Source of the DNA: Eledone cirrhosa
Taxonomy: Eukaryota
Direction of reading: 5' to 3'
Assembly: GCA_964016885.1 (NCBI GenBank)
Contig: OZ024742.1
Coordinates: 158,968,001-159,032,000 of the forward strand
DNA length: 64,000 nucleotides
The notes under the pieces were generated by a model. That model was not told the DNA's origin. It did not search any database and worked only from the letters and a program-made list of their open reading frames with translations. Every line of letters starts with the position of its first letter. The first letter of the stretch is position 1. The position numbers and the translations under genes are program-made. Of the stretch, positions 1-64,000 are shown piece after piece.

Positions 1-1720
1 TCCCTTATACAAGACCACCATTACTGCATCTCTCCAGTTGTCAGGTACGGATTCATTAGCCCATATCCTTCCGAACAAAGAGTGAAGATGTTGCAGGAGT
101 CTCTCACCACCATATTGTAGGAGCTCTAAATGTATGCCATCCATACCTGGAGACCTTCCACTGTTCAGCTTCGAGATAGCCACTGCAACCTCCACAAACC
201 GTCGGAGGTTCTGCGAGAGCTACCTTCACGGGACTTTCTGGAATGAGATTGAGCAAATCTTCATTGACGACAGACGGCTGATTCAAAAGCTCATGAAAAG
301 TGCTCTCGCCACCTTCGTAGAATTCCTTATGAGTCACGAAGATGTTCTTTGCCATCCTTGCTGCGAAGCGGTGTCACCGGAGAAGACAGTCCATAAACTT
401 CACACAAGAGACTGTACAACAGCTTTGTGTTATTGGAAACTTACGCAGTTTGTATCTCATCAGCCTTCTCACTCCACCACTGATCCTTCATCTGAGAAAG
501 ACTCCGCCTAACACGTGATTTCACATCCTTGAGTACCTTATGCAACATATTCTTCTCCTGTGGTTTTGCCATCAAGTAGCGTGACAGAGCACGCCTCTTA
601 TCAGCCAACAAGTCTTCTATATGTTCATCATTCTCATTAAACCAGTCTTGATGTTTTCTCTGCACAAAACACGCCTGCCTACATCATAAACCGACGTTTT
701 AAGGGTCGGTCAATTCTCACCAAGGTCTGCAACCTGCATCTCTTCTTCCAATGTCCTCTTCACATTTTTATCCCTAAGACGAGCAGCATTCAAACTTTTG
801 AGCAGGCCAACGCCAGGAGCCCGGATTTTACGTTTAGTGATTAGTTTCACTTTTACGCGTACCAGGCGGTGGTCCGTCCAGCACTCAGCTCCACGAAGAC
901 CACGAATACACTGCACATCTCGTCTGTCACGCATCCTGACTAGGACGTAGTCCAAAAGATGCCATTCCTTAGATGCAGAATGCAGTCATGTGATCTTAAG
1001 TTTGTTCTTTTGTTGGAACATGGTGTTGGTAACACACAGATCCAGCTCCTCACACATCTGCAGCAGGAGCATACCATTGCTGTTACACTTTCCCACCCCA
1101 TGCCTTCCGATTACATTCCATGTGTTATAATCCCTACCCACTCTAGCATTAAAGTCACCAAGCACGATGACTTTGTCTGCATGAGGGATATTTCTTAAAA
1201 CACCTTTCAAGGCATGGTAAAAGGACACTTTTTCTTCATCGACAAAATTCATAGTTGGAGCATACACACTCACCAGGGTTGCATATCTTCCTTTGTCCGG
1301 CGGAACTCTCATGGACATAAGACGCTCACTAATCCCTACTGGGAATTCTTCTAATTTATTCACAAGTACAGTCTTAACAGCAAATCCTACCCCAGCCTCT
1401 CTTCTGGTTCCTTCATCTCTTCCTTTCCAGAAGAATGTATATTCTCCACAAAATTCCGTAAGATGACCATCTTCAGCTAACCTCGTCTCAGATAAAGCTA
1501 CGATGTCAAGATCGTAACGTCGAAGCTCCTTTGTAACAAGAGAAGTCCTTCGTTCAGGACGTTCCAAGGAATCTCTGTCAAGCAGCGTCCGTACGTTCCA
1601 GCAGCCAAGACTTGTTTGGCTCTATTACAGTGGCACGATGACGAGCGGGCCCAGGCTGTGATAACCTGAGGCCCCTGCCCTTATTGCCAATTATCTCTTT
1701 TGTTCCAGAACCTTTGTTCC
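1..1720 (-). mobile_element. RTE-clade LINE, copy 1 (APE endonuclease and linker; runs off the window start), disrupted
   Basis: ORF pieces 986..1567 (DIVALSETR, VSVYAPT, LGDFNARVG), 710..955 (DYVL, TDHRLV), 441..665 and 104..355. Highly similar and colinear with 4280-5930. Confidence 0.93.
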
Positions 1721-1829
1721 AGAACGAGATTTTCTATTTTTGTGAAGGATTAAATTTGAGCAAATATGATTAACAACACAAATTATACACAAGACAACAC
1801 CCACATAGGCATCCCACACATCCCCACAG

Positions 1830-1881
1830 ACATATATATACACATAGGTATATACACATATATATATACTTACATACATTA

Positions 1882-1917
<36 letters not shown>

Positions 1918-2229
1918 CGTGTATACATACATAATACATATATACATACAAAGGTACGTACATATATACATACATGCAAACATACATCCGTACATACATA
2001 CGTACGAACATACATACATACATACATACATACATACATAGATACATACATACATACATACATACATACATACATACATACATACATACATACATACATA
2101 CATACATGATGGATGCCCCCTCGTTATCGAGTATGGCCATTGCACGAGGAGAAAAAAAATTAATAAATAAATAAAAAATTAAATTAAAATAAAAAATTAA
2201 ATTAAAATAAAAAATTAAAATAAAAAAAG

Positions 2230-2272
<43 letters not shown>

Positions 2273-2338
2273 TATACACACACACATACATACACATATA
2301 CACACACACACATATACACACACACATACATTAATAAC

Positions 2339-2391
<53 letters not shown>

Positions 2392-2495
2392 CAATAATAA
2401 TAACGACAACAACAATAATAATATACATTTACATATATATATACACATACACGCACACACATAAGCATATCTATACACACACACACACACACACG
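1830..2495. repeat. Compound microsatellite (TA)n/(TACA)n/(CA)n/(TAA)n between the two RTE copies
   Basis: Visible directly; explains the low-complexity ORFs at 1691-2502. Confidence 0.95.
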
Positions 2496-2502
2496 ATAGC
2501 AA

Positions 2503-4640
2503 CTAACAGCGCTGCGATCGAATGAGGCTTTTTAGCCCAGCCAATGATCTAAAATGTCTTGCACAGAGTCGGCAACCAAAACATTCACTGGGAATAGCCG
2601 GCTGTGGTTGGAGTTCATGTACTTTTGCATGTCGCTTGAGCCCTCCTGCTGATTTACAATCTCTACCACATGTTTGGCAAGCAGTATGAGTAGCATCTCC
2701 AACAGCAGCCTGGTAGTCAACCACTGGTCTTACTTTATGACTGCGAAGATGACTTTCGAGTCCAGCTTTGCTTAGGCAGAGTCTCGCACAGACGCTGCAT
2801 GTCAGCACCATAGGAGGACCCTCGCCGTCTGGAAGTGCAACAGCAATGCCCTTCCTCACATCCCGCTTTACTTTCTCGTATGCGATTCGAGATGCCTCAA
2901 AGGCAACTTTTCCCTCATATACAGTCTTTCTCCATTTATTACGATCAGCAGCAATATTTTCCCATGTATCAGCAGAGATGTTAGCGTCTTTCAGAGAGGC
3001 TTTCAAGGAATCCTTATGCCTCTTTTTTGGTTTATGTAGCGGTCGTCTTCCTTTAACCAACTCTCCATAAAAGAGTTGTTTTGATATTCTAGAATCCTTC
3101 ATCCTGGCAAGGTGACCACTCCAACGGAGTCGTTGCTTAAGCACAAGAGCTTCTATACTGTCACACATAGAGCTTCCCAAAATATCGACATCACTGATGT
3201 GGTCCCTCCAGTGAACGCCATGGATCCGTCTGAGACACATCTGATGGAAACGCTCCAATGGCTTAAGGTGGTGTCGATATGTGACCCAGGTCTCACAGGC
3301 ATAAAGAAGACAAGGGAGCACACATGCCCTGTACACCTTTACATTTGTCCTCCTGCATATGTCTCGCCGACCCCAGAGTCGCCTTTCTAGCTTTCCGAAA
3401 GCATCACTTGCTTTCCTAATCCTAAGTGAGATTTCACTGTCAAGGTTGCTGTATCGATTGACAGTGCTTCCCAGGTAGACAAACTGATCAACCACTCCAA
3501 GTCGTTTGCCATACACATAGATGTTTGGTTCAGTGTACTGCTTACCAGGGGCAGGTTGGTACATGACGACGGTTTTCTTGAGATTGACAGTCAAACCTAG
3601 GGCAGTGCAAGTGTCAGAAAATGCATTCAAAATGTGCTGCATATCACTCTCTGTGTGCGCTACAAGATCGCAATCATCTGCATACAAGAGGTCTCTTATG
3701 ATTGATGTAAATACTTTTGTCTTCGCAGCAAAGCGCCTGATGTTAAATATGCTGCCTGAGGTTCGATATCGGATGTAAACACCATGCTCGCAATTCCTGA
3801 ATGCAATACAGAAAACCATTGCAAAGTATATGGCAAACAGGGTCGGTGCTGGAATATCCCCCTGTTTCACTCCATTTTTTACTGAGATAGGCTCCGACAT
3901 GTTACCTCCGACATTAACCCAAGCCTTCATGTCGTCATGGAAAGACCTAACTAAAGCAAGGAACTTATCAGGGCAACCAAGTTTCTGGAGAACCTTCCAT
4001 AATGCATCTCTGTTAACAGTATCGAAAGCTTTTGTCAGATCGACAAAAACCTGATACAGATCCAAGCCTTGTTCCATGCACTTCTCCTGGAGCTGTCTAG
4101 CTGAGGAGATCATATCAGTAGTGCCACGTCCAGCACAAAAACCAGATTGACTTTCAGGAAGAACACAATCTGCAATGTGTGTCAGCAGACGGTCCAGAAG
4201 CACCCTACATAAAACTTTCCCTACGACAGAAAGCAATGATATACCTCTGTAGTTCCCACAATCATTCCTGTTACCCTTTCCTTTGTACAAGACCACTATT
4301 ACTGCATCTCTCCAGTCCTCAGGTACGGATTCATTAGTCCATATCCTGCCAAACAAAGAGTGAAGATGTTGCAGGAGTCTCTCACCACCATATTGTAGGA
4401 GCTCTACATGTATGCCATCCATACCTGGAGATCTTCCACTGTTCAGCTTCGAAATAGTCACTGCAACCTCCACAAGCGTCGGAGGTTCTGCGTGAGCTAC
4501 TTTCACAGGACTTTCTGGAATGAGATTGAGGAAATCTTCACTGACGACAGACGGCTGATTCAAAAGATCATCAAAGTGCTCTCGCCACCTTCGTAGAATT
4601 CCTTGTGAGTCACGAAGATGTTCTTTGCCATCCTTGCTGC
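2503..4640 (-). CDS. Reverse transcriptase of the RTE LINE with three C-terminal C2H2-type zinc-finger repeats
   Basis: SPGMDGI, NYRGISLL, FVDLTKAFD, GVKQG, LLYADD, FVYLGS, RLRWSGH. C-terminus has CSVC..HLRSH, CQTC..HAKVH and a degenerate CRLC..LIRSQ. Confidence 0.93.
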
Positions 4641-4945
4641 GAATCAAACGCAGTTTGTATCTCACCAGCCTTTTCACTCCACCACTGATCCTTCATCTGA
4701 GAAAGACTCCGCCTAACACGTGATTTTACATCCCTGAGTTCCTCATGCAATGTATTCCTCTCCTGTGGTTTTGCCGTCAAGTAGCGTGACAGAGCACGCC
4801 TCTTATCAGCCAACAAGTCTTCTATATGTACATTATTCTCATTAAACCAGTCCTGATGTTTTCTCTGCACCAATCCAAGAACACGCCTGCCTACATCATA
4901 AACCGACTTTTTAAGGGTCGGCCAATCCTCACCAAGATCTGCAAC

Positions 4946-5970
4946 CTACATCTCTTCTTCCAATGTCTTCTTCACATTTTTATCCTTAAGACGAGCAGCA
5001 TTCAATCTTTTGGGCAGGGCAACACCAGGAGCCCGGATTTTACGTTTAGTGATTAGTTTCACTTTTGCGCGTACCAGGCGGTGGTCCGTCCAGCACTCAG
5101 CTCCACGAAGAACACAAACACACTGCACATCCTGTCTGTCACGCATCCTGACTAGGACGTAGTCCAAAAGATGCCATTCCTTAGATGCAGGATGCATCCA
5201 TGTGGTCTTGAATTTGTTCTTTTGTTGGAACATGGTGTTGGTAACACACAGATCCAGCTCCTCACACATCTGCAGCAGGAGCATACCATTGTTGTTACAC
5301 TTTCCCACCCCATGCCTTCCGATTACATTCCACGTGTTAAAATCCCTACCCACTCTAGCATTAAAGTCACCAAGCACGATGACTTTGTCTGCATGAGGGA
5401 TATTTCTTAAAACACCTTTCAAGGCATGGTAAAAGGACACTTTTTCTTCATCGACAGAATTCATAGTTGGAGCATACACACTCACCAGGGTAGCATATCT
5501 TCCTTTGTCCAGCGGAACTCTCATGGACATAAGGCGCTCACTAATCCCTACTGGGAATTCTTCTAATTTATTCACAAGTACAGTCTTAACAGCAAATCCT
5601 ACCCCAGCCTCTCTTCTGGTTCCTTCATCTCTTCCTTTCCAGAAGAATGTATATTCTCCACAAAATTCTGTAAGATGACCATCTCCAGCTAACCTCGTCT
5701 CAGATAAAGCCACGATGTCAAGATCGTAACGTCGAAGCTCCTTTGCAACAAGAGCGGTCCTTCGTTCAGGACGCTCCAAGGAATCCCTGTCAAGCAGCGT
5801 CCGTACGTTCCAGCAGCCAAGACTAAATGCCTTGTTTGGTTCTATTACAATGGCACGATGACGAGCGGGCCCAGGCTGTGATAACCTGGGGCCCCTGCCC
5901 TTATTGCCAATGATCTTTTTTGTTCCAGAACCTATATTGCCAATTATCTCTTTTATATTGTTCTGGAACA
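4946..5970 (-). pseudogene. APE endonuclease domain of the RTE LINE
   Basis: Motifs GCWNVRTL, ALSETR, SVYAPT, GDFNARVG, LDYVL, TDHRLV. The annotated ORF start (poly-Y/poly-F) is microsatellite read-through. Confidence 0.92.
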
Positions 5971-6639
5971 TCATTGAATTGGGAAAAAAAAAAAAAAAAA
6001 AAAAGTAATAATAATAGTAATAATAATAATAATAATAATAGTACACTATTAATAATTATTAATGCACTCGTGCAATGCCTGTGCGTGATGAATATTTTTA
6101 AAGTGAGGAAAGACTGTGCACTGAGCCAATCCCACTCTCTGAGCGACAGTAGCTATAACCCGAAAAGAAGAAAAGATCAACGTCATCGGTAACTACTGAG
6201 CCGCAGGTTTTATGTCGGAGTTAACCCAGTTTCTTGAGATGCCTTCTCCTAGAAGAATGACCTGACAAGGGCTAGGGGTTCTTCACTCACAGTGGTTTAA
6301 CTGCGCGATCGGGCATCCAGCCCGATTATTTCTGTGCCCGCGCAAAAAAAAAAAAAAAAACTCACTTATTGACACTTATACGTACGACATACACACACGC
6401 GCATACATATGCGCACACACACACGCATACATACGCGCGCGCACAGCAACACTCATACATACAAACAAACACACACACGCTACTCACTTACACACACACA
6501 CACACATATATATATATATTACCGTCATTACTGATACAAGATTACAAGATTATGTCAACTGTTGACTTTCAAGAGTTTGTATAGTTGAAGCCGATCGTAT
6601 TACAGTCGAGTATTATTATAATTGCTTTACAGCATAGAG

Positions 6640-6775
6640 TTATGGCTCTCCACGCTCTGAGCTTAAATCCCGCCGAGGTCAACCTTGCCTTTCATCCCCA
6701 CGGAGTCAACAAAAGAGAGTACCAGTGATGCGCTGGGCCAGTCGCTGGATCCGTGCCAAAAGCAGAAAAATTATT
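6640..6775 (+). mobile_element. tRNA-derived SINE, degenerate partial copy
   Basis: Matches the family core aaatcccgccgaggtcaaccttgcctttcatcc...agtaccagt. Confidence 0.7.
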
Positions 6776-7739
6776 ATTAAAGTTGTTTTCTTAAGGCCCG
6801 GTCGCTGGTGATGGTGATGGCGGTGTGGCGGTGGTGGTGGTGGTGGTGGTGGTGGTGGCAGTTGATGTTGTGTTGTGTGCGTGTGTGTGTGTGTTTTGTT
6901 ATTTTGAGTTTTTTTTTTGTTTTGTTTTTTGTTATCCTTTTATGCCGCTGTTGTTGTTGTTGTTGTAAATGTTCATTTCAGTTCATTCTGAAGCTGTTGT
7001 TGCTGTAAACATTAGTGCCGGTGTTGTTGTTGTAGATGTTGGGGTTGAAATCTGGTCGTTTGACTGAGTGGTGTATATACACACATATACATACATATAT
7101 ATATATACACATTCAACAGAGAGTAGAGAGTTTGACAACAGGTCGATGACTTTAGTCTAGATAGGGTAATGACATGTGATGGTGGGGAGAGAGTGTAGAC
7201 GTTATTGTGGTGGTGGGGGACAGTGAGATGTATCTAGTTCATTTGACCGTTTTCTTCTCTTTGCAAAATTTGAATTTTAGCCATGTTATATTGAGATGTA
7301 AGTAAATGTAAAATGTAAGATATAAATAAGGATTGCTCTGCTAAAATATACTAAAATATTTGTGTAACTTCCACAAACTTCTGTCGTGACATTCCCGAGT
7401 CCAGTGACCAACAAATTGTTGTATTTTGATGTTTCAGAATACAAAAATTAATTAAAAACTTACCCCACAAAAAGACAGCGTGTGTTGTCCTATCTATAAG
7501 CTCCTCATCATACATACATACATACATACATACATACATACTCGATACGAGCAGTCACACATATGGCGTGGGAGAATATATATTGAATTTAAGATGAATA
7601 CTATCTTCAGCAGTAACAACCAGCCTTGTTAAATAACAGGATATTCTTCTGATCATATTTCTGAAGACACTTTTTATTCGAAATCATAGAGATATCCGTC
7701 TAAATATTGAATTCGCTTTACAAAGATTTGCTACAAGCA

Positions 7740-8040
7740 ACATGGCTGGACACATCAAGGACAGTGAATCGAAGAAAAAGAGCAACGAGATCGGTAAAAA
7801 GAATATATTTAGTTGTAGTTACAGAAGGAACAGAAATTATAAATCGTATTTTTCTTGAAGCTACGAATTGATAACGACCTATTTAATTGTTTTTAAAATG
7901 ACAAAAATAGATCCTTCTGTTGGCTATATGAACAGCCTGAAGCCACACTGGTACGAACATCACCCAGAGTTAAATTATTTCACAGTCAAACATTTACGCC
8001 AACAAGCAGCATTTGTCGAACGTAAAAATAACATAAATAT
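7740..8040 (+). pseudogene. Decayed fragment resembling the N-terminal region of an R4/Dong-like non-LTR retrotransposon
   Basis: Translation GYMNSLKPHWYEHHPELNYFTVKHLRQQAAFVERK resembles the GYxxRxxxxW...P...LxxQ N-terminal motif. Recognised from memory only. Confidence 0.35.
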
Positions 8041-8058
8041 TACAATACTACCAATAAT

Positions 8059-8275
8059 GGTTTCTTATATAGGCACAAGGCCAGCAATTTGGGGGGAGGG
8101 GAAAGTCGATTAAATCGACTCCAGTGCGTGACTGGTACTTTATTTTATCGACCCCGTAAGGATGAAAGGCAAAGTTAACCTCGGCGAGATTTGAACTTAG
8201 ATCATAAAGGGCCGTAACTATATGCTGAAAAGCATGGCGTACGACCCTCTACCGATACTGCCAATCCACCGCCCC
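8059..8275 (-). mobile_element. tRNA-derived SINE, full length, with TSD
   Basis: A box TGGCAGTATCGG and B box-like AAGTTCAAATC on the minus strand. 16-bp TSD caatactac(c/a)aataat at 8043-8058 and 8276-8291. Confidence 0.9.
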
Positions 8276-9311
8276 CAATACTACAAATAATAACAGCAAT
8301 TGAGCAGCCTCTTAAATCGTCCTTCAATTAGCACGTGTTACAATATAAGCTTCCATGTTAATAATTTTTCTAATAGCCAGACAGACCATCAACAACAAAC
8401 AACAGCCATACATAAACAGTCTCTTGAAACAGCCATGCCGGTGACAATTTTAACACAACGTATCACAACAAACTCGACTGCCAATGATAATAAGTCTACA
8501 ATTATCTGAGAAAATGAAGAGTATAAACAGTTAAAATAAATACTTGCTTAATCTCCGAGACTGGTGCAAAAATGGAAGGAAGGAATTCTGAAATGATTGC
8601 AATAAAGTCATTTCCGCTTAAATCACCTAATAGCTGAAGTGGTGATATTTAACCGGGCCACAAATTAAGTCTACCACTTAAATAAGCCACAGCGTAATTT
8701 GAACTCAGAACGCAAAAAGGCAAAGTAAATACTGCAACGTATTTCGTCAGACACTTTAACAATTCCCCAACCCACCGCCTTGAAGTAATGCCTTAACTCT
8801 TTTGATGCAAAACTGCCTGAAACTGCCCTTGCTTTTATCATACTGAGATGTTTGTTTCAAGGTGTCTTTATTTAAATTTAAACCACCCATCATAATTTTA
8901 AATGAGAACCTTTGTTATGTTCCAGACATCACCATTATAGCAAAAGCTATTACCAAATCCCTACAAATTCTTGATTATTCACAAAATTAATTGAGATAAT
9001 GTCTTCCCTTACAAATATAGTTGGGAAAGAGTTATTTTATCGGTCTTCAACTATGAAAGCTACAGTAAACCACAGCTCAGACAACCGGTACAAATATCTT
9101 AAGACAGTTTGTCCGACTTTAAGTATTCCATCATGTGTCTGGATGTAGCATAACTTTAAACAACGTAACGATCCCCTTACCATACCTTTCTCACTGCAAA
9201 AAAAGTAACATCAAAGCTCGTTCTTTCCGTCTAAAGTAAGTCATCAAATGATAGTCAATCAACCAATTAATTTCCTGAAACAGGTGTAACCAGTCGTTGA
9301 GGTGTCTAGAT

Positions 9312-9570
9312 CAGTCATGAGCAGCCTGCGGTCCGCGAAGCTTTCTGAATGGCTCGTCTAAGTCACCTAAGTGAAATCTTTCTGATTTTTTTACCCCAAC
9401 TTTTCAGTCGTAATTTATCTTTCTATCATTTTTACGATCGAGGAAAACAACGTGTACGAATTCTGACGAAACAAATCAAAACAACCTGAGTTACCGATAT
9501 TTTTTTTATTTGGGCACGAATGTAAATTAGCGCTTGAGGCCCGCTTCTCGAAAAAGGTCGCCCATGCCTG
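9312..9570. mobile_element. hAT-type MITE
   Basis: Imperfect TIRs cagtcatgagcagcc / ggtcgcccatgcctg. 8-bp flanks gtctagat / ctctaaat (6/8 match, NTCTARAT-type hAT target). Confidence 0.7.
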
Positions 9571-9929
9571 CTCTAAATGTTTCAGTGTCCATAGTGAGAT
9601 TTCAGTGAACCATAGAAATACTTGGTGGTGCCCGTCTCCCTGCAACTAGTGCAGCCTGTCTTTGGGGTGCCACTCTAGATATTTAACTAGGCGTCTATCG
9701 TAGCATTTATGTGTGCCATAGAAATACTTGATGCTACCCAGCTCTTCTCCAAGCGTCCTCATTAAGTTTAGCCTGCCAGCAGAGGAAGTTACCGCGAGGA
9801 GCTGAAAAATGTCTCGGAGCCAAAAGTATTTGTTAGGTAAAATAAAGTGTACAAATCTGCTGCCGCACATCAAAGTATGCTCTCTACCCAAATACTTCGA
9901 TTTAAAGATGTTTATTTAAATACTTGGAT

Positions 9930-10805
9930 ACCGATTGAAATAACGTTTCTTCAAATCACTTCGTTCTATTTTCAAAGAGATATTAAATAATGCTATGGCC
10001 AGTTTCTTTAAAACGTTTTACTCTATTTTTAAAGAAGCAGTGGGTGTCAATATGCCCGGTTTCCAAAAGACGTTTCTTTAAATCCTTAAAAAATATATGA
10101 ATATTATTTGTATTATTTATTGCAATGACAGAACGTCCGTTATTGAAATATCGTCTTTTTCAAATCACTTCACTGTATTCTCAAAGGTTTAAAGAAACAT
10201 AGATAACGTTATGTCTAGGATTAAAATAACTTTTCTTTAAATCCGTTTGCTCAATTGTTAAAGAAGCAGTGGGTGGCAATGTGTCCGGTTTTCAAAAGAT
10301 GTTTCTTTAAATCCTTGATAACAGAATGTCCGTTATTGAAATATCGTTTTTTTTTTCAAATCACTTCACTGTATTCTCGAAGGTTTAAAGAAACATTAGA
10401 TAACGTTTCCTTAAATCGGTTCGCTCTGCTTTCAAAGAGGCAATGGGAAACGGTGCATTCAGTTTTAAAATAATGATTCGTTAAATCCTGTTTAACGGTA
10501 AGTCCTATATTAAAATAATGTTTCTTCAAATCCCTTCACTCTATTAGATAATTGTTTCTACTTTTGGCACAAGGCCAGTAATTACCCAGTGCATTACTGG
10601 TACTTTATTTTATCGACCCCGTAAGGATGAAAGGCAAAGTTAACCTCGGCGGGATTTGAACTCAGTAATGCTATATGTTCAGGATTGAAATAACGTTTCT
10701 TTAAATCGTTTCTCTCGGATTTCAAAGAGACAGTTCAGAAATAACGATTCTTTAAAACCTGAATAACGTTAGGTCCGGTATTGAAATAACGTTTCTTCAA
10801 ATGAT
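9930..10805. repeat. Degenerate minisatellite with recurring motif ttgaaataacgtttctt(c/t)aaatc
   Basis: More than 10 diverged recurrences of the motif; a related stretch lies near 48640-48710. Confidence 0.75.
10551..10665 (-). mobile_element. tRNA-derived SINE, 5'-truncated
   Basis: Near-identical to the family core (ttttatcgaccccgtaaggatgaaaggcaaagttaacctcggcgggatttgaactcag). Confidence 0.88.
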
Positions 10806-11149
10806 ATCCAGCATTCAACAATACAGCGCTAACCTCAACTTCTATCCGTATATGTTTAATCTCGTTGAAGGCTTAAATTAAAAGAACCATGTTTAATGTA
10901 TTTTTCGCAGTCCCGAACTGAACTGCACTGAACTCAGAACAATGAATACAACCAACCATAATTGCCAATCAATCAATCAATTAACTAATCAATATTTAAC
11001 TACACGGTCAACGGAGTACAGGTAGCGACACCATCAAGTGATTTCATTTCTTAGTTGAAGCTGTTTTATATTGCAATCTCACTAATTACCTAGGGAAAAC
11101 AATGAACCCAATAACGTTCAACTATAACTATGTATATATACACATGTGT

Positions 11150-14912
<3,763 letters not shown>

Positions 14913-15605
14913 GTAGTATGTGTGTGTATATATACAGAATTAGCCGTCGAAACGGCTTGAGCTCAGCCGTCGGGGTCTTACTTGTTCCTATATATATATA
15001 TATATTGATATATATCTATATATATCGATATATATATATATATCGATAAATATTGATATCTATATATATATATCGAATGTAGAAAGGTAACACACGAGTT
15101 GATATATATGAAAAAACAAATAGTAGAAAGGAAAAATATATTTTCTATAGAAAAGGTTGAGGAGATATTTTTTTTTTAATTTCAAAGCATTAAGTTATTT
15201 ACAATACCGGTCTCAGCATTAAATGCATTGTCAATTGCGGATATGCAGAATATTGTGAAGTTGCATATTTGTACAAATAGTGAACAATTATGATTAAAAA
15301 AAAAAGAGAAAAAATATAGAGAGGGGAAGAAAAGTTAATTTTCACATACGTGGTCCCTCAGAGAAGAAAGTCATTTCGTTTGTCCATCATTCTCTGTTAA
15401 TGGCTTTGTTTGACTAGCGGGGGAAGAAGCAGGAGGGGAGAGGAGAAGAAGAAGGAGGAGGAGGAGGTAGGGGATGGTTGTTGTGGCTGCAGATTGCTAT
15501 GTGGGACCCTTTGAATAGTGGATACAAGGTTAAGCTGGGATTGGTTTGAAAGGCTGGGTGACTTTAGAATTGACCGGGGAGGGGGGGGGGGTTGCTTCTA
15601 AAAAT

Positions 15606-15880
15606 ATCTATCTTGGGATCTATGGACGGTCATACGTTGTCGGAGGCTGTTTTTGGTCTGTTCTATGTAGTGCTTTCGATAACCTGATCAGGTCAACACA
15701 TAGATCAGCTTTTCTGATGCACATGTGAAATTGCACTTAACTGTAAAGTGCTGTCCTTGTTTGAAGTGGAACTCTGATCCCTCTATTAGATTGATACATA
15801 TACCACAGTTGGGTCTTCCGGATTTGTTTACTGAAGGGTTCATTGTGGAGGTCGACTGGACTTTGGCCTGTGTAAGGATG
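15606..15880 (-). pseudogene. GIY-YIG endonuclease remnant of the PLE (absent from the ORF track)
   Basis: Hand translation: ...RPNCGICINL...CNFTCASEKLIYVLT*SGYRKHYIEQTKNSLRQRMTVHRSQ. LIY...YIE correspond to GIY...YIG, preceded by a Cys-rich linker. Confidence 0.85.
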
Positions 15881-15885
15881 TTTTT

Positions 15886-17431
15886 TTATTGATTTTGAGG
15901 GATGCTGTCAAATGCCTCATTGTTAAGGGAGTAGTGTGTGGAGATGTATGGTAGAGTTTTCAGTTTTGATTCATTCCTTGGTTTGGGGTGTCTAAGTTCC
16001 TGGATGTTGAGTTTTAGGGCACGTTGGAATCCATTGTTGATTAGGCATGGTGGGTAATTCCTGCTAATAAGTGTGTTCTTTAATTCTTCTAGTCGCATGT
16101 ACCATGTGTATTTATCAGATACTATTATGCAGATCCGTTTGGCTAGGTTGTAGGGAATGCTCATTTTGGTGTGTCTGGGGTGGCATGAGTTGAATGGAAG
16201 ATACTGTTTGGAGTCTGTGGGTTTATAGTATATGTTTGTTTCTATTTTGTTGTTGGTTTTCTTGATAAGGATGTCGAGGAAAGGAAGTTATTCATGACTG
16301 TATTCCATTGTAAATTGAATGTTTGTGTTGAGTCCATTTAGAAGTGTTTTAAATTCAAAAAGTCTTTCTATGCTTTCATGCCAGCGGATGAAGTAATCAT
16401 CCAGATATCTCTTCCGGTTTTTTTCTATGAGGAGGTAGAAGGGGTTTCCGTATTTATCTAGTAATTTTCGGTAGAGGGTGATTTTCAAGTATCCCATAAC
16501 GAGGTTGGCGTAAGAGGGAGCCGTTTTCGTGCACATGGCAGTCCCGGATTTCTGTCTGTAGAATTTGGCATCGAATTCGAAGTAGTTATTCTCCAAGATA
16601 AATTTGAGCCCTTCTATTACGAATTCTTTTATGATGCGGTGTGGTAGTTTATTGGGGTAATTTTTTAACCAGAATTGGATTGCCTCTATTCCTAGGTTGT
16701 GTGGGATATTGGAATAAAGGTTGACTACATCAAAAGACACTAGTAGGGTATGTTCATTATTAAGTGTTTTGGGGAGGTGGTTGAGCATATCGAGGTCATC
16801 CCTTATGTAGGTTTTAATGTGTTTCAGGAATGGTTTTAACAGAATATCTAGGAAATTGCTGAGGCAGTGGGTTTCACAAGTGGGACCTGCTATTATAGGT
16901 CTTAATTTGAGGTCGTTGGGTGAGGGGACATTGATGAATATGTCTGTAGCTTCTTTGCATGCTTTACTTATTTTTTCGCTTTTGTGTATCTTAGGGATAC
17001 TGTATAAAAGGCTGGGTTTGCTTTTGAAGTCAGTGATATAGTTGTATTCCTTGTCGGCAAGTCCTTCTCTGTTGGCTGTAGTGTTGAGCATGTTCGTAGT
17101 ATGTTTCGTCTTCTAAATAATATTTTGTCTCCATAAGGGCAACCGCACTACCTTTATCCGCCTCTTTGATTTTTATAGTTTTATCATTCTTTAATCTGTT
17201 CAGCTCATCCCATTCTTTTTTGTTGAGGTTTGGCCTGTGTTTATGTCTGTGTAGGTGTTGATATGGGTAATTTGTAATGTATTCGCAGAATTGGTCAAGG
17301 AAGTTGTTCTTACCTTTTGATGGGGTGTAGTTGATTCTATTTCTAGCTAGTGAGTCGTCCTCATTGTACTTGTCGTGTTGTTCCTCGCTAAGTCTTAGTT
17401 TTCTACATAATTCCGTAATGTTCCCCTTCAT
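15886..17431 (-). pseudogene. Penelope-type reverse transcriptase, frameshifted
   Basis: IKEADKG, IPKIHK, LRPII, SFDVVNLYSNIP, GTAMCTKTAPSYANL, RYLDD; thumb region SIPYNLAKRICII, SRNYP. Confidence 0.92.
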
Positions 17432-17843
17432 TTCAGAGTAGTTTGGGTGTTAGGGGGGTCGGTGTAAATTTCAGCCTTTTGGGGAGTATGTTGATTTGGT
17501 CTGTTGTTAGTTCTTTAGTGGTTAAATTTATGACTTTTATTACTTTTGGTCTCTCCTGTATGTCTTGTGTCATCTCGTTTCCCTGTGTCTGTGAACTGGG
17601 TCTAAAAAATGATTAAGGTAGTTGTGATGGTTGTTGATGTTGAGTTGTCTCCTGTGGTTGTATTGTTCCCTGCTGTTGTTATTGAAGGTTCGGGTTGATT
17701 AGGGCGTCCCTATATTTAGTGTGTGGTAGTTGTGAAAATTAACTTTTCTTCCCCTCTGTATATTTTTTTCTCCTTTTTTTTCTTATTATCATTATTTTTC
17801 ACTATTTGTACAAATATGCAACTTCACAATATTCTGCATATCC

Positions 17844-17881
17844 GCAATTGACAATGCATTTAATGCTGAAACCGGTATTGT
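17844..17881 (+). ncRNA. Degenerate minimal type I hammerhead in the PLE pseudo-LTR (mirror copy at 15201-15238, minus strand)
   Basis: GCAA-UUGACAA-UGCAUUUAAUGCU-GAAA-CCGG-UA-UUGU. Core differs from CUGANGA at two positions; stem III ACCGGU is palindromic. Confidence 0.6.
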
Positions 17882-17963
17882 AAATAAATTAATGCTTTGA
17901 AATTTCACCAAAAATATCTCTTCAACATTTTCTACAGAAAATATCTTTTTCCTTTCTACTATT

Positions 17964-18040
<77 letters not shown>

Positions 18041-18044
<4 letters not shown>

Positions 18045-18408
18045 TTATTAATTTAACAATGAAAGTAATAACAACAAAGTCGACTTATTTTTACCTATTT
18101 ATTTGTTTCCGAAGAAGACGGCCTGGTCGAACCTATATATAAGGTCTGATAGTATACAGTTATATAACTGCTATAGATCAGACAATATGTCAATATGATC
18201 AACCCTCCGAAACTATCGTAAAACAATGATATAAATAGGTAAAATAACTCGACTTTGTTGTTATTATTTTCATTGTTAAATTAATACCTAATATCAGACT
18301 CTGTATCTAAGGAATTAATTTAGCGAAACACCGAATCTTTCTATGGACTTCACTGGATTACTCACCATCAGATTTTATTGAGTTCTATCTAAGGTTAGAC
18401 CATATTGA
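18041..18408 (+). mobile_element. Fold-back mini-element with a long-stem-II hammerhead-like motif and unique 3' tail
   Basis: 18041-18108 pairs with 18221-18291. CCGAAGA at 18109, 93-nt hairpin, GAAA at 18209, CUAUCG-UA. Tail 18292-18408. Homologue at 53140-53462. Confidence 0.75.
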
Positions 18409-18445
18409 AAAAAAAAAAAAATATATATATATATATATTAGGTAG

Positions 18446-18790
18446 ATTCCCAAAGGGGGTCGGGAAGCGACAACAGTTAGAGAAGGTACACAGTACGTTA
18501 GTAGACTATAAGCATCTTTATGTTATATAGAAATGACTACTACAAAACTTGAACTGTTTCATTCGCATGAAATCCTTAGGAATGTCCAATGTTTAATAAA
18601 GAAATGGCATCTACAGCACTAGAACTGTTTCATTCAAAATTATTTAGGAAAGCCTTTCCTGAAGATTGCTTTTGAATGAAACACTTCTAGTTCTGTAGAA
18701 GCCATTTCTATATTTAACATTATGTTTACACTCTACTAATGTATTGAGTACCTTACTTACTGTGGTTACCCCCAATTGGACCAAGGACTC
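18446..18790. mobile_element. Diverged fold-back element with three hammerhead-like remnants
   Basis: Imperfect inverted arms. CUGAAGA-UUGCUUUUGAAU-GAAA-CACU-UC at 18659-18690 (+) and two decayed minus-strand copies (gaactgtttcattc). Confidence 0.6.
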
Positions 18791-19666
18791 GCATATATAT
18801 ATAAGTGTGTGTGTGTATGTGTGTGTGTGTGTGTGAGTGTGTGTGTGTGTGGCCGCATGCGTGTGAGTGTGTGTGAGTGTGTGTATGTGTATGTGTGTGT
18901 GTGTATGTGTATGTGTGTGTGCGTGTGCGTGTGCGTGTGCGTGTGTGTGTGGCCGCATGCGTGTGTGTATTATATAGAGTCTGGAATTAGCTGTCGAAAT
19001 AGCAAGAGCTCAGCTGTCGGGACCCGACTATTTTTATATATATATACAGCCTGGAAAAACAAAAAGTGGTCGGTACATTCTTATGATGATGACATATACG
19101 TTGTATGCGCACGCGCATGTGTGTGAGCACGCATGTGTGCGAGCACACATACTGGCAGATTAATAGATTAATTGTCCTGTGACTTGGCTACTTTGTCTAA
19201 AATCAGTAAACATTCTGATTTGTTTCAATATTAATGAGAGAGAGAGGGGTCGTGTGTGAAGGAAAGGAGGAAAGTGTGTGCGTGTGCGTGTATGTGTGAG
19301 TGTGAATATGTATGTTTGAGTATGTGTGTGAGTGTTTAATACTTTAGAAAAAATACTAATAAATAATCAAAAAATCTTGATACGTTAATAGTAAAAATTG
19401 GGGTGTTTTTTTATGTTTCTCGAGAGCATTAATGTCGAAAGCGATGTGAAATTGTTTCCAAAGAGAATTGAAATGGACGGAACATAAGAACAGACAGAAT
19501 AAGAAAACTAATGATAAATAAAATAACTGATGAAAGGTTGATTGATTCGGGAATTTTTATGGAACTATGATTAATAGTACTAAAAAGGAAGAGAAAGAAA
19601 AGGAGTTGATCGTCAGATCGGATCAAGGTAATTATATTTCCATTGGGCTTTCCGTTGCTGAGAATA

Positions 19667-20298
19667 ATTGTTTCTACGTTTAGCAGAAGGCCAGCAATTA
19701 CCTCAGTGCATTACTGGTGCTTTATATTATCTACCCCGTAAGGATGAAAGGCAAATTTAACCTCGGTAGGATTTGAACTAAGATCATAAAGGGCCGTAAA
19801 TCTATGCTGCAAAGCTTGGCTTCCGACACACTACCGACAGTGCCAAGATTACTGCTATAGGCACAAGGCCAACAATTTGGGGGAGTACAAAGTCGATTAA
19901 ATCGACCCCAGTTTATTACTGGTGCTTTATTTTATCGACCCCGTAAGGATAAAAGGCAAATCTAACTTCGACGGGATTTGAACATAGAACGTAAAGAACC
20001 TTAACTCTATGCCACAAAGTACTTTGTCCGACGCTCTATCATTCTGCCAATCCACCACCCTATTACTAATACTAATAATAATTTCTAATCTCTCGGCACA
20101 AAGCCTGCAATTCTTGGAGAAGGGAAAGTCAATTATATCAACCCTAGAATTTGACTGGTACTTTATTATATTAAGTCCGTACAGGTGAAATGCAAAGCTA
20201 ACCTCGGCTTAATTTGAGCTCAGAATGTTAAGAGCTGAAATTATATGCCGCCAAGCATGTTGTCCAATGCTCTACCTATACTGCCAATCCACCCCGCC
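19667..20298 (-). mobile_element. Cluster of three tandem tRNA-derived SINEs (about 19667-19844, 19855-20060, 20080-20298)
   Basis: Each contains the family core and A/B-box remnants. Confidence 0.85.
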
Positions 20299-20350
20299 CC
20301 TGTTTTCCAGATAGTAATGATGAAACCGAAGTGTAACTGAAGTGGTCGTG

Positions 20351-20869
<519 letters not shown>

Positions 20870-20904
<35 letters not shown>

Positions 20905-21013
20905 AGAAAGAGAGTGTGTGTGTGTGTGTTATTGTAAGTGTGATGATATTAAAACTTAGCCAAAGAAATATTTTGGGCGATAGTAAAATAAAGGTTTTTT
21001 TAGGTATATATAA

Positions 21014-21106
<93 letters not shown>

Positions 21107-21129
21107 GGGAGAGAGAGAGAGCAAGAGAG

Positions 21130-21172
<43 letters not shown>

Positions 21173-21255
21173 GTAAGTGTGATGATATTAAAACTTAGCC
21201 AAAGAAATATTTTTGGCGATAGTAAAATAAAGGGTTTTTTTAGGTATATATATAG
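20870..21255. repeat. Tandem duplication of a (GA)n(GT)n block plus about 85 bp of unique sequence
   Basis: 20925-21010 is near-identical to 21165-21250. Confidence 0.85.
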
Positions 21256-21280
21256 AGAGAGAGAGAATAGATAGATAGAT

Positions 21281-21540
21281 ATATTTCTTTATTTACCATA
21301 AAGGCATAAAAAGAAGGGACAAATACAAAGGGGGAGTTTACATACAATCGAGTAAAAAGGGTATAAAATGAAAATAATCGAAAATAACCTCAAAAGGGAG
21401 GGGACGTGATGGGGGTTGCACACACCCCTGAAAAAGTGTGCAATCCTTTGCCCGGGGAGCACATGGAGAAGGTGCTCCCCTCTCCTTTACTTCTTTACCT
21501 ACAGGATGGTATACAGAGAAGGCCCATTTACACGAGCCAT
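21281..21540 (-). mobile_element. L1/Tx1-clade element, 260-bp 3' fragment flanked by (TAGA)n
   Basis: Near-identical to 22791-23050. Confidence 0.9.
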
Positions 21541-21545
21541 TAGAA

Positions 21546-21578
<33 letters not shown>

Positions 21579-21580
<2 letters not shown>

Positions 21581-22738
21581 TGTTTCTTTATTAGCCACAG
21601 GGGCAGAAAAGAAGGGGACAAATACAAAGGGGGAATTTTACATACAATAAAAACGTGTAAAATGTTATCACAAATGCAATTTAAAAAGGTTAGTCGATTT
21701 TCCCCAATAGGGGGAGACATTACATATGGGTAACACATACCCCCGAAAAAAATGTGCAACCCTCATCTCCAGAAGTACGAAGAGTTTGTACTCCTTTCCT
21801 CTCCTCCTCCTTTTCCTCAACCTACAGGCTGATATAGAGAGAAGGCCCATTCACTCGGGCCATTCTCGCCACTTTCACCCACCTTTCATAAAACTTGCTG
21901 GGGTACAGCACCTCTCTCTCCATCCTGATTCTTCTTCCATAGTGGTATTTGAAAAAAAGAATCAGTTGTTGGCCGGAGAGAAAGGTGTCTAACCTCAGCC
22001 CTTTCAACCTTGTCCACCATACAACCTCTTTCGCCATAGCTATCACACAAAAGAAAATCGCCTCTCCTTCGTTTTTGAAGGAGGGTGGCGGTTTGATCAT
22101 GACAATGGACTCGGTGGTCAACCGGATTGGTCCCACCCGCGACAATAGTCGTTCTACATAGCCTCACAGGTCAGTAACGCCCGGGCAGTGTATGAATGCG
22201 TGCGCGACGGTTTCTTCGTCTCGCACGCACCTCGGACAGATCTTTTTTGCAGGGTCCCTTCCCGGGCGTCCATGTCTGTAGAGCTTGTCTCGAACTGGTA
22301 GAGCTCCTCGGTAGCACTGCCAGGCCAGGGACTTTTGGAAGTTGTCCATCGGTCCCGGGCGGAAGATCCTACCGAACAGACTGGCCAGTTCGTCTTCCTC
22401 TACGCCTAGAGTTTCACCGAGCGCGTCGTCACACTTGCTGCGGATCAACCCTCTATAGAATGACGAAGTGGAGTCTCCACTGAGCGCCGGGTCCGCCTGC
22501 CAGAGGGCTGTGAGCGCCTGAGCACATTCGATGTGCCAGTCGCCCATTTTCCTCGGTCTTTGCGTGACCCAGGACTGCAGCTCGGTCAGCGAGACGAGTC
22601 GTGGGAAGGCTCGCCTCACGAACGGGGCCCACACCGGATGTCCGGTGAGGAATACGTAGAGATGCCGCAGCCTGAGCGCGTGTTTGCGCATCGTCAACCA
22701 CGGCATCCCCAGCCCTCCGTTAGAAGGGTGTTGGCAGC

Positions 22739-22740
<2 letters not shown>
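21579..22740 (-). mobile_element. L1/Tx1-clade element, 5'-truncated (ORF2 C-terminus and 3' UTR)
   Basis: ORFs 22164..22706 and 21822..22145; CPRC...H...HC zinc-binding motif; (TAGA)n on both sides. Confidence 0.92.
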
Positions 22741-22791
<51 letters not shown>

Positions 22792-23008
22792 TATTTCTTT
22801 ATTTACCATAAAGGCATAAAAAGAAGGGACAAATACAAAGGGGGAGTTTACATACAATCGAGTAAAAAGGGTATAAAATGAAAATAATCAAAAACAACCT
22901 CAAAAGGGAGGGGACGTGATGGGGGTTGCACACACCCCCGAAAAAGTGTGCAATCCTTTGCCCGGGGAGCACATGGAGAAGGTGCTCCCCTCTCCTTCAC
23001 TTCTTTAC

Positions 23009-26000
23009 CTACAGGGTGGTATACAGAGAAGGCCCATTTACACGAGCCATTCTCGCCACTAACACCCACCTTACATAAAACTGCCTGTGGCCGAGCACCT
23101 CCCTCTCCATTCTTATCCTTCTTCCGAAGTGATATCGGAAGAAGTAGACCAGACTATGGCCAGAGAGGAAGTTGCCTGACCACAGACCTTTCAATCGTGT
23201 CCACCAAACAACCTCTTTCAACATGGCTATTACGCACAGAAAAACCGCCTTTGCTTCCTTTGTGAAGAGGGGAGGCGGTTTGATTGTCATCACGGACTCG
23301 GCGGTCAATCGAATCGGCGCCACCCGCGACAGCAGTCGTTCGGGGTAGCCGCACAGATCAACCACGCCCGGACATTGCACCAATGCGTGCGCAACGGTTT
23401 CTTCGTGACGCACGCATCTAGGGAAAATCTTTTTCGAGGGATCCCTGCCCGGGCGCCCGTGTCTGTAGAGCCTCTCTCAAACGGGTAGAGCCCCCCGGTA
23501 GCACTGCCAGGCTAGTGACTTCTGGAAGTTGTCCATTGGTCCCGGGCCGAAAGTCCTACCGAACAGGCTGGCCAGTTCGTCTTCTTCCATGTCCAGCGAC
23601 TCTCCAAGGGTGTCATCGCCCCTGCTAGCCACCATCCCTCTATAGAATGATGAGGTGGATTCTCCACCGATGGCCCGGCCCGGTTGCCAGAGAGCCCTGA
23701 GCGTCTGAGCACACTCAGTGTGCCAGTCGCCCAGTTTTCCGGATCTTTGCTTGACCCAGGACTGCAGCTCGGTGAGCGAGACGAGTCTCGGAAAGGCTCG
23801 TTTCACGAACGGAGCCCACACCGGTTGACCAGTGAGGAATACCTGTAGGTGCCGTAGCCTTAATGCGTGCCTACGCATCATCAACCACGGCATCCCCAGC
23901 CCTCCTTTCGAAGGTTGTTGGCAGCAGATGGATCTTCTCACCATAGGAGGGCGCTTCTTCCAAAGAAATTGGAAGAGCATGCGTTCCATGGTGGTGAGTG
24001 TTTCCTTAGGGCAATGCACGACAGTCAGGCGGTAGTAAGTGACGGACGCTATGTAAATGTTCGCCACCTCCGCCCGGCTTTTTAGGGACAGCTTACACTT
24101 GGCCCATTTCTGGGTTAGTGCAAACACCTTGTTCGTAACCTCGTCCCAGTTCTTTTCCACCTGGAGGTCCGGTCCAAACCAGAACCCAAGCAACTTCACC
24201 GGGCCCTCCGTCCAGTGTCCGACGACACCGTCGGGAGGCATCGGTCTGCCTCTCCATGTTCCGAGTTGCAGCCCGATGGATTTTTCCCGGTTCAGTTTCG
24301 CCCCTGACAACCTTTCGTAATCCTCCAGTAAGGTACCGATCGCCTCGATCTCCGAGTCGGTCGATACCATTACTGTTACGTCATCGGCGTAGGCCGACAC
24401 CGCTTTGCTCAATCCTGGTTCCAGGGGGGATACCCTGCAACAACTCCAACTTCCTCAGTAAAGGCTCGAGAGTCAATACGTACAGAAGGGAGGAGAGAGG
24501 GCACCCCTGTCGAATGGATCGTGTGATTTCGAACGGCTTCGAAATGTAGCCGTTCACCTTGATCCTAGAGCAGATGTGGTTGCTATGTAAGGCAGTGATC
24601 CAGCCTCTGAAAACAGGACCGATCCCAGCCGCCGCTAGCACCGCATCCAGGTAACCATGGTCGACCCTATCGAAGGCCTTAGACTGATCCAAGTTGATCA
24701 GGGCCCCACCGAAGCCGGGTTTGTTGCCAACCCTCTCTATGATGTATCGCATGAGGTGGAGGTTATCGTGAATGGACCTGGATGGGATAGCACATGTCTG
24801 CGCATCTCCCACCAGGCTACCCACGACAAGCGCCAACCTCTTTGCTAACACCTTGGCCAAAATCTTTAACTCTGTGTTTAGCAGGGTTATGGGCCGAAAA
24901 TTATTTATACTATCCCCCTTGTTCTCGTCCTTCCTCACCAGCGAGACTACGCCCTTGGCTACAGAACAAGGAATTCTCCCGTTCTGCTGCCAATTGCAGT
25001 AGACCGCTTCGAGGAGTTCGGAGAAGAAGACCGGCATTGCTAAATAAAGTTCGTAAGGTATACCATCGAGACCTGGAGATTTGCGTCTGCTGCATTGGCT
25101 CAGCGCAGCTCCGATCTCATCAGCCGAGATTGGTCCCTCGCAGGACTCTGCCTCTTCGCTCGAGAGACGCGGCAGGCCGTCGAGGTATGGACCGAAATCC
25201 ACGTCCCCGCCCGGACCCTCGCCTCCCCCGAACAATCGGGCAAAGTGCCTTTGAAAGGCCTCGCACATCTGCTTAGGCTCCCGGATCACCCGTCCATCCT
25301 CGGCTTGCAACGACCGGATGGTGGATCGATTTCCACTCTTAGCTTCTGTCACGCGGGCCCAGCCAACGGCTTTGGCCCCCTCATTACCTAGAGCACGTAT
25401 TTTACTTCGAATGACGCAGCCTTCGTGCTTTGCATCGAAAAACTGGTTCAAGGCCGTCCTCGATGCCAGCACTCTGGCCACATCTTCGCTCTTGATTGCC
25501 TCTTCTAATTTACCTGTTAATTCTTTCTCGTTTCTATTCCTATCGGCAGCTAACATCTTGCTATAACTTATTGATTCTGTTCTAATCTCTCTTTTGAGAG
25601 ATGCCCACCATCGGTTGTTGACGATTGCACCCGTCAACCTCTCCTTAACTAATCTGCTAATCCGGTTTCTGTAAGTCTCTTTTGCCGGTAAAGACAAATT
25701 AAGTTTCCTGTTTATGTGTTTTCTCGAGATTGACTACGCAGGTCACTAATTTGTGATCCGTATAGCCAACCGTGCGCATTTCTGGACAGCTTAATATGTC
25801 CCTATCCTTACTTCTAACTAAGAATCTATCTAAGTACGATCTAGATTGACCACTGTGGTTTCTCCAAGTCCAGGTAGGCACAGTTGGAAAATCTAGTCGA
25901 TATCTATCGACCAAGTTAAAACGGTCGAGTAACCTCTTGAGGCTGTTACACCCCCTCTATTAGGACATGCTCCTGCATAGTCCCAACGTGCATCTAGGAT

Positions 26001-26431
26001 GTCATTCCAATCCCCCGCTAGAAGCAGGGAACGCGACGTTCCCAGAAAAGTCTCCAAACGCTGGAAGAAGTCGGGCCGTTCAGCTCCGAAAGGGGAGTAG
26101 ACGGCGACCAGTCTCAAGGCCGCACCTTCACTACTGCCAACGTCTAGCACCAACAAACGACCCTCCGGGTCCGAGTGAACAACCTGTACGGCAAGACCCA
26201 GGTGTTTTTGCAGCAGTACGACAACCCCACCCCACCTCCAGGTTGACAGAGAGATGCATGCACCTCAAAGTCATCGAAGGTAGGGGCCAGCTGCCGCACG
26301 ACGCTGATCCGAGTCTCACAGATAACCATTACATTTATACCACATGACCTGAGGTCATTTAGAAGCTTTGCTTGCTTCCAAGTTGAGCCCAGGCCACGTG
26401 CATTCAAACATCCTACTCTTAACACATCCAT
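23009..26431 (-). pseudogene. ORF2 (APE, RT, C-terminal CCHC)
   Basis: CLNARGL, ICETR, AGDWN, YLDRFL, TDHKLV; SPGLDG, FRPITLLN, LDQSKAFD, IRQGCPLS, AYADD, KGGLG. Confidence 0.93.
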
Positions 26432-28220
26432 GTGGGCGGCAGAGCCAAAGGAGAGTGTAGAGACCTACCTTTCTGCTTCTCGGGGTTCGGGTTGCACGAC
26501 TTCCATGGGGTCGGGGGTGTTGAGTGAAGGGGTGTCTTGTGGTGATGTGGGGTCGTCAGTGTGTGGTGGGGTTGGGGTGTTTAGAGTTGTGTTGGGGAGG
26601 GGAAGGGAAGGGGGAAAGCTTTTTAGTAGGACGCGGTTTATGGGTTTGACAGAGGGTGGTCCTACGTCCTCCTTAAAATCCTTTTTTAGTTTTTAGTAGA
26701 GGTTCATTGGGATCCTTATTAATTTTAAATGTGGGTAGTTTTCTGAAGAAACAAAGTTTACACCTTCGGTTTGTACCGAAGGATTATTGTTTATGAGTTC
26801 ATTTAATTTATTATTGTTTCTGTTGATGTAAGTATAGTGTAATGTCTTTTTTTCGGATGGTGTGAGTGTTTCGAAGAGGGGAGGGGCAGGTTTGGTTTTG
26901 TTTGTTGCTGGAGGGGTGTTTTGTGTTTTGTTGGATTGTGTTGACATTTGGGTGGGGGTTGTTTGGCCTTGTGTGTTTTGCACATGTTTTCTTTTTTTCC
27001 TTTTAATCTGTCTGAAGGACTCCGTTTCTTCCTCCGAATTCGTTGGGTTATCTTCAGTGTTGGAGGGAAGAGGTATGTTTGCTGGTAATGTTTCCGTGTT
27101 GGTTTTCTTTGTGGGGGAGATGGATGTCACTATGTTAGACTGTGTTGTGTGTTGTGGCTGCGGTGGTTGTGTTGTTTTATTGAGTGAGGGGTTGGGTGGG
27201 CCTGTATTTTGTTTTGGGGTAATGTGTTGTGACTGTTTGTGTTGTGGTGGTGGTGTAGTTTTACTGAGGGACGGGTTGGGTGGGACTGAGTTTTGTTGTT
27301 TGTTTATCTGTTGTGGTGGTTCTGGAGCTGGTGTTGGTAGCAGGGTTTTCTTTTTGTTGAGTTGGGGACAAGCGGCCTTCAGGTGCCCTCTGCCTGCACA
27401 GATATGATAGGACGGCCTTCTCCCCTCCACGCTAATGTTTATATACCCGTGGCCCTCTAATAGGATTCTGTCGGGTATTTGGGCGATGCGTTCAGGCTTC
27501 ATTTGCACTACAAGTTCTATACCTGTTCCACTGAACGCATTGCCTGTGGTTTTCCCAATGGAAATCACGTTGTCATTCACTGGATCGATGAAGCCAGCTA
27601 TGAGCCAGCAGTAGTCCACATCTGGCATCATTGCATCCAGCCATATGCGTTGAGTTCTTTTACCATATAAGATGGATAAAAGGTAAAAATTTTCGAACGA
27701 ATCGGTGACAAAGCACATTTTTTTGCCGCCGATTCGTTTTTCATAATAATCGCTAGGCTTCCATACAGTCTGTCTTTTCTTATGAAAGTGGTTTCATTAA
27801 GTACTTCTGTAAGTACTGTTTTGATTTCTGTTTGAGTTGGCTGTTCAGGTTTTTTTTGAAATGTTGTTGATGGTACGGAAAACGACCGTTCGACTTTCAA
27901 TGTCTTTGGTGAGTTCTTGAGGCATTTTTACCGATAAAATACCATTCTCTCCTTCAGTTATATATTGTTTGGCGTCTGCAATTCTTTGTGCCACATCTGA
28001 AATATGTTCAGGTATATATGTCAAAGATTTCTTTGTTGTTTGTGCAAATGAAATATTATTGGTGTTGACTTTGTCGTCTGCTTTGCTTTCTGTTATGATG
28101 TTGTTTTCAAATGTTATTTTTGTGTTTGTTGTGCCTTTGTTTGTGGTATTAATATTGTCATGCAATTTTTCAAATTTTTTTTTTTCGTTGTTGTAATCAA
28201 TGTCCAGATTTGTGTTTTCG
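26432..28220 (-). pseudogene. ORF1 (gag-like, zinc knuckle, Pro/Thr/Gln-rich tail)
   Basis: VEGRRPSYHICAGRGHLKAAC, a CCHC knuckle with the first Cys mutated; homologous to 35886-36778. Confidence 0.8.
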
Positions 28221-28599
28221 TCATTTTTCTCCGCAGATTAGTCTGTTTTTATTTTATTTTTTCTTTCCTTCTCTATGACGTTAGTTGGGAAGGAAGGGGG
28301 GACTAAAGCGTGCGAGCTTACAACTCTTACCGCTGTCCCCCACCACTATTTTCGTTAGCTTCGTTTAACATTTCTGTCAGACGATTGAAATTTTTTATGC
28401 CACAAAATTTTTAAAAACAGGTTTTTCACCCCTAGGAGGGGTAAAGATGCGCTGACCCACCGCCTGACAGTTCAGACGGGGGGGTCAAGCTACACAATAG
28501 TATCAAAATTAAAATTGAACTTACAAAATTTCCGCAATAAATTTGAACAAAACTTCTGCGCGAAGTCAATTACATCTACGCTGTAGAACAGACGACAGC

Positions 28600-28692
<93 letters not shown>

Positions 28693-28695
<3 letters not shown>

Positions 28696-31600
28696 TTTCT
28701 TTTTATTTGCCACCAGGGCATCAAAAAGTGGGACAAGTACAATGGGGGGAGTTTACATGAAAAGGTGTCCTCAATAAGGAGAAGGCAATAACAAAGTATA
28801 AAAATAAAATAAAATATAACAAAATAAATTTTATAACAAAATCCTCAATAGGGAGGAGGCGCCGTGGGGGGTCGCACACACCCCCGAAAAAAAGTGTGCA
28901 TCCCTTCTCCTAAGGAGCACAGAGAGGGGGTGCTCCCTTGATCTTTCATCTTCCTCACCTATAGTCTGATGTAGAGTGAAGGCCCATTCACACGGGCCAT
29001 TCTCGCCACTTTCACCCATCTTTCATAAAAACGGCTGGGGTGCAGCATCTCTCTCTCCATCCTGATCCTTCTTCCGAAATGATATCGGAAGAAAGGGACC
29101 AGTTGTTGGCCAGAGAGAAAGGTGTCTGACCTCAGTCCTTTCAGACGCGTCCACCATACAACTTTCGCCATGGCTATGACGCACAGAAACACCGGCTCTC
29201 CTTCGTTTTTGAAGAGGGGAGGCGGCTTGATCGTTACAATAGACTCGGTGGTCAACCGGATCGGTCCCACCCTTGACAACAATTGTTCGACATAGCCCCA
29301 CAGATCGGCAATTCCCGAGCAGTGTACCAATGCGTGTGCAACGGTTTCCTCGTCGTACACGCATCTGGGACAGATCTTTTTCGAGGGGTCCCTACCCTGG
29401 CGCCCGTGTCTGTAGAGCCTTATTCGAACGGGCAGAGCCCCTCGGTAGCACTGCCAGGCCAGGGACCTCTGGAAGTTATCCAGGGGTCCCGGGCTGAATG
29501 TCCTACCGAACAAGTTGGCCAGTTCGTCTTCTTCCATGCCTAGGGCTTCTCCGAGGGCGTCGTCGCACCTGCTAACAACCAGCCCTCTATAGAATGACGA
29601 GGTGGATTCTCCACTGACAGCCGGGTCCGCCTGCCAGAGAGCCGTGAGCGCCTGGGCACACACGGTGTGCCAGACGCCCAGTTTTCTCGGTCTTTGCTTG
29701 ACCCAGGATTGCAGCTCGGTGAGTGAGACGAGTCTGGGAAAGACTCGCCTCACAAACGGGGCCCACACCGGTTGATCGGTGAGGAATACCTGGAGGTGCC
29801 GTAGCCTTAATGCGTGTTTACGTATCATTAACCACGGCATCCCCAGCCCTCCTTTAGAAGGGTGTTGACAGCAGATGGATCTCCTCACCATAGGAGCCCG
29901 CTTCTTCCAATGGAATTGGAAGAGTGCGCGCTCCATTTTGGCGAGCATTTCCCTTGGGCAAGGCACAACGGTCAGGCGGTAGTAGATGACGGACGCTATA
30001 TAAGTGTTCGCCACCTCCGCCCGACCTTTCGGGGATAGTTTGCACTCGGCCCACTTCTGGGTCAGTGCAAACACCCTGTTCGTTACCTCATCCCAGTTCT
30101 TCTCCACCTGGAGGTCTGGTCCGAACCAGACCCCGAGCAACTTCACCGGGCTCTCCATCCAGCGCCCGACGACGCCATTGGAGGGCATCGATCTGCCCCT
30201 CCACGTGCCGAGTTGCAGACCGATCGACTTGTCTCGGTTCAGCTTAGCCCCTGTAAACCTTTCGTACTCCTCCAGTAAGGTACCGATCGCCCCGATTTCC
30301 GAGGCCGTCGACACCATTACTGTTACGTCATTGGCGTAGGCCGACACCTCTTTGCGCAATCCCGGTTCCAACGGGATGCCCTGCAACAACTCCAACTTCC
30401 GCATCAGTGGCTCTAGCGTCATTACATACAGAGAGGGCACCCTTGTCAGATAGACCGCGCGATTTCGAACGGCTCCGAGATGTAGCCGTTCACCTTGACC
30501 CTAGAGCAGATGCGGCTGCTGTGCATGGCATTGATCCAGCCCCTGAAAACGGGTCCGAAGCCTGCCGCCGCTAGCACCGCATCCAGGTAACCATGCTCGA
30601 CCCTATCGAACGCCTTAGATTGATCCAAGTTGATCAGGGCCCCACCAAAGCCGGGTTCGTTCCCAACCCTCTCTATGATGTATCGTATGAGGTGGAGGTT
30701 GTCGTGGATGGACCTGGACGGGATAGCACATGTCTGCGCATCTCCCACCAGGTTGCCCACGACAAGCGCCAACCTCTTTGCTAGCACCTTGGCCAAAATC
30801 TGTAACTCTGTATTTAGCATAGTTATGGGCCTGAAATTATTTATATCGTCCCCCTTGTTCTTGTCCTTCCTCACTAGCGTGACTACGCCCTTGGTCACAG
30901 CACAGGGAATTCTCCCGTTCTGTTGCCAGTTGCAGTAGACCGCCTCGAGGAGTTCGGGGAACAAGTGCGGCATAGCTAGATATAGTTCGTATGGAAGACC
31001 ATCGAGACCCGGGGATTTGCGTTTGCCGCATTGGCTCAGCACGTCCTCTATCTCAGTGGCTGAAATCGGCTCCTCGCAGGACTTCGCCTCCCTGTCCGAG
31101 AGACGCGGCAGGCCGTCGAGGTATAGACCGAAGTCCACTTCCCCAACCGGCTCCCCGCCCCTTCCGAACAATCTGGCAAAGTGCTTATGAAAAGCCTCGC
31201 ACATCTGCTTAGGCTCAAGGATCACCCGTCCATCCTGGTCTCGCAAAGACCGGATAGTGGATTACTCCCTCTTTTAGCTTCTGTCACGCGGGCCCAGCAA
31301 ACAGCTTTGGACCCCTCGTTTCCCAGAGCACGTATTTTGCTTCGGACGATGCAGCCTTCGTGTTTCGCGTCGAAGAACTGGCCCAAGGCCGTTCTCGACG
31401 CTAGCACTCTGGCCACGTCGCCGCTTCTAATTGCCTCTTCTACACTATCTACCAACTCCCTTTCCTTCCTATTTCTATTTGAGGCTAACTCCTTACTAAA
31501 TTCTATAGAGGCTACTCTAATCTCTCTTTTGAGAGATCCCCACCACCTGTTGTTGACGATGGCGCCCGTCAACCGCTCCTTAACTAAAGTGCTAATCCGG

Positions 31601-31740
31601 TCCCTGTAAGCCTTACTTGCCGGTAAAGACAAGTTGAGCTTCCAGTAAACGGGTCGCTGTCTATGCGTTCTGTAAAGGTTGACCATGCAGGTCACTAACT
31701 TGTGGTCTGAATGGCCAACCATGCGCATTTTTGGACAAAT
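28693..31740 (-). mobile_element. L1/Tx1-clade element, 5'-truncated (RT to 3' UTR)
   Basis: ORFs 31222..31728, 30446..31246, 28959..30440; catalytic YADD mutated to YAND. Confidence 0.93.
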
Positions 31741-34700
31741 AAGTTTCTATTTATTTGCCACGAGGACACAAAAGAAGGGGACAAATAAAAGGGGGGATAC
31801 ATAAAGAGACGAGTAAAAAACAAATAATAAATATAAAATTAACAATACAGTCCTCAATCGGGAGGAGACGTTTTGAGAGTTACACCCCACTCCCCCGAAG
31901 AAGTGTGCAACCCTTTTCCTTAGGAGTACAGAGAGGGGGGTGCTCCTTTGCACTTCCACCTTTCCACCTACAGGCTGATAAAGAGAGAAGGCCCATTCAC
32001 ACGGGCCATTCTCGCTACTTTCACCCACCTTTCATAAAACTTGCTGGGGTAGAGCACCTCCCTCTCCATTCTGATTCTTCTCTTAAAATGGTATTTAAAG
32101 AAAAGGACCAGTTGTTGGCCGGAGAGAAAGGTGTCCGACCTCAGCCCTTTCAAACGTGTCCACCATACCACCTCTTTCACCATGGCTATTACACAGAGGA
32201 AGACCGCCTCTCCTTCAGTTTTGAAGGGAGGAGGCGGCTTGATCGTTACAATGGACTCAGTGGTCAACCGGATTGGTCCCACCCGTGACAGCAGTCGTTC
32301 GACATAGCCCCACAGATCGGCAACGCCCGAGCAGTGTACCAATTCGTGCGCAACGGTTTCCTCGTCGCGCACGCATCTGGGACAGATTTTTTTCGAGGGG
32401 TCCCTACCCGGGCGCCCGTGTTTGTAGAGCTTTTCTCGAACGGGCAGCGCCCCTCGGTAGCACTGCCAGGCCAGGGACTTCTGGAAGTTGTCCATAGGTC
32501 CCGGGCCAAATGTTCTCCTGAATAGGCTGGCCAGTTCGTCTTCCTCCATGCCTAGGGCTTGTTCGAGGGCGTCGTCGCACCTACTAACCACCAGCCCTCT
32601 ATAGAATGTCGAGGTGGAGTCTCCACCGATAGCCGGGTCCGCCTGCCAGAGAGCCTTGAGCGCCTGGGCACACACGGTGTGCCAGGCGCCCAGTTTTCTC
32701 GGTCTTTGCTTGACCCAGGACTGCAGCTCGGTGAGCGAGACGAGTCTCGGAAAGGCTCGACTCACAAACGGGGCCCACACCGGTTGACCGGTGAGGAATA
32801 CTTGGAAATGCCGTAGCCTTAATGCGTGTTTACGCATCAACAGCCACGGCAACCCCAGCCCTCCTTTCGAAGGGTGTTGACAGCAGATGGATCTCCTCAC
32901 CAAAGGAGCCCGCTTCTTCCAAAGGAATTGGAAGAGTGTGCGCTCCATTTTGGTGAGCGTTTCCCTTGGGTAAGGCACGACGGTCAGGCGGTAATAGATG
33001 ACGGACGCTATATAAGCGTTCGCCACCTCCGCCCGACCTTTCAGGGATAGTTTGCACTCAGCCCACTTCCGCGTCAGCGCAAACACTCTGTTCGATACCT
33101 CACCCCAGTCTTCTCCACCTGAAGGTCTGGCCCGAACCAGACCAACTTCACCGGGCCCTCCGTCCAACGTCCGACGACGCCGTTGGAGGCCATCGGTTTG
33201 CCCCTCCACTCGCCGAGTTGCAAACCGACTGACTTGTCCTGGTTCAGCTTAGCCTCTGTAAACGTTTCGTATTCCTCCAGTAAGGTGCCGATCACTCCGA
33301 TTTCCGAGGCGGTTGACACCATTACTGTCACGTCATCGGCGTAGGCCGACACCGCTTTCCGCAATCCCGGTTCCAAAGGGATACCCTGCAACAACTCCAA
33401 CTTCCGCAGCAGTGGCTCTAGGGCCAATACATATAGAAGGCAGGAGAGAGGGCATCCCTGTAGGATGGACCGCGTTATTTCGAACGGCTCCGAGAGGTAG
33501 CCGTTCACCTTGACCCTAGAGCAGATGCGGCTGCTGTGCATGGCAGTGATCCAGCTCCTGAAAACGGGTCCGAAACCTGACGCCACTAGCACCGCATCCA
33601 GGTAACGATGGTCGACCCTATCGAACACCTTAGATTGATCCAAGTTGATCAGGGCCCCACCAAAGCCGGGTTCGTTCCCAACCCTCTCTATGATGTATCG
33701 CATGAGATGGAGGTTGTCGTGAATGGACCTAGACGGGATGGCGCATGTCTGCGTATCTCCCACCAGGTTGCCCACGACAAGCACCAACCTCTTTGCTAAC
33801 ACCTTGGCCAAAATCTGTAACTCTGCATTTAGTAGTGTTATGGGCCTAAAATTACTTATATCGTCCCCCTTGTTCTCGTCCTTCCTCACTAGCGAGACTA
33901 CGCCCTTGGTCACAGAACAGGGATTCTCCCGTTTTGTTGCCAGTTGCAGTAGACCGCTTCGAGGAGATCGAAGAGCAAGTCCGGCATACTTAAATACAGT
34001 TCGTATGGAAGACCATCGAGGCCCGGAGATTTGCGTCTGCCGCATTGGCTCAGCACGTCCCCTATTTCAGCAGCTGAGATCGGCCTCTCACAGGACTTCG
34101 CCTCCTCGTCCGAAAGACGCGGCAGGCCGTCAAGGTATGGACCGAGGTTCACATCCCCATCCGGCCCCTCGTCCCTTCCGAACAATCGGGCAAAGTGCCT
34201 TTGAAAGGCCTCGCACATCTGCTTAGGTTCAAGGATCACCCATCCATCCTGGTCGCGCAAAGACTGGATAGTGGATCTAGTCCCACTTTTGGCTTCTGTC
34301 ACGCGGGCCCAGCTAACAGCTTTGGTCCCAGAGCACGTATTTTGCTTCGGACAACGCAGCCTTCGTGTTTCGCGTCGAAGAACTGGCCCAAGGCCATTCT
34401 CGACGCTAGCGCTCTGGCTACGTCGCCGCTTCTAATTGCCTCTTCTACACTATCTACCAACTCCCTTTCCTTCCTATTTCTATCTGAGGCTAACTCCTTA
34501 CTAACTCCTATTGAAGCTACTCTAATCTCTCTTTTGAGAGAGCCCCACCACCTGCTGTTGACGATGGCGCCCGTCAACCGCTCCTTAACTAATGTACTAA
34601 TCCGGTTCCTGTAAGCTTTACTTGCCGGTAAGGACAAGTTGAGCTTTCAGTAACCGGGTCCCTGTGTATGCGTTCTATCAAGGTTGACCATGGAGGTCAC

Positions 34701-37393
34701 TAACTTGTGGTCTGAATAGCCAACCATGAGCATTTTTGGACAACTTAACATGTCCCTATCCTTATTTCTAACTAAGAACGTATCTAGGTACGATCTATGT
34801 TGACACAGTCGGAAAATCTAGTCGATATCTATCGGCCAGGTCGAATCGGCCGATTAACCCCTTGAGGCTGTTAAACCCCCTCTATCAGGACATGCCCCTA
34901 CATAGTCCCAACGTGCATCTAGGATACCATTCCAGTCCCCCACTAAAAGCAAGGAGCGGGACGTCCCTAGAAAAGTCTCCAGACGATGGAAGAAGTCTGG
35001 CCGCGTTGACCCAAAAGGGCCGTAGACGGCGACCAGCCTAAAAGCTCCGCCTTCACCACTGCCAATGTCCAGAACCACTAGTCGACCCTCCGGGTCTAAG
35101 TGTACCGTCTGTGTAGCGAGACCCAGATGTTTTTGTAGCAGAACGACAACCCCACCTCCACCTCCGGGTTGACAGAGAGATGCGTGCATCTTAAAGTCAT
35201 CAAAGGTGGGGGCCAGCTGTCGCACGCTGCTGATCCGGGCCTCGCAAATAACCATCACATTTATACATCGTGACCTGAGGTCATTTAGAAGCATTGCTTG
35301 CTTCCAAGGTGAGCCCAGGCCACGCGCATTTAGACAACCTATTCTCAACACAGCCATGTTGGTGGTAAAGAGAAAAGGCACCTACCTCTCTGCATCCTGG
35401 GGACCGGGCCGCACAATTTCCATGGGGGTGGAGGATGGGTTGTTGGATGGAGTGGTGGTTTGTGGAAGTGTAGGGGCATCAGTGTGTGGTGGGGTTGGGG
35501 TGTTTGGAGTTGTGTGGGTGTCTGGGTGGATTTTTTAGGAGGACACGGTTAATGGGTCTGACGCAGGGGGCCCCCACGTCCTCTTTAAAAGTGTATTTTA
35601 ACGTTTTGTAAATGTCCATTGGGGCTTTTATCATTTTTAGATGGGGAAGCCCCGTTGCTTGTGCGAAATTCGAACCTTCGGTTTTTATTAAGTTGTTATT
35701 ATAAATAACGTTTAACAGTTTTTTTGTTTATTGTATTTATGTAAGTATATGCACATTTTTCTTTTTGCGTGATGTTTTTTGTTTGCTGTTGTTGTGTGTT
35801 TTTTGTGTTGATGTCTGTGTTATGTCTTGGGGGGGGGGTTGTATTTGTGTTCCTGTGGTGTGTTTTCTTTTTTTTTCTTTTAACTTTATGAAAGTGCCCC
35901 CCCCCTCCCCTCGTCTAACGACGAAAGCGGGTCGTTTTCCGTATTCGAGGGGAGGGGTTCATTTTCGGCTCGTGTTTGTGGTGTGGGTGTTATTGTATTT
36001 GTTTTCTGGGGGGGGGGGGTCAGTTGTGTTTTAACTTGTGGTGTTAGTTGTTTTTGTGGTGGTGATGTTGTTAGTGTTGTAGTTGTTGGTGTGGGCAAAA
36101 TCGGTGTTTTTTTGTTTGCTTGGGAACAGGCAGCCCTCAGGTGACCTCTGCCACCACAGAGGTAACAAGCGGGTCGTCTACCCGCCACTGTGATGAGTAA
36201 GTAGGCAAGCCCATCCAGCAATATGCGGTCGGGGATCCTAGCAATTCGTTCTGGCTGCATTTGCACCAGAACTTGCAGGTTAGTTCCACCGAACACGTTG
36301 CTGGAAGACTTACTACCGAAATTACTGCATCCTCTTTCAAGTCTAGGAGGCCACACAGTACCGCCCAGAAATCAATATCTGGATCGATACTGTGTATGGT
36401 CAATCTTTGCGTTCTTCTTCCCAAATAAGTGAGGAAGAAGGTAAATAAGGGGGACACAATTGGGGCCAGGGAATGTTTTTCGGTCGTCAATTTATCTTTC
36501 ATTCGGATGGATAGACTACCGTAGAGTCTATCCTTCCAAATGAATACAATGTTTTTCAGATGATCTTTTAACGCCAGTTCAATCTCTGTCTGTGTGAGTT
36601 GTACTGGCTTACGGGTTTTGTTTGATATTGTCCTATAAATAATAATTTTTAAGCTATTTTCCTTTTTTAGCTCTGGAGGAGAATTTAAAGAAAATAGACC
36701 ATTCTCCTCCAAAGTTATATACTTCCGTGCATTTTCCATTTGCTGGGCCATGTTCGAAATGTCAATAGGTTCGTACACAATGGTTTTTTGGTAGTTTGAG
36801 CGAACGTCATTTTGTTCGCCCCCTCTTAGTTTACATTTGTCGAAATGTAGTTGTTTTCTTGTTTTTTGTTGTTACAATTTTCATTTTTTGTTGTTTGTGT
36901 TATTTATGTTGGTGTATGCGTTCACATTTTTTTCCCCGTTGGGGTTAGACTCCATTTTTTCAAAATCTTCACTTATATTTTCAGTATCCGAGAGACTTAT
37001 AGTCACAACTACTACTTCTCTCTCACCTTTGCTGGTGGGCGTGGCACCGTGAAAAGTCGAAACGGCATCCATTAATGTTGGCGATTTCTCCGAGTCAATT
37101 TTTTTCACATTTTTTTCATTAGGGTTAGGTTCCATTTTTTCAATGTTTCTAATAATCATTATTCTTTCAGTAGGGAGGCTTGTTACCTCAGCTACCCGCT
37201 CTCCTTCAGTTTGTTTAGTGGGCGTGTCATCGTTACCTGTGGTAATGGCTTCCATTACCACTAGCGTAGAGACAATCACAAGATTTTTAGGATGAAAAAT
37301 TTCACCCCAAAAGGGGTGAAATAAATTAACCCTAATGTCCGAAGACCCAGGCAAGTGGGTTGATTAACACAATAACGTGTTAATCAACCCACT
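31741..37393 (-). mobile_element. Near full-length L1/Tx1-clade retrotransposon (ORF1 and ORF2), frameshifted
   Basis: ORF1 pieces 36881..37354, 36137..36778, 35886..36356 (CYLCGGRGHLRAAC). ORF2 pieces from 34854..35381 (APE) to 31968..33209. (GATA)n at 37398-37420. Confidence 0.93.
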
Positions 37394-37537
37394 ATCCAGA
37401 GATAGATAGATAGATAGATATACACGTGTATATATATGTGCGTGTGTGTGTGTAAAAGGTAAACAGAAATAACAACACAATCGGTACAGTATATGGAAGG
37501 AATATATTAGGTTAACGCTTGAAATAGCAGGAAGAGG

Positions 37538-37575
37538 GTCTTAACGTTTCGGACGTTAGTCCTTCATTCGAAGAA
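37538..37575 (-). ncRNA. Degenerate minimal hammerhead-like motif
   Basis: Minus strand UCUU-CGAAUGA-A-GGAC-UAAC-GUCC-GAAACGUU-A-AGA. Confidence 0.45.
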
Positions 37576-37718
37576 AGAATGAGAAATAAGATAGATTGAA
37601 GGGACGTGGGGGTGGAATTGGAAAAAATGTCTTTAGATAAAAATAACAGGTCCATTCATCTCTTGGAAAACTGTGGATGCTGGCGTTTGGTGCATGATTT
37701 ATTTTTTAGAAACGTGGA

Positions 37719-38407
<689 letters not shown>

Positions 38408-40015
38408 TATGTTTGTCTTTGTAGTGGTGTGTGAATGTGTGTGTGTGTGTGTATTTGTTTGTTTGTCACAGATTTGGTTGTAGATTGGTTGTTCATGGAA
38501 TCCCATGACTAAGTTGGCGTATGTGAGGGCTACCTTCGTGCCCATTGCAGTCCATGAGATTTGTCGGTATGCTGAGTCATTGAAAGTAAATAAATTATTC
38601 TTAAGATAAATCGTAGTCCATCAATTATGAACTTTTTGTTGATGCGTGTTGGTATTTCAGAATTGTGTGTGTCTAGCCAGTACTGGATTGCCGTTATTCC
38701 ATAAGTGTGGGTATGTTAGTATAAAGGTTTACTACGTGAAAGGAGACAAGAATTGTGTCTTCACTTACTGTTTTTGGTAGGTAGTTCAGCATATCATGGT
38801 CATCTCGAATGTAACTCTGTATATGTTTTAGGAAGGGATTTAGTAGGATGTCCAGGAAGTTACTTTGATAAGATGGATTACACTGATACATCGAAACCGT
38901 TTATATTTTATATATTTTATATACATTATAAAACTCCTTTTTCTTTTTAAATTGTTCCTCTCATGCTTTCAATAATGTCACTTTAACGAAAAAAGGAAAA
39001 CAGATCCTTTAAATATATTTTTCGTGCTATTTCCATTTTCACTTTTTCTCTACAACCTCTGTTTTGCATAGAAGCTTACCCTCTTTTCAAATATCTTAAA
39101 CTATCCAAATCCGTAAAATGGCACTAAAACCCGACAACAAATAAAAATGAGGAAATCCTAAATATACTACAAGAGATAAACAGAAAACTCACATAAATAC
39201 TTGATAAAGCACAAAACCCTGCACTGGTCGATAACAACGATGACAATATAACAACCAATAACCAATTCAACCAAGCACTTATGCAATTACATGGGAAAAC
39301 AGAATAAGAAACCTCACACCACATTAAAATTTAAATTGCTCACTTTTGGAAAAAAACAATTGAAAACAAGAAAATTCACTTTTTGGAATTTGGTGAAAAA
39401 TATGAACAAGCTGGAATCTATGAACATGGATCAACTCCACACCACTAATCTTACCCAGTAAATTCCAAATAAAACCGATAATTAATGAACCTGAACAACA
39501 AAGGAAACTGCGAGAACAAATGTCACTCAACAAAATGCATATGGAAATAGAACTATTAAAATTAAGAGCCACCTCCAATGAACAAAAATACCAGGATATC
39601 GACCAACAAATAGAAGAATGTGCTTAAAACGCTGAGGGACCAACCCTACAAAATTTAATTAAATCCTGGAAATAGACAGCGCGAAAGCAGAACTAATTTC
39701 ACTAAAACGATGGGAAAAATCTGAAAATTGGTTTCTTAAATATGAACAGGATTTCAAAATAATACATCACACAGATAACCCCTTTATAAAGAAATTAAAC
39801 AAAACAAGAACTTTATTATATACAGAATAATTATTTTACTTTCAATGGTTCAAAATACCGAGAAATCTCAGGTACTGCAATGGGCACGAAGGTAGCCCCC
39901 ACATACACCAACTTAGTCATGGGATTCCATGAACAACAAATCTACAACTAAACCTGTGACAAACAAACACATTCACATACACACACCACTACAAAAACAA
40001 ACATATATATATATA

Positions 40016-40207
40016 TAGGAAAAATTTTAACCCCGACGGCAGAGCTCAAGCCGTTTCGACGGCTATTTCAGTTCAGAAATAGCCGTCGAAACGGCTTGAG
40101 CTCTGCCGTCAGGGTTAAACTTTTTCCTATTACCCACTCTACTACCCTAAGTATTGAGTACCTCTGGTGCGTTATGGTCCATCTGGTTCCTTACCACACC
40201 TCCTTCG

Positions 40208-40210
<3 letters not shown>
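40016..40210 (+). mobile_element. Family A fold-back mini-element with tail, in (TA)n
   Basis: Palindrome 40016-40130 plus a tail homologous to 13263-13342. Confidence 0.85.
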
Positions 40211-40274
<64 letters not shown>

Positions 40275-40600
40275 TCTAAAGACATATTTTATGATATATA
40301 GCTCTGATTATTTTATTTTATTTATTAATTTCTCATTGAGCCACAACGTGACCGGTTGCAAAACACATATATATCTATGACTTTATATATATGTAAATCT
40401 TTATATGTAATAATCTCCCGTTGGGTTGAGATGCAATTTGGCGATATTAGGCTGCGCTTTCTAGCAATAAGCCTACCCGCCGTAAGCAACTAGTCACATC
40501 CTTTCTAACTTGACCGCTGCCACGTCACGATTCTTAGCCATTTTTGAATGTATTTTTGGCGCGATCACTTTGGAAAATTAAATGTCTTATTTTGAGCTCG

Positions 40601-40674
40601 CTCCTGATGATTCCGAAGCTCTGGACATACCTTGTTATCGGATGTCTTAAAATACGGATGAAACCATGGTAGAG
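40601..40674 (+). ncRNA. Type I hammerhead ribozyme with extended stem II
   Basis: CUC-CUGAUGA-UUCCG..(39 nt)..CGGAU-GAAA-CCAUGG-UA-GAG; palindromic stem III ACCAUGGU; GUA site. Confidence 0.75.
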
Positions 40675-41014
40675 GTAATTTGGTATGTACGCAATTCTTC
40701 TAAGTTCAATTTTACACCTAATTGTGTTTAGTTGACTGTATATCTGGTCGATTTTTACATGCTGTCGAAATGTTGGATAAATAAGCTTTTGTAGCCACCG
40801 CGAAGGGGCTGCTTTCGGTTATTTGTCGAAGATTTCTTCATAGGTGCCTTTATTCTTATAGCTTGGTCTAATTGATTTTTTATATGGTTAATTATACTAA
40901 TGGTATATATTATATCTAGTGATTCTAAAGACATGTTTTATGATATATATATATATATATATACTACCTTGATTAAATCTTAACCATTTAACATCTCAAG
41001 GTATGTCATGTATC

Positions 41015-41077
41015 ATTATATTTTGTCTGATGAGGACGTACTGTTGTACATCCGAAATATGTATAATAAAATGTAAT
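41015..41077 (+). ncRNA. Type I hammerhead ribozyme
   Basis: 12-bp stem I AUUAUAUUUUGU/AUAAAAUGUAAU (2 GU pairs), CUGAUGA, stem II GGACGUAC-UGUU-GUACAUCC, GAAA, UAUGUA, UA. Confidence 0.82.
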
Positions 41078-41147
41078 TGATCAAAAGAACATCTATTTTA
41101 TTAATATTTGTATTTTAATATATATCTATGAAAATAGAGAAATTAAT

Positions 41148-41321
41148 TGTTTCTACTTTAGGCACAAGGCCAGCAATTACCCAGTACATTACTGCTACTT
41201 TATTTTATCGACCCCATAAGGATGAAAAGCAAAGTTAACCTCGGCGGGATTTGAACTCAGACTGTAAAGGGACGTAACTATGCTAGAAAGCATGGTGTCT
41301 GACGCTCTACCGATTCTGCCA
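41148..41321 (-). mobile_element. tRNA-derived SINE with 10-bp TSD
   Basis: TSD AGAAATTAAT at 41138-41147 and 41322-41331; A and B boxes present. Confidence 0.93.
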
Positions 41322-41356
41322 AGAAATTAATGTGAGCAAGAAGCCAACAGTATTTC

Positions 41357-41538
41357 CGGTGGATTGGCAGTATCGGTAGAGGGTCGGACGCCATGCTTTC
41401 AAGCATAGTTACGTCCCTTTACGATCTGAGTTCAAATCCCGCCGAGGTTGACTTTGCCTTTCATCCTTACGGGGTCGATAAAATAAAGTACCAGTAATGC
41501 ACTGGGTAATTGCTGGCCTTGTGCCTAAAGTAGAAACA
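41357..41538 (+). mobile_element. tRNA-derived SINE with 8-bp TSD
   Basis: A box TGGCAGTATCGG, B box GAGTTCAAATCC; TSD AGTATTTC at 41349-41356 and 41539-41546. Confidence 0.93.
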
Positions 41539-41640
41539 AGTATTTCATAATATATAAGTGACTATAACGTCAAGATGGAAAATATTTAACGTAAGATATG
41601 GGAAAATAATTCAAACTCAATTCAAAAAAAGTCAAGACAG

Positions 41641-41682
<42 letters not shown>

Positions 41683-41773
41683 CTTATAAAACCTTTTTTT
41701 CTATCCCCAAAATATTTTTCAAAGTTTTAATCCCATCACACTTACACACACACCACACTCACACACGCACGCA

Positions 41774-41824
<51 letters not shown>

Positions 41825-43393
41825 ACACACATGTTTATATGAACACTCACACATATGCACTCATACTCTCTAAAACCATATTCATAAAATAGAATCTCTT
41901 TTACAATCTTTTTGACAATCTCATTTACCTCTCTCCCCTATAACAATTGTCTCTACCTTACATTTCCCCTCTTACCATATCCATCTGAACTCTTCACCAG
42001 TCCATTAACACAATTGGGATACACACACATATACAGAAAAATTTCCTCTCCCTAAAAATAATTTTGTCAGTGAAAAGACACAACTACCACCACTACTACT
42101 ACTATGACTACCTCTCTCCCTCTATATATAAGGTTCCATTTTAGACCCAGTCTTCTTTTCGACAAAAAAGATGAACAAAACTTCAACATTTAATTCTAAA
42201 TTTTAATTTTTTAATTCTTTTTAATTCTTTTAATTGTAATATTCAACATTTGATAAGATGGATTACACTGATACATCGAAAGCGATTATATTTAATATAT
42301 TTTATATACATTATAAAACTCCTTTTTTTTTTTAATTGTTCCTCTCATTTTTTCAATAAAGGCACTTTGACGAATCAAAGAATAAAAAAGAAAAACAGAT
42401 CCTTTAAATATATTTTTCGTGCTATTTCCTATTCCATTTTTTCTCTATAACCTCTCTTTTGTATAGAACCGTACTCCCATTTCAAATATATATATATAAT
42501 GGCATGACACTCCTAAAATCTATCAATGGTTAAACATAATATTTTATATATTAAAATTTTATTTTTATCGTTTACATTTTTAATAACTTTACAGTGATGA
42601 AGAAGGGCGTTGGTGAAAAGTTTGGAAACTACTGTACTACGTAATTGCTCAGCCTGCTAAAAATAGCAATCACTGTGTCGTATTGTCAAAACTATATTGT
42701 ATTGTCTTACAAGAATGGAGCTATTCAGTAAACTATCAAAGTATTACTGAAACAATTATCATCTAAATCTAGAAAGTTTATGTGTATAGAACTGCTTAAA
42801 ATTTACAAATTTCAAAAATACATTCCGCGTGAAAAACAATAGGTTAGTTATATTCAGTATATAGAATAATATGGTTTTAGATACACTGTTATTGGTTTTT
42901 AACTGATGGAATAACCATGGCTTGAAAACCTTTGATTAGAGGTCAGTGAAATAGGAGCTGAGCTAAACTGGATTAAACAATAACAATAATAACCGCAGTA
43001 GTAGCAACATAAGATAGGGTTTAGGTTTTTTAATTCCTGGTGGAGTGATAGGGGTGCCATCATGATACACGACGTGCCTTGGACGTTTTTAAACCTAGTG
43101 AGGTACATCCGTCTCCAAGTCGAAATACTGCCAATTTCTTCCAAAGAAAGAAATAAAGACCGACAAAGAAAGAGAGATAAAGAGAGATGGAGGAGGAATC
43201 GATACAAGTACTGAAGTGACATTATTTATCGACCTAAAAAGCTTAAAAGGCAAAGTCGGCCTCGGCAGTATTCGAACTCAGAGCGCAGTAGGCAAAAGCA
43301 AATACCACAACATTTTGAATCCGACACCCTATGCTGTTCGAAGCAACGTATGAAAATATCAGAGATATTTTCATAGATTAATAACTCAATAAA

Positions 43394-43534
<141 letters not shown>

Positions 43535-44649
43535 GGCGCCGATAGAGCATGTATGATTGGATGGATGGATGGCTGAATAGATAGGTGGGTGGGTTTGGGC
43601 TTGTGGATGGATAAAGAGACAGATAGATAGAGCGAGAGAGAAGACGGACATGTAAATAGATAAATAGAGAGAGAAAAAGATAAAATAGATATATAGATAG
43701 AGAAAGAGAGAGTGAAAGAGATAGAGAGAGAGAGAGAGAGAGGGGGGGGAGATTAGTCTGTGTTAAATCAAAGACTAGAAGAAAAATACGTAAAACGTTG
43801 AACGTTGGCGTTTGCTGAGACATTCCATCAAAATCGAAATTATGTTGTAAAGATGTGAAATAAAATAGTTACATTGACAATTGAGATATCTGGAACTATA
43901 TTATCTAATCATTTTTTAGAATCTTAGAATTCCAATAAATGAAATAGCATTTTTTTTTTAAAGAATTATATGATTTATTTTCTTCGGTTTCTATTGTTTT
44001 CTTGTATATTTGTATCCCCTTTCTCTCTACCTCTCCCGCTTATCTACATCTTTATCTCTGTCTAGCTATCAATCTATTGGTCTGACTATCTATCTTTATT
44101 TGATTTAAACAAACACGGCAGACAGATTCTGAATTCCAAACGTCAAAATAACAATATTTATAGCCAGAGATCAAAGAGTTAGAAATAATTTTTTAAAGAG
44201 CAATTGAATTTTTGTGAATCTCTCTTAATTGACGTAACAGAGAGAACGAGGTAGAGGGAGAAAGTAGGAACAAAAATCTCGATAAATCTTCATTAAATAT
44301 TTATATGCGAACTGTGATTAACAGTACTTCATCAGTATATTATTTAGTCATAATCTAAGAGGTTAATTCTTCAAACTGTATTTAAAATATTTCCTGTCAT
44401 TCTGATGAGGTTTGAAGGTGGCAAACATGAATTGAACACAAAGTGCATACACATATTTATTCATAGAACCCACTCCTCATTCTATGGCTGTTGTTATTGT
44501 GGCGGTGGGGGTCGTATGAACTTACATCTCAGGAGGTTTTTGGGGTGCCATAATTTTTCCAGTGACAAAAGGAGGAAAATAGAGCCTAGATTTTAGATTT
44601 GGCGTGGGCTTTGCATGGACCTGCTTGTTACACATTTTAATTACGTTTT

Positions 44650-44793
44650 GACTTCAAAATCCCACCGAGGTTAATTTTGCTTTTCATCCTTAAGAAGTTG
44701 ATAAAATAAAGTATTATTAACGCACTGAGATCGATTTAAGTGACTTTGCCCATCCCTCTAAATTGCTGGCCTTGTGTCAAAAGTAGAAACAAT
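44650..44793 (+). mobile_element. tRNA-derived SINE, partial
   Basis: Family core and 3' end gtagaaacaatta. Confidence 0.8.
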
Positions 44794-45549
44794 TATGATA
44801 TTGATGTATTACATAGACAGAGTGCCACACAAACGTTAAGTAAATGATATGGTCGAATACATCATTTTCAGTACTTTACTAGTACGAAAATAGAAATAAA
44901 TGAGGTTCTGTGGTAATGTGTTGAGACTATAGACGTAGGACTGCAATAGTAGTCGTGAGAATCTCCGATTCAAGCAAAGTAGCGGTCAAATATGCAAACA
45001 AAGAAAGATGTAAAAAATTACAATCTTCTTTTAGAAAATTACTATAATTTTCTGTGAAAAGAAAAGACAAGCTTTCGAGAAATAATTTGCTCTGAAACCT
45101 TACATTTGTGTCATGGCATTTTAATTGCGGGAAAATGTGGGGAAATATTTGTTTAGAGTTGGGTTGAATACAAGAACAAAGAATTTGCTAATGTCAACAA
45201 GTAGAGTTCTTGGTGGAGAGCATGAGGAGTAAATGTTAAAACAAACTATTTTGATGTCATTCTCGAATTTCACCATTCATGGGTGGAAGATGATTACATA
45301 ATCCTGAAGAACAAATGCCGTATAACAACTGAAGGAAATGTACGTGAAGTTACAAGACCTTCTTATCCTTTTCATCTTCTTCTGGACCCAACAAGCAATT
45401 GTTCACAATTCGTGGAAAACACAATAGCAGGTTTATCGCGATTGCGACAGCCTTCTTCTTCTGTAAAACAATTGACCACAACCGTCAATTGGTTCATGTT
45501 CTGGAGATATAAATCACAGTAGCTTTGATCATTGATGGAAGACAAAAAT

Positions 45550-45930
45550 GGTCGTTTCACTCTACTCTCAATATACAAGACTACATTTCGTGTATTGACA
45601 AAAGCTACTTCAATGACAGCTAACCGTCGTTACTGATGTGGAATGTGCACAACTGAAATGCCGACATTTGTGATGTTAGTTTATTTAATGTCCTTCCGAG
45701 GCAATGTACTCCCTGATATAATGAACGTTCTTCTTAATGATATTGAATAATGTTAATTATTATCAGTCCAGCCTTGGGTTATTAATTATACTCGTAATTG
45801 TCTTTTGCACCTTTCCATTCGGGATGAGACGTGACTATAGTTGTTAGATATTCATCACTCTTCGCGTTTCTCTATAATCAGAAGAACATACATGCCAATC
45901 TGAAGTGTTAGGTCCACACTACTGACAAAG
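45550..45930. repeat. Dispersed repeat of about 350 bp (second copy about 48695-49010), unclassified
   Basis: Colinear similarity from tcgtttcact..actctcaatatacaagactacattt onward. Confidence 0.75.
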
Positions 45931-46039
45931 AAGTTCGATAGCCTCCTCACTAACAAAAATGGAGATAACTAGAATTGCTGATTCAACGCCTCAAAAGTGG
46001 GTATAAATCAAGGAAAAGAAACCTGATAACCTAGTGCAT

Positions 46040-46310
46040 TCGGTGACTAACCCAGGCATCGTTCTTCGTCAGGCTGAAGAGAGAAAACTAACGAAATATC
46101 GGTCACTCTCCGATATGTTTGTGGTCGAATATGTAGCAGTGGATATTTCCGGCATTCGTTACCCCCGGACTACCTCTCTATTTACTACTATCATGGCGGA
46201 GTTGACTACCTGCAGAAGCGAGCCTAGCCAACTGGAATGACTATTCCAACACCTCTCCCTCACTATCCTCCGGAGCAACGTTTTCTCCATTCTGTCTGCT
46301 GAGACCACGA
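46040..46310 (+). pseudogene. 3' fragment of a CRE/NeSL-like non-LTR element (restriction-like endonuclease end)
   Basis: AEERKLTKYRSLSDMF...VAVDISG...LFQHLSLTILRSN fits the E..K..KY..L / AVETxG / QRLS..RGN pattern; homologous to 59000-59275. Confidence 0.7.
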
Positions 46311-47091
46311 GGCGGCCTACATATAGGCTCCCAAACATAAGAGAACGCTCCCAACTCCGCCGGGGCTCGTATCACTGTGGTAGCGATGCTGGGTCATACT
46401 GTCTCTAGTTGGGCACATTACATTAATACTCACCTCCTCAACTGTTTATCTAAATAGTCCTCCAACTGTTGTACAAAACGTTCATTTGAAAAAGTGTTAT
46501 TCTTATTCTGAAAATCCTGTGGCAGACTGCCGTTCTATCCAGGGTTTAATCACAGACTGTGTAATCTAGATTCGGTAATTGACTGAAAGACATCCTCCTA
46601 CATACACGCCAAGTATGAACGTACATCTGGTTAATTCAAACCAACAATACCACCAGCTCTGAAAATGTTTTTTCCGCCACCCTCAAAGAATATGCCTCTA
46701 AATCTCGACCTCCTGTACTCTCCTAACTTTTCAATCTCTCTTTTGTTTGTATTTTGGTGTGAAGATGATACCAATTTAAGTGAGCTTCCTACAATATTTC
46801 AGAGTTGTGATTGTTTGGCAACTGACTAGATCTGAGAGAGCGTTTTGAAACTGAAGCAATTATATCTTTTAGAAACCCACATAAAAATTATTTCGCTTTT
46901 CATTTATTTTCTCAAAAAGAATTTAAAAAATGAATATAACAGAGGGAGAGAGTATGTGTGTGAATGGTAATCCATAAACCCCATTCCACTACCATTGTGT
47001 CCACTACAACACCAGGCTACATTAATCCGCCACCATTTTGTTCGTTATACCATTTCTGCAAACCCAACACATTCAAACTTCAAAATAATAT

Positions 47092-47309
47092 TGATTTCTA
47101 ATTCAGGAACAAGTCCGAAAAACTTAAGGGGGAACAGAAAGCAAAGTTGACTAAATAAAACCCTGTACTGACTGCTACTTTAATTTATCGACTCTCTGGA
47201 AGGCTGAAAAGCAAAGTTGACCATGGCAAGATTTGAACCCAGAATGTTAAAAGCCAGAACAAATAACGCAATGGTATTGTATCCGATGCTCTACCAATTC
47301 CGCCAATCC
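47092..47309 (-). mobile_element. tRNA-derived SINE, diverged
   Basis: Family core and A/B-box remnants. Confidence 0.75.
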
Positions 47310-49042
47310 ATCAAAATAATATTGCAAACTAATCTAAAATTAATATGTGCGTGTTTCTCACACAAAAAGAATTCTATTTGAGAAAAAACTTTTGTGGGTT
47401 TTTTTGTTTTGTTGTTTTGTTTCTTTCTTTTTTGTTTCTTTTTTTTTTTTTCTTTAACTTCTGTGTACCAAGAGTAAAAAGTAAAGTGCTGATGTATCAT
47501 GTTGCCGAAGACTTGATTTCTGTCTTAATTTATTATGCCGCATTCCAAAGAATATAATTAAGACATTGCCAGTGACAGTTATGGACAACAACGTAAATTT
47601 ATAAATATTGTTTACCACAGAGGCTCTCTGGTGTAACAGACAAAATCTCAATGAGCTGAAATCTTGCTCCGATTTTCAGTCGAGCTTCTCTTCAACTGCT
47701 CTGCAAAAGCCTTTAGGGAAAGGTATAAATATCACAGAATCATTTTTTCCTTTTGCTATAAAGCACATCTCAGTACACATCTAAAACATAAATCGATATC
47801 GTCTGCCTGAAATAATCAGATGAACCTCATTGAAATTATTCACCCATTGTTGTATGTTTATTAACTCTGTTTTTACCCATCCAGTCTCGTGTTCGTTTCG
47901 GTTTTATTTTTTACTTCTAACGCAAGGAAAGACAAAAGAACAATATCTTTCTCTCCTGGGTTGAAACTATTTTTTTTTTATTTTGTTAGGTTTTCGTTTT
48001 TGAGATTTTTTAGGGGATTTTTTTTTTTATTTTTATACCTTTTTTCTTTGACGATTTTTCAAAATAGCAATATAAATGGTTTTATTTATTTCTATTTGTT
48101 CGTTGCTAATAAAAGAAATTTTAATGATCTTTTGAGGCTTTTTTAGTTCAAAGACTTCAATGAGGTTGAGGCCATCAATAGAGATAGTTTGTAACAAAAA
48201 CCACACGATGTAATTACGTCCATAAAACTTCGGGTGGGGAGAAAGAAAAGAAATCGTGGTGGCAGTAGTAGATGAAACATCATCATAACTTAGTAGCAAT
48301 GCACGTGATCTACGTGAAGTTCAAAACTGAGACTAAAAAAATTAGGGAGGGGGTGAAGAGGTCATCAAAACTGTTAGAGTCAAATATTGAAACTTTCTAC
48401 CATTAAGGAAGCTTTAAGAATGGTTGTTGGCAGATAAGTAGAGCGTTGGGCAAAATGCCTTGTTGTGTTTACTTATATCCTGACTTTAAATCCTGTGTGT
48501 AAAGCTCTTGGGTCGATTTAATAAATTAGATTTGCCCTCCTTCCAAAAATATGTGGCTGTGTTCCAATGTTAGAAATCATTCTGAAATCTTCAATCAGGA
48601 ATCAGCTTAGCCTGTGACTCAAATGATTTTACTCTCTTTTCAAAGAAACATTATATAACGCTATGTTCTTTATAGAAATAACGTTTCTTGAAATCGTTTC
48701 ACTTTACTCTCAATATACAAGACTACATTTTGTGTTTTGACAACCGTTGTTGGGGTGGGATGTGCGCAGCTGAAATGCAGATATGTGTGATGTAAGTTTA
48801 TTTAATGTTCCTCTTAATGATATTGAATAATGTTAATTATTGTCAATCCAACCATGAGTTATTAATTATACTGGTAACTCTCTTTTGCAGTTATTCCTTC
48901 AGTATAGGACGTGGCTATAGCTGTTAGATATCCATCCCTCTGTACGTTTCTCCGTAACCAGAAGGACTTTCTGGCCAGTTTGGATCTTTAGACTGGCGTT
49001 ACTGATAGACTAAATTCGTAGCATCCTTTAGGCTGATAATTA

Positions 49043-49445
49043 TGTTTAACATAGGCAAAGGGCCAACAATTTGGAGGGAAGGAAAATTCGATTAAATTGA
49101 ACTCAGTACTTTACTGGTACTTTATTTTTATCCACCTAGAAAGAATTAAAGACAAAGTTGAGTTCGGCGGGAGCTGAACTCAAAAGTCGTAACGAAATAC
49201 CTCAGGAGCCGTAACGAAATAACACAAAACATTTTGTCCGATGCTCTATCTATTCTGTCAATCCATAGGCCAGCAGTTTGGAAATTGATTAAATTGACAT
49301 CGGTGCTTGACATGTACTTTTTATATCGGTCCCTGAATAATAAAAGGCACAAATGACTTCAACGGGATTTTAACTCAGGGCATAAAGGTCTTAACTATAT
49401 ACTGCAAAACATTTTGTCTGACACTTTAATAATTCCGTTAACCAG
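49043..49445 (-). mobile_element. Two tandem diverged tRNA-derived SINEs
   Basis: Family motifs at about 49043-49264 and 49267-49445. Confidence 0.7.
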
Positions 49446-49554
49446 CGCCCTAACATTTATGCTAATAATAATAGTAATCTATAATGATACACCACATAAA
49501 ATTGTATATTTACAGACACACACACAAACCCATACGCACACACACGCACACACA

Positions 49555-49614
<60 letters not shown>

Positions 49615-49617
<3 letters not shown>

Positions 49618-49739
49618 GGTGGCCCAAAAGTCGCAATACATAGGAAATTTTTAAGTTTCCATATTTATTTATTTTGAATAAATTGTTTCTTATAAAACAT
49701 AATTATATTTTTAGGTATCGAGACTTTTGGGCCACCCTA
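49615..49739. mobile_element. Tc1/mariner-type MITE (125 bp)
   Basis: TIRs cagggtggcccaaaagtc / gacttttgggccacccta, flanked by TA. Confidence 0.8.
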
Positions 49740-49753
49740 TATATATGTGTGTG

Positions 49754-49830
<77 letters not shown>

Positions 49831-50096
49831 AAATTCGGCTTCGAAGCACAGAGAATATATGTAGAAGAAGGGGTTTATAAGTTCATGCACTGGAGAAATA
49901 ATAACTAATAGAAAATGTGAAATGTTTACAGTTACTGCTGCTAATCATAATTTTAATGAGTTGATCCTAAATATTCACAATTTCTGAAAATTCTTCTAAA
50001 TAAATACATTACTGACATTACAAAATCAATAATAGTTGAACGTCTCATATCTGGTATGTATGTATATATATATATATATATATAGAAATATATATA

Positions 50097-50475
50097 TATA
50101 TAATACAAGGACGATTTGTTATGCCTTCATTACGTTTATTGATTAGAGACACGCATTTCGCGATTGATCAGCTCAAGGTTCGATCTGTATTGATCTGGCC
50201 CGACTCTGGAATCAAAAGCTCGTCGGACCTCATTACTACAACAAAGGTCCTACGAGCTATTGATTCCAGAGTCGGGCCAGGTCGATACAGATCGAACCTT
50301 GAGCAGATCAATAGCGAAACGCGCGTCACAAATCAATAAACGTAATAAAGGCTTAACAACTCGTCCTTGTATTATTATATTACACTCTGTCTAGCTCTAC
50401 ACCTCGCCAATGATGTGAACCTAAACATAGAGTGCTCACCTGGGTAAACCTTCAGTAATTTCACGTTACACTCCC
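50097..50475 (+). mobile_element. Fold-back mini-element with hammerhead 3' half and tail, in (TA)n
   Basis: Arms about 50097-50230 / 50244-50380. GAAA-CGCGCG-UC at 50316-50327, then AATAAA; tail 50381-50475. Confidence 0.8.
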
Positions 50476-50792
50476 TATATATAAATATATAGGTTGTTAT
50501 ATATAAGTTCTCTTAGAAGTGTGGAATGTATACACCTAACACAGGCTGAGGAACATGGCTGAATACGATTCCAACACTGATTTCTGGCGAAACTTTATCT
50601 CTGAGTTTGTACGTGTATGATATATAGTCATAAAATGTTGCTTTGACGAATCAGGGAGGAGAAGGGAAGGAATGGCGGGCCATTAAATGTGTTTTCCGTG
50701 CTATTTCCAATTTCACATTTTCTCTCTCTCTATATATATATATAATAAGTAAAAGCGAAGTAGTTTCAGATGTTCAAGTCCTTTAATAATAA

Positions 50793-50859
50793 TTGTTTCT
50801 ACTTTAGGCACAAGGCCAGCAATTACCCAGTAAGGATGAAAGGCAAAGTTAACCTCGGC
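50793..50859 (-). mobile_element. Internally deleted, 5'-truncated SINE
   Basis: SINE 3' end fused to taaggatgaaaggcaaagttaacctcggc; aataataat on both sides. Confidence 0.8.
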
Positions 50860-50868
50860 AATAATAAT

Positions 50869-50942
50869 GCTGTGATATATATTTCAATGACGACACTGGC
50901 CACACTGTTCTGTGTGCGAGTGTGGTGACATCATCAGACAGC
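50869..50942 (-). ncRNA. Type I hammerhead ribozyme with irregular extended stem II
   Basis: GCUGU-CUGAUGA-(45 nt including CCACACU/AGUGUGG)-GAAA-UAUAUA-UC-ACAGC; perfect 5-bp stem I. Confidence 0.72.
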
Positions 50943-51279
50943 TTGTTACATAATAAGGTTATGTTTCCGAGGCAATCCAAGTTGAATCGACATGGGAACG
51001 GACGAAGTGTGTGCTTTTGGGTTCTTCATCCGTTCCCCTGTGAGTACCAATTCACCCCACCGGTCTGCGCAGGCGCATGTCCGAAGGAAGTTGACCATTA
51101 GCTACCGCAGATATCAACGAAATTCGCTTAGTCAGTTCACCCTCTCAGCCAAACAATGACCCATCTAGGCCTGTACCATAGTTTACTGCTACCCATCTCG
51201 TTCGATATTTACTCCGTCACTCCTATGTGGAAAAAGTACGTTGAGTGCTTGAATTGAATTGCATCAATGTTTACCCTAA

Positions 51280-51336
<57 letters not shown>

Positions 51337-51339
<3 letters not shown>

Positions 51340-51510
51340 AAGGGTGTGGTAAAATACCAAGTGGACCATAACTTACCAGAGTACTCGATACTTGAGGTAG
51401 TCGAGTGGGTAATATGAGAAGATTCAGGACCCGACGGCGAGATCCGGCCGTTTCGACAGCTAGATCCGAACAGTTTGGATCTAGCTGTCGGGTCCTGAAT
51501 CTTTTCATAT
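51337..51510 (-). mobile_element. Diverged family A fold-back mini-element
   Basis: Tail homologous to 11861-11940; internal inverted repeats; (TA)n flanks. Confidence 0.8.
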
Positions 51511-51512
51511 AC

Positions 51513-51553
<41 letters not shown>

Positions 51554-52257
51554 TATATATATATGTGTGTGTGTGTGCGCGCGCGCCCGTGTTGCGCTGT
51601 GTAAGTGAGTGTGTTGTTTTCATCTAGGTTTTCTAAGAAGTGTGGCGTGACTAAAATGAAGGAAGCCAAACTAAGATACGAGTAAAAGATGAAAGGTTTC
51701 TTGAATAAAAAAGAAAGCCTCAGGCCTATTTTTTTTTGGGGGCGGGGGGGGGGGGGCATTTTTAAGATGGTGGAAGACACCTCAACTCTTATCATATATT
51801 GCAAGCACATATACTGTGTGAGTGGTGTAACACAGATGCATACACTCGTAGGATACGTATGACTATGCATACGAATATGAATACCCACACCGATATACAT
51901 TCAAAATATTACATATAACTGTATGTGTAGGTACATATATATATATATCCGACTGTGGTTGACGTGCGTGTGTAGTAATAATATAACTTCATTCTGTACC
52001 ACCAGCGGTTTCAAGACAAAAACATGTACTTTTCCGAAAACAACTAATGATTTAGACGTGTCTTCGTCTTGAAACCGCTTGTAATGCGGAAATAATTCAT
52101 ACTGTTTTCTCTTTTCTTTCGTTTGTGCCCATAACTATATGTGTGTGTGCATATACATATAAGTAGTATAGTTAATATGAAGCATTGTGGGATATGTAGT
52201 AAGTGAATAGAATTTCAGAAAGCTGGTAGAATGCGAATAGAAATATATATATATATA

Positions 52258-53140
52258 TATATTCGTAAAATTTGAGTATTCTCAGTGCGAAGGGTAGCCG
52301 TTACCAGCTGTAAACTATTTGAATAATAGAATTGGGGGTGGGGGGTTTTTAAGATATAACCACGAATCGAACGCAGAGTGTGAGAGAGAGAGAATGAGAG
52401 ATAAGAAGTGAGGGAGTTGTATAGAGAGTGTGTGATGTGTGTGTGTGAGGAAAGGAGAAAAAGGATCAGAACGATGGGGAGACGGATATAAAGATTGAGT
52501 GATAGATTAACAAGAACAAGGTACCTAATGTATTTGGATCGTCAGTCCCCTATCAACAATTAACGATATTATATCGTAACATAGTTTCTCACGTGAGGGG
52601 GGACTATGCCTAGACAAGACTAGAATTATTGAACGCGCAACAGGGATCAAATCTCTGTTGTCCAACGCTAGAGAAGAGAGCAATGAGGGACGTCCAACTC
52701 AGCAGTGAGCGACGAGAGAAAGCAAGGCTGCTCGGGCAGTTGCAATAGTATGTGGAAATAGCATTAGCAGCAGTGGCAAAAGGAAGAAGAGGAGGGGGGA
52801 GCCAAAGGCGGGAGATACAAAGATGGAGCGTTTACCATACAAATGGGGAGGACTGCAGCAACAAGCGGAAGCAACAGTGATGAAAACAAAACAAAGGGAG
52901 GCGAAAATAGGGATATAATAAAGATGTGAAGAGTTACCTGTCTCTTGTACGATTTCCGTTCTGTGTAGAAAGCCTGATCTGGCTCAAGTTATGTATAAAA
53001 CATTAATTGGAATGGTTTGAAGCGATGAGTGCATATGAATATTCGTAAAATTTGAGTATTCTCAGCGCGAAAGGTAGGAGTTACCAGCTGTATACTATTT
53101 GCATAGTAAAATTTTTGGGGTTAAAATATAGCCACGATAT
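52258..53140. repeat. Pair of about 105-bp direct repeats (52258-52365, 53038-53140), possibly PLE tail remnants
   Basis: atattcgtaaaatttgagtattctcag...ttaccagctgta...ccacga occurs twice. Confidence 0.65.
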
Positions 53141-53459
53141 ATTCAATGTGGTCTACCTTTCGTGGTAGGGTCTATACCGTAGTTAGCAAGTAATTCAGTG
53201 GGATCCAGAGATAGGTTCTGTGTTTCGCTGAGTCAATCCTTTAGATACAGAGTTTGATATATTCGCATACACACCGTCTTCTTCCGAAGAAGACGGTGTG
53301 ATCGAACCTATATATTATGTCTGATAGTATACAGTTCGCTAACTGCTATATATCAGTCAATATATCAATCTGATCAACCCTCCGAAACTATCTCAAAACA
53401 ATGAAATGAATATGTAAAATATCTTGCCTTCGTTATTATTATCATTGTTAAACTAATAT

Positions 53460-53462
<3 letters not shown>
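53140..53462. mobile_element. Rearranged homologue of 18041-18408 (inverted tail plus long-stem-II hammerhead-like motif)
   Basis: ccgaagaagacgg...tgatcaaccctccgaaactatctcaaaacaat; short palindrome cacaccgtcttcttccgaagaagacggtgtg at the junction. Confidence 0.78.
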
Positions 53463-53504
<42 letters not shown>

Positions 53505-53711
53505 TGTTATACTTGGGGAGGGTCATATTTGTGTAATATTGCCAGAATTAATAACAGAACACACTCACTGTTTGGTTGGTTTTCGCTTCCCGCTTCTGTG
53601 TCTTTTATATCGGTAATCTTACTTACTCGGTCCTCAATGTCGCCATTGACTGACCGGCGGTCAAAAATAATACAGATACAATATAGACACAAACACATAT
53701 ATACAGTTTTT

Positions 53712-53753
53712 ATCATAAATCTTTTGTTGCACATCTGCAACATCGTCAGTGGT
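53712..53753 (-). ncRNA. Decayed minimal hammerhead in a pseudo-LTR related to the 37784 family
   Basis: ACCA-CUGACGA-U-GUUGCA-GAUG-UGCAAC-AAAA-GAUU-UA-UGAU; GAAA changed to AAAA, consistent with CpG decay. Confidence 0.6.
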
Positions 53754-53845
53754 GCTATATTTTCCTCCTGTTGTATTGTATGTCTACGCCATTTTTATTC
53801 AGTCAGTCTATATATTTATTTATTTATTTGCTTGTTCGTTTAAAA

Positions 53846-54310
53846 TAAAATAAGTAAGTCAAACATGTAAAATTTGGCTTCGTTTATTATAAATTCTCTG
53901 CTATATATATTTCGGTGACAGCTATTATTGGCTGTGACCTCTTCAGGCAGTACGAATTAATGCGGAAAAGACAGGTAAACATGTTGTTGAAATGTGTTCC
54001 ACTCTGTCAATTCATCAATATGTCCAGCCCCTGTGTGTGTTGTTAGTCCTCCGAGGAACTGGATATGATACATTTCAACAACATATTTACCTGTCTTTTC
54101 CACATTAATTCAGACTGCCAGAAGAGGTCACAGCCAATAATAGTTGTCACTGAAATATATATAGCAGAGAATTTATAATAAACGAGCCAAATTTTACATG
54201 TTTGACTTACTTATTTTACATTACTCCGGAGTAAACAAACCAACCTGCGTACTTCGTCGAGTGCTCCAATCTGCATACTGATGTGTCGGTAAACAACCAA
54301 TATATACTCA
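53846..54310. mobile_element. Fold-back mini-element with a hammerhead in each arm and a tail
   Basis: Arms about 53846-53995 / 54070-54218; tail 54219-54310. Confidence 0.88.
53898..53950 (-). ncRNA. Minimal type I hammerhead ribozyme (mutated mirror copy at 54115-54167, plus strand)
   Basis: CUGC-CUGAAGA-GGUCACAGC-CAAUAAUA-GCUGUCACC-GAAA-UAUAUA-UA-GCAG. Confidence 0.83.
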
Positions 54311-54326
54311 ATATATATATATATAT

Positions 54327-54878
54327 ATAAAGTATTAAAAAAATAATGAATAAAACAATGAAACAGTTCCTTATATTAAACAAAAAAAGTTCATTATTTA
54401 ACGATCGTTTCTAGGACATATATGTGTTAGAATTGGCATGCATATTCAACAGATCTATGTACAAAATTATACAAAATTATACAAAATTATACAAACTATC
54501 AAATATAATATACATACCAAACACATACATATGCCGTCTTCTGAAGACGGCATATGTATGTGTTTGGTATGTATATTATATTTGATAGTTTGTATAATTT
54601 TGTATAATTTTGTACATAGATCTGTTGAATATGCATGCCAATTCTAACACATATATGTCCTAGAAACGATCGTTAAATAATGAACTTTTTTTGTTTAATA
54701 TAAGGAACTGTTTCATTGTTTTATTCATTATTTTTTTAATACTTTATCTTGACTCTGTATTCCGTTTATCTTTCACCGAAAGTGATTTTTGAATGCATCT
54801 CTTCTTTCCATGATATCCGGATTACATTGAGTTCTTCATACGGATTGGACACTACCGTAAACTCTTGGTAGATTTATC
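54327..54878 (+). mobile_element. Near-perfect 420-bp palindrome centred in a hammerhead core, plus tail
   Basis: Axis at 54542 inside CUGAAGA (54541-54547). GAAA-CGAUCG-UU at 54663-54674; tail 54748-54878. Confidence 0.85.
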
Positions 54879-55346
54879 TATATATATATATATATGTAAA
54901 TATGATAATAATGGAGCTGCGGCGCTGCAAATGGGTTACATATGAAAAAGTTTGTCCTCATCAGTGGCCTTCCAACCGTCGTAGGCATTTCGTCGCATTA
55001 AAGGCCATATACCTCAGGTTGGTGCGAGCAACAGCTAAAAAAAGTCGTTGGGACACGTAAATAAAGGGGGCGCTAGGGTAAACAAACAAAATGGTTTAAG
55101 CAACAGAAAGTGATGAAGAAGAAAGAAACAAGTCCCAGATTTCTATGAATATAAATTCGGTGGAATCGTGAACGAGAGAATAAAGACCATCAAACCTGGT
55201 TGAAATGTGAGCAAGGAAGGAATTTCGCACAGGTCTAACGGGAGGAAGAAGGGGTCTGGTCTGCGAATTCGGTAAACATAAGTTCTGTGAAGTCACAGAC
55301 GAGAGAGAGAGAAAAAAAATTCATACCGGCTTGGCCAAGTGCCCGC

Positions 55347-55388
<42 letters not shown>

Positions 55389-55645
55389 GTGTGTATGTGT
55401 GTGTGTGTGTTACTAAGGTGGTATTGGGGTAAAGGATGACAAATAAAACAAAAGAAAATAGTGGGGTTTTTTTACCCAATATATTTTATAATATTTCAAA
55501 GTAAATGCCATCTTTTCAAATGAAAAATCGAACAACGATGCGTCCTCCTCTAATGGATCTTTCCTGTGCTGTAGGTGGAGATTGTGTATGCGTGGATCAG
55601 TCATAACATCTACTCTACTCCATGTAACTCCGTTTTATTGTTCCT

Positions 55646-55813
55646 TGGATTGGCAGTATCGGTAGAGGGTCGGATACCATGCTTTGACGCTTGCCATTCT
55701 GAGTTCAAATCCCGCCGCGGATAACTTTGCTTTTTATTCTTACGGGGTCGATAAAATAAAGTACCAGTAATACGCTGGGATAATTGCTTGCCTTGTGCCA
55801 AAAGTAGAAACAA
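55646..55813 (+). mobile_element. tRNA-derived SINE
   Basis: A box TGGCAGTATCGG, B box GAGTTCAAATCC, 3' end gtagaaacaatta. Confidence 0.9.
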
Positions 55814-57291
55814 TTATTAAGGCTTCCTTAATTCTTAAATTCCCCACATTCCTCTCTGTCACCTCTATGGCGACTTCAGTGACTCGGTTGTCGCATTTAT
55901 CAAGGCGTTTTTTTGAAAGAGGAAGTTCTCGTAACCATGTGCTTTTTTATCCATATGTGTAACATCTGGACAGTATTTCCAGTGTTTGAGTAACCACATC
56001 GTCGTAATGTAACCCTGTAGACTAGATGCTTTCTCATTCACACTTTCTCGTTGTTGATGGAGCAGTTAACAAAAGTGCATATAGTCTAGTGTATATCGGG
56101 TTTGGATCTAGCTGTCGGCTCGGGGGGGGGGGGTCCCGAGTGCACCATTTCTATGTTCCGAGTCTCCCTTTGGAATGCTTGTCGTGTAGCAGCAGTCATT
56201 CTCTCGTTGAAATGGGGTAATATAGTGATATAGTCAATGAGTTATCATGGTCGCTTTTAAGATTTGCCAGACCATGCCATAGGGAAAGGCGAGATTGCGA
56301 ACTTTGCTCCTTCGAAATATTGGAGATTATGACTAGAAAAGATGTATTAAACTCAAGGCATGACATGATTTTTAATTGCCAACACAGAACTCCGAAAACC
56401 TTTTCAAAATGCCATCTATACGAACATAATCTTCTAAATTCTTCTACTTTTTATGTAGACAACCTTATATCCAATGGCGGACTGGGTCTAAAAATATTGG
56501 TTGCCAGGAGACGAAAGGGGTTCACCTACATATAGAATGCTATCATTTAATTTTTATAATGAATAAATAACATTTTCGAAAAATACAAAAGTGGAAACAA
56601 AACAGTGCAATCAAATTTTTGCGGAAAAATATCTTACCTTCTCCAATAAAAAATATTGTGTATTTTGCGAAACCCAGAGACTTTCAATAATGACCAGAAA
56701 TCGACCCTAAATATTACTAATAGCTCTAGGAAAGCCATGAACGACACCACATCGTTTTGACTTTGATTTTGAAAGTAGATTTATAATTATCAATTTTCAT
56801 TATGCATTTGTAGCTGTCTCGGTGTCCTAATTGGAGGAATCATAGACGTTGGTGATCCTGGTCTGAAGTTCGATCCTGGATGGGAGTAGGGTTCCCTTTC
56901 CAGTTTTTTTTTCTGTGGCTTGTAAAATAAAAACTGAAAAAGGTTACATGTACCTCTTGACCAGGATTGAACCCAAGGCCCGGATCTCCTCTGTCTCTAG
57001 TACGTACCGCTAGGCCACAGACACAGCTACGAAAATCTTATGAAAATTCATACTTATAAACCTACTTTCAAAATATTCAAAACAACGTGTTGTGGTGTCG
57101 TTCATGTCTTTCTTAATGTTATTGCTCCTACTTAAGTTCGACTTCTAAATCATTTGGGTGTTTCATAAACTACATCCTCATTTTGTTTCACATCTATCTA
57201 GATTACATTTTAACCTGCAATCCATGTTTCATTTCTGTTCCACCTCATTTCTGTTCCACCTCATTTCTCCCTTCCTCTTTCTCTCTCTCTT

Positions 57292-57368
<77 letters not shown>

Positions 57369-57369
57369 A

Positions 57370-57400
<31 letters not shown>

Positions 57401-57401
57401 A

Positions 57402-57446
<45 letters not shown>

Positions 57447-57539
57447 CTCTCTGTGATATTAGAATCTATTATGATTTGGGCTTACCTTATTCTTATATAT
57501 ATGTTTTTGCATGTCAGATTCAAACTTACAATGATTGGC

Positions 57540-57590
<51 letters not shown>

Positions 57591-57830
57591 TGGCGGTCTA
57601 GGTCTAAAAATATTGGTTGCCAGATGAAAGGGGCCCACCGACATATAGAATGCTATCACTTAATTTTTATAATGAATAAATAACATTTTCAAAATATACA
57701 AAAGTGGAAACAAAACAGTGCAATCAAGTTTTTGCGGAAAAATATCTTACCTTCTCCGATAAAAAATATCATGTATTTTGCGACATCCAGATACTTTAAA
57801 TAATCACCTTTGGTCTTTCACACTCACTCA

Positions 57831-57923
<93 letters not shown>

Positions 57924-58385
57924 CACCACCTTCACACTAATTGATTTGACAGATGTCTTTAATCCATTGATACCAAATATTAGTTGGTCAGTAGTTCGTG
58001 TGTAAGTATATAAATATATATATACTAGCTGTCCCGTCCGGCTGGCGCTCGGTAGGTATACCTGCCGCCAGCACTCCACCGCAAAGATACCCCACACCCT
58101 CCCGTGTCACATTGTCCTTCCGACTCTCTCTTTCTCTCTCTCTCTCTCTGAATAACTAACACTTTAATTGTATCTCTCTCTGTCTAACAGCCTATCTCTC
58201 ATATAGAGAGTGAAGCAGTTAAATTAGAGAGGGGGAATGATCTTACATACATACATACATACATACTTAAATATAAAGTATAGATGTGTATGTGTGTATG
58301 TGCATGTGTGTGTATGTGCATGTGTGTGTCTGTGTGTTTTGTTTTGATGTTATCCGGCAATTGGCGAAATCAGGTGTGAAAGTAT

Positions 58386-58416
<31 letters not shown>

Positions 58417-58428
58417 CGTGCGTGCGTG

Positions 58429-58539
<111 letters not shown>

Positions 58540-58691
58540 TATGCGAGCGACGACAGAAAAAGTGTGTGGGATACATACATTAGTATATTTGTCTGTATTT
58601 TCGTTCTGCAACCATTATATTATGATATTTGTATCCAAATGATTTTAGATGTATGTATTACCTTCTTGCCTGTCCCTCTGTTTCTCTTTCC

Positions 58692-58760
<69 letters not shown>

Positions 58761-58999
58761 GCTCTCGCTCTCTCTCTCTCTCCCTCTCTCTCTCTCTCTC
58801 CCTCTCTCTCTCTCTCTAGATGTGTGTGTGTGTAGTTTTCCTAATATGTCTCTTTCACTCTCTGTCTCTCTAAGAGAGTTGCCTTTTGATGTATGTGTGT
58901 TGACTGAATTTGAAGGAGGTTATCCTTTTGAAATAAACATACATACGACGCTCATCTCTATGTTGATATATGATATAAATAATGGGATTGATGAGTTAA

Positions 59000-59275
59000 T
59001 ATCTGTATACAATAACTACAACGGTACGCGATGGGGCCCACCCACAGCCCCGGCGGACAGAGGCAAGGGAAACGCGCTGGAAAAGCCACTCCAACTCGCG
59101 GGGCACACCTGCGGCTGGCCAGCTCAGCGCCTATGGTGGTGAGTAAGGAGGTAGCCCTGGGGCTGAGGACACCAGAAGTCTCCACTGCCAGGGGTACGAC
59201 CGCAAACCTGTCGGAGAGCGACCGGTATTTGAGGAGTTTGGCCCCTTCAGGCAGACGTGCAGCAGAACCTGGGTA
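59000..59275 (-). pseudogene. 3' fragment of a CRE/NeSL-like non-LTR element (restriction-like endonuclease end)
   Basis: EGAKLLKYRSLSDRFAVVPLAVETSGVLSPRATSLLTTIGAEL. Confidence 0.75.
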
Positions 59276-59299
59276 TATATTGATATATTGAAGGTAGAT

Positions 59300-59676
59300 A
59301 CAGAAAGTAAAAGATTGTTGTCATATAGAGAGTGAAGAGAAACAGACAGTAAGCAGTTAAATTATAGAGAGGGTGAAAGAAGGAGAGAGAGAGATAGACG
59401 ATGCTCAGCTTTATAATATTAGAGAGTGAAGAGCGACAGAGAGAGTAAAGCAGTTAAATTATAGAGAGAGGGAATGATCTATTATAGAGAGAGAGAAGAG
59501 CGACGGAGAGAGTAAAGCTAAGAAACTATAGGGACGTGTGTAGGATACATAAGTGTTGACCGAATTTACATACGACGTTCATCTCTACGGAAAGTAAAAG
59601 AGTGTTGTCATATAGAGAGAGACAGAGAGTAAAGCAGTTAAATTATAGAGAGGGTGAAAGAGGGAGAGATAGAGAG

Positions 59677-59741
<65 letters not shown>

Positions 59742-60005
59742 GTTCAGCTTTATAATATTTGAGAGTGAAGAGCGACAGAGAGAGTAAAGCAGTTAAATTA
59801 TAGAGAGAGGGAATGATCTATTATAGAGAGAGAGAAGAGCGACGGAGAGAGTAAAGCTAAGAAACTATAGGGACGTGTGTAGGATACATAAGTGTTGACC
59901 GAATTTACATACGACGTTCATCTCTACGGAAAGTAAAAGAGTGTTGTCATATAGAGAGAGACAGAGAGTAAAGCAGTTAAATTATAGAGAGGGTGAAAGA
60001 GGGAG

Positions 60006-60079
<74 letters not shown>

Positions 60080-60265
60080 GTTCAGCTTTATAATATTTGA
60101 GAGTGAAGAGCGACAGAGAGAGTAAAGCAGTTAAATTATAGAAAGGGGGAATGATCTATTATAGAGAGAGGGAAGAGTGACGGAGAGAGTAAAGCTAAGA
60201 AACTATCGGGAGGTGTGTAGGATACATACATACATACATACGACGCTCAGCTTTATAATATTATA
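59300..60265. repeat. Tandem repeat, period about 338 bp, about 3 units, each containing the Helitron 5' subterminal motif
   Basis: (atgacgt)tcagctttataatatt recurs at about 59398, 59737, 60075 and 60240. Confidence 0.88.
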
Positions 60266-60266
60266 G

Positions 60267-60402
<136 letters not shown>

Positions 60403-62302
60403 GCATGAATGATTACACAAAGCTTTTGATTTAGTAGAATGTACAACCACTGATTCCAGTTATTTGCACTATCGTATATTTTGGTTTCTGGTAATTCCCC
60501 GGGGAATTAGTTGACCAAATGTTTTGCTTAATTGTTTTATTTATTCTTTTTAAAATTTTGTTCTTTCTGTTAGATTTCAGATATTTTTTTAAAGCAAAGC
60601 ATTGGCCCCTAAAATACTACAGAGATCCCTGCAATGCTATTGTGGGCTCTTGCAATGCTACCATGGGCCCTCTGGGGCCCACTTGCCATTGAGCAACCTG
60701 GCCAGTCCGCCACTGCTTATATCTATACCACTGATTAACCCACATACCATTATATATGTTCTATAACGCTAGCATAGGTAATATACACATCTCACTTTCA
60801 TACACACAAAACCTAAACTAATTTATAGTAAACTTATGCTATATTACCCTTTAGACAATAGATGCAATGGCATATTACCTTAAATAAATATTTTCAACAC
60901 AAACAAATAGACTCTGCAGCGCGCGCGCACCCACCCCACCCCAACTATCACAACTATATAAGATTCGATCCCATATCTCTGCAGCTATTTTAAGGATAAT
61001 TCTCACATTAACTCACTTTTATTACAGTCATATATCTCTTTATTTCGTTGTCAACGATCTACTTATATTCTACATCTCCTATAACGCCATCGGCCAGTCT
61101 ACAATATTGATATCAACTACTTTATCTTCTTATAATATTTTCTTTCTTCTCTTCCTTTACTCCAAAACCTTTTTTCTCCTTTCCCATAAATGTTATATAT
61201 TGTACTAATTTTCTCTCTCCTGCCTATTTTGGCAGGCCCACACACCTAATGAACTATGTCTCACGATAACTGACCAATCACAAACTAGACGTCTTTACAA
61301 AGCGCCACCTCCATTTCCTTTAATGACCTTCTAGCACAGTCTACTTACCAATACTTCAACTTTACACTAAAACATTATAGCTTGTAAGTATGTGTCGGTT
61401 TATTTCTTTAAATGTACTTGTAAATTATTTAACATATCTAACAATAGACATCGGTTGATGAATCTATATATGTGTACGTGTATGAATTTTCTATAAAAGC
61501 ACGTACTCTCATCCATTTAATTTAAGTTTCTTTCGAATCTCTCTGATGTTCAGAATTGAACAACGCAGTGCGAGATAGGGGGATTACGTAATAATTTAGG
61601 TTTCGTAGGCGATTACATAACTGTCTTGAAACACGTGTTAGAGACTCTATTGTATAAATAAATCTTTCTTTGAACTTCAAATATTGCCTAGTTTTTCCTG
61701 ACAACCTATTTCTATTATACTACTTCGTGGTACTTATGTACTCTACTCGACGAAGCATCTCTTATCCAGATATTCATATTACATAACTCTGTCGACTACG
61801 TTGAGCACAACTAACTGGTAAGCTGTTTCTCCCCTTTTGTTACGCACATCCCCTTTAAAAAATGTGAAATAGCCTACAAAAAGCAGATACTTCTATTTTC
61901 TCTAATATATATATATAAACAAATATATATATATAAGTATGTATACGTACATACATATATGTATACAGACGTACAGTAGTATGCATATATATATATACAT
62001 ACATCCACACATATATATATGTACGTATGGATTCACCGAACATTTATTATAATGCTCGGTGTGTTTGTAAGCAAACATCCCGAATTAACCCGTACAGTGT
62101 CTAGCAACCATCGTTGCTCATTTGTTCAACACTCACAAATGAACGCTGTACTAGTTTCAAGCTTATTAGCTATCGTCAGCAACGTATACCTTCCTGCCAG
62201 ATGGTTGAACGTCTGAAAGTATATACTTTCCTTATACATATTAACGGCTGAACAGCCTAATTTGCATATCGAGTGAGTTAATAGGCCGGGGTACCGAAAA
62301 GG

Positions 62303-62600
62303 ATAAACGGAAAAAAATGAAACGAAATTTCATTTCTCACTCTTAGTACGGCTGTTACTTAAATATAAGTATGTATACGTACATACATATATGTATACAG
62401 ACGTACAGTAGTATGCATATATATATACATACATGCACACATATATATATATGTACGTATGGATATGTGCATGTATGTATATATATATGCATACTACTGA
62501 ACGTCTGTATACAGATATGTATGTACGTATACATACTTATATTTAAGTAACAGCCGTACTAAGAGTGAGAAATGAAATTTCGTTTCATTTTTTCCGTTTA
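62303..62600. repeat. About 300-bp near-perfect palindrome; part of the left arm is also directly repeated at about 61930-62032
   Basis: aaacggaaaaaa...catgcaca mirrored by tgtgcatg...ttttccgttt. Confidence 0.85.
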
Positions 62601-62743
62601 TATATATATATATATATAAATGAAAGTAGAGAAATTAATGTGAGCAAGAAGCCAACAGTATTTCATAATATATAAGTGACTATAACGTCAAAATGGAAAT
62701 ATTTAACGGAAGATATGGGAAAATAATTCAAACTCAATTCAAA

Positions 62744-62782
<39 letters not shown>

Positions 62783-62787
<5 letters not shown>

Positions 62788-63182
62788 TGTATGTATAGTG
62801 TATTTGGCAATATACCGTATGTTTAATTAAAAACATTTAGAAGGCCATACGCTATTAGTTTTAAAGTAGTTACTATGTCACTTAATTCTTTTCGGCGAAA
62901 GAAGGGAGAGAAGATAGCAGTCTGTTTCACGCTGGTTGGCGTTCATATATATTGCTGAAATTCTATGAGAATCCAGCTTCTGTAATTTTCGGCGGAAGCA
63001 GGGGAGTACGTGGCTCTGATGAACGCCAACCAGCGTGAAACAGACTGTCAGCTTCTCTCCTTTCTTTCGCTGAAAAGAAGTAAGTGACATAGTCACTACC
63101 TTAAAATTGATAGCGTATGGTCTTCTAAATGTTTTCAATTAAACATACGGTACATTGCCAAATATACTATACATACATTCAT
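62783..63182. mobile_element. Fold-back mini-element in (TA)n with hammerhead
   Basis: Diverged arms 62783-62947 / 63019-63182. Confidence 0.85.
63012..63053 (+). ncRNA. Canonical minimal type I hammerhead ribozyme
   Basis: GGCU-CUGAUGA-ACGC-CAACCA-GCGU-GAAA-CAGACUG-UC-AGCU: all core nucleotides intact, GUC cleavage triplet, stem III ACAG-A-CUGU. Confidence 0.88.
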
Positions 63183-63184
63183 GT

Positions 63185-63252
<68 letters not shown>

Positions 63253-63336
63253 GCACACACACAAATATATATATATATATAAATATATATATATATATTT
63301 CTATATGTATATATATATATATATATATACATATAG

Positions 63337-63374
<38 letters not shown>

Positions 63375-63752
63375 TCTGCAGACATAGAATAGCCACTAAA
63401 TTCATAAGATTCAAACCTCCGTGAATCGAACCAACATAACATAGCTTTAAATTAGGATACCTACTACCCACAGAAATATATTCATTAAGTATACTATATC
63501 CTTCACAAGTCTATACCACACAATTGTCTCTAAGTACCTCATCTACCAACAATCTTACTCCTTCTCAGCTGCTGCCATCATTTGATCCTAAATCCTAGTT
63601 TTTCTCATTTCACTACTACAATGTTACTTTACCTTCTTTTTGCCATAATTACAATTAGCACGCTTATCTCTTTGCATGTATGTATATTTTTGTACGAGTG
63701 TATATTGATGTGTATGTATGTGTCTATGTACACATGCATGTGTATATATGTG

Positions 63753-63785
<33 letters not shown>

Positions 63786-64000
63786 ATGTGTGTGTGCGTA
63801 AATATATGCGTATATTAATTCGTTAACCTCTGTATTAACTCAACAACTATTTAGCTTTGACAGTGGTCCCACTCATGTATACTGTTGAAGATGAAGAGAA
63901 AGACTGTAAAAACTAGCTTATCTTTATAATTTAAAATTGATATACACTACGATACTTTGTACATGCCAACGCTTCATTTTGCCTTATGACAGCTAGTTTT

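What the first reader, a model, noticed from the sequence alone, without database searches (positions are those of the whole stretch)
21262..37420. Five L1/Tx1-clade elements stacked head-to-tail in a (TAGA)n/(TCTA)n microsatellite, suggesting target specificity
Seen: all five are on the minus strand. (TAGA)n runs lie at 21268-21280, 21541-21578, 22741-22790, 28600-28692 and 37398-37420. Four of the five 3' ends read AATAA-AAGAAA and then run into (TCTA)n with no long poly(A). The copies represent about four diverged subfamilies, so they are independent insertions, not one duplication. Established: Tx1-clade families include microsatellite-specific ones (Kibi for (TC)n, Koshi for (TTC)n). A (TCTA)n-specific, orientation-fixed family is not one I recognise.
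Basis: partly seen in the sequence, partly recalled or inferred. Interest (0 to 1): 0.75.

Follow-up and report, generated by a model that had tools for sequence, protein, structure and literature searches.

The report
Octopod retrotransposons landing in GATA repeats
Five copies of a jumping gene, likely from an octopus-type animal, sit head-to-tail in one TATC/GATA repeat, as do most related copies checked elsewhere in the genome, while close sister families sit in TGTC or ATT repeats; this is likely a new landing site for a known kind of repeat-seeking retrotransposon.

Summary
Confirmed. Five minus-strand L1-group (Tx1-type) retrotransposons of four subfamilies are stacked in a (TATC)n tract; only the E5/E4 junction lacks the repeat. 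Elsewhere in the genome, 106 of 124 3' ends and 32 of 46 5'-truncation junctions carry a TCTA run of 8 nt or more, against 0.43% of background windows; none has it on the opposite strand. Target-site duplications (median 19 bp) running from TATC into unique flank occur in 21 of 83 copies (mismatched pairs 0.6%), so the repeat is a pre-existing target, not a tail. A family from the same clade (endonuclease 79-88% identical) sits in (TGTC)n, and two sister families sit in (ATT)n, with weaker evidence for ATT as a target. Known relatives: Kibi (TC)n, Koshi (TTC)n, crocodilian Tx1 (TTCC/TTTC)n. Five literature searches found no TATC target; Repbase could not be checked. The scan noted this family before on other pieces of this genome and in other genomes. 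Verdict: new target variant of a known kind.

The parts
21267..21281 (+). (TAGA)n run at E1's 3' end, next to (GA)n/(TA)n; right edge of the original compound microsatellite as read on the minus strand
21282..21545 (-). E1: 5'-truncated copy, 98% identical to E3; 16-bp putative duplication with only one non-repeat position
21546..21580 (+). (TAGA)n run between E1 and E2
21581..22738 (-). E2: 5'-truncated copy, own subfamily (3' signature CA); 1,712 first-look candidates in the genome
22739..22791 (+). (TAGA)13 between E2 and E3
22792..28599 (-). E3: full-length copy, broken ORF1 and broken ORF2 (APE endonuclease-RT-CCHC, about 26431-23010); 1,099 first-look candidates for its 5' end
28600..28693 (+). 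(TAGA)23 between E3 and E4; its first 5 bases equal the ATCTA leader found on 36 of 39 E3-type copies
28694..31737 (-). E4: 5'-truncated copy (RT and C-terminal domain), own subfamily (3' signature AT/GT); 2,122 candidates
31738..37399 (-). E5: near full-length copy (3' signature CT), joined to E4 with no TATC run; broken ORFs, weak zinc-knuckle hit in ORF1
37354..37393 (.). Fold-back at E5's 5' end: about 70 nt of the family's 5' UTR is replaced by a short inverted copy
37400..37420 (+). (TAGA)5 at E5's 5' end, outer edge of the array

Best explanation
These are L1-group (likely Tx1-clade) non-LTR retrotransposons that lie in (TATC)n microsatellites in one fixed orientation and likely insert there by target-primed reverse transcription after their endonuclease nicks the GATA strand. 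Shown: domain layout, flank bias, orientation, and duplications of about 13-22 bp that start at TAT just after the element's fixed 3' end. Inferred: the nick falls at 5'-GATA^GATA-3' on the purine-rich strand, and the freed end likely pairs with a few UAUC bases at the RNA 3' end (no poly(A)). The second strand is likely cut about 19 bp away. Each insertion duplicates about five repeat units, so the target is renewed and later copies land beside earlier ones; slippage likely lengthens the spacers. Full-length RNAs likely carry a short repeat leader that can anneal upstream and hide the duplication. Sister families have shifted to (TGTC)n and probably (ATT)n, predicted to involve a few endonuclease surface residues.
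For: 3' flanks with a TCTA run of 8 nt or more: E2 25/29, E4 24/29, E5 24/29, E3 33/37; opposite strand 0/124. 5'-truncation junctions 32/46. Full-length E3 5' flanks 34/39. Background 0.43%. Informative duplications 21/83 against 39/6,806 mismatched pairs, median 19 bp. In L032 and L050 the duplication includes the first bases of an older neighbouring element. Bases on the side of the inferred nick that RNA cannot pair with are also conserved: -4 T 16/19, -3 A 16/19, -1 C 17/19, including the non-repeat sites L047 and L170. 17 of 37 full-length E3 copies have a same-strand relative within 200 bp; 1 has an opposite-strand hit downstream. An RTE-like LINE from the same window shows TCTA at 0/29 3' sides and 0/16 5' junctions. 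Among 230 distinct 3' ends no cluster mixes TCTA and ATT. The best solved-structure match is human L1 ORF2p, E 8e-49, against R2 at 6e-20. Contigs from three other coded organisms show GATA repeats at the same 3' end (X5, X6, X8).
Against: 62 of 83 copies gave no informative duplication (19 lie in pure repeat; 43 show none under a strict rule). E5-type full-length copies gave 1/12 and E5-type truncated junctions only 2/7 with a repeat. The -4 to -1 conservation is partly automatic for sites inside repeats; L040 and L181 lack it. Copies were the top 40 matches per query, not a random draw. No biochemistry was done. None of 39 E3-type or 20 E5-type copies fetched has a whole ORF2, so current activity of the TATC families is not shown. 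For the ATT families only 3/20 truncated junctions carry the repeat and 0/27 full-length copies show an informative duplication.
Confidence: 0.85

Rival explanations
1. RNA-led target choice: the endonuclease nicks purine-rich simple repeats loosely, and the repeat units read through into the RNA 3' end decide where priming succeeds, so each family inherits its target from the site its donor sits in.
For: The TGTC family's endonuclease is 88% identical to E5-type and lies in the same clade. The first 7 bases after the 3' end match the family repeat in 86-100% of copies and then decay. TGTC copies keep one TGTC unit at the junction even where the flank continues as (TC)n (L426). Human L1 priming depends on pairing of the last 4-10 nt (PMC3649969, passages).
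Against: Positions -4, -3 and -1, outside any RNA pairing, are conserved in 16-17 of 19 duplications. TGTC-specific endonuclease residues exist, two of them in the loop that alters nicking in L1 grafts (PMC1950540, passages). Tx1L endonuclease alone is sequence-specific in vitro (same paper).
Confidence: 0.2
2. The repeat is an element-encoded tail or leader, and the arrays arise because tails and heads meet.
For: A repeat leader does seem to travel with full-length copies (36/39 ATCTA; L408; L457). The RTE-like LINE in the same window has such a fixed simple-repeat tail.
Against: Truncated copies cannot carry a leader, yet 32/46 have the repeat upstream. Duplications join TATC to unique flank on both sides in 21/83. 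At (TA)n-like sites (L040, L047) no TATC is laid down.
Confidence: 0.05
3. Random insertion followed by selective retention in harmless repeats, or local tandem duplication of one insertion.
For: A 44-kb TGTC-family array of near-identical copies could have grown by unequal exchange.
Against: The window holds four subfamilies 77-89% identical with different truncation points. Strand bias is 106/124 against 0/124, and motif choice is family-specific; retention does not predict either.
Confidence: 0.03

Closest known systems
Kibi (TC)n and Koshi (TTC)n Tx1-clade elements of teleost fish (Kojima and Fujiwara 2004, seen only as cited in PMC4494074 and PMC3812793, passages)
   Same: APE-type, Tx1-like elements inserted specifically in a microsatellite
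Crocodilian Tx1 families in (TTCC)n/(TTTC)n (PMC4494074, section 15 read; supplements not available)
   Same: Tetranucleotide microsatellite preference within the Tx1 clade; several related families
   Different: Different motif. Here three motifs occur within one young lineage in one genome. Figure 3 of that paper, which lists further targets, could not be seen
Keno (U2 snRNA-specific Tx1; PMC4494074 passages)
   Same: Two metagenome elements that end in U2 snRNA (L244, L247) fall in a neighbouring RT clade
   Different: RNA-gene target rather than a microsatellite; the joining node is open (SH-aLRT 83)
Waldo (ACAY)n, Mino (AC)n and Dong (TAA)n (PMC3812793 passages)
   Same: Microsatellite-targeting non-LTR elements; Dong uses the same trinucleotide as the ATT sisters
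   Different: Other clades (R1 clade and R4 clade, recalled); convergent targeting
Octopus 'L1-Tx1' repeat class (PMC13282606, PMC8967140, PMC10294476; passages)
   Same: L1-Tx1 is reported as abundant in coleoids, with 13 recently active families in Octopus vulgaris
   Different: The passages read give no target site for these families

Membership tests
L1 group non-LTR retrotransposon | ORF2 with N-terminal APE endonuclease, RT and C-terminal CCHC motif | tested here: met
   Pfam RVT_1, Exo_endo_phos (weak) and zf-RVT (weak) in window fragments; CX2CX8HX4C visible in L036; aligned with human L1 ORF2p over residues 7-860, E 8e-49
L1 group non-LTR retrotransposon | Separate ORF1 upstream; 5'-truncated copies; no LTRs | tested here: met
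   ORF1 of 617 codons with a zinc knuckle in L036; zf-CCHC hit below cut-off in E5; many 5' truncations
Tx1 clade | RT groups with reference Tx1 elements rather than with L1-clade elements | tested here: inconclusive
   Quick ML tree only (careful search unfinished): the octopod group plus an unnamed clade (100) joins U2-inserted Keno-like elements at an open node (83); no named Tx1, Kibi or Koshi sequence was in the tree
Tx1 clade | Target preference with target-site duplication (Kojima's rule: one sequence type in more than 20% of flanks) | tested here: met
   106/124 3' flanks, 32/46 truncated 5' flanks, 21/83 informative duplications; rule from PMC4494074
Kibi/Koshi lineage | Target (TC)n or (TTC)n | tested here: not met
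   Target is (TATC)n
Kibi/Koshi lineage | Phylogenetic grouping with Kibi/Koshi | not testable with these tools
   No protein named as Kibi or Koshi was returned by two homologue searches; Repbase is not held
Sequence-specific APE endonuclease (Tx1L-EN type) | Isolated endonuclease nicks its target specifically in vitro | not testable with these tools
   Needs a nicking assay; only the loop alignment was done

The most novel reading that the evidence does not exclude
One young retrotransposon lineage has split a genome's microsatellites among its families (TATC, TGTC, ATT), and the switch is driven mainly by RNA: repeat units co-transcribed from the donor's flanks guide priming at the 3' end and joining at the 5' end, so target identity is inherited from the site of residence with little change in the endonuclease. 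That would be a self-reinforcing, RNA-programmable targeting system in an L1-type element.
Probability: 0.2. Interest if true: 0.78.

Novelty: new variant of a known kind. Interest (0 to 1): 0.52.

Why it matters
Microsatellite targeting by Tx1 elements is known, but a review passage says its mechanism is poorly understood (PMC3812793). This lineage offers close natural pairs with different targets: TATC and TGTC endonucleases are 79-88% identical and differ at 9 class-specific columns, two of them in the betaB6-betaB5 loop. That makes the open question, protein read-out versus RNA-DNA pairing, testable with a few natural domains, and it bears on engineering site-specific L1-type integration. 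For octopod genomics, thousands of copies (lower-bound candidates of 190 to 2,122 per query) renew their own target, so GATA microsatellites here often sit next to repeated element ends, which matters for marker design and assembly.

Tried and rejected
Element-encoded tail: rejected (truncated junctions and duplications). One tandem duplication of the window's array: rejected (four subfamilies). Direction of the ATT/TATC switch: not resolved; the quick RT tree nests TATC inside the ATT families, while C-terminal and N-terminal trees make ATT a sister clade (99 and 95). Order of the five insertions: mostly hidden inside pure repeat. The E5/E4 junction fits E5 inserting at the last unit beside E4 with a seamless 5' join, but an RT template jump or a later deletion fits too. 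A single loop residue as the ATT/TATC determinant: only suggestive, since E4-type TATC elements share most of the ATT loop. Metagenome scan: 55 distant relatives; of the 41 inspected none showed a TATC run of 12 nt or more, and the nearest unnamed clade (40-44% identity) has no flanks available. Sequencing-run search: no RNA holder listed, so no statement on expression. Protein atlas gave no answer. The two 'TSDs' flagged for ATT copies are neighbouring copies' 5' ends and were not counted. The 31-bp TSD (L122) is probably a mis-set junction; it is in the 21/83 count but left out of the position profile, as is L182. L042 and L057 were left out of TSD counts (3' end not parsed). Five doubtful junctions (L107, L112, L115, L156, L180) were kept in the 46. 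No structure prediction was run. Literature searches for a TATC/GATA-targeting Tx1 found none; Kojima and Fujiwara 2004, the R1Bm read-through paper, Repbase and the supplements of PMC4494074 could not be seen and may list such a family.

Full report
Observation. The five (TAGA)n runs and five minus-strand elements are present as described. E1 and E3 are 98% identical; E2, E4 and E5 are separate subfamilies at 77-89%. Fragments hit RVT_1 strongly and the APE endonuclease, zf-RVT and zinc-knuckle models weakly. A near-intact relative (L036) aligns with human L1 ORF2p from endonuclease through RT, E 8e-49, well ahead of R2. Four 3' ends run into TATC repeats with no poly(A); E5 joins E4 directly. 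The nearest named homologues are Argonauta hians proteins at 66% and 59% identity, so the host is likely an octopod (inference).

Genome-wide flanks. Each query excluded the flank and returned the 40 best of 190 to 2,122 first-look candidates; up to 30 loci per query were read, and longer stretches were fetched for 39 E3-type and 20 E5-type copies. A TCTA run of 8 nt or more lies within 40 nt of the 3' end in 25/29, 24/29, 24/29 and 33/37 copies (E2, E4, E5, E3), and on the opposite strand in 0/124. At visible 5'-truncation junctions the count is 17/23, 13/16 and 2/7. Background from 20 blind-picked 10-kb stretches is 173/39,840 windows. The window's RTE-like LINE shows 0/29 and 0/16. Same-strand neighbours within 200 bp occur for 17/37 full-length E3 copies, so stacking is common.

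Target versus tail. A strict search (12 bp or more, at most one mismatch, at least three matched non-repeat bases) found duplications in 21/83 copies against 39/6,806 mismatched pairs; median 19 bp, range 13-22 with one doubtful 31. Nineteen more lie in pure repeat, where a duplication is invisible, and 43 show none by this rule. The duplications begin at TAT two bases after the subfamily's fixed end and run into unique flank; in L032 and L050 they include the start of an older neighbour. At (TA)n-like sites (L040, L047) no TATC is added, so the repeat is not a templated tail. In 19 clean cases the bases before the duplication read T-A-n-C in 16-17 of 19; this is partly automatic inside repeats but also holds at L047 and L170.

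5' leader. 36 of 39 E3-type copies begin with ATCTA, in most cases after a few extra bases. 28 of 29 E5-type copies have TATC directly before the 5' end (by eye), and their duplications are mostly hidden (1/12 informative). That one case, L408, has a 20-bp duplication followed by an A-run and about four TCTA units before the element. I infer a co-transcribed repeat leader that can anneal upstream.

Sister families. Two blind background stretches held relatives about 70% identical that end in (ATT)n. For these, 3' flanks carry ATT in 29/29 and 26/29 and full-length 5' flanks in 13/13 and 13/13, but truncated junctions in only 2/12 and 1/8, with 0/27 informative duplications: likely targeting, less well shown. 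Among 230 distinct 3' ends in the loci then held, no cluster mixed TCTA and ATT. After an earlier scan note named a (TGTC)n family I tested it from an end already seen: 25/28 3' flanks carry TGTC and 0/28 TATC; 8/9 full-length and 2/3 truncated 5' flanks carry it; 3/9 show duplications, two of them in longer-period repeats. TGTC and TATC families form one clade (100), and the TGTC position inside it is weakly supported (74 and 77). Whether ATT is ancestral is unresolved. Whole ORF2 frames survive in several ATT-family copies and in the TGTC array, but in none of the 59 TATC copies fetched.

Endonuclease. By the alignment, the betaB6-betaB5 loop (L1 T192-S202) has the L1 length. At the position equivalent to L1 196 it holds H in E3/E5, R in E4-type and ATT families, and N in TGTC; at 197 it holds S, G or N in TATC/TGTC and I in ATT. 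Nine columns are TGTC-specific against the TATC groups, two of them in this loop. In L1, grafting this loop alters nicking, and Tx1L endonuclease is sequence-specific (PMC1950540, passages). These residues are candidates only.

Mechanism (inferred). The endonuclease nicks the GATA strand; the freed end pairs with a few read-through bases at the RNA end, as pairing aids L1 priming (PMC3649969, passages); the second strand is cut about 19 bp away; duplication renews the target and arrays grow. The main rival gives target choice to RNA pairing (0.2). Tail-only and retention models are rejected.

Relation to known systems. It works like Kibi, Koshi and the crocodilian (TTCC/TTTC)n families (PMC4494074, passages and section 15; PMC3812793, passages). 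L1-group membership is met. Tx1-clade membership is likely but rests on an open node with U2-inserted elements. It is not Kibi or Koshi by target. Papers on octopus and mollusc repeats list L1-Tx1 without a target in the passages read. Five searches found no TATC target in print; Repbase, the 2004 paper and the supplements of PMC4494074 were not visible. Contigs of three other coded organisms show GATA repeats at the same 3' end (3' side only, one or two contigs each). The scan has noted this family before on other DNA; those notes are unreviewed and are not counted as support.

Verdict. Real, well supported, a new target variant of a known kind; interest 0.52, raised by the close TATC/TGTC/ATT comparison set.

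Noticed in passing
window 2480-6055 (-), with (ATAC)n at 1923-2107 and a second endonuclease fragment at 986-1621: A LINE with APE, RT and C2H2 finger, RTE-2_OV-like by layout (PMC9115989 passages; not aligned). It has a fixed (TG)n/(TTA)n tail, and 13 of 16 visible 5' junctions carry (TATG)n against 1.6% background, so it may be a second microsatellite-targeting LINE.
   Followed up: partly
L196, L207, L295-L394: Two sister Tx1-type families flanked by (ATT)n; one is about 99% uniform with several whole ORF2 frames, suggesting recent activity.
   Followed up: yes
L445-L449 (G000:C3:358734000-358777999): Head-to-tail array with eight 3' ends of the (TGTC)n family, copies near-identical, possibly grown by unequal exchange.
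   Followed up: partly
L301, L327, L335, L337, L344, L354 downstream flanks: A recurring element with a tRNA-like look starts right after (ATT)n runs; possibly a SINE sharing the ATT target (seen, not tested).
   Followed up: no
L244, L247, L257 (metagenome contigs): Tx1-like elements ending in U2 snRNA (L244, L247) and one contig ending in U1 snRNA (L257).
   Followed up: partly
L401, L413: Loci with an E5-type 5' end whose first 3' end downstream is E4-like, suggesting mosaics or nested insertions.
   Followed up: no
window 20540-20840, 37790-38240 and 12440-12980: Short inverted-repeat elements with mirrored simple repeats; the first two look related (by eye).
   Followed up: no
window 16291-17112 (-): Another RT fragment (RVT_1, E 3.5e-05), family not determined.
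   Followed up: no
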